In this document: positions 1 through 60,755 of the stretch, one piece after another
Layout of the letters: each line of letters starts with the position of its first letter
Position numbering within the stretch: the first letter of the stretch is position 1
Origin: a bacterium
GTDB lineage: Bacteria; Chloroflexota; Dormibacteria; Aeolococcales; Aeolococcaceae
Direction of reading: 5' to 3'
DNA: 60,755 nucleotides
Assembly (NCBI GenBank): GCA_014874355.1
Contig: JACWAJ010000065.1
Coordinates: 1 to 60,755 of the forward strand
Made by a program: the position numbers and the translations under genes
Notes under the pieces: model-generated
Databases searched by the model: none
Told to the model about the DNA's origin: nothing
What the model saw: the letters and a program-made list of their open reading frames with translations, nothing else

Positions 1-230
1 CGCTTGTCGCACTTGCCGTGCTTGCCGGCATGGTGGCCTGTGGTGGGCAGTCACCCGGTGCGTCGGGGACGCCCACGGCCAAGCCGTCCCCAACCCCCAA
101 ACCGGAGCCTCTTGCCTTGTGCGTTCGCACAGATGGTGGTTTACGTGGCATGATGGCGGCGCGTACCATAGCCGCGTCCGAGTACTGTCCTGCCTACGTT
201 GCAGCCAAGTCTTTAGTTATGACGCCGTGA
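1..230 (+). CDS. Partial small lipoprotein-like ORF (5' end outside the window)
   Basis: Frame open from the window edge: hydrophobic LVALAVLAGMVA-C lipobox-like motif, then an S/P/T-rich linker; its TGA overlaps a GTG of the next ORF. Confidence 0.4.
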   Translation, partial: LVALAVLAGMVACGGQSPGASGTPTAKPSPTPKPEPLALCVRTDGGLRGMMAARTIAASEYCPAYVAAKSLVMTP

Positions 231-952
231 AGATCACCACTCAGAACGACACGCTATTGGAGAGCAGCGCCGACATTGTCGGTTGGGCGGTTGATGCACC
301 GCCTAAGCAGTCGAAGCCGGTGCCCTCGAAACAGGCTCGCGGGTTCCTTGCGGCGGCTTTGGGCGTACCCGTCGAGGCGCTTGCCGGGCTCAGTGACAGC
401 CATGTGGAAGTTGCCGTGTCGCGCTTGCGCAGTCTTGCCGACCAGTGTCGTAGTCTAGCCGCAGAGGTGACTGTCGATGAGTTGACGGGGGTGTTGCGAC
501 GTGGTGCTGGGCTGCTCGCCCTGCAGCGTGAGATCGATCGCGGCTGGCGTTCGCCAGGCCGCGGCACCGTGGTCGTGTTCATCGATGCCGACGGGCTGAA
601 GGCCGTGAACGACACGCGGGGCCATGCTGCCGGCGACAGGTTCTTGCTGGATGTCATCGCAACTTTGCGGGGCCGGCTGCGCTCTTACGACATCATCGCC
701 CGCTACGGTGGTGACGAGTTCTTCTGCGTGCTCATCAATGTCGAGGTGGGATTTGTCGAGCGTCTCATGGAGGAGGTCCAGCAACGTATCCGCCAGCGTA
801 CCTACGGCTTGTCGGTGAGCGTGGGGATGTCGGCCGTGATGCCGGATGACGATGCACAGTCGGTCGTGTCGCGTGCCGATCAGTGCCTCTATGCGGTGCG
901 GCGAACTACGGTGGGCAGTCCTCAGGCGTGCGACGTGCCCTCCCGCCCGTAG
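227..952 (+). CDS. GGDEF-domain diguanylate cyclase (start uncertain; frame is open further upstream)
   Basis: DELTG, FIDADGLKAVNDTRGHAAGD, RSYD I-site, RYGGDEF, RADQCLY. Confidence 0.85.
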   Translation: MKITTQNDTLLESSADIVGWAVDAPPKQSKPVPSKQARGFLAAALGVPVEALAGLSDSHVEVAVSRLRSLADQCRSLAAEVTVDELTGVLRRGAGLLALQREIDRGWRSPGRGTVVVFIDADGLKAVNDTRGHAAGDRFLLDVIATLRGRLRSYDIIARYGGDEFFCVLINVEVGFVERLMEEVQQRIRQRTYGLSVSVGMSAVMPDDDAQSVVSRADQCLYAVRRTTVGSPQACDVPSRP

Positions 953-1323
953 TCGTCCTCGAGCCGGACGATGTCGTCGATCTCTGGCGACGAGACCTCG
1001 AAGAGGTCGACGTCTTCGACGGCCACGAAACGATGCCGGAAGCCAGGACGGATGTGGGCGCTCATGCCGGCGTCGAGACGGTGGGTCTCAAGTTGACCAT
1101 GGGTGTTCTCGAGGACTAGATCGAGAACACCCGATTGGACGAAGATGCTCTCATCCTTCTCGACGTGGTACTGAAGACTGAGCTGGTGTCCCTGGTTGAC
1201 GTGGATGAGTTTGCCGAGATAACGGTCGGTGATGGCCCAGCGCAGCTCGTAACCCCAGGGCTTGTTGACGCAGCCGGTACCTGCCGCCGAAACGGCGTTC
1301 GAATCCGAGAGGGCGGGCATCAA
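922..1323 (-). CDS. Cupin protein (mannose-6-phosphate isomerase C-terminal type)
   Basis: KPWGYE, LSLQYH..KDES, HRF..EVSSPE..DIVRLEDDYGR; in an operon with PMM and GMP transferase. Confidence 0.85.
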   Translation of the reverse strand: MMPALSDSNAVSAAGTGCVNKPWGYELRWAITDRYLGKLIHVNQGHQLSLQYHVEKDESIFVQSGVLDLVLENTHGQLETHRLDAGMSAHIRPGFRHRFVAVEDVDLFEVSSPEIDDIVRLEDDYGREGTSHA

Positions 1324-2777
1324 GCCGTCGCTCCTGCCGGTGGGGCGGTGACTCCAACGCGTTCTTCGAGCGCAGCGAGCAGTTCCTTGACCCTCTGGGG
1401 ATCAGGTGCCTCGCTGTAGATGCGCATCAGCGGCTCGGTACCGCTCATTCGCAGGAGCACCCATGAGCCGTCGTCGAGGTAGAACTTGAAACCGTCGTCG
1501 GTTCGGGTGCGTACCACTTGGCTGCCGGCAATTTGTGACGGCATATCCGACTCCATCGAGGCATAGACGCGGGCTTTGCGCTGCGCATAGCCGTCGCGCT
1601 CGAACCGGATGTCGTGCCGGTCATAGGACCACTTTCCGACCAGCTCGGTGAGGTGTTCGATGACCTTGGACAGCGGCCGCTCGTATGCGATCACCATCTC
1701 CGCCACGATCAAACCCGCCAGGACGCCGTCGCGTTCGGGCAGATGTCCACGGAAGGCAAACCCGCCCGACTCCTCGGCCCCGAAAAGTGCGTTGGTCTCA
1801 GTCATCTTGGTTCCGATGTACTTGAAACCAACCGGTGTCTCGTGGCAGGGCACGCCAAAGCGCTGCGCCAGGAGGTCGAGCATTCCCGTTGACGTCAGCG
1901 AGCGGACCAGATCGCCCCTCTCGCCGCGCTTCTCCAACAAGTACATGGCGAAGAGCGCTGCAACCTCGAGTTGGTTTACAAAGCGACCGCGCTCATCGAT
2001 GACGCCGACGCGGTCGGCATCGCCGTCGTTGGCTATACAGAGATCGTGACCGCCGTTGGCCATCACCGCGAGCGCCTGCGGCATGTAGCGGGCGATGGGC
2101 TCGGGATGCATGCCTCCGAAGCCGGGGTTGCGCTCGGCGTGGAGTTCGTCGACCACCGTGCGGCCTCCCTCCAGTGGGGCGCGCATCAGGCCGCGGCCGG
2201 CGCCGTACATCGCCTCGTGCAGCAACCTCAGGCCGGCTCCCCGGATGCGGGGCAGGTCGACCATTGTGCCGAGCTGGGCGAGGTAGTCGGGGGTCGGGTC
2301 GACCATAGCGATCAAACCGGACTGCTCGGCATCGGGCCAGCTCATGGCGGTGACGGTGTTGTTGTCGAGCGCGGCGTTGGAGTACTTCTCGATCTCGGCG
2401 ACCACCTCGGGTGGGGCGGAGCCTCCGAAGTCGGGCTTGTACTTGAGGCCGTTGAACTCGGAGGGATTGTGGCTGGCGGTGACGACGATGGCGCCGGCCG
2501 CTTTGCGCTGCACGACCGTCCAGCACGCTGACGGGGTTGGCGTGACACGGTCGAGCAGTAGCACCGACCGGCCGTTGGCGGCCAGAACCCGGGCGACCTC
2601 ACGCGCGAAGAGTTCGGCGGAGAACCGCGCGTCGTGGCCTACAACGATGGGGCGGGGGTCATTTGCCAGGTAGCGGGCTACGCCCTGGGCGACGGCGCGA
2701 ACCCGTTCGTATGTGAAATCGTCGGCGATGACGGCGCGCCATCCGTCGGTGCCGAAACTGATTGGGGGATTGGACAT
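1320..2777 (-). CDS. Phosphoglucomutase/phosphomannomutase family
   Basis: FGTDGWR, TASHNP phosphoserine loop, DGDADR metal loop, RMSGTEP; start moved to ATG 2777. Confidence 0.95.
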   Translation of the reverse strand: MSNPPISFGTDGWRAVIADDFTYERVRAVAQGVARYLANDPRPIVVGHDARFSAELFAREVARVLAANGRSVLLLDRVTPTPSACWTVVQRKAAGAIVVTASHNPSEFNGLKYKPDFGGSAPPEVVAEIEKYSNAALDNNTVTAMSWPDAEQSGLIAMVDPTPDYLAQLGTMVDLPRIRGAGLRLLHEAMYGAGRGLMRAPLEGGRTVVDELHAERNPGFGGMHPEPIARYMPQALAVMANGGHDLCIANDGDADRVGVIDERGRFVNQLEVAALFAMYLLEKRGERGDLVRSLTSTGMLDLLAQRFGVPCHETPVGFKYIGTKMTETNALFGAEESGGFAFRGHLPERDGVLAGLIVAEMVIAYERPLSKVIEHLTELVGKWSYDRHDIRFERDGYAQRKARVYASMESDMPSQIAGSQVVRTRTDDGFKFYLDDGSWVLLRMSGTEPLMRIYSEAPDPQRVKELLAALEERVGVTAPPAGATA

Positions 2778-2800
2778 GATGGAGCAATTGTGCCGCAGTG

Positions 2801-3946
2801 TCACACCAAGTCGCTGCGGCCGTCGGCTTTGAGGCGGTTGACGATCTCCTTGACCGCTTGTGCGCGATCGGTGGGAACGACCAGGACCGCGTCGCCGGTG
2901 TCGACGATGGTGAGGTTGGAGACGCCCACCACGGCCACCAGGCGGCCGCCCCGTGACGAAACCAGGCAGTTATGGCTGTCCAGCGCCATGCCGTCGCCCT
3001 CGATGATGTTTCCCGATGCGTCGGCGTGGCCGCCGTCGCGTCGCGCCGCTGCGAGGTCGCACCAGGTGCCGAGGTCGGACCAGGAGAAAGTGGCCGAAAC
3101 CACGGTCAACTGCGACGTCCGCTCGAACACGAGAGGCTCGACGGCGACACTTTCTAAATTCGCGTAGAGGGCCGCAGCAGCCGGCTCGTCGCCAGTGCGG
3201 CGGGCTTCGACGACGCGACCAAGGGCGGTGTCGAGGCCTGCGTCGGCTTGGCGCAGCTCGTCCAGAAAAGTACGAGCCGGCCAGGCGAAGAGCCCGAGGT
3301 TCCAGAGATGCCGGCCGTCGCTGACAAAGCGTTCGGCTGTGCTCACCTCTGGCTTCTCGTGAAAGCCGAGGGCTACGTGCGCCCCCAGGCCGGCTGCTGC
3401 CTTCGCCAGAGCCGGCTCAGAGTCGGTACGGCCGGCGGGGCGCCACTCGGCTGCCTCCCGCCGCTCACCCAGTTCGATGTAGCCAAGGCCGGTTGCGGGG
3501 TATGTCGGGGTAATGCCCACCGTTGCCAGTCCACCCGTGCGCTCCGCCCAGCCGGCGGCGGCGTAGACCGCGGCTCGGTAGGCTTCGACGTCGCCCACGT
3601 GGTGGTCCGCATGTACCGAGCAGATGACCGCCTGCGGGTCGGCATCGGCAATCCAACGCGTCGCCAGACCCAGCGCCGGTCCGGTGCCTCGTGCCTGTGG
3701 TTCGGCGATGATGTTGGCGGCCGAAAGGCCGAGGCCTGCAACCGCTTCGAGGCACATCTCCGCCTGGCATGCGGCGGTGACGATATGAACCGAGTCCCCG
3801 ATGCCGAGGACTCGTGAAACCGTGTCTCGCAGCAGGCTTTGGCCTGTGGCGCCGAGCAGCAGCAGGTGTTTGGGTACGGCCTGCCGTGACAGCGGCCACA
3901 ATCGAGTACCGCTGCCCCCCGCCAGGACAAGTATGTGCAGGCCCAT
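2801..3946 (-). CDS. manC: Mannose-1-phosphate guanylyltransferase
   Basis: LAGGSGTRLWPLSR..PK, ADH, TGLGYI, FHEKP, WSDLGTW. Confidence 0.92.
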   Translation of the reverse strand: MGLHILVLAGGSGTRLWPLSRQAVPKHLLLLGATGQSLLRDTVSRVLGIGDSVHIVTAACQAEMCLEAVAGLGLSAANIIAEPQARGTGPALGLATRWIADADPQAVICSVHADHHVGDVEAYRAAVYAAAGWAERTGGLATVGITPTYPATGLGYIELGERREAAEWRPAGRTDSEPALAKAAAGLGAHVALGFHEKPEVSTAERFVSDGRHLWNLGLFAWPARTFLDELRQADAGLDTALGRVVEARRTGDEPAAAALYANLESVAVEPLVFERTSQLTVVSATFSWSDLGTWCDLAAARRDGGHADASGNIIEGDGMALDSHNCLVSSRGGRLVAVVGVSNLTIVDTGDAVLVVPTDRAQAVKEIVNRLKADGRSDLV

Positions 3947-3955
3947 GGCCTCAGA

Positions 3956-5176
3956 TCATGCCCTAGATACGGCTGCTTGGGTTGTGGGTGAGTGATTCCC
4001 GAGGACAGGCACCGTGAGCATCTGTGTGCTCGCCTCTTCGGCCAGCAACGCCGCTCTGTCGGTGCGTTCCCAGGGGAGATCCAGGTCGCTGCGTCCGAAG
4101 TGACCGAAAGCTGCCACCTGCTGGTAGATCGGTCGGCGCAGTTCGAGCGCGCCGATGATTCCGGCCGGCGAAAGATCGAAGTGGCGGTCGACGAGCCGGA
4201 CGATTTCCGACACAGGGATGGTTTCGGTGCCGAAGGTTTCGACGAAGATCGAAATCGGCTTGACCACGCCGATGGCGTAGGCGAGTTGAATCTCACACTT
4301 GGTGGCGAGCCCCGCGGCAACGAGGTTCTTGGCCACCCATCTCGCGCCATAGGCCGCGCTGCGGTCGACTTTGGTCGGATCCTTGCCGCTGAAAGCGCCG
4401 CCGCCGTGGCGGGCATAGCCGCCGTAGGTGTCGACGATGATCTTGCGGCCGGTGAGCCCGGCATCGCCTTGCGGGCCGCCCACGACAAATCGACCGGTGG
4501 GGTTCACGTAGCGTCGGGTCTGCGCATCGAGCCACTCGGCGGGGATGACCTCGTCGACGACATGCTTCTGGACGTCGTCGAAGATTTGCTCTGGAGAGAC
4601 GTCTTCAGAGTGCTGCACGGAAATCAGAATGGTGTCGACACGCAGCGGTCGTCCGAGGTCGTCGTATTCCACGGTGACCTGGGTCTTGCCGTCGGGCCGG
4701 GCCCAGCGCAAGATGCTCCGGCGCCGCTGCTGGCTGAGGCGTTGCGCCAGCCGGTGTGCCAGTTGGATCGGGGCCGGCATCAGTTCGGGGGTTTCGTCAC
4801 AGGCGAATCCGAACATCATTCCCTGGTCGCCGGCTCCGCCCCGGTTGACTCCCACTGCGATGTCGGGGGACTGCTCATCGATGCAGACGAGCACGCCGCA
4901 GGTTTCGTAGTCAAAGCCGTACTTGGCGCGCGTGTAGCCCACGTCGCGGATGGTCTTACGGACGATCCCCGGCACGTCTACGTAGGCGTCGGTCGAGATC
5001 TCTCCGAAAATGAGCGCGGTGCCGGTTGTCAGCGCCGTTTCACACGCGACGCGCCCGAGTGGATCCTTTTCGAGAACGGCGTCGAGGACGGCGTCTGAGA
5101 TCTGGTCGGCGATCTTGTCGGGATGACCCTCGGTCACCGATTCCGACGTGAAGATACGGCGGTCGTGAGATGCCAT
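3956..5176 (-). CDS. metK: S-adenosylmethionine synthetase
   Basis: [35 protein letters not shown]; AAGGAG RBS before ATG 5176. Confidence 0.98.
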
Positions 5177-5251
5177 TGTGCGAACTCCTTGCCCCATCGG
5201 CGGCCACCATGACGCCTGTGCGGCACGGCCCACTCCTATCCAGGGTGCCTA

Positions 5252-5266
5252 GAGAGTACTACTCTC
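5252..5266. promoter_or_regulatory. Perfect palindrome GAGAGTA-C-TACTCTC upstream of metK, candidate operator
   Basis: 7-1-7 inverted repeat about 75 nt upstream of the metK start, overlapping a TACTCT -10-like hexamer on the minus strand. Confidence 0.45.
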
Positions 5267-5376
5267 CGGCCAGGGAATGGACATGAATGCACTTGCATAA
5301 GGGGGCGCGGGCGAGACGCGAAAAGGCCGGCGTGAATTCGCGGCCACCACGACTTTGTGGTGATACGGCAGGATTC

Positions 5377-5405
5377 GTGCAAGCCGAGCCCAGAATGTGT
5401 AGTGT
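5377..5405 (+). promoter_or_regulatory. Sigma70-type promoter for the zinc-ribbon operon
   Basis: GTGCAA-N17-TAGTGT with upstream TG dinucleotides. Confidence 0.45.
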
Positions 5406-5467
5406 TAGCAATACGTATCACTGACCCGGGCGGCCAAACAGTTCGTCCCGGTGGAGGACTTTGGCAG

Positions 5468-5779
5468 GTGCCCGTAGATCAGACCCTTCGTTGCCGCGAG
5501 TGCGGTGTTGACTTCATTTGGACGGAAGGCGAGCAGGAATTTTTCGCATCCCGTGGCTTGACCAATCCGCCGTCGCGGTGTCCCAGTTGCCGCTCGGCTC
5601 GCCGTGCTTCGGGAAGTGGCGGTGGTGGCGGTGGTGGCGGCTACGCACGTTCGTCGGCTCCACGTCAGATGTATGAGGTTCCTTGCGCAGGCTGTGGCAA
5701 CACCGCACGCGTGCCGTTCCAGCCGCGGGGCGACCGTCCTGTGTACTGCTCTGACTGCTTCCGGCCGAGTGGTCGATGA
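5468..5779 (+). CDS. Zinc-ribbon protein (CxxC...CxxC, Gly linker, CxxC-x17-CxxC domain)
   Basis: CRECG..F.WTEGEQEFF..RCPSCR, poly-Gly, CAGCG..VPFQP...PVYCSDCF; GGAGGA RBS before GTG 5468. Confidence 0.9.
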   Translation: MPVDQTLRCRECGVDFIWTEGEQEFFASRGLTNPPSRCPSCRSARRASGSGGGGGGGGYARSSAPRQMYEVPCAGCGNTARVPFQPRGDRPVYCSDCFRPSGR

Positions 5780-6057
5780 CATCTGAGGCGGAGAGTTCCG
5801 TCATCACGATCGGTACGCGGGTCACGTTTCCCTATGGGGGCAGCCGGCGTACTGGGACGGTGTCGGACGTATCTGAGTTGCCCAACCCGTCAGGCGGCAG
5901 TCAGACTGCCTACCTGATCGACGTGGGACAGCGCAAGATCTTCGTCCAAGGCGATGGTGTGACACTTGCCAGCACCGCATCGACATCCGCGTTCGACGCG
6001 GTTGCCGAAGGCGTGGCATATGGGCGCAAGCGTCCGCGTAACCCGAGGCGTCGCTGA
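5776..6057 (+). CDS. Small hypothetical protein, possibly SH3/Tudor-like beta barrel with basic tail
   Basis: ATGA overlap with the upstream gene, followed by a terminator; IGTRVTFP..GTV..YLIDV pattern. Confidence 0.65.
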   Translation: MTSEAESSVITIGTRVTFPYGGSRRTGTVSDVSELPNPSGGSQTAYLIDVGQRKIFVQGDGVTLASTASTSAFDAVAEGVAYGRKRPRNPRRR

Positions 6058-6062
6058 CGCTC

Positions 6063-6704
6063 TCAATCTGGTTCTGTGGGCCGTCCCTTCGGGGGCGGCC
6101 CTTTTTTTTCGGCACGGTGGCGTCGCCACATGCCACGCCCAATCCATACCACTCCGACCAGCACGACGAGGGCCAGGCCGCCATAGCCGGTCCGGCCGAG
6201 CAGCCGGTCGGCGGCATCGAGATTCTGGCCGACGAGTAGCCCCACGATGCAGACGGTGGCCACCCAGACGCCCCCTCCGGCGGCATTGGCTATGAAAAAG
6301 CGGCCCCACGGCATGCGGTGCATGCCTGCGAGCGGCCCGGCGAAGATGCGCAGTAGTGCCACGAACCGGCCAAAGAAGACCGCCGTCCAGCCGTGGCGCG
6401 CGAAGAACGCCTCGGCGGTGGCAACATGCTCCGGCTTGTAGATACGGCGCAATCGGGGCATTGCCAGGAGGCGCTGGCCACAGCGTCGGCCCACGGAGTA
6501 CCCGATGTTGTCGCCGATCACCGCACCCATCCAACCAAGGCCGGCGACGACCAGTAAGTTCAAATGTCCGGTGCCGGCCAGAACTGCGCCTACCAGGAGC
6601 GCGGTCTCACCGGGGATAGGTATGCCCATGGATTCGACCATGACGCCGAGAAACACGACGACATAGCCGTAGCGGGTGCCAAGTTCCAGCAACCATTCGA
6701 GCAC
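6063..6704 (-). CDS. DedA family membrane protein
   Basis: ES.GIPIPGE, GAVIGDNIGY..GR, F.RHG...VFFGRFVALLR. Confidence 0.93.
   Translation of the reverse strand: MLEWLLELGTRYGYVVVFLGVMVESMGIPIPGETALLVGAVLAGTGHLNLLVVAGLGWMGAVIGDNIGYSVGRRCGQRLLAMPRLRRIYKPEHVATAEAFFARHGWTAVFFGRFVALLRIFAGPLAGMHRMPWGRFFIANAAGGGVWVATVCIVGLLVGQNLDAADRLLGRTGYGGLALVVLVGVVWIGRGMWRRHRAEKKGPPPKGRPTEPD
6078..6109 (+). terminator. Intrinsic terminator
   Basis: GGGCCGTCCC-TTCG-GGGGCGGCCC followed by T8. Confidence 0.85.
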
Positions 6705-6729
6705 GGTGGTCGCAGTCTAGATGCGGTGG

Positions 6730-6945
6730 CCGGTTCAATGTCCGCTGGGGAGAGACCTCTCGAGCGTGGGCTGCGGCCACCGCAATCCGGTCGCTCTTCC
6801 AGTACGAGAGGGCGTTGATCCCGATGGCTAGGACGGCGGCTATCAGGAGACCCGTCGTGTGACCCACGAAGTAGCCGACGACCAGAAAGAGGCCGTCGAG
6901 GAGTCCGAGCAGTGCGGCGGTCTTGACGGTGCTGATGTTGAACAT
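6730..6945 (-). pseudogene. htpX: Truncated N-terminal fragment of HtpX-like zinc metalloprotease
   Basis: KTAALLGLL...SYWKSDRIAV...AREV resembles the HtpX N-terminus; similarity ends after about 70 aa and there is no HEXXH. Confidence 0.7.
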
Positions 6946-6985
6946 GCGGAGAGCGTACCCCGAAAGGCGGAATTTCGAGAGTCTC

Positions 6986-8542
6986 CTAAGTCGGGAATAC
7001 TCCGTGGTGGCGTGCGATATTTGCGCGGTGGCGCGAGGCATACATGCCGAGCCTTTTCACCAGCTCTTCCCGCAGTTCGGTCGGCGGCACCACCGCGTCG
7101 ACGACCATCTCCGAAGCCAGGTGGAAGATGTCGATGTCTTCGCGATATTCGTCCTGGAGTTGGCGAACGTAAGCCTCGCGTTCTGCCTCGGGCAACTCTT
7201 GAATCTTGTTGTAGTAGACGGCGTTGATTGCGGCTTCGGGGCCCATCACGGCGATCTGCGCCAAGGGCAGGGCCAGTGTGCAGTCGGGCTCGAAGGCGGG
7301 ACCACTCATGGCGTACAGGCCGGCTCCATACGCCTTGCGCAGGATGACGCAGATCCTGGGGACACCTGCCTGCGCCAACGCGGAGATCATCTTGGCGCCG
7401 TGGCGGATGATGCCCTGCCGTTCCACCGCCGTGCCGATCATGAAGCCGGGAACGTCGGCCAGCCACACCAGCGGGATGTTGAACGCATCGCAGCACATCA
7501 CAAACCTGGTTGCCTTGTCGGCGGAGTCGACGAAGAGGACGCCGCCCTTGAAGCGTGGCTGTGACGCCACGATGCCGACTGTACGGCCGTCGATTCGGGC
7601 AAGTCCCGTGACCAGTTCGCGCGCGAACAGTCGCTTGATCTCGAAGAACGAATCCGCATCGATCAGCCCCGCGACAATCTTCATGACGTCATAGCCTCGG
7701 GCCGGCTCGGGGGGGATGACGCTTTCGATGTGGTCAGAGTCCGCTGGGGGAACGGGTGTCGCCGGCGGCGGGGTCTCCTGCCAGTTGGCGGGCATGTATC
7801 CGAGGTACTGTCGTGCCGAATTGATGGCTGCTTCCTCGTCTGGGACGAGGACATCGCCGCAGCCGCTCACCGAGCAGTGCATTCGCGCGCCGCCCATCTC
7901 CTCGAGGCTGACCTTCTCACCGACGACGACCTCCGCCATGCGGGGTGAGCCGAGGTACATCGAGGCATTGCCCTCGACCATGATGACGACGTCGCAGAAC
8001 GAGGGGATGTAGGCACCACCTGCCGCTGACGGCCCGAAGAGCACGCAAACCTGCGGCACCTGTCCGGACAGCCGGACCTGCATGTGGAAGATCCGGCCGG
8101 CATGGCGACGTCCGGGGAACATCGCCACCTGATCGGTGATGCGCGCTCCCGCCGAGTCGACTAGGTAGACGAGGGGGATCTGCAAGCGCTCCGCGGTCTC
8201 CTGGATGCGTACGATCTTCTCAACACAACGTGCCCCCCACGAACCCGCCTTGACGGTGGGGTCGTTGGCCATAACCGCGCAGGGCCGGTTGTGGAGAATT
8301 CCGATGCCGGTGACGACGCCGTCGGCGGGCAGGTCGGGGGCGCCGGAATTCGCGAGCAGGCCGTCTTCAACGAAAGCCGTGCCAGTGTCGAAGAGGCGCG
8401 TGATGCGTTCGCGTACCTCGAACTTGTGCTGTTCTAGGAGCTTGGCCCTGGCCTTGGCGGAGCCGCCGGCGCGCGCACGATCAAGGCGTGTGGCCACCTC
8501 GGCGGCATCATGGCTTGGGATCGGCGGTTTGGAATGGGTCAC
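6986..8542 (-). CDS. Acyl-CoA carboxylase carboxyltransferase (methylcrotonyl-CoA carboxylase beta-like)
   Basis: DPTVKAGSWG, DSAGAR, AGGAY, GGARMH, DVPGFMIG, RKAYGAG; CAGGAG RBS before GTG 8542. Confidence 0.93.
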   Translation of the reverse strand: MTHSKPPIPSHDAAEVATRLDRARAGGSAKARAKLLEQHKFEVRERITRLFDTGTAFVEDGLLANSGAPDLPADGVVTGIGILHNRPCAVMANDPTVKAGSWGARCVEKIVRIQETAERLQIPLVYLVDSAGARITDQVAMFPGRRHAGRIFHMQVRLSGQVPQVCVLFGPSAAGGAYIPSFCDVVIMVEGNASMYLGSPRMAEVVVGEKVSLEEMGGARMHCSVSGCGDVLVPDEEAAINSARQYLGYMPANWQETPPPATPVPPADSDHIESVIPPEPARGYDVMKIVAGLIDADSFFEIKRLFARELVTGLARIDGRTVGIVASQPRFKGGVLFVDSADKATRFVMCCDAFNIPLVWLADVPGFMIGTAVERQGIIRHGAKMISALAQAGVPRICVILRKAYGAGLYAMSGPAFEPDCTLALPLAQIAVMGPEAAINAVYYNKIQELPEAEREAYVRQLQDEYREDIDIFHLASEMVVDAVVPPTELREELVKRLGMYASRHRANIARHHGVFPT

Positions 8543-8562
8543 CGTGCTCTCCTGGATCCGAC

Positions 8563-9516
8563 TTAGTTGGACCCGGGCCACAGCCCGGCACGGTACAGCT
8601 TACCGGGGAGGTCGTGACCGAGATCGGTGGCGAGTTGCCGGCTCACGGCGCAGTACCGCGACAAGTCGGCACCAATGATGGCGCCGAGTGCCAGCAGCGC
8701 GGCGAGGGCATCCTCGGAACAGACGTTGCCGGTCGAGCGTGGCGCGAAGGGACAGCCTCCGAGACCACCGGCGGAACCGTCGAAACGGTCGATGCCGGCC
8801 TCGTAGGCGGCGACGACGTTGGCAACGCCAAGGCCGCGAGTGTCGTGCAGATGGAGGCTCAACCGGTCCTGAGGCACGACACCTGCGAGGCGCTTACAGA
8901 TGTTGCGGACCGAGGCAGGTGTTGCCACCCCGATGGTGTCGGCAACGCTTACTTCGGATGCGCCAAGGGCCACGATACGGGCGCAAAGGTCGACCACCCG
9001 CTGTGGCTGTACGGGTCCGTCGAAGGGACAACCGAAGGCGACCGAGAGGGCGACGTCCACCCGGCATCCCGATGCGGTTGCGGCGCCCACGAGGGTTTGC
9101 AGTTCAGTCATGGAGGCTTCGACCGTGCGGTTGACGTTGCGCCGGTTGAAGCTGTCGGTGGCACCTACGGTGAACACGACGTTGGTGACGCCATTCTCCA
9201 AAGCTCGTTCCAGGCCCTTGAAATTGGGGATCAGAACTCGCATTTTGGCCTTGTCAGAGCTGTCGAATGCGGCCAGAACCTCGGCGGCGTCGCTCAGTTG
9301 CGGCACCCATTTGGGGGACACGAAAGAGGTCACCTCAACCTGGGGCACGCCGGTCTCGAGCAGGCCGCGAACTAGGCGAATCTTGGCCTGCGTGCCCACG
9401 GGTTCGCTGATGTTCTGCAGCCCGTCGCGTGGCGCAACGTCGGTCCAGATGACTTGGCGCGTACCTTGCGGAGAGCCGGCCGGCCGGCCGGCTGCGGGTT
9501 GTGGCGAGGTGGCTAT
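8563..9516 (-). CDS. Hydroxymethylglutaryl-CoA lyase (probable non-canonical start)
   Basis: In-frame DVAPRDGLQN lies upstream of the tracked GTG 9399; HLHDTRG, GLGGCPFAP, GNV.SED. Confidence 0.88.
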   Translation of the reverse strand: MATSPQPAAGRPAGSPQGTRQVIWTDVAPRDGLQNISEPVGTQAKIRLVRGLLETGVPQVEVTSFVSPKWVPQLSDAAEVLAAFDSSDKAKMRVLIPNFKGLERALENGVTNVVFTVGATDSFNRRNVNRTVEASMTELQTLVGAATASGCRVDVALSVAFGCPFDGPVQPQRVVDLCARIVALGASEVSVADTIGVATPASVRNICKRLAGVVPQDRLSLHLHDTRGLGVANVVAAYEAGIDRFDGSAGGLGGCPFAPRSTGNVCSEDALAALLALGAIIGADLSRYCAVSRQLATDLGHDLPGKLYRAGLWPGSN

Positions 9517-9594
9517 GACATGTCCTCTAAAATCGATAGCGTGTCACGTTTCAGTCTACGTCGCTTTGTTGCCGATACCTTCGAAGGTGCAGAT

Positions 9595-10224
9595 ATGCGG
9601 CACTTTGACCTTTGCGGCATGGACGAGGTCGGCCGGGGCGCCTTTGCGGGGCCGCTTACGGCCGCTGCAGTGGTGCTGCCGCCGCAGTTTCGGCACCCTC
9701 TCTTGCGCGACAGCAAGCAGCTAACTCCGGCGCAGCGAGAGGCCGTGGAGCCAGTGATTCGAGAGGTCGCCCGCGCTTGCGCGGTGGTCGAGATCAGCGC
9801 TGCCGACATCAACTTGCGCGGTATGGGTTGGGCCAATGTCGAGGTCTTCCGCCGGCTTACCGACATGGTCGTCGCCGACGGCTACTGTTGCGACGGCAAT
9901 CTCCGCATTGCCGCCAGCCGTCCGGTGCACTGCCTTCCCAAAGGGGATTCGCTCGTGCCGGCAATCGCGGCGGCGTCGATCATCGCCAAGGTTCATCGCG
10001 ATGCCGTCATGTGCCACCTCCACAACGCCGTTCCCGACTACGGGTGGGCGCGCAACAAGGGCTACGGCGTGCCGGAGCACCGCGAAGCGATCCGTCGCAT
10101 CGGGGCCCATGCGGAGCATCGCCGGGCCTTCATCGCCTCGACGCTGCAGGGCGAGTTCGATCTGCGTGTCGAGGCGCAAGCGAATCTTCACACCCAGATC
10201 GGGTGTATGGTCGCCTCCGCATGA
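9595..10224 (+). CDS. rnhB: Ribonuclease HII
   Basis: GMDEVGRG..AGP, DSKQL, DG, KGD, IAAASIIAKVHRD, NKGY. Confidence 0.93.
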   Translation: MRHFDLCGMDEVGRGAFAGPLTAAAVVLPPQFRHPLLRDSKQLTPAQREAVEPVIREVARACAVVEISAADINLRGMGWANVEVFRRLTDMVVADGYCCDGNLRIAASRPVHCLPKGDSLVPAIAAASIIAKVHRDAVMCHLHNAVPDYGWARNKGYGVPEHREAIRRIGAHAEHRRAFIASTLQGEFDLRVEAQANLHTQIGCMVASA

Positions 10225-11273
10225 AGTCCGACGTCAAAGTCACCGCTCCCCTACAACGCCAGGCGTGGATTGATCGGGTGACGCCGCCGGTGGAGCGGCT
10301 GCGACCGGGCCTGTGGTCGATCCCGGTGCCGATTCCCAACAATCCGGTGCGTTACGTCCTGGTCTACGCTTTCGAAAGCGATGCCGGGGTGACGATTGTC
10401 GACGCCGGCTGGGACACTGAGAGCGCATGGCAAGCGCTGACAGAGGGACTTGCCACTGCGGGCTTTGCCGTCGGCGATGTTCGAGGAGTGCTCGTCACCC
10501 ACCTTCATCCCGATCACTACGGTCTTGCGGGTCGAGTTCGGGAGGCGAGCGGTGCTTGGGTGGCATTGCATTCCGCCGACGCCGAACTCATTCCGGGTCG
10601 CTATGGCGCCGGAATGGACGACGTGATTGGCTCTATGCGAGCGCTAATGAGCGACCATGGCGTTCCCGACTCCATGGTGCGGGAGTTGAGCAATGCCTCC
10701 CTTGGCATCCGCAGCTACGTTGACGCAGTCGGGCCCGACATCCTCCTCGAAGATGGTGCGCATGCAGACGTGCCGGGCTGGGACATCGTGGTAGTGCATA
10801 CGCCGGGTCACTCGCCCGGACACGTGTGCTTCTACGACCGGGATCACCGACTGCTGCTGAGCGGTGACCATGTCTTGCCTCGAATCACGCCCAGCATCAC
10901 GTTCCACACGCAGCAGGTGGCCAACCCGCTGGCCGATTTTCTCGACGCCTTGGCGCGGGTAAGGGACCTTGATGTCGATGACGTTCTGCCGGCACACCAA
11001 TGGCGTTTCGCTCCGTTGCGGGAGCGTGTCGACGAACTTGTGGCCCATCACCACGTGCGCCTCGACAAGACGGTGCGCATTGTTCGCGGGCATCCGGGAG
11101 CGACATGCTGGGAGGTGACGCTGCAGATGTCGTGGTCGCGCCCGTGGATTGAACTCTCGGAATTCATGCGTCGCACTGCTGTGGGGGAGACGCTGGCACA
11201 TCTGGTGCTGCTGGAGAGCCGGGGGGGTGTACGCCGAATCGGTGCCGCACCGGTTCGTTGGGAAGTGGTCTAG
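10221..11273 (+). CDS. MBL-fold metallo-hydrolase with C-terminal winged helix
   Basis: THLHPDHYG, TPGHSPGH, SGDH, LPAH; ATGA overlap with rnhB. Confidence 0.9.
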   Translation: MKSDVKVTAPLQRQAWIDRVTPPVERLRPGLWSIPVPIPNNPVRYVLVYAFESDAGVTIVDAGWDTESAWQALTEGLATAGFAVGDVRGVLVTHLHPDHYGLAGRVREASGAWVALHSADAELIPGRYGAGMDDVIGSMRALMSDHGVPDSMVRELSNASLGIRSYVDAVGPDILLEDGAHADVPGWDIVVVHTPGHSPGHVCFYDRDHRLLLSGDHVLPRITPSITFHTQQVANPLADFLDALARVRDLDVDDVLPAHQWRFAPLRERVDELVAHHHVRLDKTVRIVRGHPGATCWEVTLQMSWSRPWIELSEFMRRTAVGETLAHLVLLESRGGVRRIGAAPVRWEVV

Positions 11274-11284
11274 CGTGCCCTGCA

Positions 11285-11794
11285 ATGCCTGTAGAGATCC
11301 GCTGGACCGACCCCATTGCCGACCGCGACGCTCGGGTGGACATTGTTCGGTGTGCCTGGCATGCCGCCTACACGGAGATCTTCAGTACCGCTGAAATCGA
11401 TGCTGCTTTCGACGGTGACATCACCATGGGCGGCGACTGGACGGCGCGGCGGACCGCCGCGGCCGGCACGTTGGTCGCGCAGGCGGACGGGGTTGTCATC
11501 GGGCTGGTCAGCCTCGGCATCCTCGAGTCGGGCATCGGTGAGATAGCCGCCCTGTACTTGCGCCCCGAGTGGCAGGGTCGGGGCGCCGGTCAACAACTCT
11601 GGGACGCCGGCTTGGCGGTGCTTGAACACCGTGGCCTTACGCATCTCGAAGTGTGGACCCTGGCCGGTGCCCTGGCGCGCGGGTTCTACGAGCACCAGGG
11701 TTGCGTCCAGATCGGCGAGGCAGTGGTGTGGCTTGGAACTCACTCGGTTCCTGCAGTCGGCTATGGCCGGGACTTGCGGCCAGAACCGGTCTAG
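11285..11794 (+). CDS. GNAT family N-acetyltransferase
   Basis: LYLRPEWQGRGAG, ARGFYE..G. Confidence 0.85.
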   Translation: MPVEIRWTDPIADRDARVDIVRCAWHAAYTEIFSTAEIDAAFDGDITMGGDWTARRTAAAGTLVAQADGVVIGLVSLGILESGIGEIAALYLRPEWQGRGAGQQLWDAGLAVLEHRGLTHLEVWTLAGALARGFYEHQGCVQIGEAVVWLGTHSVPAVGYGRDLRPEPV

Positions 11795-11906
11795 ACGCTG
11801 AGCACCTCCCACCACCCGGGGTGGCCGCGAAACGACTATCGTCACAGGCAGATCGCTTTTCGCATAAGAGGCAAGAGCACGTGGCAGATAGGTTGAGGAA
11901 CTAAGC

Positions 11907-12941
11907 GTGGCGAAGTTGACGTGCGCTTTGGGGCCAGACAATGCGGGCGCGATGCTGCTTGCGGCGTTGCGTGGTGCTGAGAAAAGCGTCGAGGCATCCG
12001 TTTATGAGATAGGTGACGCCTACGTCTGGGCGTTTGTGGAGGCGGCCCGGCGTGGGGTCGTGGTGCGTATGGTGGTCGATCCGCGCAGTGATCCGGAGAT
12101 GCGAAACCGGGCTATGACACTTGGCCGTGCCGGTGTCGACTGCCGGCTGCTGGCGCAGCCCGATTCCCTTGCCCATGCCAAGGTCGTGGTTGTCGATGAC
12201 ACGCGTTGTGCGGTCGGCACGGGGAATCTCAACGGCCGCAATGCACCTTTCCATCAGGAGAAGGGGGTGCCATTGGCGGGTACACGCGAATGGTGGGTCA
12301 TGCTTGACGATGTGCCGACGTTGACCCGCCTGGCGCGGGCTCACGTATTGCGCAACTGGCGTGCCGGAGCGCCGGCGCTCGGTCTGGCGGGAAGCGCTGC
12401 CCTGGCCGCTGCTCCACCGATTCATCCCGTCAAGCCCGAGTATCCCATCCTGGAGATTGAGCTGGCGCCTCGCCGTCTGCGCCTGGCCAGCGGGGGGGCC
12501 GGTGTACGCGCGCTGGAGGAGGAACTGCTCGTTGGCACGCGTCATCGCGCGCTGGTGACAGTTCCCTACGTCGATGTTGCCGCGCCGGCGGTGGCAGCGC
12601 TCATTGGGGCGCTGACGGCGCATGCGCGTCGTGGTTCCGACGTTCGCCTGCTTCTCGGCCGACCACCGCTTTCCAAGTCGGATCTCGTCATGTTGCGCCA
12701 CATCGATGTGCCGATTCGAGTCATGGATTCGGAGCAGGTGGCGACCATCACCACCGGACACGCCAAGGGCATCGTCTGCGACGAGAGTGCCGTCGTCGGC
12801 TCGGCCAACTGGAGTGAAACCGGCCTTTCGAGTAACGATGAAGCGGCGATCGCCATCTCGCATCCTGATGCTGCCGGCTACTACGCTGCCGCCTTCGAAC
12901 GCGACTGGGCGCCGGCTACACCAATGATCGATCGGTGGTAG
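11907..12941 (+). CDS. Phospholipase D superfamily protein with two HKD motifs
   Basis: HAKVVVVD..GTGN and HAKGIVCD..GSANW; GAGGA RBS. Confidence 0.85.
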   Translation: MAKLTCALGPDNAGAMLLAALRGAEKSVEASVYEIGDAYVWAFVEAARRGVVVRMVVDPRSDPEMRNRAMTLGRAGVDCRLLAQPDSLAHAKVVVVDDTRCAVGTGNLNGRNAPFHQEKGVPLAGTREWWVMLDDVPTLTRLARAHVLRNWRAGAPALGLAGSAALAAAPPIHPVKPEYPILEIELAPRRLRLASGGAGVRALEEELLVGTRHRALVTVPYVDVAAPAVAALIGALTAHARRGSDVRLLLGRPPLSKSDLVMLRHIDVPIRVMDSEQVATITTGHAKGIVCDESAVVGSANWSETGLSSNDEAAIAISHPDAAGYYAAAFERDWAPATPMIDRW

Positions 12942-12993
12942 TGCCAGGCTAATCTGCTTGGTCATGCGGTGGTCCGGGTATGCTCACTGAACC

Positions 12994-15540
12994 ATGGATG
13001 AGCCTGAGCCAATAGACGATGTCCGTCTGGACGAAACCGAGACTCCGGGCGAGGTCGCCGCCGAGCAGCCCGACTTCGAAACGCTCCCGCTGGTGCCGCT
13101 TCGCGACAACGTCGTGGTGCCGCTGCAGATGGCGCCGCTTGCGGCTGGACGCCCCCGTTCGGTGGCGGCGCTGGAAGAGGCGGTCGCGGGTGACGGCCGG
13201 GTGGTTCTGGCGGTACAACGGGATGCTTCGGTCGATGATGTCGAGCTGGACGATCTCTGGCCCGTGGCCGTCGTGTCCACGGTGGGGGCGTTTAGGCGCT
13301 TGCCGGTCTCTGGCGTTCAGGCGCTTGTCGAGGGACAGGGTCGGGTTCGCATCCGCCGCCTGATTGCAGGCGAGGCCTGGCGTGCCGAGGTCGAGATCGT
13401 CGGCGTCGACCTGCCGGTCGGTGCCGAGGCCGAGGCGCTGGCCAGTTCGGTGCGGACTCTGTTTGGGGACTATGTGGGTGCGGGCGGACCGGTCTTGCCG
13501 GATGTGGCTGTAGCCATGGCTCGTTCCACAACGCCTTCCTCAATATCTGACCTCGCCTCTGCGGCGCCGGACCTCAGTCCCGATGAACGCGTTGCGCTGC
13601 TCCAGGAAACCGACATCCTGGCGCGCCTCCGTCTACTGGTGCGCCAGCTCGCGAGGCTTGTCGAGGTGGCGCAACTCCGCACCAAGATCCAAGAAGACGT
13701 GCAGCGCACCATGAACAAGGGGCAGCGCGAGCACATCTTGCGCGAGCAGTTGCGGGTCACGCGCAGAGAGCTTGCCGACCTCGAAGGCGGTGACGATGAC
13801 GATGTCGATCTGGGTGGTCGTATCGAGAAAATGGCCATTCCCGAGGCAGTCAAGAAACGACTGCTGAAAGAAGCGGCGCGTCTCGAACAGATCCCATCGG
13901 CGTCGCCGGAGATGGGGATGGTGCGGACCTGGATCGACTGGATTCTGGACCTGCCCTGGGGAGACCCTGCGCCGGAGAACCTCGACATCGAGCACGCCAG
14001 AAGCATCCTCGACGAGGACCACTACGGTCTGCCCAAGGTGAAGGACCGCATTCTCGAATGGCTGGCGGTGCGGCAACGTACGCGTGAGCGCTTCGAGCGT
14101 CAGCGTGCGCAGGTTGAGGCTGCTGCGGAGGGCGATGGCGAACCGGATAAGGCCGTGGTGCCGCCGCGTCCGGTCGTTGTCTTGCAGACGCCAATCCTCT
14201 GTTTGGTGGGGCCACCAGGTGTCGGCAAGACATCGCTGGGGAAGAGTGTCGCGCGTGCACTGGACCGTAAGTTCGTGCGCATGTCACTGGGCGGCATTCG
14301 TGACGAGGCCGAGATTCGCGGTCACCGGCGTACCTATATCGGCGCGCTACCCGGTCGAATCATTCAGTCGATGCGGCAGGCAGGAACTCGCAATCCCGTC
14401 ATCATGCTCGATGAAATTGACAAGGTTGGCACGGACTTCCGGGGTGATCCTTCGGCCGCGCTGCTCGAAGTTCTCGACCCCGAACAAAACTTCGGATTCA
14501 GCGACCATTACATCGAGGTCCCGTACGACCTCTCCGAAGTGCTCTTCGTCACCACTGCCAACGTTGCCGAGACCATCAGCCCGCCGCTTCGCGATCGTAT
14601 GGAGGTGATCCGCATCAACGGGTACACCGATGCGGAAAAACTCGGCATTGCCACACAGCACTTGGTGCCGCGCCAGCTCGATCAGCACGGTCTCGAAGCC
14701 GCCGAGTTGAACATTACCGACGACGCTTTACGCGCCTGCCTGCACGGGTACACCCGCGAAGCCGGGGTGCGCCAACTCAACCGCACCATTGCCGAGATCG
14801 CGCGCAAGGTGCCGCGCAAGCTGGCGCTGGGGACGCCACCGCCGGTGGTTGTCACCGCCCTGGATCTGGTTGAGTACCTGGGACCGCAGCGCTTCGAGAG
14901 TGGCGAGGCGCATGTCGTTGACGAAATCGGCACCGTCACCGGTGTTGTCGTGAGTGAGGTGGGCGGGGACGTGATCACGGTGGAAGCGCTGGCCATTGAG
15001 GGGCGCAACGACCTGGTGCTCACCGGCCAGATTGGCAACGTCATGGAGGAGTCGGCGCAGGCGGCGCTCTCCTGGGCCAAGGTCCATGCGGGTCGCTACG
15101 GTGCACCGCGCAGTTTCTTCGACACCCATGGCGTCCACATCCACGTTCCGGCCGGCGCCATTCCCAAAGATGGTCCATCGGCGGGGATCACGCTGGCGAC
15201 GGCATTGGTCAGTGTGGCCAGCTCACGTGCGGTGCGTCGCGACGTTGCCATGACGGGTGAGGTGACGTTGCGGGGCAACGTCCTGCCGATTGGAGGGCTG
15301 AAGGACAAGCTGCTGGCGGCACATCGTGCGGGGATTGCCACCTTCATCTTGCCGCGGAAGAATGTTCGCGATCTTCACGAGGTGGACAAGGAAATCCTCG
15401 ATGCCATCGAGATTGTTGCGGTGGACACCGTGAACGAAGTTCTCGATGTGGCACTGGTGCCGGCTGAGACCAATCGGACGCAACGCCGTGTCGGCTTCAT
15501 GCTGCCGCTTCCTCCCGAACCTCCGGCAACCTTGCACTAA
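12994..15540 (+). CDS. lon: ATP-dependent Lon protease
   Basis: DHYGL..VK.RILE, GPPGVGKTS, RGHRRTYIGALPG, PKDGPSAG, IGGLKDK. Confidence 0.97.
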   Translation: MDEPEPIDDVRLDETETPGEVAAEQPDFETLPLVPLRDNVVVPLQMAPLAAGRPRSVAALEEAVAGDGRVVLAVQRDASVDDVELDDLWPVAVVSTVGAFRRLPVSGVQALVEGQGRVRIRRLIAGEAWRAEVEIVGVDLPVGAEAEALASSVRTLFGDYVGAGGPVLPDVAVAMARSTTPSSISDLASAAPDLSPDERVALLQETDILARLRLLVRQLARLVEVAQLRTKIQEDVQRTMNKGQREHILREQLRVTRRELADLEGGDDDDVDLGGRIEKMAIPEAVKKRLLKEAARLEQIPSASPEMGMVRTWIDWILDLPWGDPAPENLDIEHARSILDEDHYGLPKVKDRILEWLAVRQRTRERFERQRAQVEAAAEGDGEPDKAVVPPRPVVVLQTPILCLVGPPGVGKTSLGKSVARALDRKFVRMSLGGIRDEAEIRGHRRTYIGALPGRIIQSMRQAGTRNPVIMLDEIDKVGTDFRGDPSAALLEVLDPEQNFGFSDHYIEVPYDLSEVLFVTTANVAETISPPLRDRMEVIRINGYTDAEKLGIATQHLVPRQLDQHGLEAAELNITDDALRACLHGYTREAGVRQLNRTIAEIARKVPRKLALGTPPPVVVTALDLVEYLGPQRFESGEAHVVDEIGTVTGVVVSEVGGDVITVEALAIEGRNDLVLTGQIGNVMEESAQAALSWAKVHAGRYGAPRSFFDTHGVHIHVPAGAIPKDGPSAGITLATALVSVASSRAVRRDVAMTGEVTLRGNVLPIGGLKDKLLAAHRAGIATFILPRKNVRDLHEVDKEILDAIEIVAVDTVNEVLDVALVPAETNRTQRRVGFMLPLPPEPPATLH

Positions 15541-15554
15541 GAAGCTCCGCCAGT

Positions 15555-16220
15555 ATGCCAGAGAATATTTCCGATCTCGTGCAACTGTCGATAGTGGTCG
15601 ACCCGCTTTGGGGCCAGAACTGCTATGTGTTGCTGCGTCGCGACACCCACGCGGTTCTCGTGATTGATCCGGGCTTGCAACACGGCGATGTCATCCGTCT
15701 CCTCGATGATCAAAGCCTCACGTGTTCGCGTGTTCTCATCACCCACGGGCACCCCGATCACGTGAGTGGGGTGCCGGCTTTGCTTCAGGCACAGTCTTGC
15801 TCTGCTGCCATTCATCCCGCCGATCGTCCGTTACTTGACTTGGTTCGCATGTTTCCCGGTGTGGCGCCCGATAGTCCTCCTGTCGTCTGCGAGGAGGACT
15901 TGACTCCAGGTGAGCGGATCGAGTGGCAGGGGCTCTCTGTCGACGTTCTGCATACGCCAGGGCACACGCCGGGTTCGGTCTGCTTCCTGATTCACGGTGA
16001 CACCGAGGGGGGGCGGCTACTGTCGGGGGACACGCTTTTTAGACGGAGTGTCGGTCGCACCGACCTTCCCGGGGGATCGTGGCCAACGCTTGCGTTCTCC
16101 ATCGAGAAGACGCTGTACACGCTGCCACCTGACACCGTTGTCTATCCCGGTCATGGTGCGCCCACGAGCGTTGGCGAAGAGATGCTTGAGAATCCTTTCA
16201 TCGCGCTCTCGAACCGCTGA
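15555..16220 (+). CDS. MBL-fold hydrolase (glyoxalase II/YcbL-like)
   Basis: NCY, THGHPDH, TPGHTPG, GDTLF..SVGRTDLPGG, PGHG, ENPF. Confidence 0.9.
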   Translation: MPENISDLVQLSIVVDPLWGQNCYVLLRRDTHAVLVIDPGLQHGDVIRLLDDQSLTCSRVLITHGHPDHVSGVPALLQAQSCSAAIHPADRPLLDLVRMFPGVAPDSPPVVCEEDLTPGERIEWQGLSVDVLHTPGHTPGSVCFLIHGDTEGGRLLSGDTLFRRSVGRTDLPGGSWPTLAFSIEKTLYTLPPDTVVYPGHGAPTSVGEEMLENPFIALSNR

Positions 16221-16233
16221 TCGATCCACTCTT

Positions 16234-16809
16234 CTAGTCGGTGCGGCCGAGGCGACCGAGTAGTTCGTGGAGGACTGCGCCGGTCACGCCCCATATGACC
16301 CGGTCGCCGGCGGTGTAAAAGTGGACGTCGTGGTCTTGGCCCTTGTGGTTGAGGCGGCGCGTTTCATGGGTTGCGGTCATCAGGTCGGCAAGGCCGATGC
16401 GAAACGATCCGGCCACTTCCACCGGGTCGATGCGAACTTCCCATTGCTTGCGCGGCAAACCGACGATCGGCGTCAGCCAGGCGTCGGACACCGCGGTGAC
16501 CATGGGGGTCAGCGCGCCTAGTATCTCGACATTGTCCGGGTCGAGTCCCACCTCCTCCTGCGCTTCGCGTAGCGCGGTGGCGGTGGGGGTGGCGTCCCCC
16601 GGCTCGAAGCGTCCTCCGGGGAAGGCGATCTGTCCGGGATGGTGGCGCATGTTGGCCGCCCGTCGCACAAAGAGCAGCGGCAGCGATGGATGGCCGGGGT
16701 CGACGAGAAGCAGGACCGCCGCCGGGCGTTGGCTCACGTCTGGTGAAGGAATCGGGATCTGAGGAGACACGGAACTGCGCAGACGGCCGAGTAGGGGGGT
16801 GGCAAACAT
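16234..16809 (-). CDS. Nudix CoA pyrophosphatase
   Basis: AAVL, HPGQIAFPGG, ALREAQEEVGL, IWGVT. Confidence 0.9.
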   Translation of the reverse strand: MFATPLLGRLRSSVSPQIPIPSPDVSQRPAAVLLLVDPGHPSLPLLFVRRAANMRHHPGQIAFPGGRFEPGDATPTATALREAQEEVGLDPDNVEILGALTPMVTAVSDAWLTPIVGLPRKQWEVRIDPVEVAGSFRIGLADLMTATHETRRLNHKGQDHDVHFYTAGDRVIWGVTGAVLHELLGRLGRTD

Positions 16810-16900
16810 CTCTTATCCAGAGACTACCGCGGCGGCGAATCTTTCACGAACCTGTACGGTCTCACCTGAATTTGCGGACGGATCGTTGGTGGAGGTAGGT

Positions 16901-17326
16901 ATGACCCAGTCGAGACCTAGCGTCATCGTCTACACCGATGGCGCCTGCTCGGGAAATCCGGGCAAGGGTGCCTGGGCCTATCGCCTGGAGTGGCCCGACG
17001 GCAAAGTCGACGAGGTGGCCGGGGCCAGCGCACAGACCACCAACAATCGCGAAGAACTCAAGGCGGTGCGTGAGGCGCTGAAGGCGGTACATGGGCGCAT
17101 TGGTGCCGGCGATTGGAAGATCGTGATTCGCACCGACTCGCTTGGAGTGATCAACTGGCTAACCCGCCGTTGGAAGCGCAACAAGAATCTCGACCTCTTC
17201 TCCGAACTCGATTCCTTAGTCGACGCCCGGGTTGTTTTCGAACACGTGCGCGGCCACAGCGGCAACGCCGGCAACGAGCGGGTCGACAGCCTGGCTGTGG
17301 CGGCGACACTCGCTTTGCGAAGCTGA
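16901..17326 (+). CDS. rnhA: Ribonuclease HI
   Basis: YTDGACSGNPG, TTNNREEL, TDS, HVRGHSG..GNERVD; GGAGG RBS. Confidence 0.95.
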   Translation: MTQSRPSVIVYTDGACSGNPGKGAWAYRLEWPDGKVDEVAGASAQTTNNREELKAVREALKAVHGRIGAGDWKIVIRTDSLGVINWLTRRWKRNKNLDLFSELDSLVDARVVFEHVRGHSGNAGNERVDSLAVAATLALRS

Positions 17327-17377
17327 ACAGGGCGTGACCGGTAGAGGTCCAGTCGCCGCCGGGGATGGAAAAGGAGT

Positions 17378-17760
17378 GCAAGTTGGCCTGTAAGCCGGGT
17401 TCTGTCCTCACCGCCTAGGCGGTGAGGGACGGCCATCCATCTAGGACGTCGATTGCCCGACGCCTCGTGCGGTCTGACCCGGGGATGGGACGAGCCGCCC
17501 TGGACACCGAAGTGTCCGCTCCCCTGTTCGACCTTGCTCCGGGCGGGGTTTGCCTGGCCGGCCGGTCACCCGGCCGCCGGGGGGCTCTTACCCCACCATT
17601 TCACCGTTGCCACAGCAGGGGTTGCCCCGTTGCCATGGCTGTGTAATTTCTGTGGCACTCTCCTTCGGGTCACCCCGACTGGGTGTTACCCAGCGCCCTT
17701 GCTCTTTGGAGCCCGGACTTTCCTCAGGCGTTGCCGCCCGCGACCGTCCAGCCAACTTGC
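17378..17760 (-). ncRNA. rnpB: RNase P RNA (bacterial type A)
   Basis: Minus strand contains GAGGAAAGTCCGGGCTC, AGTGCCACAGAAA, GGTAAGAGC, GGAGCAAG, ACAGAACCCGGCTTA; P1 is GCAAGTTGGC/GCCAACTTGC. Confidence 0.97.
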
Positions 17761-17795
17761 TTTTGCCATGGTAGCCCACTGGTGCAAAACACGTT

Positions 17796-18527
17796 CTAGA
17801 ACGTGTGGTCGGCGAGTTGCAGGGTGAACGTGGTGCTGGCGCCGCGAGTCACCGAACCGGTAATGAATACCGTTGGCGGCGGAGTGTCGAGATGGATAGA
17901 GATCGAGCCTGGTGCAGCAGTCTGGGTGCCGAGAGGATGGCCGTCCGGGTCGGTGACGATCAACTGCACGTCGGTGGGGCTCGACCAGACGAGGGTGGAG
18001 TGAAGTGCCTGGCCGGGCTTGATGCTGACATGCCATGTGCATGCGCCTGGCGACACGGTTCCGTTGGGGCAGACGGTCCCTACGGCGCTGGTCCCGGCGG
18101 CGAGACTGCCTGTCAGCGACACGGGAGCCGCTCCAGACACGAGGTTGATCGTGCCGTCCGGGCTAATTTGGACGCTGGGAGTTGGGGGGGCCTGGCCCCC
18201 CAACGCGAGAGAGTTGCCGGCTGCGGAAGCGGGTCCGGCTGCCGAGGGCCCCCCGCCGCCAAACAGGCGCGAGGTGATCGAGCCAATTGCGTTATGCACG
18301 GCGGGTTGCATGGCCAAGAGCCCACCCGCCGTGGCCAAAAGCAGAAAGGCGGCGCCGACGACGATTGCGTCCATCCATTGCCGTGACGACACCTTGCGGG
18401 CTTTCCTGGTGGCCGCGGAGGGCACGCTCTCATCGAGGAAGCATTCGTACCCGAAGCTGTAGTGGCGTTGGAAGATGGCGCGCTTCAGCCGGTTCGTGGC
18501 ACCTGGCTTTATAACCTCAGTCGACAC
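17796..18527 (-). CDS. Hypothetical membrane-anchored protein with extracellular beta-rich domain
   Basis: Single TM (AIVVGAAFLLLATAGGLLAM), Gly/Pro linker, Thr/Val-rich C-domain with two Cys. Confidence 0.6.
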   Translation of the reverse strand: MSTEVIKPGATNRLKRAIFQRHYSFGYECFLDESVPSAATRKARKVSSRQWMDAIVVGAAFLLLATAGGLLAMQPAVHNAIGSITSRLFGGGGPSAAGPASAAGNSLALGGQAPPTPSVQISPDGTINLVSGAAPVSLTGSLAAGTSAVGTVCPNGTVSPGACTWHVSIKPGQALHSTLVWSSPTDVQLIVTDPDGHPLGTQTAAPGSISIHLDTPPPTVFITGSVTRGASTTFTLQLADHTF

Positions 18528-18703
18528 GCGGTCGTTTTACGAGGCCCCAGTGTGAATAGGGGAACCAGCCCTCCGTCGAGGCTTCTGCCGAGTTCTAGGT
18601 CGTCCATGGGTTCTCCCTTTGCCAGCCTGACATTTAGATACTCGGATGGCGGAAGGGACATACCACGGACAGTGTGAAAAGGCCTCGCGTACATTTGTTC
18701 TGA

Positions 18704-18732
18704 TTGACGTTGTGAACTCAGACTGCTACCCT
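18704..18732 (+). promoter_or_regulatory. dcw (mraZ) promoter
   Basis: TTGACG-N17-TACCCT with extended -10 TG. Confidence 0.7.
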
Positions 18733-18742
18733 TCGCCAACGG

Positions 18743-18767
18743 AGTGGAGGTAAGTGGTGAAAAGTGG
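18743..18767 (+). promoter_or_regulatory. MraZ-binding direct repeats
   Basis: Three AGTGG at 18743, 18753 and 18763 (10-nt period), as in known MraZ boxes. Confidence 0.8.
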
Positions 18768-18825
18768 GGATCAATATGACGGCCCAGTTCTGGTCCGGCA
18801 GCGTGCCGGTACCGGGGGCTGAAGC

Positions 18826-19269
18826 ATGTTCCTCGGTCAGTACCGCCACCAACTCGATAGCAAGGGACGTGTTGCTGTTCCAGCCCAGTTTCGTAAGGGT
18901 CTGGGGCGGGGCAGTGTCATCGCCTTTGGTCCGGAACGCCGTCTTGTGATTTGGCCTACAGAGGAGTGGTTGGAGGTGACACAGCGCTACCGCCGCACCG
19001 GGGCGACCCCGGCCGAGGAGCGCGAGTACATCCGCCAGCTCTACGCCAATGCGCGCGAAGTCGAACTTGACGGCCAGGGCCGCCTCCTGCTCACCTCCGA
19101 CCAGCGAGCTTTCGCGGAGGTCGCAGACCGTGCGGTGTTCATTGGCGGAGGCAACTGCGTCGAGGTTGTGGGGGAGGGCATCTGGGATGCCGAAACCGCC
19201 GCTCTCAGCCCCGAGGCGTTCACCGCGCTACACGATCGTGTCAACCAGTCTCCGGTGACCACGGCATGA
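18826..19269 (+). CDS. mraZ: Transcriptional regulator MraZ
   Basis: MFLGQY...DSKGRVAVP..FR; DGQGRLLL. Confidence 0.95.
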   Translation: MFLGQYRHQLDSKGRVAVPAQFRKGLGRGSVIAFGPERRLVIWPTEEWLEVTQRYRRTGATPAEEREYIRQLYANAREVELDGQGRLLLTSDQRAFAEVADRAVFIGGGNCVEVVGEGIWDAETAALSPEAFTALHDRVNQSPVTTA

Positions 19270-19299
19270 TCCGCTGCCACTTGACTTTTTACCCCTTCC

Positions 19300-20298
19300 A
19301 TGACGACCGTGGCGGTCATGGGAAACAGTGCTTCCGCCACGCCCGGTACTCCAGAACCTAGCGCTCTGGAACACCGGCCGGTCCTTCTACACCCGCTAAT
19401 AGACAGCCTGCAGCCCAAGCCGGGACAGGTGGCCGTCGACGGTACTTTTGGTGCCGGAGGCATGACCGCTGCGCTCCTCGAGCGTGTAACTCCCGGTGGG
19501 CGCGTCATCGCCATCGACCGCGATCCGGCAGCGGTGGCGCGTGGGCGCGCTCGGTTTGCCCAGGCCGGTGCCGCAGTGACCCTTGTGGCCGGCAACTTCG
19601 CCGACCTGGACCAGATCGTTCACGGCATGGGGCTCGACGCCGTTGACATCGTCGTGCTCGACCTCGGCATTTCCTCGCTCCAACTGGACGATCTCGCTCG
19701 CGGCTTCAGCTTCCGGTTCGACTCGCCGCTGGACATGCGGATGGACCCAACCGGGGACTCGGAGACCGCCGCGGATATCGTGAACGGGTGGGACGAGGGC
19801 GGCCTTGCCTCACTGCTTCGCGATTACGGCGGAGAGCGCTTTGCCCGGCGTATTGCCGCCGCCATCGTCCGCCGGCGCAGCGTTGCACCGTTGCATAGCA
19901 CAGCGGAACTTACCGAACTGGTCGCCGCTGCGATTCCGCGGCGGTTCTGGCCCAAGCGGATTCATCCGGCGACCAGAACCTTCCAGGCACTTCGAATCGA
20001 GGTCAACCAGGAGTTGAAGAACCTCGAACTAGGGATGCAGGCAGTCATTTCGATTCTCCGGCCCGGTGGGCGTCTTGGGGTCATCGCTTTTCACTCTCTT
20101 GAGGACACCCTTGTCAAGAACTCACTCCACGTCGCAGCAAAGAACTGTATTTGTCCCCCCCAACAGCCCCTCTGCACCTGCGCCCATCGGGCCTCACTCC
20201 ACCTTCCCAGCCGCAAGGCCATCAAGCCGGATGCGGCGGAGCTTGCCGACAACCCCAGGGCGCGATCCGCGCACCTTCGAATCGCCGAAAAGCTCTGA
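19300..20298 (+). CDS. rsmH: 16S rRNA m4C1402 methyltransferase
   Basis: HRPVLL, DGTFGAGG, DLGISS.QLD...RGFSF, PLDMRM, HPATRTFQALRIEVN, FHSLED, NPRARSA. Confidence 0.97.
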   Translation: MTTVAVMGNSASATPGTPEPSALEHRPVLLHPLIDSLQPKPGQVAVDGTFGAGGMTAALLERVTPGGRVIAIDRDPAAVARGRARFAQAGAAVTLVAGNFADLDQIVHGMGLDAVDIVVLDLGISSLQLDDLARGFSFRFDSPLDMRMDPTGDSETAADIVNGWDEGGLASLLRDYGGERFARRIAAAIVRRRSVAPLHSTAELTELVAAAIPRRFWPKRIHPATRTFQALRIEVNQELKNLELGMQAVISILRPGGRLGVIAFHSLEDTLVKNSLHVAAKNCICPPQQPLCTCAHRASLHLPSRKAIKPDAAELADNPRARSAHLRIAEKL

Positions 20299-20351
20299 CA
20301 CCTATCGCAGCACTCGTACCACCAAACGTTATTGCACTGGAGAGAACGGTA

Positions 20352-20864
20352 GTGTTCCGCAGCCTCTTGCACCTACGCCATCGCAACGCCACCCGTCGGG
20401 GTGGCGATCATGCGATCTCGGATCTTACGGCCGTGCCCATCGAGCCGGTTCAGATCCGACGGAGCCGCACGCGGCGCGGCGGTCCGCGCACGCCGCTGCC
20501 ACTGGTGGGCCTCATCGCCATCGCAGCAGGCGTTGGCGTGGCTTATGTCGCCCAGGTCGCGCATGCGACGCAGGCGACGTACGAAGCGTCCCAGTTGCAG
20601 CGGGACGAGTCGCAACTGCGCACGGAAGCATCGCGTCTCGACGATCAACTGGCGCGGCTGCATGCCACGGAGCGTGTGGTTGCCGCGGCGCAACAACTTG
20701 GCATGCGTCCTGCCGGGCAATGGGCATATGTAGCGAGCCAGAAGGTCGTGGTCATCGAGGTTCCGAATCCCAAGCCTGCCACCCAGGTTGCATCCGGTGA
20801 TCCGCTGCAGCACTTCATTGCGGTTATCGGAGGCGCCTTCGGCGTCGAGGCTTCGAATCCGTGA
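20352..20864 (+). CDS. ftsL: Cell division protein FtsL-like (start uncertain)
   Basis: Basic N-terminus, TM helix, coiled coil, A..LGM motif; position between rsmH and ftsI. Confidence 0.75.
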   Translation: MFRSLLHLRHRNATRRGGDHAISDLTAVPIEPVQIRRSRTRRGGPRTPLPLVGLIAIAAGVGVAYVAQVAHATQATYEASQLQRDESQLRTEASRLDDQLARLHATERVVAAAQQLGMRPAGQWAYVASQKVVVIEVPNPKPATQVASGDPLQHFIAVIGGAFGVEASNP

Positions 20865-22669
20865 CGCCACGGCGGCCGTCCTTCGAACGTGGCGGTGCGG
20901 TGTCGGCGCGCCACATGGATGTGCGTACGGGCGCTCGCCGTGCCCGGGGATGGTTCGTAGGCGAACCGCCGAGCTTCCGTGGTCGGGCGTTCTGGCTGTG
21001 GTTGGCCTTCGTCTCGGTCGGCATCATTCTTGCGGGGCGTCTGGTCGACGTCCAGATCCGCCAAGGCAAACAGCTTGCTTCGGCTGCGGCGCAGATGCAC
21101 CAAATTTCGGTCGCGCTGAGCGCTCATCGTGGTCGCATTTTCGACGCCAACGGCAACATTCTGGCCAGCGATGTGGCGGTCTATGACATCTACGCCGACC
21201 CCAGCCTCATATCCAGCAGTGATCGTGCCGGGGTTGCCGCCCAGCTGGCTCCGGTTCTCAACATGGGACCAGGCCTGATCAGCGATCTCCTCGGCAAGGC
21301 CACGCACTTCGTCTACCTGTCCAAGGGCGTGTCCGCGGATGTGCGCAGCCGGCTCGAGGCCCTGCGCATTGATGGGGTGGGGGCCATAGAACGCGACAAA
21401 CGGGTATACGAACCCTCACCAATTACGCCCAATACCTTCGCTGAGCCCCTGCTGGGCTATGTCGATGGCGAGGGAAATGGCAGCTACGGTGTCGAACAGT
21501 ACTACAACAAGGCCCTCAAGGGTGTCGATGGCAGCGAATCCACGCTGCGCGACATGGCCGGCAACTCCATCGTGCTGAGCCAGCAGACGCACAAGGACGC
21601 TCGCGACGGATCTGATCTCCACTTGGGCCTCGACTCGCGCATTCAGTACTGGGCCGAACAGGCGCTCGCCAAAGGTGTGGCCTATGCGGAGGCTGAGTCG
21701 GGAGAGGTTCTCGTCATGGACACCAAGAGTGGTGTCGTTCGGGCTTGGGCACAGGATCCCGCCTACAACGCCAACGATTTCGCTCATGCCAATGTCGCCG
21801 ACTTCCGCGACCAATCGATTGCAGATCTGTATGAGCCAGGATCGACGATGAAGGTGATCACCTTCGCCGGTGGATTGAATGGTCAGGTGATCGCGCCCAC
21901 GACCACTCTCGACGAACAACCCCAAACGATTGATGGCTACACGATCCATGACTGGGACAACAAGGCGCATGGTTTGATCACCATGCAGGATGTGCTCGAT
22001 CAGTCTCTCAACAACGGCGCCATCCGGGTGATGCAGTTGCTGGGGCATGACGCCTTCTACAAGAACTTGCTGGCCTTCGGCGTGGGCTCGCCAACGGGAA
22101 TCGACCTTGCCGGCGAACAGAATCAGCCCTTGGAGCCGCAGTCGCAGTGGAGCGACATCGACTATGCCACCGCCTCGTTCGGACAACATGTCTCGATGAC
22201 GCCCGTGGAGATGCTGGCTGCTATCAACGCTGTCGGAAATGGCGGCGTCTGGGTGCAGCCCCATGTCGTGCAGGCCGTTGTCGATCCGGCCACCGGCAAG
22301 TCGACGCCGGTTGTGGCCACAACGCGGCGGGTCATGACGCCTGAATCTGCGAACACGCTGGCGACCATGATGACCGGCGTTGTGGACCACAAGAACGCTG
22401 AGGGATTCCTGGCACGGATTCCGGGATTCCAAGGCCAGATAGCCGGCAAGACGGGCACCGCCGACGAGCCCACCAACGGTCAGTACGAGGGTTCGCTGAT
22501 CGTCTCCTTCGGGGCGTTCATGCCCGTCAGCAATCCGCAGTTCACGATGCTCGTGGTGTTGCGATACCCGCACGAGACCAAGGTTCCCCGGTTCGGTGCC
22601 TTTCTGGCGGCTCCGGTGTGGAAGGACATCGCCCAGGTGATCGTCGACCAGTGGCGCATCTTGCCGTGA
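20861..22669 (+). CDS. ftsI: Class B penicillin-binding protein
   Basis: RGRIFDANG, EPGSTMK (SxxK), SLN (SxN), GKTGTA. Confidence 0.93.
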   Translation: MTPRRPSFERGGAVSARHMDVRTGARRARGWFVGEPPSFRGRAFWLWLAFVSVGIILAGRLVDVQIRQGKQLASAAAQMHQISVALSAHRGRIFDANGNILASDVAVYDIYADPSLISSSDRAGVAAQLAPVLNMGPGLISDLLGKATHFVYLSKGVSADVRSRLEALRIDGVGAIERDKRVYEPSPITPNTFAEPLLGYVDGEGNGSYGVEQYYNKALKGVDGSESTLRDMAGNSIVLSQQTHKDARDGSDLHLGLDSRIQYWAEQALAKGVAYAEAESGEVLVMDTKSGVVRAWAQDPAYNANDFAHANVADFRDQSIADLYEPGSTMKVITFAGGLNGQVIAPTTTLDEQPQTIDGYTIHDWDNKAHGLITMQDVLDQSLNNGAIRVMQLLGHDAFYKNLLAFGVGSPTGIDLAGEQNQPLEPQSQWSDIDYATASFGQHVSMTPVEMLAAINAVGNGGVWVQPHVVQAVVDPATGKSTPVVATTRRVMTPESANTLATMMTGVVDHKNAEGFLARIPGFQGQIAGKTGTADEPTNGQYEGSLIVSFGAFMPVSNPQFTMLVVLRYPHETKVPRFGAFLAAPVWKDIAQVIVDQWRILP

Positions 22670-22685
22670 CCCGGGAGGAAGGCTG

Positions 22686-23645
22686 ATGCTTCACGCGGCG
22701 CTGGCGCTGGGCTTTGGTCTTGTGCTCACGTTGGTGCTGTATCCGGCATTTCTCAGTCAACTCGTGAGTTTTCGCGCTGGCCAGCGAATTCAGGAGTATG
22801 GGCCCGCGAGTCATGCCACCAAGGTGGGCACACCCACGATGGGCGGCTTGCTCTTCTGCGTGGTCATCGCTGCGGCGTGGCTGCTCTTCGATCGCAGCCG
22901 GGCCGGGTTCGTTCTTGCCTTCGCATTTGGTGGCGGTGCCGCCCTGGGCCTGGTCGATGACGTGGCCAATGTTCGCGGCCAGGGCGCGCTGGGCCTGCTC
23001 GGCCGCCAGAAACTCCTGCTGCAAGCGGTCATAGGGGTTCTCGTCGGGATGGGACTGAATCAGATTGGGGCGACGCATCAAATCCTCCCGTGGTTGGGCG
23101 CCCCCGATCTTGGTGTCGCCATCGTGCCTCTGGCCGCACTGGTCGTTGTATGTGCCAGCAATGCCGTCAACATCACCGATGGCGTCGACGGACTTGCCGC
23201 CACGTGTTGTGCCGTTGCCTTCGGCGCTCTTCTGTTCATTGCGCTTGGCGTCCACAACCTCCCCGCCATAGTCATTTCAGCTACGACGCTGGGTGCGCTC
23301 GGAGGATTTCTCGTATTCAACTGGTTCCCGGCGCGCGTCTTCATGGGTGATACCGGGTCGCTGGCGCTCGGTTGTGCTCTGGTGGCCGTCAGCGCCGAAC
23401 TCCATCTGCTCTGGCTGCTGCCGCTGCTGGGGATAGTCTTCGTCGTCGAGACCCTCAGCGTCATCGTCAACGTGACCGCGATCAGGAAGTTCCATCGCCG
23501 GATCTTGCGTTCCAGTCCAATTCACCATCACTTCGAGGCTTTGGGGTTTCGCGAGCCGGTGATCGTCGCCGGATTTGGTTTTGTGGCGCTGCTGGCTGCG
23601 GTCGCGACCGCGCTCTACGCTCACCATCTCGGTGGCCTGGTATGA
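22686..23645 (+). CDS. mraY: Phospho-N-acetylmuramoyl-pentapeptide transferase
   Basis: K.GTPTMGG, DD, NAVNITDGVDGLA, FMGDTGS, PIHHHFE. Confidence 0.96.
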   Translation: MLHAALALGFGLVLTLVLYPAFLSQLVSFRAGQRIQEYGPASHATKVGTPTMGGLLFCVVIAAAWLLFDRSRAGFVLAFAFGGGAALGLVDDVANVRGQGALGLLGRQKLLLQAVIGVLVGMGLNQIGATHQILPWLGAPDLGVAIVPLAALVVVCASNAVNITDGVDGLAATCCAVAFGALLFIALGVHNLPAIVISATTLGALGGFLVFNWFPARVFMGDTGSLALGCALVAVSAELHLLWLLPLLGIVFVVETLSVIVNVTAIRKFHRRILRSSPIHHHFEALGFREPVIVAGFGFVALLAAVATALYAHHLGGLV

Positions 23646-25003
23646 ACGAACGGGCGGTTGTCATAGGGCTTGGCAGGAGTGGCCTCGCGTGTGCCCGGTT
23701 TCTTCACGCCGAGGGCTTTCACGTCACAGTTGTAGATCGTGCGGACACTGCTGATCTACGTGTCGTGGCGGCCACATTGCCTCCTGATGTTGATGTCAGA
23801 CTTGGCGGTTACACAGCGGACGTTGGCCTTGGTGCCGCGCTTATCTGTCCGTCACCTGGGGTCCGGTGGGATTCACCAGAGCTGGAGCGAGCTCGCGACG
23901 CCGGTGTTCGCGTGCGCAGCGAGATAGACCTGTTTCTGGAACGCTGCCCGGCGCCGGTTGTTGCCATCACCGGGACCAACGGCAAGACCACGACAACTGC
24001 GCTGACCGCCGCTGTGATAGCGGTTTCCGGCGTGCGGGTGCATTGCGGCGGCAACATTGGCAACACCGTCTTGGACAGGATTGGTGACATTGCCGCAGAC
24101 GATGTTGTCGTACTCGAGCTCTCGTCTTTCCAAATCGAATCGCTGAGCCAGGCCAACTGTGATACCGGATGTGTACTGAACATCACACCCGACCACCTTG
24201 ACCGGCATACCACGCTCACGCACTACGCTGACCTCAAGGCTCGGTTGGTCGAGGGCGCCAAGCGGTGTGTCGTGCTAAATCACGACGACGCCATCACCCG
24301 TGCCATGGCGGCCAGAGCCGGTGCTGCGGTGAGCTTCTTTGGCTACGATCTCGCGGGTCACGACGGATCCTCCGTGGTCGGCGACAGTATTGTCAGCGTT
24401 GACTCCGGCCATGTCGACGCCTTCATGTCGGTGGCAGACGTGCCGCTTTTGGGGGCGCACAACATTGCCAACGTCCTGGCCGCAGTGTGCATGGGACGTG
24501 CCGCCGGCGTGGAACTCGAACAAATTGCCGAGGCGGTGCGAGGCTTCACCCCGGTAGTGCACAGGCTGCAGCCGGTGCGCGACGAGGATGGCATCCTGTG
24601 GGTCAACGACAGCAAGGCGACCAACGTGGATGCCGCGCAAAAGGCGCTGGATGCTTTTGGCAAGCGGCCGATTGTTTGGATTGGGGGGGGATCGAGTAAG
24701 GGCGTGGGGCCAGACGCTCTGGCCGATACGGTTACTGCTCATGCCCGGGTGGCCGTGCTCTGCGGGGCGACGGGGCCAGAACTCGACGCTGCGCTGGCGG
24801 TTCGCGGTTTTACCGAGCGCCACTTGGTGGCCGATCTCACCGCAGCGGTGCAGCGGGCGCGCGAGGTTGCTCGCCCTGGCGATGTCGTTCTGCTGGCGCC
24901 TGGATACGCCAGCTTCGACCAGTTCCACGACTTCGAAGAACGTGGTCGGGTCTTTACGGCGCTGGCCAATGGCACTTGTGAGCCGACCGTTGAGGAAGTG
25001 TGA
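23642..25003 (+). CDS. murD: UDP-MurNAc-L-Ala:D-Glu ligase
   Basis: GLGRSG, SPGV, TGTNGKTTT, ELSSFQ, DHLDRH, NDSKATN, ASFDQF..FEERG. Confidence 0.96.
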   Translation: MNERAVVIGLGRSGLACARFLHAEGFHVTVVDRADTADLRVVAATLPPDVDVRLGGYTADVGLGAALICPSPGVRWDSPELERARDAGVRVRSEIDLFLERCPAPVVAITGTNGKTTTTALTAAVIAVSGVRVHCGGNIGNTVLDRIGDIAADDVVVLELSSFQIESLSQANCDTGCVLNITPDHLDRHTTLTHYADLKARLVEGAKRCVVLNHDDAITRAMAARAGAAVSFFGYDLAGHDGSSVVGDSIVSVDSGHVDAFMSVADVPLLGAHNIANVLAAVCMGRAAGVELEQIAEAVRGFTPVVHRLQPVRDEDGILWVNDSKATNVDAAQKALDAFGKRPIVWIGGGSSKGVGPDALADTVTAHARVAVLCGATGPELDAALAVRGFTERHLVADLTAAVQRAREVARPGDVVLLAPGYASFDQFHDFEERGRVFTALANGTCEPTVEEV

Positions 25004-26307
25004 TGCCGACAACTGCCCAGGCGTTCCAGCGAGAATCCGAGTCGATGAAAGCTGAGTCTTTGATGCGGCGTCTGCGCCGCCGTGGTCGCGTGACCCTTGT
25101 CGACGAGCGGGTCGAGAAGGCAGGGGGCATCGATGGCTGGCTATTGACCGTTCTGGCGGCGCTTTGTGCCTTTGGCCTCGTCATGGTCTATTCGGCATCG
25201 GAGGCACTCGGCTACATCCGGACTCTCAATGCCAACTACTTTTTCGAGCGCCAGGCGGGAGCTTTGGCGCTGGGACTTCTCGGCCTCATCGTGGCGTCGC
25301 GCTTCGACTACCACCGCTGGCGTAAGTTCACCAAACCGCTCGTGATCGCGACCTTGGTACTTCTGGTCCTCGTGCTGGTGCCGCATCTCGGGACCAGTCG
25401 TAATGGAGCGCAGCGTTGGTTCTCCATTGGTCCCCTATCGGTGCAGCCCTCCGCGGTGGCGGCGGTCGTCGCCGTCGTGGCGCTGGCGCGCTGGCTCAGC
25501 GATCGCGGGCCGCAGGTGCGTGGCTGGCGTGGGGTGCGCGACTACAGCGTGGTCGTGGGTGGGCTGCTGCTTCTGATACTGCTCGAGAAAGACCTGGGTA
25601 CGGCCATCGTGGCCGGATGCGTGGCTTTGGCGATGCTGGCACTGGCCGGTGGTCGCAAGCGTCATCTGGTCGCGCTACTGGGGTTTGCCTCCGTCGCCGG
25701 CTGGATGCTCATCCAGGTGGAGTCCTATCGTGCGGCCCGCCTGGCCAGCTTCACCAATCCCTTCGCGGATCCGCTCAACACCGGTTACCAACCTGTCCAG
25801 GCACTCTACGCGCTGGGTTCCGGCGGGTTGACGGGCGTGGGGTTGGGCAACTCGATCGAGAAGTACAACTGGCTGCCGGAGGCCCATTCCGACTTCATCT
25901 TCGCCATCATCGGGGAGGAACTCGGCCTCATCGGAACCCTTTGCGTGATTGCTGCGTTTCTATTCCTGGGCTGGCGTGGCATCCGTGCTTCGCTGCGTGC
26001 TCCCGACAGCTATGGCGCTCTGCTCGCCGGAGGAATCACTGCGTGGGTCTGTATCCAGGCGTTCATCAATATCGCTGCTGTCACCAATGTCATCCCCACC
26101 ACGGGGATACCGCTACCCTTCATCAGTTACGGTGGCACGTCACTGGCGATGACGCTGGTGGCAATGGGGATACTGTGCAATGTCTCGGCACAGGGTCGCC
26201 GGCAGGGAGAAATGCGGCGTGCGTACGTTGATCGCTGGCGGAGGAACGGGGGGGCACCTGACTCCCGCACTGGCACTTGCACAGGCGCTGCAACACAGCG
26301 AAGCTGA
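25000..26307 (+). CDS. ftsW: SEDS peptidoglycan polymerase
   Basis: GLVMVYSAS, NGAQRW, DLGT, GYQ, LPEAHSDFIFAIIGEELG, TGIPLPFISYGGTS. Confidence 0.95.
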   Translation: MMPTTAQAFQRESESMKAESLMRRLRRRGRVTLVDERVEKAGGIDGWLLTVLAALCAFGLVMVYSASEALGYIRTLNANYFFERQAGALALGLLGLIVASRFDYHRWRKFTKPLVIATLVLLVLVLVPHLGTSRNGAQRWFSIGPLSVQPSAVAAVVAVVALARWLSDRGPQVRGWRGVRDYSVVVGGLLLLILLEKDLGTAIVAGCVALAMLALAGGRKRHLVALLGFASVAGWMLIQVESYRAARLASFTNPFADPLNTGYQPVQALYALGSGGLTGVGLGNSIEKYNWLPEAHSDFIFAIIGEELGLIGTLCVIAAFLFLGWRGIRASLRAPDSYGALLAGGITAWVCIQAFINIAAVTNVIPTTGIPLPFISYGGTSLAMTLVAMGILCNVSAQGRRQGEMRRAYVDRWRRNGGAPDSRTGTCTGAATQRS

Positions 26308-27331
26308 AGCTCAGGTTCTGCTCGTCAGCCGTCGTGGAGGCGTTGCCGAGGACTTGGTTCATGCCGTCCATGTGCCGCTGGAGGCCATTCCGATCAGCGG
26401 TCTGGATCTCGGCAACGCCCGCTCCATGGTTGCCTTCGCCAGCCGGCTGCCGGGCGGTCTGCTACATGCGCGCAGATTGATCCGACGCTTCGCGCCCGAT
26501 GTGGTGGTGGGTGCGGCGGGATACGTGTCCGTTCCAGTCGTTGCCGCGGCACGGATGGCGAAGATTCCGGTCGTCCTACTCGAACAGAACGCCTTGCCCG
26601 GCAGGGCGACGCGGCTGTTCGCTGGAGGAGCTCATGTGGTCGCGGCGTCATTTGCCGGTACGGCCAAGTCCCTGCCCAAAGCTCGTGTCGTTCATACCGG
26701 CAATCCCATCCGGGCGGAGGTGGAGGCAATACCGCGCAGGCCGCTTGGCGAGCGCTGCCGTCAGGTTCTGGTAATGGGGGGCAGCCAGGGGGCACGGCGG
26801 CTCAACGAGGCTGTGCTGGCCGGTCTTCGCGAACTCCTTGAATCTGACTCCGAGATTGCGGTTACGCACCAGACCGGAGCGCTGGACGAGGCGCGTGTGA
26901 CACGCTTTCGCCTTGCCCTGCCGGTGGAGTTGCAGGCCCGCTATCACGTTGCGGCGTTCTTCTCCGATATAGCCTCCGAAGAAGCGGCGGCCGATCTGAT
27001 CGTCATGCGGGCGGGTGGATCGTCGCTGGCCGAGGCCTCTGCCCTGGGACGTCCCATGGTGCTCGTGCCCTACCCTCACGCAGGTGGTCACCAGCAATAC
27101 AACGCCGCCCCCTACGTCGACATGAATGCCGCCGTGTCGGTGGACGATGCGGAGTTCTCGGGCAATCGCTTTGTCGCCGAGGTTCGCCGGATGATCGTCG
27201 ACCGGGCCCGTTGGCACGCGATGGCCAGGGCGTCATCGGCGATGGGCCGGCCGGATGCTGCTGCGCGCGTTGTCGAGTTGGTCGGCGAGGCCGCCACATG
27301 GCGCCAGTTCAAGGACAGGGTGCATTCATGA
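26219..27331 (+). CDS. murG: Lipid I GlcNAc transferase
   Basis: GGGTGGH, GYVS.P, EQN..PG, TGNPIR, GGSQGA, RAGGS, HQ.YNA. Confidence 0.96.
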   Translation: MRTLIAGGGTGGHLTPALALAQALQHSEAEAQVLLVSRRGGVAEDLVHAVHVPLEAIPISGLDLGNARSMVAFASRLPGGLLHARRLIRRFAPDVVVGAAGYVSVPVVAAARMAKIPVVLLEQNALPGRATRLFAGGAHVVAASFAGTAKSLPKARVVHTGNPIRAEVEAIPRRPLGERCRQVLVMGGSQGARRLNEAVLAGLRELLESDSEIAVTHQTGALDEARVTRFRLALPVELQARYHVAAFFSDIASEEAAADLIVMRAGGSSLAEASALGRPMVLVPYPHAGGHQQYNAAPYVDMNAAVSVDDAEFSGNRFVAEVRRMIVDRARWHAMARASSAMGRPDAAARVVELVGEAATWRQFKDRVHS

Positions 27332-28746
27332 CGGAGACGGTGGGGAGCCAGTTGCCGCAGCACGTCCACTTCCTGGGTGTCTGCGGCTATGCCGTAAGCG
27401 GAGCCGCGCTGCTTGCCAAGCAGATCGGCTGCATGGTTACCGGCAGCGACGATTGCGCCTATCCGCCGACAACCGATATCCTGACTGGGGCGGGTATACC
27501 CTGGGTCGACGGGAGCGATCCTGTCAATCTGGACCGCTGGGGGCTGCCCGACCTGGTCGTGGTGGGTAACCAGACCCGGCCTGGCAATCCCGAGTGGCAG
27601 GCGGTGCGCTCGCGGAGCATCCCCTACACGAGTGAGATCGAGTTCTTCGCACAACTCACCCAAGATCGTGTACGGCTCTCGGTGTGCGGTACCCACGGCA
27701 AGACGACAACCACGGCTTTACTGGCACACATGCTGGCTGTCGCAGGCCTGGATCCGGGCCTGAGGCTGGGTTCGACCTCGCTCGATCTCGGTGCCAGCGC
27801 ACGTCTGGGCAAAGGGCCGTTTGTGTTCGAAGGCGACGAATACACCACCGCCCCCTGGGATCCTCGGCCCAAATTCCTACACACCCGACCCCAGGCCGCC
27901 TGTGTAACGCGGCTCGAACTCGACCATCCCGACATCTACGCATCGCTAGATGCCTATCGTGAGCCCTTCGTGGAGCTGGCGAAATCCATGCCGGTGGACG
28001 GTCTGCTCGCGGTGTGTGCCGACGATTCCGAAGCGGTGGCCCTGGCGCCATCCGCCACCTGCCGTGTGGTGACCTACGGCGAATCACCAAGTGCCGGCTG
28101 GCGCATCTCCCATCTGCGCGATGTGGCCGGCGTGCAGCACTTCCACCTGAACGGAGAGGGGGCGGAACTCGAGGTGGCCCTCACCTTTCCGGGCCGCCAC
28201 AATGCGGCCAATGCTTGTGCCGCGCTGCTGCTGGCGGCATACGCCGGCGCATCTCTGCCGGACTGTCTTTTGGCATGCACCACCTTCCGCGGACCGGCGC
28301 GTCGCTTCCAGATCCTGGGTGAGGTTGGGGGATGCGCCGTGGTTGACGACTATGCCCATCATCCGACCGAGTGCCACGCCGCCATCGATGCGGCGCGGCA
28401 GCGCTATGCCGGGCGGCGTCTCATCGCCGTCCACACGCCGCACACGTATTCGCGCACGCTCACGCTGCTCGACGACTACGCCGATGTGTTCGAAGGCGCT
28501 GACGTGCTCCTCCTCGGTCCTATCGAGGCGGCCCGAGAACGTGGTCAGGAGGTCACGGTCACCAGTGAGGATGTGGCCGCGAGGGTGCGTCATGTGCCCC
28601 AAATTCAAGTTGTCGATACCAGTCAAGCGGCCATCGACCTGATCGGTGAAATCGTTCGAGACGGCGACGTCGTGCTGGTGCTGTCTTTGGGTGGGTTCGA
28701 CAAGATCGCATCGCGCATCCACGCGGCACTTAGGGCTCGTACCTGA
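27328..28746 (+). CDS. murC: UDP-MurNAc:L-Ala ligase (MurC/Mpl family)
   Basis: HFLGVCG, GTHGKTTT, EGDEY, DHPD, DDYAHHPTE, HTYSRT; position between murG and murB. Confidence 0.85.
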   Translation: MTETVGSQLPQHVHFLGVCGYAVSGAALLAKQIGCMVTGSDDCAYPPTTDILTGAGIPWVDGSDPVNLDRWGLPDLVVVGNQTRPGNPEWQAVRSRSIPYTSEIEFFAQLTQDRVRLSVCGTHGKTTTTALLAHMLAVAGLDPGLRLGSTSLDLGASARLGKGPFVFEGDEYTTAPWDPRPKFLHTRPQAACVTRLELDHPDIYASLDAYREPFVELAKSMPVDGLLAVCADDSEAVALAPSATCRVVTYGESPSAGWRISHLRDVAGVQHFHLNGEGAELEVALTFPGRHNAANACAALLLAAYAGASLPDCLLACTTFRGPARRFQILGEVGGCAVVDDYAHHPTECHAAIDAARQRYAGRRLIAVHTPHTYSRTLTLLDDYADVFEGADVLLLGPIEAARERGQEVTVTSEDVAARVRHVPQIQVVDTSQAAIDLIGEIVRDGDVVLVLSLGGFDKIASRIHAALRART

Positions 28747-28913
28747 ATAACATGGCACATCTCCATCCACCGATCCTCGCCGAATGCCAGCGTCAGCTTC
28801 TGCGCTTCTCGTTCAGGTACCTACCGGTACCATCACTGCGATGCTCGTTCGCTTCCTTGGCCTCGGCGGTCTCGGCGGCGGATCTGCACTATGTTATTCA
28901 GGTACGAGCCCTA
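28731..28913. mobile_element. Non-coding rod-shaped palindromic (MITE-like) element, copy 1
   Basis: Perfect 23-bp terminal inverted repeat TAGGGCTCGTACCTGAATAACAT (28731-28753 / 28891-28913), TA at both ends, nested internal stems. Confidence 0.75.
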
Positions 28914-28923
28914 GGCAACCGGC

Positions 28924-29868
28924 ATGCCTGAACCGGGTGGGATTGCAAGTTGGCCGGGGGCGCGCGCGGATGAACCGCTGGCGAGGCATTCGCAGTACGG
29001 CATAGGCGGGCCTGCAGACTGGTTCGTCAAGGTGGACGACGCGATGGCACTCGGCGATCTGCTCCGTCTGGCGAATGCGGCCGGACTGCCTGTCACTCCG
29101 ATCGGGGCGGGCAGTAACACGCTCATCCTTGATGGTGGCATCCGGGGCGTGGTGGTCGAAATCACCGACAAGGCGATGCGCGTCATCGACGATACGGTGA
29201 TCGAGCTTCGAGCCGGCTGCATGCTGCCTCGAGTGGCCCTGGACTGTGCTCGGCTGGGCCTTGCCGGGCTCGAGTTCGGCATTGGCATTCCGGGAACGTG
29301 TGGTGCCAGCATTCGTGGTAACGCCGGTGCCTTTGGTCGTGAGATCAAGGATGTTCTGCTGGAGTGCTCCGCGCTGGATGTGCAGGGTGCGATGCGTACG
29401 TTTTCGGCTTTGGAATGTCAGTTTGCTTATCGCACCTCGATCTTCAAACAGTCGCTCACAGACAGCATCGTCGTTGCGGCGCGTTTTGGCGTGACACCCA
29501 ACACCGCCTATGCCGTGCGGCGGCGTACCGCCGCCATCCAGGCACACCGCAAATCAACCCAGCCTTATGGTATTCGGAGTCTCGGTTCGGTTTTCACCAA
29601 CCCTCCGGGTGATCATGCCGGGCGCCTCGTAGAGGCGGTGGGGTTAAAGGGCGCTCGTCGCGGCGGGGCAGAGATATCGACCGTTCATGCCAATTTTATT
29701 GTCAACGTGGATCGAGCCACCGCACGAGACGTTCTTGACCTGGTGGAACTGGCTCACGACCGGGTGCTGGCGGACTTCGGCGTCGATCTTGTGCGCGAAA
29801 TCGTTGTCATGGGCGAGGATAAGGCGCGGTCGGAACCGTCGGTGACGAAGCGGAGGAGTGGCGGGTGA
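28924..29868 (+). CDS. murB: UDP-N-acetylenolpyruvoylglucosamine reductase
   Basis: IGGPAD, GAGSN, GLEFGIGIPGT.G....NAGA, F.YR.S, SLGSVF.NP, HANFIVN. Confidence 0.96.
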   Translation: MPEPGGIASWPGARADEPLARHSQYGIGGPADWFVKVDDAMALGDLLRLANAAGLPVTPIGAGSNTLILDGGIRGVVVEITDKAMRVIDDTVIELRAGCMLPRVALDCARLGLAGLEFGIGIPGTCGASIRGNAGAFGREIKDVLLECSALDVQGAMRTFSALECQFAYRTSIFKQSLTDSIVVAARFGVTPNTAYAVRRRTAAIQAHRKSTQPYGIRSLGSVFTNPPGDHAGRLVEAVGLKGARRGGAEISTVHANFIVNVDRATARDVLDLVELAHDRVLADFGVDLVREIVVMGEDKARSEPSVTKRRSGG

Positions 29869-31055
29869 GGCGTGTCGGTGTGGTTTTCGGCGGGCAGTCG
29901 GTTGAGCACGAAGTGTCGGTGATCACCGCCATGCAGGTGATGGCGGCATTGCCCGCGGCCGGTTACGTCGCCGTGCCGCTTTACATCGCCAAGTCGGGCA
30001 CCTGGTATACGGGTGACCTGTTGAACCGTCTCGATGCATTCCGGGATTTCGACCGGGTGCTGCGGGGTGCAATGGCGGTTACACCGCGGATTGACGGCGC
30101 GCATCCCGGCCGGCTCGATGTGGTGGGCGGTCGGCGCGGCATCTTGGGGCGTGGTTCCGCTGCCGAGATAAGCGTCGACGTGGTGCTGCCGCTAGTGCAT
30201 GGTTCTCATGGCGAGGACGGCACTCTGGCGGGGCTTTGCGAACTCTGGGGAGTGCCCTATGCCGGCTGTGGCGTGGCCGCTGCGGCGCTGTCCATGGACA
30301 AGTCGCTGGCCAAGCGCATATTCCGCGCAGCCGGTCTTCCCGTTCTCGATGACATGGTGGTTGAACGCCAGCATTGGCTCCAAGATTCCCCTGCCGCCGT
30401 CTCTAAGATCGAGCATTGCTTCGGCTATCCGGTCTTCGTCAAACCGGCAACTCTCGGTTCGTCGATTGGCGTTTCCCCCGCCGGATCTGCCCGCGAGCTG
30501 CGCGACGCCATCGACCTCGCCCTTGCTTACTCCGACCGGGTGCTGGTCGAGCCTCAAATGCAAGATATCGTGGAGATCAACTGTGCCGTGCTGGGAAGCG
30601 GTGACACCGTTCGCGCTTCAGCCCTGGAGCAACCTGTGGTCAGCGGGGTGCTCACCTATGCGGAAAAGTACGCAGGCGGGAAGAAGGCGGCAAATGCCGG
30701 CATGAAGGGCGCTCGGCGGATCGTCCCGGCACCGATCGACGTTGCGCTGGCCGGCCGCATAAGCCGGCTGGCCAAGGACGCATTTCACGCCATCGGGGCG
30801 GCGGGTGTCGCTCGAGTCGACTTCCTGGTCTCACCTGAGCGCGGTGAGGTCATCCTCAACGAGATCAACACAGTCCCGGGATCGCTGGCCTTCTATCTCT
30901 GGGAGGAGTCGGGACTTCCCTTTGCCGAGCTGCTGAACTCGCTCATCGACCTGGCGTTTGCCGCAGATGCAGAGAGATCGGGCACCACCTATTCGATCGA
31001 TTCGTGGTTGCTTGCGGGTGGGATCGGCGGGGTCAAGACGGGGGGCTCCGCCTGA
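29865..31055 (+). CDS. ddl: D-alanine--D-alanine ligase family
   Basis: FGGQSVEHEVS, HG..GEDG, MDK, FVKP..LGSSIG, EKY, ARVDF, NEINTVPGS. Confidence 0.93.
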   Translation: MRRVGVVFGGQSVEHEVSVITAMQVMAALPAAGYVAVPLYIAKSGTWYTGDLLNRLDAFRDFDRVLRGAMAVTPRIDGAHPGRLDVVGGRRGILGRGSAAEISVDVVLPLVHGSHGEDGTLAGLCELWGVPYAGCGVAAAALSMDKSLAKRIFRAAGLPVLDDMVVERQHWLQDSPAAVSKIEHCFGYPVFVKPATLGSSIGVSPAGSARELRDAIDLALAYSDRVLVEPQMQDIVEINCAVLGSGDTVRASALEQPVVSGVLTYAEKYAGGKKAANAGMKGARRIVPAPIDVALAGRISRLAKDAFHAIGAAGVARVDFLVSPERGEVILNEINTVPGSLAFYLWEESGLPFAELLNSLIDLAFAADAERSGTTYSIDSWLLAGGIGGVKTGGSA

Positions 31056-31060
31056 GTGCG

Positions 31061-31846
31061 ATGACTAACCTTCTCGACATCGTCACCGAGGTGCCGCCGG
31101 CCCACGTCTTGCTGGCGGGGGAGGGGCCGCCGGTGCTGTGTCTCCACGGCTGGGGCGCCAGTGCCGGATTGTTCGTGCCTCTGAGCCGCGAACTTGACGA
31201 TCGGTTCTTCCTGATCGCCCCCGATTTCCCGGGATTTGGCGCGACGCCCGTGCCTGAGCGACCTTGGAGCGTTGACGATTACGTCGTCTGGACACTCGCG
31301 CTTCTCGACCGTCTGGGACTCGTCCGTGTCGACATAGTTGCCCATTCGTTTGGGGCACGGGTGGCCATCAAACTCGCGGCAGCGCATCCTGAACGGGTTG
31401 GGCGCATGGTGCTCACAGGTGCGGCAGGGGTGCGCCCCAAGCGCGGTATCGGCTACTACTTGCGCGTGCGTACTTTCAAGTTGCTGAAGCGCGTGCGTTC
31501 CGCACATATGACCCTGAGGTGGGTACGAGATTGGGCCTGCCGTCGAGTCGAGCGCAGCGGTTCGCGCGACTACCAGGCTGCCGGCGGGGTGATGCGGGGA
31601 ACTTTCGTCAGCGTCGTCAATGAGGACCTTGTCGAGTGGCTGCCCAAGGTGACGGCATCCACCTTGCTGGTCTGGGGCGACCGCGACGACGAAACCCCGC
31701 TCCGTGATGGCCGTCTCATGGAGCAACGCATCCCCGACGCGGGTCTGGTGATATTCGAGGGACGGAGCCATTACGCCTACATCGAGGAGGCGGCGCGTTT
31801 CGCGCACATAGTGGCCACGTTCTTGAGCGGCGAGGCCGCAGCATGA
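31061..31846 (+). CDS. Alpha/beta hydrolase (esterase-like)
   Basis: LHGWG, D.PGFG, AHSFG nucleophile elbow, WG..D..TP, SHYAY. Confidence 0.9.
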   Translation: MTNLLDIVTEVPPAHVLLAGEGPPVLCLHGWGASAGLFVPLSRELDDRFFLIAPDFPGFGATPVPERPWSVDDYVVWTLALLDRLGLVRVDIVAHSFGARVAIKLAAAHPERVGRMVLTGAAGVRPKRGIGYYLRVRTFKLLKRVRSAHMTLRWVRDWACRRVERSGSRDYQAAGGVMRGTFVSVVNEDLVEWLPKVTASTLLVWGDRDDETPLRDGRLMEQRIPDAGLVIFEGRSHYAYIEEAARFAHIVATFLSGEAAA

Positions 31847-33462
31847 TCGGTGGCGTCGGAATTGCGATGGTGGCGTTGCTGTGGCTTCTGGCCATAACCC
31901 GTATCTCCGTTGTGGCGTCGCGAATGTTCCAGATCGAGGAATACGAGGCGCTCCGGCTCTGGAGATGGGCCAATGTGCGCGCCTGGAACTGGCATCGCGC
32001 GCTCGCCGTTGCGAGCGCTGCCGCTCTAGTCCTGGCAGGGGTTGCGGTACTGCGCAACGAATCCTATTGGGTCATCGCCGAGGGCCTCACGGGCACCGCG
32101 CTGCTCAACCTCTTGTGGCGCTGGCTGCCGCCCAAGAAGGCGCTGGTGTGGACGCCACGCATGCGCCGCCTATTCGCGACGACGGTGGTACTGGCGGTCG
32201 TCCTGACCGCCGCCGTCGCCATCCTGGCGCTTCGCAGTCCGGTGGTCGTGGGGGCGGTGGCCGTATGGGTCGGGATCTTCATGGCGAGCACCATCCCCGT
32301 CTTTCTGTTCGTAATTGCCAACTGGCTGATGGCTCCCGTCGAGGCCGGGGTGCGGTGCGGCTTTATCCGCCGTGCCCGCCGCCGCCTTGCCGCGGTCGAT
32401 CCGGTTGTCGTAGCGGTGGCGGGGAGTTGGGGCAAGACGTCGACCAAGCACATCCTCGCCCAGCTATTGCCCGCAGCTGCTTTCGCACTGCCCACGCCGC
32501 GGAGTTTCAACACCCTGATGGGGGTCACCCGCACCGTCAACGAGAATCTCGCGGATTCGCACAAGACGTTCATCGTGGAGATGGACGCTTACGCTCCGGG
32601 CGAGATCGCCTCCATTTGCGATCTGGTGCACCCGCGGCTTGCGATCGTGACCGCGGTGGGTCCGCAGCACCTCGAGCGTTTCGGCAGTATCGAGCGAATT
32701 GCAGACGCGCTGTACGAGACCGTCGCTGCGCTTCCCCCCGAGGGTGTCGCGATCATCTATGCGGGGGATCCCAGTTGTGCCGCACTGGCACTGCGCGCGG
32801 TCGGGGAGAAGCGCCGGGTCGTCACCTACGCCATGGAGGGCGAGGGCGTCAACGCCGACATCTCCGCGACCGACGTCCGGGTCGATGGTGGGGGTTCTCA
32901 CTTCATGTGGCGCTGGGGGGCGGAGCAACTGGAGACAAGGGTGGACGTGCCACTGCTGGGGCGTCATCAGGTGCTCAATGTCAGCGCCGCGTTGGCGGCT
33001 GTGCACCTGCTCGGCTTCGATGCGATCGCGGCGGTGTCATCTGCGGCACGGTTGCAACCTGTCGAGCACCGGCTGCAACCGGTTCCCAGTGGCCACGGAG
33101 TTGTCGTCATTGACGATTCCTACAACGCCAATCCCGTTGGCGTCCACAACGGCCTGGACGTCTTATCCGCGCTTGGCGAAGGCAAGAGGATCCTTGTGAC
33201 ACCGGGACTGGTTGAACTAGGCGCCGAGGAAGATGCCGAGAACCGGCGCTACGGTGAGCACGCGGCCCGTGTTTGCGATCACGTGATCGTCGTACGCGCC
33301 AAGACCACTGAGGCGTTACTGGCGGGCCTTGGCGCCGGGGGTATCGACGCGAAGGCCGTCCATGTGGTGGCATCGCTGGCCGAGGCCACCACGGTCATAG
33401 GTTCGCTTGCCCGTCGCGGAGACGTGGTTCTCTTCGCCAACGATCTTCCCGACACGTACTAA
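31843..33462 (+). CDS. murF: MurF with N-terminal multi-TM domain
   Basis: AGSWGKTSTK, SFNT.MG, VEM.A, GPQHLE.F, DDSYN.NP.G, TPG.VELG, NDLPD; about 170 hydrophobic N-terminal residues. Confidence 0.88.
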   Translation: MIGGVGIAMVALLWLLAITRISVVASRMFQIEEYEALRLWRWANVRAWNWHRALAVASAAALVLAGVAVLRNESYWVIAEGLTGTALLNLLWRWLPPKKALVWTPRMRRLFATTVVLAVVLTAAVAILALRSPVVVGAVAVWVGIFMASTIPVFLFVIANWLMAPVEAGVRCGFIRRARRRLAAVDPVVVAVAGSWGKTSTKHILAQLLPAAAFALPTPRSFNTLMGVTRTVNENLADSHKTFIVEMDAYAPGEIASICDLVHPRLAIVTAVGPQHLERFGSIERIADALYETVAALPPEGVAIIYAGDPSCAALALRAVGEKRRVVTYAMEGEGVNADISATDVRVDGGGSHFMWRWGAEQLETRVDVPLLGRHQVLNVSAALAAVHLLGFDAIAAVSSAARLQPVEHRLQPVPSGHGVVVIDDSYNANPVGVHNGLDVLSALGEGKRILVTPGLVELGAEEDAENRRYGEHAARVCDHVIVVRAKTTEALLAGLGAGGIDAKAVHVVASLAEATTVIGSLARRGDVVLFANDLPDTY

Positions 33463-33558
33463 GGCTCACGCTTTGCATGATTCTCGGGCATAATCAGGTG
33501 ACGGTCGTCAGCCCACTCCATAACGTCTTCTCAACGTCGGTGAATTGTCATTTCTCGT

Positions 33559-34683
33559 ATGGCCATCACGTCGCAGCGTTCTACCGCTAGCGCTGAGCGC
33601 GTCCAGCATCGTGCCAGGGTTCGCGCTCAGGCGGCGTCACTTGTCGACATCCCGAGTCGGCGGCGCGACTTTCGCACACCTTCAAGCCTCAACTTGCGTT
33701 CCACGTCGCGAAGGCGGCTCCATGCGCCGCAACCGCGTTGGCGGGTCGGCGAAGGTCACGGCAATTCGCGTCGTGGTGTGACCGTAGGGCTCCTTGTGCT
33801 CCAGGTTATTGGGTTGGTGCTGCTGCTGGTGCTGCCTGGCTTCCAGGTTCGCAACGTCAGCATTGCGGGAAGCCGCCTACTGACGCGAGAGGCGGTACTC
33901 GATGCGGCTTTGGTGCCTTCGCACAGCATCTTCACCGTCGATGGTGGTGCGATCCGTCAGCGTCTTATTGGCCTTCCGTGGATACGCAGTGCGACCGTCA
34001 CCACCGAGTTGCCCAATACCGTGAGTATTCACATCGTCGAGTGGTCGCCCAGTCTGCGGTTGCATCGCAATGGACATGACACGCTTGTCGCCGACTCTGG
34101 TGCCACCGTGGATACTTCGGCGGGGCGGCCGGACGTGGTGTCGAAAATCCCCGTCCTGGTTGATGAACGTACGGGTAAGACTGCGACTCTCGACCCCGCT
34201 CTCGTTCAGATGCTCGATGCCACGAGCAGTCGCTTCCCGGCGGTGTTTGGTTGCTCGGTTGCAGCCTATGAGTGGCGTGCTGACGGCATGCTCGTCATCT
34301 GGACGTCCACGGGATGGTCGGCGGTGCTAGGGCATATGGATGCCAGCGGCGAGGTGGCCGCCATTCCCGATCAACTGAGCTCGCTGGCCGCGCTCAAGGC
34401 TCATCTCAACTTCACCGCGCCGGGTTTTGGCTATGTCAATCTGGAAAATCCGGAGGCACCGGCAGTTGGCGGCACGCCGGGCTTGCCGCCAACTATCAAG
34501 GACGCTCTGACGTTGAGCGTTCCCAAACCTGCGTCGCCGTCAACACCGTCGGGGTCGACTGCTCAACCGGGTGGGCCCAAGGCGCCTGCGCCCACGCCAG
34601 TGCCCGCACCCACGCCGCCTCCCACACCTGCACCGACAGCGGCCCCGACACCCTACGTTTTCAACGTCCAGCTCTCACACTGA
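33559..34683 (+). CDS. ftsQ: Cell division protein FtsQ/DivIB
   Basis: Basic N-terminus, TM, POTRA (F.V..V.I.G...LPWI..A.V....PNTV.I.IVE), Pro/Thr-rich tail. Confidence 0.8.
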   Translation: MAITSQRSTASAERVQHRARVRAQAASLVDIPSRRRDFRTPSSLNLRSTSRRRLHAPQPRWRVGEGHGNSRRGVTVGLLVLQVIGLVLLLVLPGFQVRNVSIAGSRLLTREAVLDAALVPSHSIFTVDGGAIRQRLIGLPWIRSATVTTELPNTVSIHIVEWSPSLRLHRNGHDTLVADSGATVDTSAGRPDVVSKIPVLVDERTGKTATLDPALVQMLDATSSRFPAVFGCSVAAYEWRADGMLVIWTSTGWSAVLGHMDASGEVAAIPDQLSSLAALKAHLNFTAPGFGYVNLENPEAPAVGGTPGLPPTIKDALTLSVPKPASPSTPSGSTAQPGGPKAPAPTPVPAPTPPPTPAPTAAPTPYVFNVQLSH

Positions 34684-34730
34684 GGCCGAGAACTGCTGCC
34701 GAAAGGGCTGGCGTTGGCCATAGATTCGGC

Positions 34731-34756
34731 GGCGATATTTAGGGGCGATATTTAGG
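34731..34756 (+). repeat. Tandem 13-mer GGCGATATTTAGG x2
   Basis: Exact direct repeat, 34731-34743 and 34744-34756, upstream of the 34809 ORF promoter region. Confidence 0.8.
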
Positions 34757-34808
34757 CGGGCGCAACTTTGTCCGTTTCACGTCCGCGTTAGTCGGTTACC
34801 GTTTCGAC

Positions 34809-35441
34809 ATGGCAGAAAACACACCAAACACCGACAAGACCCCGGATACTCCGCTGGGCGGTTCGTCCAACCTCAGCTTTCACACCCGTCGCGTCGTCGC
34901 CGAAGGTAACGTCAAGGGACGTTGGGCGGGGTTTCGCGCCAGGCGTCGTGCCCGTATCGCGGAGTACAACGAGAAGCAGGCACTTCGGTATGCCAAGAAG
35001 GCAGGCGCAGCCACCGATGCGGCCGGGAAACTTCGTGCCGAGCAGGCTGAACTGGCCCGTCGTGCCGATGCGGCCCGCCAGTTAGAGCTGGTTGAGCAGC
35101 AGGCTGCGTCTGAGCGTCGTGCCGCCCAGATTGCTGAACTTGCCCGCTTTGACGCTGTGAGCCGCACACTCAAAGCCAAGCACTCCGTGGAGAGCACTGC
35201 CGCGGCCATCAAGATCGAGCAGGCCGAGAGGGCTCTGGTTGAGGCCAGGCAGGCTGCCGAGGCGGTTGAGCAGGAGCATGCCCAGGCCAATCTCCATCAC
35301 CAGGAGGCCAAGGCCAGCACCCGCATCGATCACCGCACTGCCAATAAGGCGGCGGCGGATGCCCTCAAGCGGGACGTGACCAAAATCGTTCGCGAGGGCA
35401 AGGGCCCCTGGAAGCACGTGGGCGGGGGCCGGGGACTCTAG
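34809..35441 (+). CDS. Hypothetical Ala/Arg/Glu-rich coiled-coil protein
   Basis: 210-aa ORF with helical composition, leaderless-type start (TACCGT-N6-ATG) and its own terminator. Confidence 0.75.
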   Translation: MAENTPNTDKTPDTPLGGSSNLSFHTRRVVAEGNVKGRWAGFRARRRARIAEYNEKQALRYAKKAGAATDAAGKLRAEQAELARRADAARQLELVEQQAASERRAAQIAELARFDAVSRTLKAKHSVESTAAAIKIEQAERALVEARQAAEAVEQEHAQANLHHQEAKASTRIDHRTANKAAADALKRDVTKIVREGKGPWKHVGGGRGL

Positions 35442-35461
35442 CCCGGCTGTCTCTGTAACTC

Positions 35462-35498
35462 AAAGCGGCTCCTCGTGAAAGCGGGGGGCCGCTTTTAT
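35462..35498. terminator. Terminator hairpin between convergent genes
   Basis: AAAGCGGCTCCTCGT-GAAA-GCGGGGGGCCGCTTT, then TAT. Confidence 0.75.
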
Positions 35499-35515
35499 CT
35501 ATGTAGACGTGATGT

Positions 35516-36400
35516 CTACTTGTGCTCCCACGGCTTGGCTACGCGCAGTGCCGAGAGGATGGCGCGGGTGGCCGGTGAGCGGTTGAGCGTGTAGAAGTGG
35601 ATGCCTGGCGCTCCGCCGGCAAGCAACTCCTGACATTGCAATGTCGCCCACGCGACGCCAAGTTGGACGACGGCCTCGGCGTCGTTGCGGCGCTCATCCA
35701 GTGCTGTGAGCAGAGCCGCGGGGATGGTGACCCCGATTTTGGATGTGAACCTTTTGATCTGCTCAACATTGGTGACGGGCATGATCCCCGGAATGATGGG
35801 AACGCTGATTCCGGCGGCACGCGATCGGGCCACGAAGTCGAAGTACAGGCGGTTGTCGAAAAAGAGTTGAGTGATGAGGAACCCGGCACCTTGGACCACC
35901 TTGAGCCGGGTGAAGGCAAGATCGCTCTCCAGGTCAGGCGACTCGATATGGCCTTCGGGGTAACAAGCGGCGCCGATACAAAAAGCGTACTTGGCGGAAA
36001 TCAGCGCGGCCAGTTCGCTGCCGTGACGCAGGCCGTCGTTGGAGTTGTGGAACCCGGAGGCGCCGTCGGGTGGGTCTCCCCGCAACGCCAGAACATTGTC
36101 GATATGGGCATCTTGAAGCTCATCGAGCACGCTGCATAGTTCCTGGCGACTGGCACCTACACATGTCAGGTGTGCCATCGGCTCGATGCCAAGATCACCC
36201 CTGAGCCGCTTGACCAGTTCCACTGTGCGGGTCCGGGTGCTGCCGTTGGCGCCGTAGGTCACCGAGACAAAGCTCGGATCGAGACTTTTGAGTTGTGCGA
36301 TGGCGCTAAACAGGCTTTCCAGAGCTGCTTCGTTGCGTGGCGGGAAGAACTCGAAGGAGAAGCTGGGAATCCTCTGAGAGAGGATCTCGACGATGCGCAT
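35516..36400 (-). CDS. metF: 5,10-methylenetetrahydrofolate reductase
   Basis: SFEFFPP, FVSVTYGA.GS, AHLTC, LALRGDPP, YPEGH, ITQLFFD, HFYTLN. Confidence 0.96.
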   Translation of the reverse strand: MRIVEILSQRIPSFSFEFFPPRNEAALESLFSAIAQLKSLDPSFVSVTYGANGSTRTRTVELVKRLRGDLGIEPMAHLTCVGASRQELCSVLDELQDAHIDNVLALRGDPPDGASGFHNSNDGLRHGSELAALISAKYAFCIGAACYPEGHIESPDLESDLAFTRLKVVQGAGFLITQLFFDNRLYFDFVARSRAAGISVPIIPGIMPVTNVEQIKRFTSKIGVTIPAALLTALDERRNDAEAVVQLGVAWATLQCQELLAGGAPGIHFYTLNRSPATRAILSALRVAKPWEHK

Positions 36401-36425
36401 GTGCTGCATGGTAGGTTGCGTGTCC

Positions 36426-37475
36426 ATGCGAGCGGTGTTTGCGAAGACGTTTGGCGGCGACGACCCGGTTGGCAACCTGCGGATCGGTGATGTGGCCGAC
36501 CCCGTGCCGGCGCCGGGGGAGGTGAGGGTTCGTGTGACTGCGGCCACGCTGAATCACCATGACCTGTGGACACTCAAGGGCGTGGGCTCGCGGTCGTTTC
36601 CCGGGTCTCAGGTGCTCGGTATGGATGCTGCGGGAGTGGTCGACAGCTACGGCGATGGGGCCCGCGCTGGCACTGTGCCTGTCGGCGACCGCGTCGTGCT
36701 CTATCCGGTGTTCGGATGTGGTGCTTGTGATGCCTGTCTGGCCGGCGACCAGTTGCTATGTCCGCGGATTGGCCTGCTGAGTGAGCCGCCGCGTGGGGGC
36801 ACGCTGGCGGAGTATGTGGTGGTTCCCGTTCAAAGTCTGGTGGCGCTACCCGATTCCATTGACGACGTGGTTGCCGCGTGCCTGCCCACCGCCTACCTGA
36901 CGGCCTACCGGATGCTGTTCCAGTGTGCCGGACTGCGTCCGGGCCAGAGCGTTTTGGTTCAGGGGGCGAGCGGTGGTGTGGCCACCGCAGCCATTCTCCT
37001 GGCTCGCGTTCATGGCATCACCGTCTTTGCCACGTCGAGGACCGAGGCCAAGCGCAGTGCCGCTCTCGAACTTGGCGCCACCGCTGCCTTCGACCCGGCT
37101 GATCGGGCTGCGGTCAAACAACTCATCGCGGCAACCGGGGGCGGAGTAGACGCTGTGGTTGAAACCGTCGGCGATCCAACCTGGGATTTCAGCCTTCGCG
37201 CCGTCCGTCCCGGAGGCACGATTGTCGTCGTCGGCGTCACCGGAGGGGCCAACCCTGCGGCGCAACTCAATCGTGTCTTCTGGCGCCATATCACGATTGC
37301 CGGTTCGAGCATGGGCACCCGCTCTGAACTCGTGCGCCTCGTCGCCCTCTGTGCCAACGGAACACTGTCACCCCTCGTCGATTCGGTTACCGACTTCGAC
37401 GGCGTGGCCGATGCCATGCAGAAGATGGCCGACGGCAAACACTTTGGCAAACTGGTGATACGCGTTTCGGGATGA
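36426..37475 (+). CDS. Zinc-binding MDR dehydrogenase/quinone oxidoreductase
   Basis: LNHHDLW, CGACDAC..C, TAYRML, GASGGVA, HFGKLV. Confidence 0.9.
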   Translation: MRAVFAKTFGGDDPVGNLRIGDVADPVPAPGEVRVRVTAATLNHHDLWTLKGVGSRSFPGSQVLGMDAAGVVDSYGDGARAGTVPVGDRVVLYPVFGCGACDACLAGDQLLCPRIGLLSEPPRGGTLAEYVVVPVQSLVALPDSIDDVVAACLPTAYLTAYRMLFQCAGLRPGQSVLVQGASGGVATAAILLARVHGITVFATSRTEAKRSAALELGATAAFDPADRAAVKQLIAATGGGVDAVVETVGDPTWDFSLRAVRPGGTIVVVGVTGGANPAAQLNRVFWRHITIAGSSMGTRSELVRLVALCANGTLSPLVDSVTDFDGVADAMQKMADGKHFGKLVIRVSG

Positions 37476-37489
37476 GCCCCAGCCGCAGC

Positions 37490-37672
37490 TAAGCCTGGAT
37501 CCACCGTGAAACCGAAGCAGACCGCCACTCGGGCGAGTCCAGGGCAAGGCGCCGCCGAGCACGAGAGGGAGTGCATCTGAATGATGCATGACCAAACGCG
37601 CGCAGAAGGCAACGCAGCCATGGACCGGCTAATTGAGCGAGATGCGAGGGGCTCACGGTGGATCCAGGCTAA
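37490..37672. mobile_element. Non-coding rod-shaped palindromic (MITE-like) element, copy 2
   Basis: 17-bp terminal inverted repeat GCCTGGATCCACCGTGA (37493-37509 / 37653-37669) flanked by TAA direct repeats; interior homologous to 28731-28913. Confidence 0.75.
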
Positions 37673-38048
37673 AGCGCGGGATTACTCCGGGGGGAACACC
37701 GACCGACCCGAGTCGGCTGCATGCTGTTGCGGATCGTATGCCGGCAGCGGGGTATAGCCTCTGCTCTCCAGCGCGTGTGCTTGGCGCTCTGTGGGCCGCT
37801 TGTTCGTCTGGATGTCACGGAAGTGAACCATCCAGATCGTGAGGGCAGCTTCAACCTCCGGGCTGTAGCCTTGGCTTCTCCCATGCATGTCTGCAGACTA
37901 GGGTGTGGGAGCGGACACAGCACGGACAATCTCAGCTTGGCAGCAGTCTTGTGATGGGGCTGTCACGACTTGTCATTTCGTTCTTTACAGGTCGGGAGCC
38001 TGGTGCTACGGTGTGCAGGCGCGAGCGGCCCGACAGGGGCTGCGGCAG

Positions 38049-38092
38049 CAGGGTCTCGTCAGTAAGGTGCAGAGGCGAGGCCCTGTTTTTTT
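38049..38092 (+). terminator. Intrinsic terminator with no adjacent upstream CDS
   Basis: CAGGGTCTCGTC/GGCGAGGCCCTG 12-bp stem followed by T7. Confidence 0.75.
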
Positions 38093-38144
38093 GGGTTACG
38101 CTGCGGCTCAGCCCCCATATCTGGTGGTCTGGCCATGCCTACAG

Positions 38145-38174
38145 TTGACCACCCCCTTGATGTTGTGGCATTCT
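38145..38174 (+). promoter_or_regulatory. Candidate ftsAZ promoter
   Basis: TTGACC-N18-CATTCT with extended -10 TG. Confidence 0.45.
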
Positions 38175-38259
38175 ACAACGTCATACCCATGATATTGGGT
38201 GTCCCTGTCAGACTTGCCCTTTCTTGAGGGTCTGTCTCCGTCTATACTCGGAGATCGAT

Positions 38260-39501
38260 GTGACCCGTCCCCGCCGCGTCTTTGCTCTCGATTTAGGAAC
38301 GACCAAGGTTTGTTGTGCCGTCGCCGAAGCTGACGGCACGGGTCTGCGCGTTCTGGGAGTTGGTGCGGCGCCTTCGCGCGGGGTTCGCAAGGGGGCGATC
38401 ATCGATATCGATCGTGCTACCGAAGCGGTCGCCGAGGCCGTGGAAGCGGCCGAAAGGATGTCGGGAATCGCCATCGACTCCGTGGTGGTAGGGCTGGCCG
38501 GCGGTCACATAACGTCACAGAACAGCCGCGGCGTCGTCGCCGTCACCGCCGGCCATCGCGAGGTGCGCGGCCAGGATGTGAATCGTGCCATCGATGCCGC
38601 CAGGGCCGTCAGTGTGCCGTCGGACCGCAAGATCCTTCACGTCCTCCCTCAGCAGTTCACCATCGACGGCCAGGAGGGGGTTCGTGATGCTGTCGGCATG
38701 ACCGGCAGCCGGTTGGAGGTCGACGCCCACATCATCACCGGCGCCAACACCGCCATTGCCAACATCGTCAAGGTCGTCCACGAGGCAGGGCTCGATGTGG
38801 ACGATCTCGTGCTCCAGGTTCTTGCCTCGGCGGAGGCGGTGGTCTCGGAGGACGAGTTGGAGCGGGGTGTGGTTGTGGCCGATGTTGGCGGTGGCACAAC
38901 CGATGTGGCCGTATTTAGAGGTGGTGCCATTCTGCATACCGCAGTGGTGCCTGTCGGCGGCAGCAACGTGACGGCCGACCTTGCGGTTGGGCTGCGCTGT
39001 GACCTCGACACGGCCGAAGCCATCAAACGCCAGTTCGGCCATTGCCTGCAGTTGACGCTTCCCTCCGATGCTCAGGTGACGCTGAAGCCGATGGGCTATG
39101 AAGAGCCGATCGACGTGCCTCAGCGTTATCTCGCCGAGGTTATCGGCCCGCGTGGGCGGGAGATGGCCGGGCTTATCAGCGCCGAGATCGACAAGGCCGG
39201 TCCCGCCGGCCTATTTCCCGGTGGCATAGTGCTTACCGGCGGGGGTGCGCTGCTTCGCGGTTTTGCCGAGGTGATCCAGCAGGTTACCGACCTGCCCACC
39301 CGCGTAGCCGCACCTGAGAGTGTCTCGGGGATGAACGACGAGATTAGCGGTCCGCATCATGCGACCGTGGTGGGTCTGCTCCATTGGGGGGCTCGTATCA
39401 ACCTGAAGGGCCGTGGCATTCGCAATGGCAGCCACGGAGAAAACAGCAATGGCCACAACAATAGTGGCCGCTTAGGGCGGTGGTTGCGTGAACTTTTCTG
39501 A
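38260..39501 (+). CDS. ftsA: Cell division protein FtsA
   Basis: [42 protein letters not shown]. Confidence 0.96.
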
Positions 39502-39628
39502 TCAGAATAGGATGGCGGATTCCGGCGCCAAGTCCGGAACGTCGAGCACAACGGCGGGTGTCCGCCGGTTTATGAGCAGCGATCCAGCACGGGGCGGCAC
39601 TTCCCGTTCCAACATCAACCAGGAGAAT

Positions 39629-40738
39629 ATGATGACCGGACTCGATAGGACGTTGGAAGGCAACGCGCGGATCAAAGTCGTCGGCGTCGGTGGTGGCGGC
39701 AGCAATGCCGTAAACCGGATGATCGCGAGCCGCCTCAAGGGCGTCGAGTTCGTCGCCGTCAACACTGACCATCAGGCGTTGCAGGGGTCGGGTGCCCACA
39801 AGAAGATCCGTATCGGCACGAAGCTGACGCGTGGCCTTGGGGCCGGCGGCGACCCGACCAAGGGTTCCGCGGCGGTCGAGGAGTCGCGTGAGGAACTCTC
39901 CAAGCTGCTTGCCGACTGCGACATGGTCTTTGTCACCGCTGGCATGGGTGGCGGTACGGGCACCGGTGCGGCACCGCTGATCGCCGAGATTGCTCGCGAC
40001 CAGGGCGCGCTCACCATCGGTGTGGTAACCAAACCGTTCCGCTTCGAGGGTTTGCGCCGGCAGAAGAACGCAGAGGAGGGGATTGCCAATCTCCAGACTC
40101 GCGTTGACACGCTTATCACGATTCCCAACGAGCGCCTCATGCAGGTCGTCGAGAAGAAGACGCCCATGATCGAGGCGTTCAAGATTGCCGACGACGTTTT
40201 GCGTCAGGGCGTTCAGGGCATCAGCGATCTCATCGTCCAGCCCGGCCTCATCAACCTCGACTTTGCCGACGTCAAGACGATCATGTCGGGACAGGGCGCG
40301 GCCCTCATGGGTATCGGCTTTGGCGATGGCGACACCCGGGCTGCGGATGCCGCCCGCGACGCGGTTGCCAGTCCGCTGTTGGAAACCACCATCGCCGGCG
40401 CCAAGGGGATTCTCCTCAACATCACGGGTGGCCCTGATCTGACCCTCTACGAAGTCAACGAGGCGGCGCAACTGGTTAGCGAGTCGGCAGATCCCGACTC
40501 CCACATCATCTTCGGTACCGTCATCGACGATTCCATGAAGGGTGAGGTCAAGATCACCGTCATCGCCACGGGGTTCACCGGCAACATCGATGTACTGGGT
40601 ACGCTCGCATACGAGCCGGCGGCCCGGCCGGTAAGCGAGCGCAATATCTTTGTGGGCACAGGCAATAAGTCGACGGGCTCGCAAAGCTACAACGCCGACG
40701 ACCTCGACATCCCCGCGTTTCTGCGCGATCGTCGATAG
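39629..40738 (+). CDS. ftsZ: Cell division protein FtsZ
   Basis: [38 protein letters not shown]-terminal LDIPAFLR; AGGAG RBS. Confidence 0.99.
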
Positions 40739-40760
40739 CCGCCCCGGGTCTGTAAAAGTG

Positions 40761-40793
40761 GTGCCTGAGAGCGGCTAGTCCGCTCTCAGGCAC
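40761..40793. terminator. Strong hairpin after ftsZ
   Basis: Perfect 14-bp stem GTGCCTGAGAGCGG/CCGCTCTCAGGCAC; weak U tract. Confidence 0.6.
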
Positions 40794-40809
40794 TCTTGCC
40801 CAATACGCC

Positions 40810-41361
40810 ATGAAATGTCCGTTCTGCGCTCATCACGACTCGAAGGTCGTGGACTCTCGCGACTCCGAGACTCGTGAAACGATACGGCGGCGGCGTGAGT
40901 GCCTAAATTGCCATAAGCGTTTCACCACTTACGAACGTGTGGAAGCGGTGGCCCTGTACGTCGTGAAGAAAGATGGGCGCCGTGAGGAATTCAACCACAG
41001 CAAACTGCTTTCCGGCCTGGTGCTGGCCTCGAAAAAGCGCGACATCGCACCGTCACGGCTCGAGGCGCTGGTCGAGGTCATCGAGAACGATCTGCGCTCG
41101 CGCAATGTCACCGAGGTTCCCGCTCGCGAAATTGGGCAGATTGCGATGGGCCTGCTGCGTGAGATCGACGAGATTGCCTATGTTCGCTTTGCTTCGGTAT
41201 ACCGTTCGTTCAAGGACGTTGAACAAATGCGCGCCAGCCTCGAGGAGATGCTCAACCGTCCCCCGGGAACGCGAGCCGAACCGGCGAGGCGCAAGCGCCG
41301 TCAGGGCAGGGTGGATCCGCGCGAGTTGGCCTTGGACCTGGCAGACCCCGACGGCAAGTGA
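40810..41361 (+). CDS. nrdR: Transcriptional repressor NrdR
   Basis: MKCPFC, VVDSR, RRRREC..C..RFTTYE, ATP cone, AYVRFASVYR.F. Confidence 0.97.
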   Translation: MKCPFCAHHDSKVVDSRDSETRETIRRRRECLNCHKRFTTYERVEAVALYVVKKDGRREEFNHSKLLSGLVLASKKRDIAPSRLEALVEVIENDLRSRNVTEVPAREIGQIAMGLLREIDEIAYVRFASVYRSFKDVEQMRASLEEMLNRPPGTRAEPARRKRRQGRVDPRELALDLADPDGK

Positions 41362-41873
41362 GCGTGACGACCGAGGTTGCCGCCTCAGTCGAGCGTGTCC
41401 GTAACCGAATCGCCGCCGCCTGCGCGCGCGGACCGCGACCCAGCATCCGTGCGAATCGTTGCGGTCACCAAGGGATTTGGGGTCGATGCCGTCGAGGCGG
41501 TACTTGCAGCCGGCACCGAGGATCTCGACGCGAGCTTGCATCTGACCCGATTGAGGTTCTTATCCAGGTTGACTACACCGGTGCGCCTGGTCGAAGCGGG
41601 GTGGGTGAGCTTGCGGCCTTCCCGCTGGCGCATGCCGTCGCTGCGATGGACGGCGTCCAACTCATGAGGCTGATGACGATAGCACCGAAAGGTGACCTTG
41701 CCGTGGCTCGTAGCTGTTTTCGCAGCCTTCGTCAGCTACGCAACGCCATCGAACATCGCATCGAGCGCTCGCTTCCTGAACTCAGCATGGGCATGAGTGA
41801 CGATTTCGAGGTTGCAGTGGAGGAGGGTGCGACAATGGTGCGGCTGGGGAGGGTGTTGTTCGGCGAGCGGTGA
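41358..41873 (+). pseudogene. yggS: Disrupted PLP homeostasis protein YggS/YlmE
   Basis: N-terminal RIAAACAR and C-terminal LMTI..LSMGMSDDF..AVEEGATMVRLGR..FG share a frame, but IVAVTK is in another frame and the central GEN.VQE/WHFIG.LQ segment is missing. Confidence 0.8.
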
Positions 41874-41961
41874 GGGGACTTGGGCCTATCCGCAGAGGTG
41901 TGGGCTGTGATCGCAGCATTGCGTCCTGATGGCTGGGACGACCGCTATCCTGTCAGATCCC

Positions 41962-44865
41962 ATGTCACGCTTTTCTCCCGTCTCCAGCCGCGCCAAGTTC
42001 GCTGACGGCGAACTCCAGATCCTCGAGTTCTGGCGTGCCAACGAGGTCTTCCGGCGGGGGATGGAGCAGCGCTCGGATGCCGAGCCATTTGTCTTCTACG
42101 AGGGTCCGCCTACGGCCAACGGCGTTCCGGGCATCCATCATGTTCTGGCTCGCTCGTTCAAGGATCTCTTTCTTCGCTACAAGCAGATGTGTGGGTTCTA
42201 CGTGGAGCGCAAGGCGGGTTGGGATACCCACGGACTTCCCGTCGAGTTGGAGGTCGAGAAGCGCCTCAAGATCTCCGGCAAGCGCCAGATCGAGGATCTG
42301 GGTGTGGCCAAGTTCAACGAGCTTTGCAAGGCATCGGTCGGCAAGTACGTCGACGAGTGGGAGCGGGTCACTGAGCGGATGGGCTTTTGGCTCGACATGG
42401 AGCACCCGTACCGCACCTACGACGGCACGTACATCGAATCGGTGTGGTGGTCCCTCAAGCAACTCTGGGACAAGGGACTTCTGTACCGGGAGTATCGGGT
42501 CACGCCCTACTGCCCACGGTGTCAGACCACCCTGTCGTCACACGAGTTGTCGCTGGGCTACCGCGACGACACCAAAGACCCTTCCATCTACGTTAAGTTC
42601 CTGGTCGACGACGATCCCGACGGTCGGACCTATCTGCTGGCGTGGACCACCACACCGTGGACTTTGCCTGGGAACGTTGCCCTGGCGGTGCATCCAGACG
42701 AGACTTACGTAGAGGTCGAACAGGCTGGCGAACGCCTGATCTTGGCCAAAGCCCGGCTTTCAGTTCTCGAAGGCGACTACGTGGTGAGCCGGGAGTTTCC
42801 CGGTTCCACGTTGGTCGGTCGTTCCTATAAGCCGCTCTTCGCCGACATGCCCCCAGAGGGCCGGGCTTTTGTCGTCCTATCCGCGCCCGAGCTCGTGAAC
42901 ATGGAAGATGGCACCGGCATTGTTCACACCGCCGCCGCCTATGGCGAGGCCGACTTGGAACTCTGCCGGCGGGAAGGCGTGGCGGTGCGCCATGTGGTCG
43001 GCCTCGACGGACACTTTCTCGACGCGCAAACGCGTTACCACGGCATCTTCGTCAAGGACGCCGACCCGCAGATCATCTTGGATTTGGCCGAGGCGGGCAA
43101 CCTCTACAAGTCCGGCACCATCACGCACACCTATCCCTTCTGCTGGCGTTGCGATACGCCGCTGCTGTATTACGCGCTCGACTCGTGGTTCATCCGTACC
43201 AGCGCGGTCAAAGACCGGCTCATTCACCACAACCGTGGCGTCAACTGGCAGCCGGCGCATATTCGCGACGGTCGCATGGGCGATTGGCTGGATAACCTCG
43301 TCGACTGGAATCTGTCGCGAAGCCGCTACTGGGGGACGCCGGTGCCGATCTGGACTTGCGAAAGCTGCGGCGACAGCGTGTGCATCGGCAGTGCGGCCGA
43401 GGTCGGTTTAACCGTGCATGACGACCTCCACAAGCCCAATATCGATGCGATAACGCTCAAATGCGACAAGTGTCGGGGTGCTATGCGTCGGGTGCCAGAT
43501 GTCATCGATTGCTGGTACGACAGTGGCGCCATGCCCTTTGCTCAGTTGCACTATCCGTTCGAGAATGAGGCGGCATTCGAACGCAACACTCCCGCAGATT
43601 TCATCTGCGAGGCGATGGACCAGACACGCGGCTGGTTCTTTTCGCTGCTCGCCATCAATACGCTGCTCTTTGACAAGCCGGCCTACAAGAACGTGGTATG
43701 TCTCGGTCTTGTTCTAGACAAGCATGGCAAGAAGATGTCAAAGCGGACGGGCAACATCGTCATTCCCGATGAGGTGTTCAACGAATTCGGTGCCGACGCC
43801 ACGCGCTGGCACTTCTACAGCTCCGTATCCGCCGGGGGGGAGTACCGTGCGGGACGCGAGTTGGTTCAGGATGTCGTGCGCCGGTTCATGCTCACGCTCT
43901 GGAACACATACTCTTTCTTCGTCACCTACGCGGAGTTGGACGGTTTTGATCCCGCTGCGCCGGCCCCCGCCATTGCCGCCCGACCTGCGCTGGACCGCTG
44001 GTGTATGGCACGTCTGGCCGCGACGGTTGTGGCGGTGCGAGATGCGCTGGAGCGCTATGACGCCACCGACGCCACTCGGGCGATCGAAGGGTTCGTCGAA
44101 GACCTGTCCAAATGGTATGTGCGGCGTGGTCGCCGCCGGTTCTGGAAGGCCACCGGCCTAGATGACAGTGACAAGCAGGCGGCCTATGCCACTCTCTTTG
44201 ACGCGTTGCTGACCCTGTCGAAGTTGCTGGCGCCGTTCATGCCGTTCCTGGCTGAGCGGATGTACCGCAACCTGGTGGGCTTCGAAGGGGGCGAGCTTCC
44301 GCTGCCGGGCGCCGCCGATTCCGTCCACCTTTGCGACTTCCCCTCGGCGGAAGAGGCTTCCCTCGACGCCGAGATCATTGCCGAGATGGCGCGGTTGCGC
44401 CGTCTGGTCGAAGACGGGCTCGCGGGTCGCGAGACCGCCAAGATCAATGTGCGCCAGCCGTTGGCCTCAGCCACGATTGCCGGTGCCCATTTCGATCCCG
44501 AGCTTGAAGAAATCTTCTGTGACGAACTCAACGTCAAGACCGTTGGCTATACAGCGCGGGTGGGCCAGTTCGAGAGCGTAAGTCTCGATACGTTCATCAC
44601 CGATGAACTACGTCTGGAAGGCGTGGTTCGCGAGTTGAGCCGCAAGGTCAACGACCTGCGCAAGCGTGCCGAGTTGGCACTCGATGACCGCATAGTCCTG
44701 CAGATCGATGCCGACGGCGACATCCGCCGTGCGGTCGACTTTCACGGTGACCACCTCAAATGTGAGATCCTCGCCACCGCCATCCTATGGGGGCGTGGCG
44801 ATACGGTTGCCGAGTGGGAGGGAGAGTTGTGCGGTGTACGGTGCTGGCTGGGGGTGGCTCGCTGA
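41962..44865 (+). CDS. ileS: Isoleucine--tRNA ligase, type 2
   Basis: EGPPTANGVPGIHH, GWDTHGLPVE, WTTTPWTLP.N, DWNLSR.RYWGTP, DQTRGWF, KMSK; IleRS2-type C-terminus. Confidence 0.97.
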   Translation: MSRFSPVSSRAKFADGELQILEFWRANEVFRRGMEQRSDAEPFVFYEGPPTANGVPGIHHVLARSFKDLFLRYKQMCGFYVERKAGWDTHGLPVELEVEKRLKISGKRQIEDLGVAKFNELCKASVGKYVDEWERVTERMGFWLDMEHPYRTYDGTYIESVWWSLKQLWDKGLLYREYRVTPYCPRCQTTLSSHELSLGYRDDTKDPSIYVKFLVDDDPDGRTYLLAWTTTPWTLPGNVALAVHPDETYVEVEQAGERLILAKARLSVLEGDYVVSREFPGSTLVGRSYKPLFADMPPEGRAFVVLSAPELVNMEDGTGIVHTAAAYGEADLELCRREGVAVRHVVGLDGHFLDAQTRYHGIFVKDADPQIILDLAEAGNLYKSGTITHTYPFCWRCDTPLLYYALDSWFIRTSAVKDRLIHHNRGVNWQPAHIRDGRMGDWLDNLVDWNLSRSRYWGTPVPIWTCESCGDSVCIGSAAEVGLTVHDDLHKPNIDAITLKCDKCRGAMRRVPDVIDCWYDSGAMPFAQLHYPFENEAAFERNTPADFICEAMDQTRGWFFSLLAINTLLFDKPAYKNVVCLGLVLDKHGKKMSKRTGNIVIPDEVFNEFGADATRWHFYSSVSAGGEYRAGRELVQDVVRRFMLTLWNTYSFFVTYAELDGFDPAAPAPAIAARPALDRWCMARLAATVVAVRDALERYDATDATRAIEGFVEDLSKWYVRRGRRRFWKATGLDDSDKQAAYATLFDALLTLSKLLAPFMPFLAERMYRNLVGFEGGELPLPGAADSVHLCDFPSAEEASLDAEIIAEMARLRRLVEDGLAGRETAKINVRQPLASATIAGAHFDPELEEIFCDELNVKTVGYTARVGQFESVSLDTFITDELRLEGVVRELSRKVNDLRKRAELALDDRIVLQIDADGDIRRAVDFHGDHLKCEILATAILWGRGDTVAEWEGELCGVRCWLGVAR

Positions 44866-44873
44866 GCGCGCCT

Positions 44874-45353
44874 GTGGCGGTGTCCGGCACGTTTAGGCTC
44901 CGATCGTTTGCGGTCATGATCCTGAGTGCTGTCGTGGTTGTCGTCGCCGACCATTTGACCAAGTGGTGGGTGGCGACCAGCCTGCCGCTTGATGGAGAGT
45001 GGCCGATGGGGGCGCCGTTTGTCATCCGTCACGTCGAGAACCGTGGTGCCGCTTTCAGTCTGCTGCCCCAAGCGCAGTGGCTCTTTCTCGCCGTTGCCGC
45101 CGTGGTTTGCGTCTACATTCTGTTTGCGGGGCACCGGTTTGGCAGCAGCCTCTATCGTCAAACGGTGCTGGGTGTCATTCTCGGAGGAGCGGCATCCAAT
45201 GCCATCGATCGTCTCAGTCAGGAGTATGTGGTGGATTTCATCGACATGCGGCATTGGCCGGTATTCAATATCGCCGACATTGCCATCTGCTGCGGCATCG
45301 CACTGGCGGTTTTCACCTTTCGTCCTGCTGGCGATGCCAGAAATCAAGGATGA
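44874..45353 (+). CDS. lspA: Lipoprotein signal peptidase (start uncertain)
   Basis: D..TK, NRGAAFS, GGA.SN.IDR, VVDFI, FNIAD. Confidence 0.93.
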   Translation: MAVSGTFRLRSFAVMILSAVVVVVADHLTKWWVATSLPLDGEWPMGAPFVIRHVENRGAAFSLLPQAQWLFLAVAAVVCVYILFAGHRFGSSLYRQTVLGVILGGAASNAIDRLSQEYVVDFIDMRHWPVFNIADIAICCGIALAVFTFRPAGDARNQG

Positions 45354-46276
45354 GCCAAGTGAACCTGGTGACCACTCCATCGCGTCTTGACCTCTGGCTC
45401 GCTTCGAGCCGGAGCATTACCCGGCATGCCGCCCAAGTTCTCATCGAGTCGGGAAGGGTGAGTGTCAATGGCCGGTCCGGTCGGGCAGGACACCGTATGC
45501 GGGATGCCGACGTTGTCGAAGTGGACGGGGCTCCAGACGCGCTTGAGGCCACCCCGGACCCTGGTGGTGTCGGGCCACTCGTCCACCTCAGCGTTGTTTT
45601 CGAGGACGACTGGCTCGCCGTCATCGACAAGCCGGCTGGACTGGTGGTCCATCCTGCCCCAGGCCATGCCGACGGTACGCTGGCGGATGGTCTGCGCCAG
45701 CGCGGGACGACGTGGTCGCTGCTCGGCGGTGCCGAACGGCCCGGAATCGTCCACCGTCTCGACCGCGACACCTCGGGGCTACTTGTCGTCGCCAAAACCG
45801 AGGCGGCGCATCGAGCGCTTGCGGCCCAGCTCGCCGACCGCTCGTTGGGACGCCGCTACTGGGCCATGGTCCATGGCCGGGTTGCAGAGGACACAGCTAG
45901 GATTGAAGCCCCGATTGGGCGCGATCCGCGCGAGCGCAAGCGGATGGCGGTTGTCGACAACGGTCGCGATGCCGTCACCGAATTTGTGGTTCTCGAACGC
46001 TTCGCCGCTCATACCACGCTGGACGTGGGGCTGTGGACCGGACGTACCCACCAGATCCGCGTTCATCTGGCGCATATCGGCAAGCCGGTGGTTGGCGATC
46101 CCCTCTATGGCCGTCGAGGCGATCGCCTGATCGAGCCGGCGGCGCCTCGACTGGCACTTCACGCCAACCGATTGCGTTTTTTGCACCCCGTTGACGGCAA
46201 ACCCCGACAGTTCGAATCCTCGCTGCCACAAGAGCTGGTGGATCTGCTGCGTCGCGTTCGGGAGGCGAAGCTGTGA
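45350..46276 (+). CDS. rluD: RluA/RluD family pseudouridine synthase
   Basis: S4 domain RLD, DKPAGLVVHP, HRLDRDTSG, TGRTHQIRVH, GD.LYG, LHA. Confidence 0.93.
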   Translation: MSQVNLVTTPSRLDLWLASSRSITRHAAQVLIESGRVSVNGRSGRAGHRMRDADVVEVDGAPDALEATPDPGGVGPLVHLSVVFEDDWLAVIDKPAGLVVHPAPGHADGTLADGLRQRGTTWSLLGGAERPGIVHRLDRDTSGLLVVAKTEAAHRALAAQLADRSLGRRYWAMVHGRVAEDTARIEAPIGRDPRERKRMAVVDNGRDAVTEFVVLERFAAHTTLDVGLWTGRTHQIRVHLAHIGKPVVGDPLYGRRGDRLIEPAAPRLALHANRLRFLHPVDGKPRQFESSLPQELVDLLRRVREAKL

Positions 46277-46863
46277 GTGCGGCATCCGGGCGGCTCATCG
46301 TCCTCTCCGGTCCCAGCGGCGTTGGCAAAGACACCGTCCTGCGCGAACTCTTCCGGCTCGACCCCACGTTGCGATACTCGGTGTCATATACGACTCGAGC
46401 GCCACGGCCGGGTGAGGTCGATGGCGAGTCGTACTCTTTCGTCGACGAGCCCACCTTCCGTGCCATGGTGGCGCGAGATGAGTTCCTGGAATGGGCGGAG
46501 GTTCACGGTCATCTCTATGGCACGTCGAAACGGCGCCTCGAGGCGGGACTGGCGCGTTCCGAGGAGATCGTTCTCAAGTTAGACGTTCAAGGTGCGGCCA
46601 GGGTGCGGCGCCGTGTCGCTCGCGAAGCGATCTTCATCTTCCTACTGCCGCCGAGTAATGCCGAGTTGCGCCGCCGGCTTACGGAACGGGCGACGGAGGA
46701 TGCGGCTGCGAGGCAGCTTCGTGTCGACAATGCGGTGGCCGAGCTGGCCGAGGCGGAGAAGTACGATCATTGCATCGTGAACGAGTCGGTTGAGAAGACC
46801 AGCCGGTGCATCCTCGATATCATCAAGGCGAGCCGGTTCGATTTCGTGACGGAGAGGTCTTAG
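46273..46863 (+). CDS. gmk: Guanylate kinase
   Basis: SGPSGVGK, SVSYTTR.PRPGE.DG..Y.F, FLEWA.VHG..YGT. Confidence 0.97.
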   Translation: MSAASGRLIVLSGPSGVGKDTVLRELFRLDPTLRYSVSYTTRAPRPGEVDGESYSFVDEPTFRAMVARDEFLEWAEVHGHLYGTSKRRLEAGLARSEEIVLKLDVQGAARVRRRVAREAIFIFLLPPSNAELRRRLTERATEDAAARQLRVDNAVAELAEAEKYDHCIVNESVEKTSRCILDIIKASRFDFVTERS

Positions 46864-46871
46864 GGCCCTTA

Positions 46872-47441
46872 ATGTCTGACGCCTTGAACGGTCGACACGT
46901 TCTTGTGGGTGTGGGCGGTTCGATCGCCGCCTTCAAGAGTTGCCTCGTTGTGACCGAGTTGCGCAATCGTGGTGCGGAGGTGCGCGTTGCCATGACCGGC
47001 GGCGCCCAGCGCTTCGTCACGCCACTTACATTGCAGAGTCTCAGCGGCCATCCGGTGGTGGCCTCGTTGTGGGCCGGCGAACCCGTCGGTGCATCCCCTG
47101 AGCACGGCATGATCCACCTGTCGCTGGCAGAGTGGACTGAGATACAGGTTGTGGTGGCGGCGCCGGCCAACCTCATTGCGAGGCTTGCCTTGGGGTTTGC
47201 CGATGACGCCGTAACCGCCACGGCGCTGGCGTGCTCGGCGCCGCTGATAGTCGCTCCGGCGATGGAGACGGCGATGTGGCGGCATCCAGCGGTCGAGGCG
47301 AACGTCGCAATGCTGCAGAGTCGGGGCACTCGTTTCGTGGGCCCGATTGGCGGACGCCTGGCGTCCGGCATTGAGGGCGAGGGCCGCATGGCAGAGGCTG
47401 AGGCGATCGTCGCCACCATCGAGTCGACCCTTGCCAGCTGA
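46872..47441 (+). CDS. coaC: Phosphopantothenoylcysteine decarboxylase (CoaC half)
   Basis: GVGGSIAAFK, H..LA, APAM...MW.H, GRLASG..G.GRM. Confidence 0.88.
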   Translation: MSDALNGRHVLVGVGGSIAAFKSCLVVTELRNRGAEVRVAMTGGAQRFVTPLTLQSLSGHPVVASLWAGEPVGASPEHGMIHLSLAEWTEIQVVVAAPANLIARLALGFADDAVTATALACSAPLIVAPAMETAMWRHPAVEANVAMLQSRGTRFVGPIGGRLASGIEGEGRMAEAEAIVATIESTLAS

Positions 47442-48126
47442 TCTGCGCGGTCGGCGAGTTGTCGTCACCGCAGGGGGCACTCGCGAGCCCATCGATCCAG
47501 TGCGCTATATCACCAATCGCAGCAGTGGCAAGATGGGCAATGCCCTGGCTCGAGCTGCACGTGATGCGGGCGCCGCCGTGTTCCTGGTCACGGCGGCCCG
47601 AGTGCCAATCCATATTCGCGATATCCGTACCGTCAAAGTGGACACCGCCGCTGAAATGCACGCCCGCGTACGCGAGTGCCTGGCACCGGGTGCCGTGCTC
47701 ATCATGGCGGCAGCCGTGGCCGACTACCGCGCGGTCGAGGTCTCATCCGGCAAGCTGAAGAAGTCGGAGAGTGGTGTGACTTTGGAACTCGAACCCACGG
47801 TCGATATTCTCGCCACTCTGGCGAGCGATTTGTTGCGTGACGAACTCTTTGTCGTCGGCTTTGCGGCCGAGACCGAAGATCACGTTGCCAACGGTTATGC
47901 CAAACTCGTCGCCAAGCGGATGGACATCTGCGTTGTCAACGATGTCTCGTCACCGGGCATTGGAATTGGAGCCGATGACAACGCCGTGACCATCGTCGAT
48001 CGCGACGGGATTGTTGCAGAGGTGCCTCGAGCCCCTAAGTTCGAGGTTGCCCAGCGAATCTTGGAATACGTTGCCGCACGGCTACCCCGGGTGCATGCGG
48101 GAGCGACAGAAGGGAACGAACTCTAA
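47431..48126 (+). CDS. coaB: Phosphopantothenate--cysteine ligase (CoaB half)
   Basis: VVVTAGGTREPIDPVRYITNRSSGKMG, AAVADY, VGFAAET. Confidence 0.88.
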   Translation: MPADLRGRRVVVTAGGTREPIDPVRYITNRSSGKMGNALARAARDAGAAVFLVTAARVPIHIRDIRTVKVDTAAEMHARVRECLAPGAVLIMAAAVADYRAVEVSSGKLKKSESGVTLELEPTVDILATLASDLLRDELFVVGFAAETEDHVANGYAKLVAKRMDICVVNDVSSPGIGIGADDNAVTIVDRDGIVAEVPRAPKFEVAQRILEYVAARLPRVHAGATEGNEL

Positions 48127-48127
48127 C

Positions 48128-50143
48128 GTGCGTTTCGTTCAGGTCGTGCCCGACGTTCGATCGGTGCTGCCGAGCGACACCTTCTCCTACACGGTTCCTG
48201 CGGAGTACGTGGAGCGTGCCGTCATTGGGGCGAGGGTGGAAGTCCCCTTCGGAGCGAGGAACGTCACCGGGGTTATCGTCGGCACCAACGACGACGTGAC
48301 GCGTTCCGATGCCAAGCCGGTCATCTCGGTCTTCGACGAGCCTCCGTTGCTGGAACCGTACCGGGTCGAACTGGCTCGGTTCATTGCGATGCGCTATTGC
48401 GCTCCGCTGGGCGAGGTTGTCAAGGCCATGGTCCCGCGAGGTGTGCGTGCGGCCCGGCCGGGTGGGCGCAAGCGCCAACCGCGGACGGTATCCCGAGCGG
48501 TCGATGCAACGCGTGCGACTACCGATGACCGCGAGTTGCCGCCGCGTCTGACACCGGCTCAATCGGTCGCGGTGCAACCGCTTCTCGCCGCCATTGCCGA
48601 CCACGCCTATCGTGGCGTTCTGCTCCACGGGGTAACCGGGTCGGGTAAGACCGAGGTCTACCTGACAGCCATCGCGGCGGTACTGGAAGCCCGGCGCCAG
48701 GCGATCGTCATGGTTCCCGAGATTGCGCTCACACCGCAGACGATCCACCGGTTTGCGGCGCGCTTTCCAGGGCGCATCGCCGTCATGCACTCGGCCTTGA
48801 CCGACTCGGCGCGAGCCTTGGCGTGGCGGCGCATTCGGAATGGCGATCTCGATATCGTAATCGGTTCGCGCAGTGCCATCTTTGCGCCGCTGCCACGGCT
48901 GGGGCTGATCGTGGTCGACGAGGAGGACGCCCATGCCTACAAACAGGACCGGGTGCCTCGATACCAGGTGGTGGACGTGGCGCTGGAGCTCGGTCGCCTG
49001 TGCCAGGTCCCCGTCGTCCTTGGCAGTGCCACGCCGCGGATAGAAACCTTCTTTGCGGCGCATACCGGGCGGCTCGAACTGGCAACCCTGCCAGAGCGTG
49101 TCAGCGGCCGGGCGCTGCCTCCAATCGAGGTCGTCGACCTGCGCGAGGAACTGCGTGCCGGTAACTTCACCCCGCTGTCGCAGACGCTCGACGCTGCGCT
49201 GCGTGAGTGTCACGCCGCCGGCGGCCAGTCGATCCTCTTTCTCAATCGGCGTGGGACGGCAACTGTCATCATGTGCCGGAGTTGTGGCGAGACACTCCAA
49301 TGCGATGCGTGCTCGGTTTCCATGGTCTATCACGCCGCGCGTAGGCGGTGTGACTGCCACTACTGTGGGGCGACGCGAGCTCTGCCCGAGAAATGTCCGG
49401 CATGCGGTTCCAAGGCGATCCGTCAGTTGGGCACGGGCACAGAAAGGCTCGAGTCCGAAATGCGTGAACGCTTTCCAACGCTGCGGCTACTGCGGATGGA
49501 TCGTGACACCACGGCTTCACGCGATGCCCATTTCACAATTTACGATGCCTTTCGCAATGGTGAAGCGGACTGCCTCATAGGCACGCAGATGGTGGCCAAG
49601 GGCTGGGATCTTGGCAATGTTCGTCTGGTGGGCATCGTCAACGCCGACACGGCGCTGCACTTCCCCGACTACCGCAGCGGTGAGGTGACGTTCTCATTGC
49701 TCACGCAGGTGGCAGGGCGGACGGGTCGTGGTTACGAGCTGGCGCGGGTCGTCTTACAGACCTATAGCCCCGGGCACTACTCGGTGCGCCATGCGATCAC
49801 CCACGACTATCTGGGCTTTGCACATGAGGAGATCCGCCTGCGCAAAGCTCTGGGGTTTCCTCCGTACTCGAGGCTGGTCACATGCACCTTCAGTCACAAG
49901 GACGATGCTGTGTGTGAGGCTGAAGCCCGCGAATTGGTGCGAAAACTCTCTGATACACTCGATATTGGTGTCGGGCTCGTCGTTCTCGGTCCGACTCCGG
50001 CCTTGCTTCACCGCCTCCGCGGGGATTACCGCTGGCAGTTCACGGTGAGGGGGATCCACATAGAGACGGCGTTTCCCCATCTTCCCAGCGGCAGGGGACG
50101 CGGCGGCGGATCCTGGAGCATCGACGTCGACCCCACACCATGA
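48128..50143 (+). CDS. priA: Primosomal protein N'
   Basis: GVTGSGKTEVY, VPEIALTPQ, DEE, GSATP, LNRRG, four CxxC pairs, GTQMVAKG, QVAGRTGR. Confidence 0.96.
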   Translation: MRFVQVVPDVRSVLPSDTFSYTVPAEYVERAVIGARVEVPFGARNVTGVIVGTNDDVTRSDAKPVISVFDEPPLLEPYRVELARFIAMRYCAPLGEVVKAMVPRGVRAARPGGRKRQPRTVSRAVDATRATTDDRELPPRLTPAQSVAVQPLLAAIADHAYRGVLLHGVTGSGKTEVYLTAIAAVLEARRQAIVMVPEIALTPQTIHRFAARFPGRIAVMHSALTDSARALAWRRIRNGDLDIVIGSRSAIFAPLPRLGLIVVDEEDAHAYKQDRVPRYQVVDVALELGRLCQVPVVLGSATPRIETFFAAHTGRLELATLPERVSGRALPPIEVVDLREELRAGNFTPLSQTLDAALRECHAAGGQSILFLNRRGTATVIMCRSCGETLQCDACSVSMVYHAARRRCDCHYCGATRALPEKCPACGSKAIRQLGTGTERLESEMRERFPTLRLLRMDRDTTASRDAHFTIYDAFRNGEADCLIGTQMVAKGWDLGNVRLVGIVNADTALHFPDYRSGEVTFSLLTQVAGRTGRGYELARVVLQTYSPGHYSVRHAITHDYLGFAHEEIRLRKALGFPPYSRLVTCTFSHKDDAVCEAEARELVRKLSDTLDIGVGLVVLGPTPALLHRLRGDYRWQFTVRGIHIETAFPHLPSGRGRGGGSWSIDVDPTP

Positions 50144-50664
50144 GGAGCAGTTCCGTGGCCGTCCTTCCCGTTGTCGTTGTCGCCGACAACAACCCCGTTC
50201 TGACCACCAAGGCGTCGCACGTTCCTAAAGTCGACGGTCAGATACGCCGTCTCATGGAGGACATGATCGAGACCATGCGCGCCAACCATGGTGTCGGCCT
50301 TGCCGCACCGCAGATTGGTATCAGCCTTCGGGTGATCGTTCTCGAGGTGGACGGGCGTGTTCATCAACTGGCCAACCCCGAGTTGGTTCGCTGCCAGGGA
50401 GAGCAGATCGGTTACGAAGGCTGCCTCTCGGTTCCGGGTCTCGTCGGCGAGGTGGCGCGTTGTGAGCGTGTCGTTGCCAAGGGTCTGAATCGCAATGGCA
50501 AGGAGATCCGGGTCAAGGGCGACGATTTGCTGGCGCGGGCGATCCAGCACGAAATCGACCATCTCGACGGGGTTCTGTTCACCACCAAGGTGACTCCGGG
50601 GACACTTCGAGAGGCATCTCTAGACGAGGTAGCTGATGACGTCGCCGGCGAGGTGACGATCTGA
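50140..50664 (+). CDS. def: Peptide deformylase
   Basis: GVGLAAPQIG, EGCLS, QHEIDHLDG. Confidence 0.97.
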   Translation: MRSSSVAVLPVVVVADNNPVLTTKASHVPKVDGQIRRLMEDMIETMRANHGVGLAAPQIGISLRVIVLEVDGRVHQLANPELVRCQGEQIGYEGCLSVPGLVGEVARCERVVAKGLNRNGKEIRVKGDDLLARAIQHEIDHLDGVLFTTKVTPGTLREASLDEVADDVAGEVTI

Positions 50665-50669
50665 CCCGT

Positions 50670-51578
50670 TTGCGCGCCGTCTTTGCGGGGACGGCCGAAT
50701 TCTCCGTTCCATCATTGCGGGTGACTGCAGACCGCTGTGACGTTGTCGCCGTCGTCACCCAGCCCGATCGTCTCGGTAGTCGCGGGCGCCCGGCTCCGCG
50801 CCCGGTTGCTGACTGCGCCAGGGACTTGGGCCTGCCGGTGCTCCATCTGGCAAGGGTTCGCGACGCTACGGCCATCGCTGAGATCCTGGCCTACGCCGCC
50901 GATGTGCTGGTGGTAGCCGCTTACGGGCAGATCCTTCCAGTCGAACTTATGCAAGGCCATCGTCTAGGTGGCGTGAACGTCCATGCCTCGCTGCTGCCGC
51001 GCTGGCGTGGAGCGGCACCAATTGCGGCAGCCATTCTTCACGGCGATGTCGAGACAGGGGTTTCGATCATGCGCATCGAGGAGGGGCTCGACACCGGGGC
51101 GGTCTATGCGACGCGGGCGATTCCCATCCCGGAACGGGCTACGACACTGCAGTTGGGTGCCGAACTCGCCAGCCTCGGCTCCACGCTACTGGGTGAGATT
51201 CTGGATGAACTGGCCAAGGGTGATCTCGTGCATCCAGAGGTTCAGGATGACACGCAGGCCACCTATGCGCCGCGGCTTGGGCGCGATGACGGTCGGGTTG
51301 ACTGGCGGCAGTGCACAGCATCGGATGTGGACCGTATGGTTCGAGCACTCAACCCCTGGCCCGGTGTCACGGCGCTCCTTGCGGCGCGTGAGGTGCGGAT
51401 CTGTGCCGGCGAGGTGTTGGGGGGTGCCAAGAGTCCCGAGAGTCCCGGTGCCATCCTGCTCAAGGGTCACGATTGCGTCGATGTGGCCACGGCTTCCGGG
51501 GTCTTTCGGATCAGCGAAGTTCAGCCACCGGGCGCCCGGCGCATGACTGCCGCCGCCTACCTGCGCGGTCTGCGTTAG
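50670..51578 (+). CDS. fmt: Methionyl-tRNA formyltransferase
   Basis: FAGT.EF, VVTQPD, AYGQIL, NVHASLLPRWRGAAPI, GLDTG, RALNPWP. Confidence 0.96.
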   Translation: MRAVFAGTAEFSVPSLRVTADRCDVVAVVTQPDRLGSRGRPAPRPVADCARDLGLPVLHLARVRDATAIAEILAYAADVLVVAAYGQILPVELMQGHRLGGVNVHASLLPRWRGAAPIAAAILHGDVETGVSIMRIEEGLDTGAVYATRAIPIPERATTLQLGAELASLGSTLLGEILDELAKGDLVHPEVQDDTQATYAPRLGRDDGRVDWRQCTASDVDRMVRALNPWPGVTALLAAREVRICAGEVLGGAKSPESPGAILLKGHDCVDVATASGVFRISEVQPPGARRMTAAAYLRGLR

Positions 51579-51958
51579 ACGGGTTGGCGCGGGGGGATCT
51601 GGAACTCCAGGCGCGACCAGGGGTTGATGACGATGACGACCTCGTCGTCAACGTTATCGAGTAGTGCCGCGCCATTGACCTGAAGGACCGACAGCTGCTG
51701 CCAATCGGGGTTGCGCAGCAATGCTTCGCGCATGATGTCCGGTCGCGTGAAGACCGGCAACATGACCTTCTCGACGCCGCTGGGGTCGTCGATGGTGAAG
51801 TGGAGCAGATCAGATTCGCTGCCGTGACCGGCTACCGAGGTGTCACCCGCGGGATGCCCGAGAGCGTAGATGTCGGTCTTGCCGAATTGATCCTTAACCG
51901 TGGCTGTGGCATCGGCCTGGTCGCCACGGAGTGCAATGAGGACTTCGAGGGGCTGCAT
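51575..51958 (-). CDS. SseB-family-like small protein
   Basis: LPVFT...VINP pattern typical of the SseB N-terminal domain; start uncertain. Confidence 0.6.
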   Translation of the reverse strand: MQPLEVLIALRGDQADATATVKDQFGKTDIYALGHPAGDTSVAGHGSESDLLHFTIDDPSGVEKVMLPVFTRPDIMREALLRNPDWQQLSVLQVNGAALLDNVDDEVVIVINPWSRLEFQIPPRQPV

Positions 51959-52079
51959 GGATGGTGAAACCTCCTGGGCGGACAGAACGTAGACCGGCAT
52001 AGTGCAGCATAGTGAAAGAGGATCCACTTAGGATCTGTTTGGGCGCGCTTAAAGTGCCCGACACTGCTATACAGGACGG

Positions 52080-52562
52080 GTGGACACATCCAAGAAGAGA
52101 TCGAAGCCCGACGACGGAACCCTGGCGCGCAACCGTCAGGCGTTCCACGAGTACTCGATTCTTGAGACATTCGAGGCGGGTATTGAACTGGTGGGTACCG
52201 AGGTCAAAGCCCTGCGTGCTGGGCGCGGTCATCTTCGCGAGGGCTACGTGCGGGTCGAAAACGGCCAGGCTTGGCTGGTCCAGGTCAACATTGCCGAGTA
52301 TTCGGCGGGAAATCGTGCCAACCATGAACCGCAGCGCCGGCGGCGGTTGCTACTCCATAGTCGCGAGATAGAGTACCTCGACGCGAAGGTTCGTCAGGAT
52401 GGGCTGACACTGGTCCCTCTAAGGCTATATTTCAATCACAATCGCGTCAAACTGGAGTTGGCTGTGGCTCGAGGCAAGAAGCTCTGGGACAAGCGTCAGG
52501 CTCTGGCTCAGCGTGAGGCCCAGCGTGACGCTGAGCGCGCCATGCGGGCGCAGCGGCGATGA
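52080..52562 (+). CDS. smpB: SsrA-binding protein
   Basis: NRQAFHEY, EAGI.L.GTEVK, RRLLLH, LVPL, RGKK.WDKR. Confidence 0.97.
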   Translation: MDTSKKRSKPDDGTLARNRQAFHEYSILETFEAGIELVGTEVKALRAGRGHLREGYVRVENGQAWLVQVNIAEYSAGNRANHEPQRRRRLLLHSREIEYLDAKVRQDGLTLVPLRLYFNHNRVKLELAVARGKKLWDKRQALAQREAQRDAERAMRAQRR

Positions 52563-53203
52563 ACGGTGCTGTCGAGATACCGCAGAACGCCTTGGCCTTG
52601 AAGCAGCGGCGATCCTACGGGGCAACAGTGCCGTGGCGTCAGGTGCTGGCTCTCACTTGCGCGAGTACACGGTGCCGACCCACGGCCTCTATCCTCATCA
52701 ATGGAATTGGGACTCGGCCATCTGCGCCATTGGGTGGTTCCAGCTCGATGTCGATCGTGCCTGGCGAGAACTCGAAAGCCTGCTGGCGGCACAGGACGGC
52801 GATGGCATGGTGGCGCACATCGCTTTCAATCCGACACGGCAACCTCATACCAGCCGGGCCCTGAGTGGTGGGGTGAGCGGTGTGGCGCCGACTTGCGCAA
52901 GATCTCTCCTGCATCACCCCGCCGCCCGTGGCCGCCAGCGCGCTCTTGCGGCTTCTCGATGCTGGTGGAGATGTCGAGCGTGCCCGGCCGCTGCTAGTCC
53001 TCTTGCAGCGTTGGCACGACTGGTTTCTGTCGGTGCGCGATCCCGAGCACCGCGATGAACCGGTGATCGTCCACCCCTGGGAAACGGGCCGTGACAATGC
53101 GGTGGAGTGGGATGCGGCACTGGACAGGGCGCCTGAAGCTAGCGGCGAGTTCAAACGCGTCGACACCGCATTCGTCAACGCCGCGCAGCGTCCGACTCCT
53201 TAG
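52559..53203 (+). pseudogene. Frameshifted, truncated GH63/MGH1-like glycoside hydrolase
   Basis: YPHQWNWDS, GMV.HI.F, (S).IT.PPV and HPWETGRDN motifs are spread over different frames; C-terminal half is absent. Confidence 0.8.
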
Positions 53204-54347
53204 GGAGTATCTCGGAGGCGAGGTGGTCAATCGCTTCGCGGAGTGCGCGCAGTCCGTCGCCCGCGCGTGCCGAGATGCGGATCGCGCCGGTCCCGGCGGT
53301 CCTTTCGAGTTCCCACACGATGTCGTCAATATCGACACCGTCCACCAGGTCGCACTTGGACGCCACCAGCAGGATGGGCTGGTCGCATTCCATCTGTGTG
53401 AGCGTCTCAAGGACGGTGCTGAGTTGTTCGCAAGCATCAGGATGAGAAACGTCGACGATGACGGCAAGCAGATGTGCTTCGCGTACCTCTTCCAGTGTCG
53501 CTGCAAAGGCATCGACCAGTTCTGTCGGCAGCGCCTGGATGAAACCGACCGTGTCGGTGAGGATGACGGAGTGCCCCGACGGCAACTCAAGCCGCCGCGA
53601 CGTTGGATCCAGCGTTGCGAAGAGCAGGTTGTCGGCGAGGACGTGAGAGTGGGTCAGGGCGTTCAGCAATGTTGACTTGCCGGCGTTGGTGTAGCCGACT
53701 AGCGCCACCGATGCCATCGGCACACCAGTGCGGGCCTTGCGCCGGGTCGCGCGCGAGCGTTGCACTTGTACGACGCGGAGGCGAAGCTTCTTGAGCTTCT
53801 GGCGGATCAGCCGGCGGTCCACCTCGATCTGCGTCTCGCCGGGGCCGCCGCGGAGACCGACCCCGCCGCGCTGGCGTTCGAGGTGGGACCAGCCGCCGGC
53901 CAGGCGGGGGAGTAGGTGTTCGAGCTGGGCCATCTCGACCTGGAGCCGGCCTTCGGCGCTGGTGGCGCGGCGAGCGAATATGGCCAGGATGACCTCGGTG
54001 CGATCGAGGACATCCGTGCCCCAAGCTTCTTGGAGATTGCGCTGCTGGCGAGGCGTGAGTTCGTCATTGACGAGGACTCCGGGTGAGTCGAGTTCGGCAA
54101 TGCGTGTAGCCAGCCGATCGACCGCGCCGCGGCCGAACAAGGTTGCTGGGTGCGGCTCGCGCAGGCGCACCATGTCGCGTTCCAGAACTCGGGTCTGCAA
54201 TGTGCGGGCCAATTCCTCGAGCTCGTCGAGTTGGATCTCGGCCTGTTCACGGTCGGCCTGACTCTGGTACGTGCCTACGAGGATGACATCGTGGAGACTC
54301 TGTCCAATACCGGATGCTGCTCCAGAGAGGCCGTTGTGGGTCGGCAT
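53175..54347 (-). CDS. hflX: Ribosome-splitting GTPase HflX
   Basis: QVE.AQL..LLPRL, GPGETQIE.DRR, GYTNAGKST, LFATLDPT, DTVGFI. Confidence 0.97.
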   Translation of the reverse strand: MPTHNGLSGAASGIGQSLHDVILVGTYQSQADREQAEIQLDELEELARTLQTRVLERDMVRLREPHPATLFGRGAVDRLATRIAELDSPGVLVNDELTPRQQRNLQEAWGTDVLDRTEVILAIFARRATSAEGRLQVEMAQLEHLLPRLAGGWSHLERQRGGVGLRGGPGETQIEVDRRLIRQKLKKLRLRVVQVQRSRATRRKARTGVPMASVALVGYTNAGKSTLLNALTHSHVLADNLLFATLDPTSRRLELPSGHSVILTDTVGFIQALPTELVDAFAATLEEVREAHLLAVIVDVSHPDACEQLSTVLETLTQMECDQPILLVASKCDLVDGVDIDDIVWELERTAGTGAIRISARAGDGLRALREAIDHLASEILPKESDAARR

Positions 54348-54431
54348 GTCTCAAGCGTACCGCTGGAGTGTAACTCGGGTACGATGGGGGCATGGTCAGC
54401 TCCTAGGAGCACAGTCACCACGGACGATCAT

Positions 54432-54805
54432 GGGGGCGTATGGTTTCGACGGGGTCGTGGGTCACACGATGGCGAACCGAGCCCCGGGCTCGTAAAACCG
54501 GGAAAAATATAAGTGCGGATAGAACTGCACTTCCTATGGCTGCCTAACAGCACCTAGGAAATACGCCCAGGGCAATGCTCTGGCGTCGACCGCTCTCTCG
54601 ACTGCGGGGGGCGGAGCCGACGTTAATACCAGTGGTCTTGCCGCTCGGTGGCGCTTCAGCGCCGGGCGGGACATTCACTGAGGCTGGCCGGAGCGGAGCC
54701 TGGTCCCAGGGCGCCACGCCGGTGAGATCAATACCGGGACTACGTTCGTAGATGTCGTGCGGAACGCGGCTTCGGACCCGGGTTCGATACCCGGCGCCTC
54801 CACCA
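54432..54805 (+). ncRNA. ssrA: tmRNA; tag reading frame (A)ADRTALPMAA* at 54515-54547
   Basis: 5' GGGGGCG..GGTTTCGAC; 3' T-arm GACCCGGGTTCGATACCCGG followed by CGCCTCCACCA; resume context ATAAGT-GCG; tag ends in AA. Confidence 0.96.
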
Positions 54806-54870
54806 CCTGCCCGAAGATCCAAGTGTGGCAAGCCATAGTGTTCCAAGGATATCCATAGTATGCTGGGAGC

Positions 54871-55134
54871 ATGAAGATCATGAAGATACGACGATCGGGC
54901 AACAGCAACGTGGTGGCACTGCCGCACGATCTGGAGCAATTGGGCTACGCCCCAGGTGTCTCCGTCCTTGTCGATGCACTGCCTGATGGCGAACTTCGCA
55001 TCATCCCCGCGACACATCTCAGGGAACTAATCTGTGAGACAGGGAGACGTGTGATCGCCGAGAACCGGGAGGCACTGGACATCCTTGCGGAGCACGACCG
55101 TGGAGCCGGATCCGCTGTCGCTCAGGCCCAGTAG
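54871..55134 (+). CDS. AbrB/MazE-type antitoxin
   Basis: KIRRSGNS.VV.LP swapped-hairpin motif and C-terminal ENREAL..LA, typical of Doc-associated antidotes. Confidence 0.85.
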   Translation: MKIMKIRRSGNSNVVALPHDLEQLGYAPGVSVLVDALPDGELRIIPATHLRELICETGRRVIAENREALDILAEHDRGAGSAVAQAQ

Positions 55135-55144
55135 AGGGCGTTTT

Positions 55145-55381
55145 GTGGACAACGGGGGAGATGAAGGGACGGTCTACCTTGGGGTTGACGATGTCCTTGA
55201 TCTTTACGCTGGCATCCTGGGCTGCACCCATGAGGCGGCCGGCGATCGGCTTCGCAGCACTGAAGGTCTGGAGGGAACTCTGGCGCGGCCTCTCCACTAT
55301 GCGCACTACACCCAGGCCGATATGGCCATGTAGGCTGCGATCCTTGCCCACGGGATTGCTGAGGGCCAGCTCTTTGTCCCC
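55145..55381 (+). pseudogene. Doc/Fic toxin remnant
   Basis: YL..DDVL.L...LE.TLARP...Y..DM.M*AAILAHGIAEGQLFV: internal TAG at 55331-55333 and truncation before the DGNKR motif. Confidence 0.8.
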
Positions 55382-55578
55382 CGCCGCCTGTTATAAGGAT
55401 GCCGCCAAGGACAAGGTGTCGAGCTACATGCGCAACAACATGTGGTCGAACTGGGCGGAGGCCCACAGCCAGGCGGGCATTCTGGAGGCGCTCGCCGCCG
55501 ATGCGGGCGGGAGTCGCGCGTTCGGCGCTTTCTCGGTCGTGCGGTGGTGGCGGGTGGAACGGTCACGGGGAACTGCCT

Positions 55579-55995
55579 CTATCCGAACAAGGCGTATGTG
55601 GTGGTTGTCACCGCGGCTACGGCTGCTTTCCTGACGGTGGGCGTCGTCAGCCCGGATACGGTCGGCATCGCGTCGGCTGCCGTGGGGCCGTGCACCGCTA
55701 CTGTGCACAACCCGGATGGCACCAGCCAGGACTTCACCACTCCGGCGGGGCAGGAGGATCGGTCTCTCACCCTGGGGGCGGTCAAACACAACCCGGCGCT
55801 GGGCAACGTTTTCGTCTTCTCGGCCACCGCGTTTGTCGAGACCGAGGATCCGGAGTCCGGCGCATTGCTCGATGCGGGGTGCCATGTCACCACCGCAAAC
55901 AGTCCGGCTACGCAAAGTGCCGCTGCTCCCGCCCAGCCTGCGTAGCGGAGATTTCGTCGGTGCTGCTCGATCTGCCTCCGTTGACGGCGGGTCAT
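55579..55995 (-). pseudogene. Membrane-anchored protein N-terminus, probably truncated or chimeric
   Basis: ATGA-coupled to the DUF2933-like gene; basic stretch plus TM helix; after about 45 codons the opposite strand looks more codon-like. Confidence 0.4.
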
Positions 55996-56096
55996 TTACT
56001 TGGGCCTCGTCCGTGGCCGCCGTGCATGCCGCGCATCATTAGAACCATCATCACCGGGCATGCCAAGCTGATGAGAACTGGCCACAGGGCTTGCAT
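55992..56096 (-). CDS. 34-aa DUF2933-like membrane peptide (not in the ORF track)
   Basis: AGGAGG RBS; MQALWPVLISLACPVMMVLMMRGMHGGHGRGPSK with the ACP-Met/His-Gly signature. Confidence 0.8.
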   Translation of the reverse strand: MQALWPVLISLACPVMMVLMMRGMHGGHGRGPSK

Positions 56097-56147
56097 TGTT
56101 GTCACCTCCTGAGGGGGAGACGTCGGTGTTTCCCCGCCCCGCACTAT

Positions 56148-56164
56148 ATACCCCCATGGGGTAT
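56148..56164. promoter_or_regulatory. CsoR-type copper-repressor operator
   Basis: ATACCCC-CAT-GGGGTAT palindrome abutting a minus-strand TATAGT -10 (56143-56148). Confidence 0.75.
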
Positions 56165-56218
56165 GTGTGTGGCCGGTTGTCGTTGGATGGGGATTGCACC
56201 CCGGACCGACCGCTGTGG

Positions 56219-56530
56219 TCAGGTCGGGTGGTTCGAGAGTTGGAGCAGAGCGTCGAAGTCATCGCTTGCCGATGCCTTGTTCCGCTTCTTCAAGCCGCAC
56301 CGAGTGCAGCGGTGGAGAATCGTGTATTCCCCGCCCTTGGTTTCGACCCCTACGGGTTCCATCTGCCCCTGGCAGGTTGCCTGACGATCGCCAGGATTCA
56401 CGTCGACATGTTTACTCCAGAGGCAATGGGAGCAGTGGTTGGTGTACCCGCTTCCCTTCACCTGGAGACCACACCGCTCGCATGTGAAGTCCTCTTTGGT
56501 CCGTTGGAATCGCTTTGTGTCGATGCTCAT
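56219..56530 (-). CDS. RNHCP-domain zinc-binding protein
   Basis: F.C..CG, YTNHCSHCLWSKHVD..PGDR...C.G.M.P, HRC..CG...N....DD. Confidence 0.85.
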   Translation of the reverse strand: MSIDTKRFQRTKEDFTCERCGLQVKGSGYTNHCSHCLWSKHVDVNPGDRQATCQGQMEPVGVETKGGEYTILHRCTRCGLKKRNKASASDDFDALLQLSNHPT

Positions 56531-56593
56531 ACTCGACCGCCTTGCAGGGATGTCAGTGCGTTACCAATGGCCGGGTACCTTACTCTTAGCTGC

Positions 56594-57109
56594 ATGGTGG
56601 TAAGTCACGATCGTCCCGTCCGAACTCCACGCCGTCGTCGACATGGGTTCGGGCGCTTTTTCAAGCGCTGGACAGTTCCGGTCGTCGGGGCTGTGACCCC
56701 TGCGATGCTCATCGTCGTCAACATCGCCGCGTTCATCATTCATAACCTGCAGGCGTTTAGGCTCATCGTTGCCATCCTGGCCTTCATCAGCGGTCTGATG
56801 CTCAACTCCTGGATGGCGGTTCGCGCTCTCCAGTATCTTCACAAGCGCCATCCGGACAGCGGGCTGGCGGAAGAGAGCAATCAGGAGCTTGTGATAGTTG
56901 GGGGCATGGGGATCGTCATCCTCATCTCCGCGATCACAGCGTGGTTCTGCTACCAGGGGCTTGCCAGCGACCGGGAACTGCCCAACCCCTTGACCTTCAT
57001 CGTGGGGGTGGCTTCCATCGTCTTCCCGGTTGTCTTGCGTGCGCTCTTCACCCGTGCCATTGGCCCGACCAGTGTTGCCACAACTCCCGATCCGGCGCGC
57101 CTTGTTTGA
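56594..57109 (+). CDS. Hypothetical 4-TM membrane protein
   Basis: Four hydrophobic segments; leaderless-type start TACTCT-N7-ATG; the upstream part of the tracked ORF is antisense to the RNHCP gene. Confidence 0.7.
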   Translation: MVVSHDRPVRTPRRRRHGFGRFFKRWTVPVVGAVTPAMLIVVNIAAFIIHNLQAFRLIVAILAFISGLMLNSWMAVRALQYLHKRHPDSGLAEESNQELVIVGGMGIVILISAITAWFCYQGLASDRELPNPLTFIVGVASIVFPVVLRALFTRAIGPTSVATTPDPARLV

Positions 57110-58510
57110 GCTGAGCCGGCTGATTCAGGGCGGCATGGGGATTGGTGTTTCCGGCTGGCCACTGGCGCGGGCCGTAGCCAGCCGCGGTCATCTCGGGGTT
57201 GTGTCCGGAACGGCCATTGACGCTGTGCTGGTGCGACGCCTGCAGGACGGCGACCCTGCTGGGGAATTGCGCCGTGCCATGGCGCACTTCCCGGTTTCCG
57301 CGATTGCGGAAGCGGTGCTGGAACGCTACTTCATTCCCGGGGGGCGCGACCCCAAGGCTCCATATCGGGCACTCACGATGCACTCTCATCGGGAGCAGCA
57401 CGCGGTCCAGGACCTGCTGGTGCTGGCATCGTTTGTCGAGGTCTGGCTCGCGAGGGAAGGTCACGGCGGTGCGGTTGGGATCAACCTGCTCACCAAGGTG
57501 CAGATTCCTACGGTGCCATCACTTTTCGGGGCGATGCTGGCCAGTGTGGACTGCGTCCTCATGGGCGCGGGGATTCCACGCGATATCCCCGGGATTCTCG
57601 ATACGCTGGCTGACGGGCGTGGTGTCGAGACGCAGCTCGAGCTGTCCGGTACGGGTGTGGCTGCACCGATCTTGCGTTTCGATCCCACTCGTTTCACAAC
57701 AGGGGACGCGCTCGTGCGTCCGGCCTTTTTGGCGATCGTCTCCTCGCACGTTCTGGCGACGGTGTTGAGCCGAAAGGCGACAGGGACGGTCGATGGGTTT
57801 GTGGTCGAGGCGCCGAGCGCAGGCGGGCACAACGCTCCTCCTCGCGGCCGGCCTGCGGTCTTCGACGCGATCGGACAACCCATCTACGGCGAGCGAGACA
57901 GCGTCGATCTCGCGGCGCTGGCAGCCCTTGGCCTGCCATTTTGGCTCGCGGGCGGAGTAGATACACCCGAACTATTGCGGTCGGCAATCGAAGCCGGTGC
58001 CACCGGCGCACAAGTTGGCACGCTCTTTGCCTTCTGTCGCGAGTCGGGGATGGAGCCGGCCTTACGCCACCAGGTGATCGACCTCGTGCGTTGTGGGGGG
58101 GTACACGTGCTCACGTCTTCACGGGCTTCGTCGACGGGATATCCCTTCAAGGTGGCGTCGGTCCCGGGCACGTTGTCCGAGGCGAGCGTATACGCGGCTC
58201 GCGAGCGAATATGCGATCTCGGTTACTTGCGTGAGGCCTACGTCAAGCCCAACGGCTCGATTGGCTACCGTTGCGCTGCCGAACCGCTGGACACGTACTT
58301 GGCCAAGGGCGGATCACTCGAAGACACCATGGGGCGCACCTGCTTGTGCAACGGACTGGCCGCGACCATCGGTTTAGGACAAGTGCGGCCGGGCGGTGCG
58401 ATCGAGCCCCCGATTGTCACCAGCGGGGATGGCTTGGCTGCCATAGCACGCGTACTCGGCGACCGAGAGGACTACTCGGCCGCCGATGTCATCGCGTACT
58501 TGACAGCGCC

Positions 58511-58514
<4 letters not shown>
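57030..58514 (+). CDS. Nitronate monooxygenase / FabK-like flavoenzyme (true start probably 57072-57101)
   Basis: [18 protein letters not shown]...AGGH, LAGG, QVGT.F. Confidence 0.88.
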
Positions 58515-60409
<1,895 letters not shown>

Positions 60410-60564
60410 GAGGTGATGCCCTCCCTAAGGGTTGGTTACGAGATTATCTTGCCCATCTGGGCGGGTTCTCCGGTGGTGTGCCCAGCACTCCTGCGATACC
60501 CGCGTAGGCTTGGATGCTAAACGTCTCGCCTGACAGTCTGTCCTGTGCCACGCTTTCTGGGGCA

Positions 60565-60653
60565 GGTGTGAGTGCCCGGGGTTCTCGTTCAAGGTGATGC
60601 GAGAACCTCTCGTCGCGGTACCTGTGGTGTGAGCCAGTCCACTTAGATGCGAG
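60565..60653. repeat. Four GRTGYGAG octamers upstream of dnaK
   Basis: GGTGTGAG at 60565, GATGCGAG at 60596, GGTGTGAG at 60626, GATGCGAG at 60646. Confidence 0.65.
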
Positions 60654-60755
60654 ACAGTGGGCCGGAGCGGAGAGGCAGCTTGTGTTGGGGTCCACGAGCG
60701 AACTATCCAGGGCTTCTGGAGCGCTGCTGGAGGCATGGGCTTTCGCCTTCAGATC

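What the first reader, a model, noticed from the sequence alone, without database searches (positions are those of the whole stretch)
28731..37672. Two homologous ~180-bp rod-shaped elements with unrelated termini but covarying interiors
Seen: element 1 (28731-28913, plus strand) and element 2 (37490-37672, read on the minus strand) are the same length. Each is closed by a long perfect inverted repeat, but the repeats differ (GGGCTCGTACCTGAATAACAT vs GCCTGGATCCACCGTGA). The interiors align in order: GCA(CA)TCTC, ATG(C/G)C(A/T)GCGT, an identical CTTCTGCGC, TCA plus apical hairpin plus (A/C)TC(A/C)CT, TGCTCG, CCTTG(G/C)CCT, GGCGG(A)TCTGC. Paired positions change compensatorily: GGTAC/GTACC vs TGCAT/ATGCA, GCC/GGC vs GGC/GCC, CCGA/TCGG vs TCCA/TGGA. 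Unpaired loop bases are kept. On the purine-rich strand both carry GC-GCA-GA facing GA-GC, a kink-turn-like tandem G.A arrangement. Inference: selection acts on a single-stranded fold (RNA or ssDNA) rather than on terminal sequence, which is the reverse of a classical MITE. This could be a dispersed structured-RNA or ssDNA element family mobilised or bound in trans. No transposase is encoded in the window.
Basis: partly seen in the sequence, partly recalled or inferred. Interest (0 to 1): 0.85.

Follow-up and report, generated by a model that had tools for sequence, protein, structure and literature searches.

The report
Hairpin MITEs with borrowed transposon ends
The two ~180-bp hairpin repeats are non-autonomous mini-transposons that share one conserved, folded core but carry end sequences copied from different families of insertion sequences, an unusual modular design seen across an uncultured bacterial lineage.

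Summary
e1 (28732-28912 +) and e2 (37492-37670 -) are real long hairpins with perfect but different terminal inverted repeats and homologous interiors. They are not a pair. The family gives 37 HMM hits in this 1.45-Mb genome, 21 of them full length. It recurs in related genomes labelled Ca. Dormiibacterota or Chloroflexota.

The "unrelated termini" have an explanation: they are inverted repeats of insertion sequences from three transposase families.
- e1's terminus matches the IR of an ISAzo13-family IS found in a relative.
- e2's terminus matches the IRs of IS1380-family ISs found in relatives.
- The expanding subfamily in this genome carries the left IR of an intact IS1182-family IS on contig C32.

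So these are type II MITEs. The unusual part is the shared ~135-nt core:
- It is more conserved than the termini (66% vs about 40% pairwise identity).
- It covaries strongly: 95.9% of cells paired, covariation score 0.60 vs 0.18 in shuffles.
- It also occurs without transposon ends in some Chloroflexota-labelled genomes.
- It is reshuffled relative to terminus class.

There is no Rfam match, and five full-text searches found no description. What the core does is unresolved; I favour a DNA-level hairpin chassis over an RNA. I rate it a new variant of a known kind, of moderate to high interest.

The parts
28732..28912 (+). Element e1: a 181-bp MITE copy (AG...CT) with ISAzo13-type termini, flanked by T-A on both sides.
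   Evidence: Sequence read. Ends defined. Family HMM hit 2.4e-40. CM hit on the core at 28754-28892, E 1.2e-21.
28731..28753 (+). e1 left terminal inverted repeat (23 nt, perfect with 28891-28913).
   Evidence: It matches the left IR of an ISAzo13-family IS in a relative (L190): global score 12, 0 of 1000 shuffles as high (IS ends read).
28891..28913 (+). e1 right terminal inverted repeat.
   Evidence: 22 consecutive Watson-Crick pairs counted inward from the AG/CT ends.
28754..28892 (+). e1 conserved core: an imperfect hairpin with short covarying helices and conserved internal loops.
   Evidence: CM R1 hit. Leave-out HMM hit E 2.6e-21. Covariation.
37492..37670 (-). Element e2: a 179-bp MITE copy with IS1380-type termini. 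Its sibling at G000:C71:1025-1203 is 97% identical.
37653..37670 (-). e2 5' terminal inverted repeat (18 nt, perfect with 37492-37509).
   Evidence: 19 of 24 positions are identical to IRs of IS1380-family ISs in relatives (L187, L189), shuffle p <= 0.0005. The transposase was identified.
37492..37509 (-). e2 3' terminal inverted repeat.
37510..37649 (-). e2 conserved core.
   Evidence: Row 2 of alignment A3. Leave-out HMM hit at 37538-37646, E 1.2e-4. In the core tree it sits nearest to 'core-only' elements of Chloroflexota-labelled genomes.
27211..28746 (+). Upstream ORF whose last five codons and TGA stop lie inside e1's left arm, so the element supplies the gene's end.
   Evidence: ORF list. 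Frame read. My own gene call (overlap -15).

Best explanation
e1 and e2 are two old copies of one family of ~180-bp non-autonomous transposable elements (type II MITEs). The family is built from two modules.

Module 1 is a ~135-nt conserved core that folds into an imperfect hairpin.

Module 2 is a pair of 18-27-bp terminal inverted repeats. These are copies of the inverted repeat of an insertion sequence. Different subfamilies carry ends from different IS families:
- ISAzo13-type: e1.
- IS1380-type: e2.
- IS1182-type: the near-identical copies now breaking this assembly.

DDE transposases supplied in trans cut and paste the elements. For the IS1182-type subfamily the supplier is the intact IS at G000:C32:1-1487. 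Insertion is at TA-containing sites (CTAG, TTAG, TAA), which in a 63% GC, ~88% coding genome are mostly stop codons. Many copies therefore sit flush with gene ends.

Shown: the family, the fold constraint, the matches between termini and IS ends, and the partner IS.

Inferred:
1. The core is a DNA-level hairpin 'chassis'. By folding on single-stranded or extruded DNA it brings the two ends together.
2. The same folding lets one arm template the other. This would explain why both arms copy one IS end (the left IR) and stay almost perfectly complementary while their sequence drifts.
3. Cores and termini are reshuffled between copies by conversion of the central segment.

e1 and e2 themselves are probably immobile now. 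This genome has no ISAzo13 transposase, and its only IS1380 has different ends.
For: Family size and spread:
- nhmmer with the family HMM gives 37 hits in G000: 21 full length, 11 cut by contig ends and 5 variant or remnant hits.
- blastn finds the family in 6 of 41 relatives.
- The CM finds the core in 12 of 151 sampled genomes of the phylum at E <= 1e-5.
- 60 of the loci L021-L139 scanned (pattern loci plus relatives' loci; L026 and L029 left out) hold family HMM hits.

Not coding: there is no 3-nt periodicity, and stops occur in most frames.

Partner IS in the same genome:
- G000:C32:1-1487 has imperfect IRs and a 422-aa transposase that scores 365 bits against the IS1182 family model, cut-off 270.
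- Both arms of the young subfamily match its left IR at 17-18 of 18 positions. They match its right IR at only 13-15. The IS's own two IRs agree at 14 of 18.
- The MITE interior is unrelated to the IS interior.

Partners for e2 and e1 in relatives:
- e2: 19 of 24 positions match IRs of ~1.6-kb ISs in three relatives. The transposase of one (L187) scores 306 bits against the IS1380 model, and that IS has a 5-bp direct repeat.
- e1: its arm matches the IR of a 1296-bp IS whose 415-aa transposase scores 594 bits against the ISAzo13 model.

Assignment of the 20 full copies in G000:
- 6 IS1182-type.
- 4 ISAzo13-type, plus 1 weak.
- 2 IS1380-type.
- 7 unassigned.

Flanks: all 9 left and all 9 right flanks of the young subfamily read TA next to the element, mostly as cTA|G...C|TAg.

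Fold constraint: 95.9% of cells are paired and the covariation score is 0.604 vs 0.183 in shuffles, 0 of 500 as high.

Terminal stems:
- 323 of 340 cells are Watson-Crick in the 17 copies counted.
- Within terminus classes there are at least 23 compensated pair changes, 10 of them transversions, against 15 unpaired cells of 280.

Reshuffling, from the core tree:
- The AGAACG-type terminus sits on two well-supported, different core lineages: C74 groups with C6/C25 (100/95) and C10 with C51 (100/93).
- Starred branches force at least 2 origins each for the IS1182-type and IS1380-type labels.
Against: - No empty site or presence/absence polymorphism was found, so mobility is inferred and not seen.
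- Target duplications are ambiguous for the older copies, including e1 and e2. Only 9-14 of 20 fit any single model when I read the flanks by eye.
- 7 of 20 termini have no identified IS partner. The AGAACG-type is essentially confined to this genome among the 117 family genomes searched.
- The ISAzo13 and IS1380 partners were found only in other genera.
- Conserved, non-palindromic internal-loop sequences are not explained by a purely structural chassis.
- At least one copy in a relative has 3 of 20 arm mismatches (alignment). Arms therefore do decay in place, and homogenisation, if real, is not continuous.
- The core tree rests on 92 columns and its bootstrap had not settled.
- The hairpin-templating step is not tested at all.
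Confidence: 0.62

Rival explanations
1. The core is a functional structured RNA and the transposon ends are only its vehicle. It would be a cis-acting intergenic or 3'-UTR element, for example an mRNA stabiliser, a processing site or a translational coupler. Selection on the RNA fold and on its loop sequences would keep the core conserved across genera.
For: - Covariation is strong, with conserved internal loops.
- 'Core-only' copies fill intergenic gaps inside operons: argJ-argB in L136, dnaJ-clpB in L114 and rpsJ-rplC in L105, L135 and L061.
- In G000, 11 of 13 copies lying between tandem genes have the pyrimidine-rich strand as sense, and 17 of 56 element ends overlap a stop codon by <= 4 nt.
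- The purine-rich strand folds more stably in 19 of 20 copies, mean -101.5 vs -91.1 kcal/mol.
Against: - The orientation bias is not reproduced in 45 copies from other genomes: 11 sense vs 7 antisense among tandem cases, with crude gene calls.
- The rpsJ-rplC site holds the element in both orientations in different genomes.
- The strand favoured by folding energy is the opposite of the strand favoured by orientation in G000.
- G:U-type exceptions are no commoner than A:C-type ones: 13 vs 11 of 975 cells.
- No Rfam family matches at E <= 1 to 5.
Confidence: 0.22
2. The core is neutral filler. It looks conserved because the family spread recently, partly by horizontal transfer. Apparent covariation would come from arm-to-arm correction of a palindrome (template switching or mismatch repair in hairpins), not from selection for a function.
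For: - Exceptions to pairing are symmetric between strands.
- Compensated changes include many transversions and there are hardly any wobble intermediates. This fits copying better than stepwise selection.
- Both arms derive from one IS end.
Against: - Arm-to-arm correction should make the whole palindrome perfect. Instead the core keeps the same asymmetric internal loops, with near-invariant sequence, across 65 copies from many genomes.
- Paired positions are islands of two base pairs.
- Termini diverge faster than the core: 0.39-0.42 vs 0.66 pairwise identity.
- The core occurs in several families of the class and in one further family of the phylum.
Confidence: 0.1
3. One reading: a structure-recognised single-stranded-DNA element moved by an HUH or Y1 enzyme, as with REPIN/RAYT, IS200/IS605-type elements or attC sites. 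DDE transposases would play no role.
For: - Structure is conserved over sequence at the termini.
- Core-only copies without IS-type ends exist and are multi-copy in some genomes. These must spread by some other route.
Against: - No Y1 transposase passes threshold in a 98.8% complete genome. The best hit is 19.8 bits against a 23-bit cut-off, over 25 residues.
- The termini match IS inverted repeats of three DDE families.
- There is no fixed target tetranucleotide on one side only.
- Orientation shows no relation to local GC skew.
Confidence: 0.05

Closest known systems
Type II MITEs. They share only their terminal inverted repeats with an autonomous IS. Definition read in passages of PMC10969869, section 2.2; that review gives Sulfolobus MITEs and Coxiella QMITEs as examples.
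   Same: - Small (172-186 bp), non-coding and multi-copy.
- TIRs match the IR of an IS in the same genome while the interior is unrelated to that IS.
- The whole element folds into a long hairpin.
   Different: - One homologous core is shared by subfamilies whose TIRs come from three different IS families.
- The core is better conserved than the TIRs and covaries.
- The core also exists without TIRs.
- I found no description of such a design in the five full-text searches. ISfinder could not be consulted.
ERIC and Correia elements of enterobacteria and Neisseria. Passages read in PMC3184786.
   Same: - Imperfect palindromes of 100-160 bp with a TA motif at both termini.
- Often lie at gene 3' ends and are co-transcribed.
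- Sequence is conserved across genera.
   Different: - ERIC and Correia have one conserved TIR type. Here the TIRs are the variable part and the core the constant part.
- No transcript or RNase data exist for this family.
- The host lineage is unrelated.
REPINs mobilised by RAYT (Y1) transposases. PMC3116915, seen in the search listing and abstract only.
   Same: Dispersed ~100-nt hairpins in intergenic DNA whose two arms evolve together. The core-only copies resemble this lifestyle.
   Different: - No RAYT or Y1 gene was found.
- The arms are not two copies of one short palindrome.
- IS-type TIRs are present on most copies in this genome.
Integron attC sites (recalled from general knowledge, not from a call).
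   Same: Recognition by folded structure more than by sequence, with imperfect palindromes and conserved unpaired positions.
   Different: - attC sites sit in cassette arrays next to an integrase and have a conserved core site. These elements are dispersed singly.
- These elements have IS ends.
- No integrase link was examined.

Membership tests
MITE (type II) | Small size (about 50-500 bp) and no transposase or other coding capacity. | tested here: met
   Copies are 172-186 bp. There is no codon periodicity, and stops occur in most frames.
MITE (type II) | Terminal inverted repeats that match the IR of an autonomous IS, with the interior unrelated to it. | tested here: met
   - IS1182-type subfamily against the IS at G000:C32: 17-18 of 18 positions; interiors unrelated.
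- e2 against IS1380 IRs in relatives: 19 of 24, p <= 0.0005.
- e1 against an ISAzo13 IR in a relative: 0 of 1000 shuffles as high.
- 7 of 20 copies remain unassigned.
MITE (type II) | Partner transposase present in the same genome for the given copy. | tested here: not met
   This holds for e1 and e2 specifically. G000 has no ISAzo13 transposase. Its IS1380 at C60 has different IRs. The feature is met only for the IS1182-type subfamily.
MITE (type II) | Target-site duplication. | tested here: inconclusive
   The young subfamily is always flanked by TA on both sides, mostly within CTAG. TA is self-complementary, so it cannot be told apart from an extension of the IR. The flanks of e1, e2 and the other old copies fit no single model.
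MITE (type II) | Evidence of movement: empty sites or insertion polymorphism. | tested here: inconclusive
   No joints skip the elements in contigs of 3 DNA runs from one study. Indirect evidence: a dozen contig-end fragments 97-99% identical to the C39 copy.
Any Rfam RNA family | Covariance-model match at the gathering score, or at least a low E-value. | tested here: not met
   The only window hits are RNase P and tmRNA, elsewhere. Nothing at E <= 1 on three copies with flanks, nor at E <= 5 on e1.
REPIN/RAYT or IS200/IS605-type ssDNA elements | A Y1 (HUH) transposase in the genome. | tested here: not met
   PF01797 gives one sub-threshold hit: 19.8 bits against a 23-bit cut-off, over 25 residues.
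Kink-turn-bearing RNA | A three-nucleotide bulge followed by tandem sheared G.A pairs, flanked by canonical and non-canonical stems. | not tested
   No dedicated test was run. The only related result is that the purine-rich strand folds more stably in 19 of 20 copies.

The most novel reading that the evidence does not exclude
The ~135-nt hairpin core is an independent genetic entity that predates its transposon ends. It persists as a naked intergenic hairpin in some lineages. In others it has repeatedly acquired the inverted repeat of whichever IS is active, from at least three unrelated transposase families, by copying a single IS end onto both arms. On this reading it is a promiscuous 'MITE chassis' whose fold actively promotes its own capture and mobilisation.
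Probability: 0.3. Interest if true: 0.8.

Novelty: new variant of a known kind. Interest (0 to 1): 0.6.

Why it matters
MITEs are usually explained as decayed copies of one IS, and their interior is treated as filler. This family differs in four ways:
- The interior is the conserved, structurally constrained part.
- The transposase-binding ends are interchangeable across three IS families.
- Both arms appear to be copied from one IS end.
- The same core exists without any ends.

If the chassis reading is right, it gives a concrete route for making MITEs de novo and for one parasite to exploit several transposases. It would also offer a testable case of hairpin-templated arm homogenisation.

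If the RNA reading is right, it is a new, widespread structured RNA of a poorly known, uncultured lineage, spread by transposons.

Either way the family explains most contig breaks in this assembly, and it alters gene 3' ends. e1, for example, supplies the last five codons and the stop of the upstream ORF.

Tried and rejected
- Protein-coding reading: rejected. Column entropy shows no 3-nt periodicity, and stops occur in most frames of most copies.
- Known RNA family: none.
- Replication-linked orientation: by eye there is no relation between element strand and local GC skew.
- IS630 (PF13358) partner in G000: none.
- e1 terminus as a diverged IS1182 IR: not significant, shuffle p 0.1-0.4. I dropped this once the ISAzo13 match was found.
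- IS partner for the AGAACG-type terminus: not found. The motif is nearly confined to G000 among 117 family genomes.
- TIRs for the relic IS5-like gene on C72: none found. The gene is truncated and sits next to an IS3-like fragment.
- Plus-frame ORF of L190: no family. The minus-frame ORF is the ISAzo13 transposase.
- Plasmids and phages: no blastn match to a young-subfamily copy at E <= 1e-3.
- Expression: no RNA holder listed.
- Empty sites: the contigs of three DNA runs break inside the elements and show no joint across them.
- Orthology of the two e1-type copies in genus g19: flanks are not alignable beyond about 12 nt, so no in-situ evolution test was possible.
- Target-duplication models of 2, 3 and 4 bp: none fits more than 14 of 20 copies. 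I read these by eye, with no statistic.
- Literature: five full-text searches and term searches within three papers found no description of this family or of a shared core with ends from several IS families. ISfinder and paper supplements were not available, and I cannot exclude that a MITE catalogue in a supplement lists it.

Rows dropped or not independent:
- One search used 45 of the 46 outside copies listed. L132:6919-7081 was left out without a test. The one search list already required E <= 1e-9 and at least 85 model positions.
- The 17-copy count omits C65, C57a and C39, which have terminal indels. Its class comparison uses 14 of 20 copies.
- The HMM and model R1 were built from alignments that include e1 and e2. 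Their scores for those two copies are therefore not independent; one search gives the leave-out values.
- The gene calls are my own crude codon-usage caller. They were shown wrong at L136 and L114.

Full report
**1. What is in the window**

- e1 is closed by a perfect 23-bp inverted repeat at 28731-28753 / 28891-28913.
- e2 is closed by a perfect 18-bp inverted repeat at 37492-37509 / 37653-37670.
- Both fold as rods far below shuffled controls: z = -9.96 and -8.74, with 0 of 200 shuffles as good in each case.

Both are intergenic. The ORF 27211-28746 runs five codons into e1 and stops there. Rfam finds only RNase P RNA and tmRNA elsewhere in the window, and nothing at the elements even at E <= 5.

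**2. A family, not a pair**

The window is contig C50 of a 1.45-Mb, 76-contig, 63% GC assembly rated 98.8% complete. A family HMM gives 37 hits in this genome:
- 21 full-length copies;
- 11 cut by contig ends;
- one 157-bp variant;
- one internally deleted copy, counted as two hits;
- two remnants.

A dozen contig-end fragments are 97-99% identical to the copy on C39. One subfamily has therefore expanded recently and breaks the assembly.

Direct blastn does not link e1 to e2, but leave-out models do:
- An HMM built without e2 and its sibling finds e2's interior only (37538-37646, E 1.2e-4).
- An HMM built without any e1-type copy finds e1's interior only (28762-28902, E 2.6e-21).

The interiors are therefore homologous and the termini are not. 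Across the 20 full-length copies aligned (C56, cut by a contig end, was left out), mean pairwise identity is 0.66 in the core against 0.42 and 0.39 in the two terminal 26 columns. The elements do not code: there is no 3-nt periodicity and stops are frequent.

**3. Where else it occurs**

- blastn finds the family in 6 of 41 relatives.
- The confirmed records carry titles such as Candidatus Dormiibacterota, Chloroflexi/Chloroflexota, uncultured Chloroflexia and Ca. Limnocylindria.
- A covariance model of the core finds it in 12 of 151 sampled genomes of the phylum at E <= 1e-5. These lie in four families of the window's class and one further family, with up to 21 or more scored matches per genome.
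- No match in the plasmid or phage collections.

**4. The fold is constrained**

I aligned the cores of 65 copies, 20 from this genome and 45 from others. RNAalifold predicts 15 pairs: a 4-5-bp apical helix and five 2-bp helices separated by internal loops. Thirteen of the 15 pairs show changes on both sides.

With controls:

| Measure | Observed | Shuffled | Shuffles as high |
|---|---|---|---|
| Cells paired | 95.9% | 73.2% | 0 of 500 |
| Covariation score | 0.604 | 0.183 | 0 of 500 |

Sliding the partners by 1-3 columns gives 33-46% paired and scores of 0.088 or less.

The loops are pyrimidine-rich on the strand as drawn and nearly invariant in sequence. Exceptions to pairing are symmetric between strands: 13 G:T against 11 A:C in 975 cells. 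Wobble tolerance therefore does not point to an RNA of either strand. Folding energy favours the purine-rich strand in 19 of 20 copies.

**5. The termini are IS ends from three families**

(a) IS1182-type.
- Contig C32 begins with a 1487-bp IS. It has imperfect IRs (14 of 18 identical to each other) and a 422-aa transposase.
- The transposase scores 365 bits against the IS1182 family model (cut-off 270).
- Both arms of the young subfamily match its left IR at 17-18 of 18 positions, and its right IR at only 13-15.
- Beyond about 20 nt the MITE and the IS are unrelated.
- Related IS1182 copies with similar IRs occur in relatives.

(b) IS1380-type.
- e2's terminus recurs in relatives as inverted pairs 1.6 kb apart.
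- One such IS (L187) encodes a 443-aa transposase scoring 306 bits against the IS1380 model, and has a 5-bp direct repeat.
- e2's arm is 19 of 24 identical to these IRs, shuffle p <= 0.0005.
- The genome's own IS1380 (C60, about 3289-4971) has different IRs and is flanked by CTAG on both sides.

(c) ISAzo13-type.
- e1's terminus occurs next to a 415-aa transposase scoring 594 bits against the ISAzo13 model.
- That gene lies in a 1296-bp IS bounded by matching IRs and TAA on both sides.
- e1's arm matches that IR with 0 of 1000 shuffles as high.
- G000 has no ISAzo13 or IS630-type transposase.

Of the 20 full copies, 6 are IS1182-type, 4 are ISAzo13-type (plus 1 weak), 2 are IS1380-type and 7 are unassigned. 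Among 65 copies from all genomes, 20 have both arms matching one of these three IR sets at a score of 10 or more (only 1 of 65 shuffled controls reached even 9); the weaker-scoring C21 copy was added to the ISAzo13 label in the tree of section 7, making 21. The rest have other paired termini or none.

**6. Terminal stems**

In the 17 copies without terminal indels, 323 of 340 outer-stem cells are Watson-Crick, with 5 G:T, 4 A:C and 8 other. Within terminus classes there are at least 23 compensated pair changes, 13 transitions and 10 transversions, against 15 unpaired cells of 280.

The arms are not always perfect. About half the copies carry one or two mismatches or a bulge, and a copy in a relative has 3 mismatches in 20.

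The IS's own two IRs differ, yet the MITE arms agree with each other and with one IR. The simplest reading is that one end was duplicated in inverted orientation, or that the arms are homogenised. A plain internal deletion of an IS would not give this.

**7. Cores and termini are reshuffled**

In a maximum-likelihood tree of core columns only, terminus labels cluster but are not single clades. Starred branches force at least two origins each for the IS1182-type and IS1380-type labels.

The AGAACG-type terminus sits on two well-supported core lineages: C74 groups with C6/C25 (100/95) and C10 with C51 (100/93). e2's core is nearest to core-only elements. The tree has only 92 columns and an unsettled bootstrap, so the counts are rough.

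**8. Core-only copies**

In several Chloroflexota-labelled genomes the element is only the ~135-nt hairpin, closed by a short stem with no IS-type ends. It fills gaps inside operons:
- argJ-argB in L136;
- dnaJ-clpB in L114;
- rpsJ-rplC in L105, L135 and L061.

At rpsJ-rplC the element is in the sense orientation in L105 and antisense in L135 and L061.

**9. Insertion sites and orientation**

Young copies are always flanked by TA on both sides, mostly within CTAG. In this genome 17 of 56 called element sides overlap a stop codon by no more than 4 nt.

Among 21 copies with genes called on both sides:
- 11 lie between tandem genes with the drawn strand as sense, and 2 as antisense;
- 4 lie between convergent genes;
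- 4 lie between divergent genes.

The bias is weak in 45 outside copies: 11 against 7, with crude gene calls that were shown wrong at two loci. I treat it as suggestive only. No relation to GC skew was seen.

**10. Reading**

Shown:
- A type II MITE family.
- A partner IS in the same genome for one subfamily.
- IS-derived ends of three families.
- A conserved, covarying core that also exists without ends.

Inferred:
- Trans-mobilisation by DDE transposases into TA-containing sites.
- A DNA-level hairpin role for the core in synapsis and arm templating.
- Conversion of central segments between copies.

The main rival is an RNA function of the core. It explains the conserved loops better, but it fits the orientation data and the G:T/A:C symmetry less well. 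No transcript data could be obtained and no empty sites were seen.

**11. Known or new**

The kind is known: MITEs whose only likeness to an IS is the TIR (passages of PMC10969869), and TA-flanked palindromic repeats such as ERIC and Correia (passages of PMC3184786).

I found no report of one core shared by subfamilies with ends from several IS families, nor any report of repeats in this lineage (searches; term searches). ISfinder, paper supplements and the scan's own earlier findings were not available.

Noticed in passing
L125:437-1187 (a genome record titled Chloroflexi bacterium CF_121): An IS1380-type copy whose core has been tandemly amplified: 4.9 copies of a 128-bp unit plus 2.6 copies of a 50-bp unit, between normal termini. 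This is a minisatellite inside a MITE.
   Followed up: partly
L105:5535-5673, L135:2477-2614, L061:454-592: Core-only copies sit in the rpsJ-rplC gap of the S10 ribosomal-protein operon in three genomes. One is in the sense orientation and two are antisense.
   Followed up: partly
window 27211-28746: The ORF upstream of e1 reads five codons into the element and uses a TGA inside the left arm, so the insertion has rewritten the protein's C-terminus.
   Followed up: partly
window 17375-17759 (-) and 54432-54805 (+): RNase P RNA class A (272 bits) and a one-piece tmRNA (167 bits) with predicted tag ADRTALPMAA.
   Followed up: no
G000 as a whole: The genome is 1.45 Mb at 98.8% estimated completeness, while the family relatives searched are 1.6-4.9 Mb. 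It looks like a reduced genome that nonetheless keeps about 30 copies of this repeat.
   Followed up: no
G000:C60:3289-4971: A 1683-bp IS1380-family element with matching IRs, flanked by CTAG on both sides. This is the same tetranucleotide that flanks the IS1182-type MITEs and the C32 IS.
   Followed up: partly
G000:C72:23150-24300: A truncated IS5-family transposase gene followed by what looks, by eye, like a fragment of an IS3-type integrase core. No terminal repeats were found, so these look like decayed ISs.
   Followed up: partly
G000:C40:3017-3148 and G000:C57:10078-10234: Shortened derivatives of the family: one lacks model positions 68-123, and the other is a 157-bp variant with its own 12-bp terminal stem.
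   Followed up: no
G000:C51:64214-64231, C6:585-600, C67:28465-28480, C23:48227-48242: Solo terminus-like arms preceded by TA at gene ends, with no partner arm within 3.5 kb. They could be footprints or truncated copies.
   Followed up: partly
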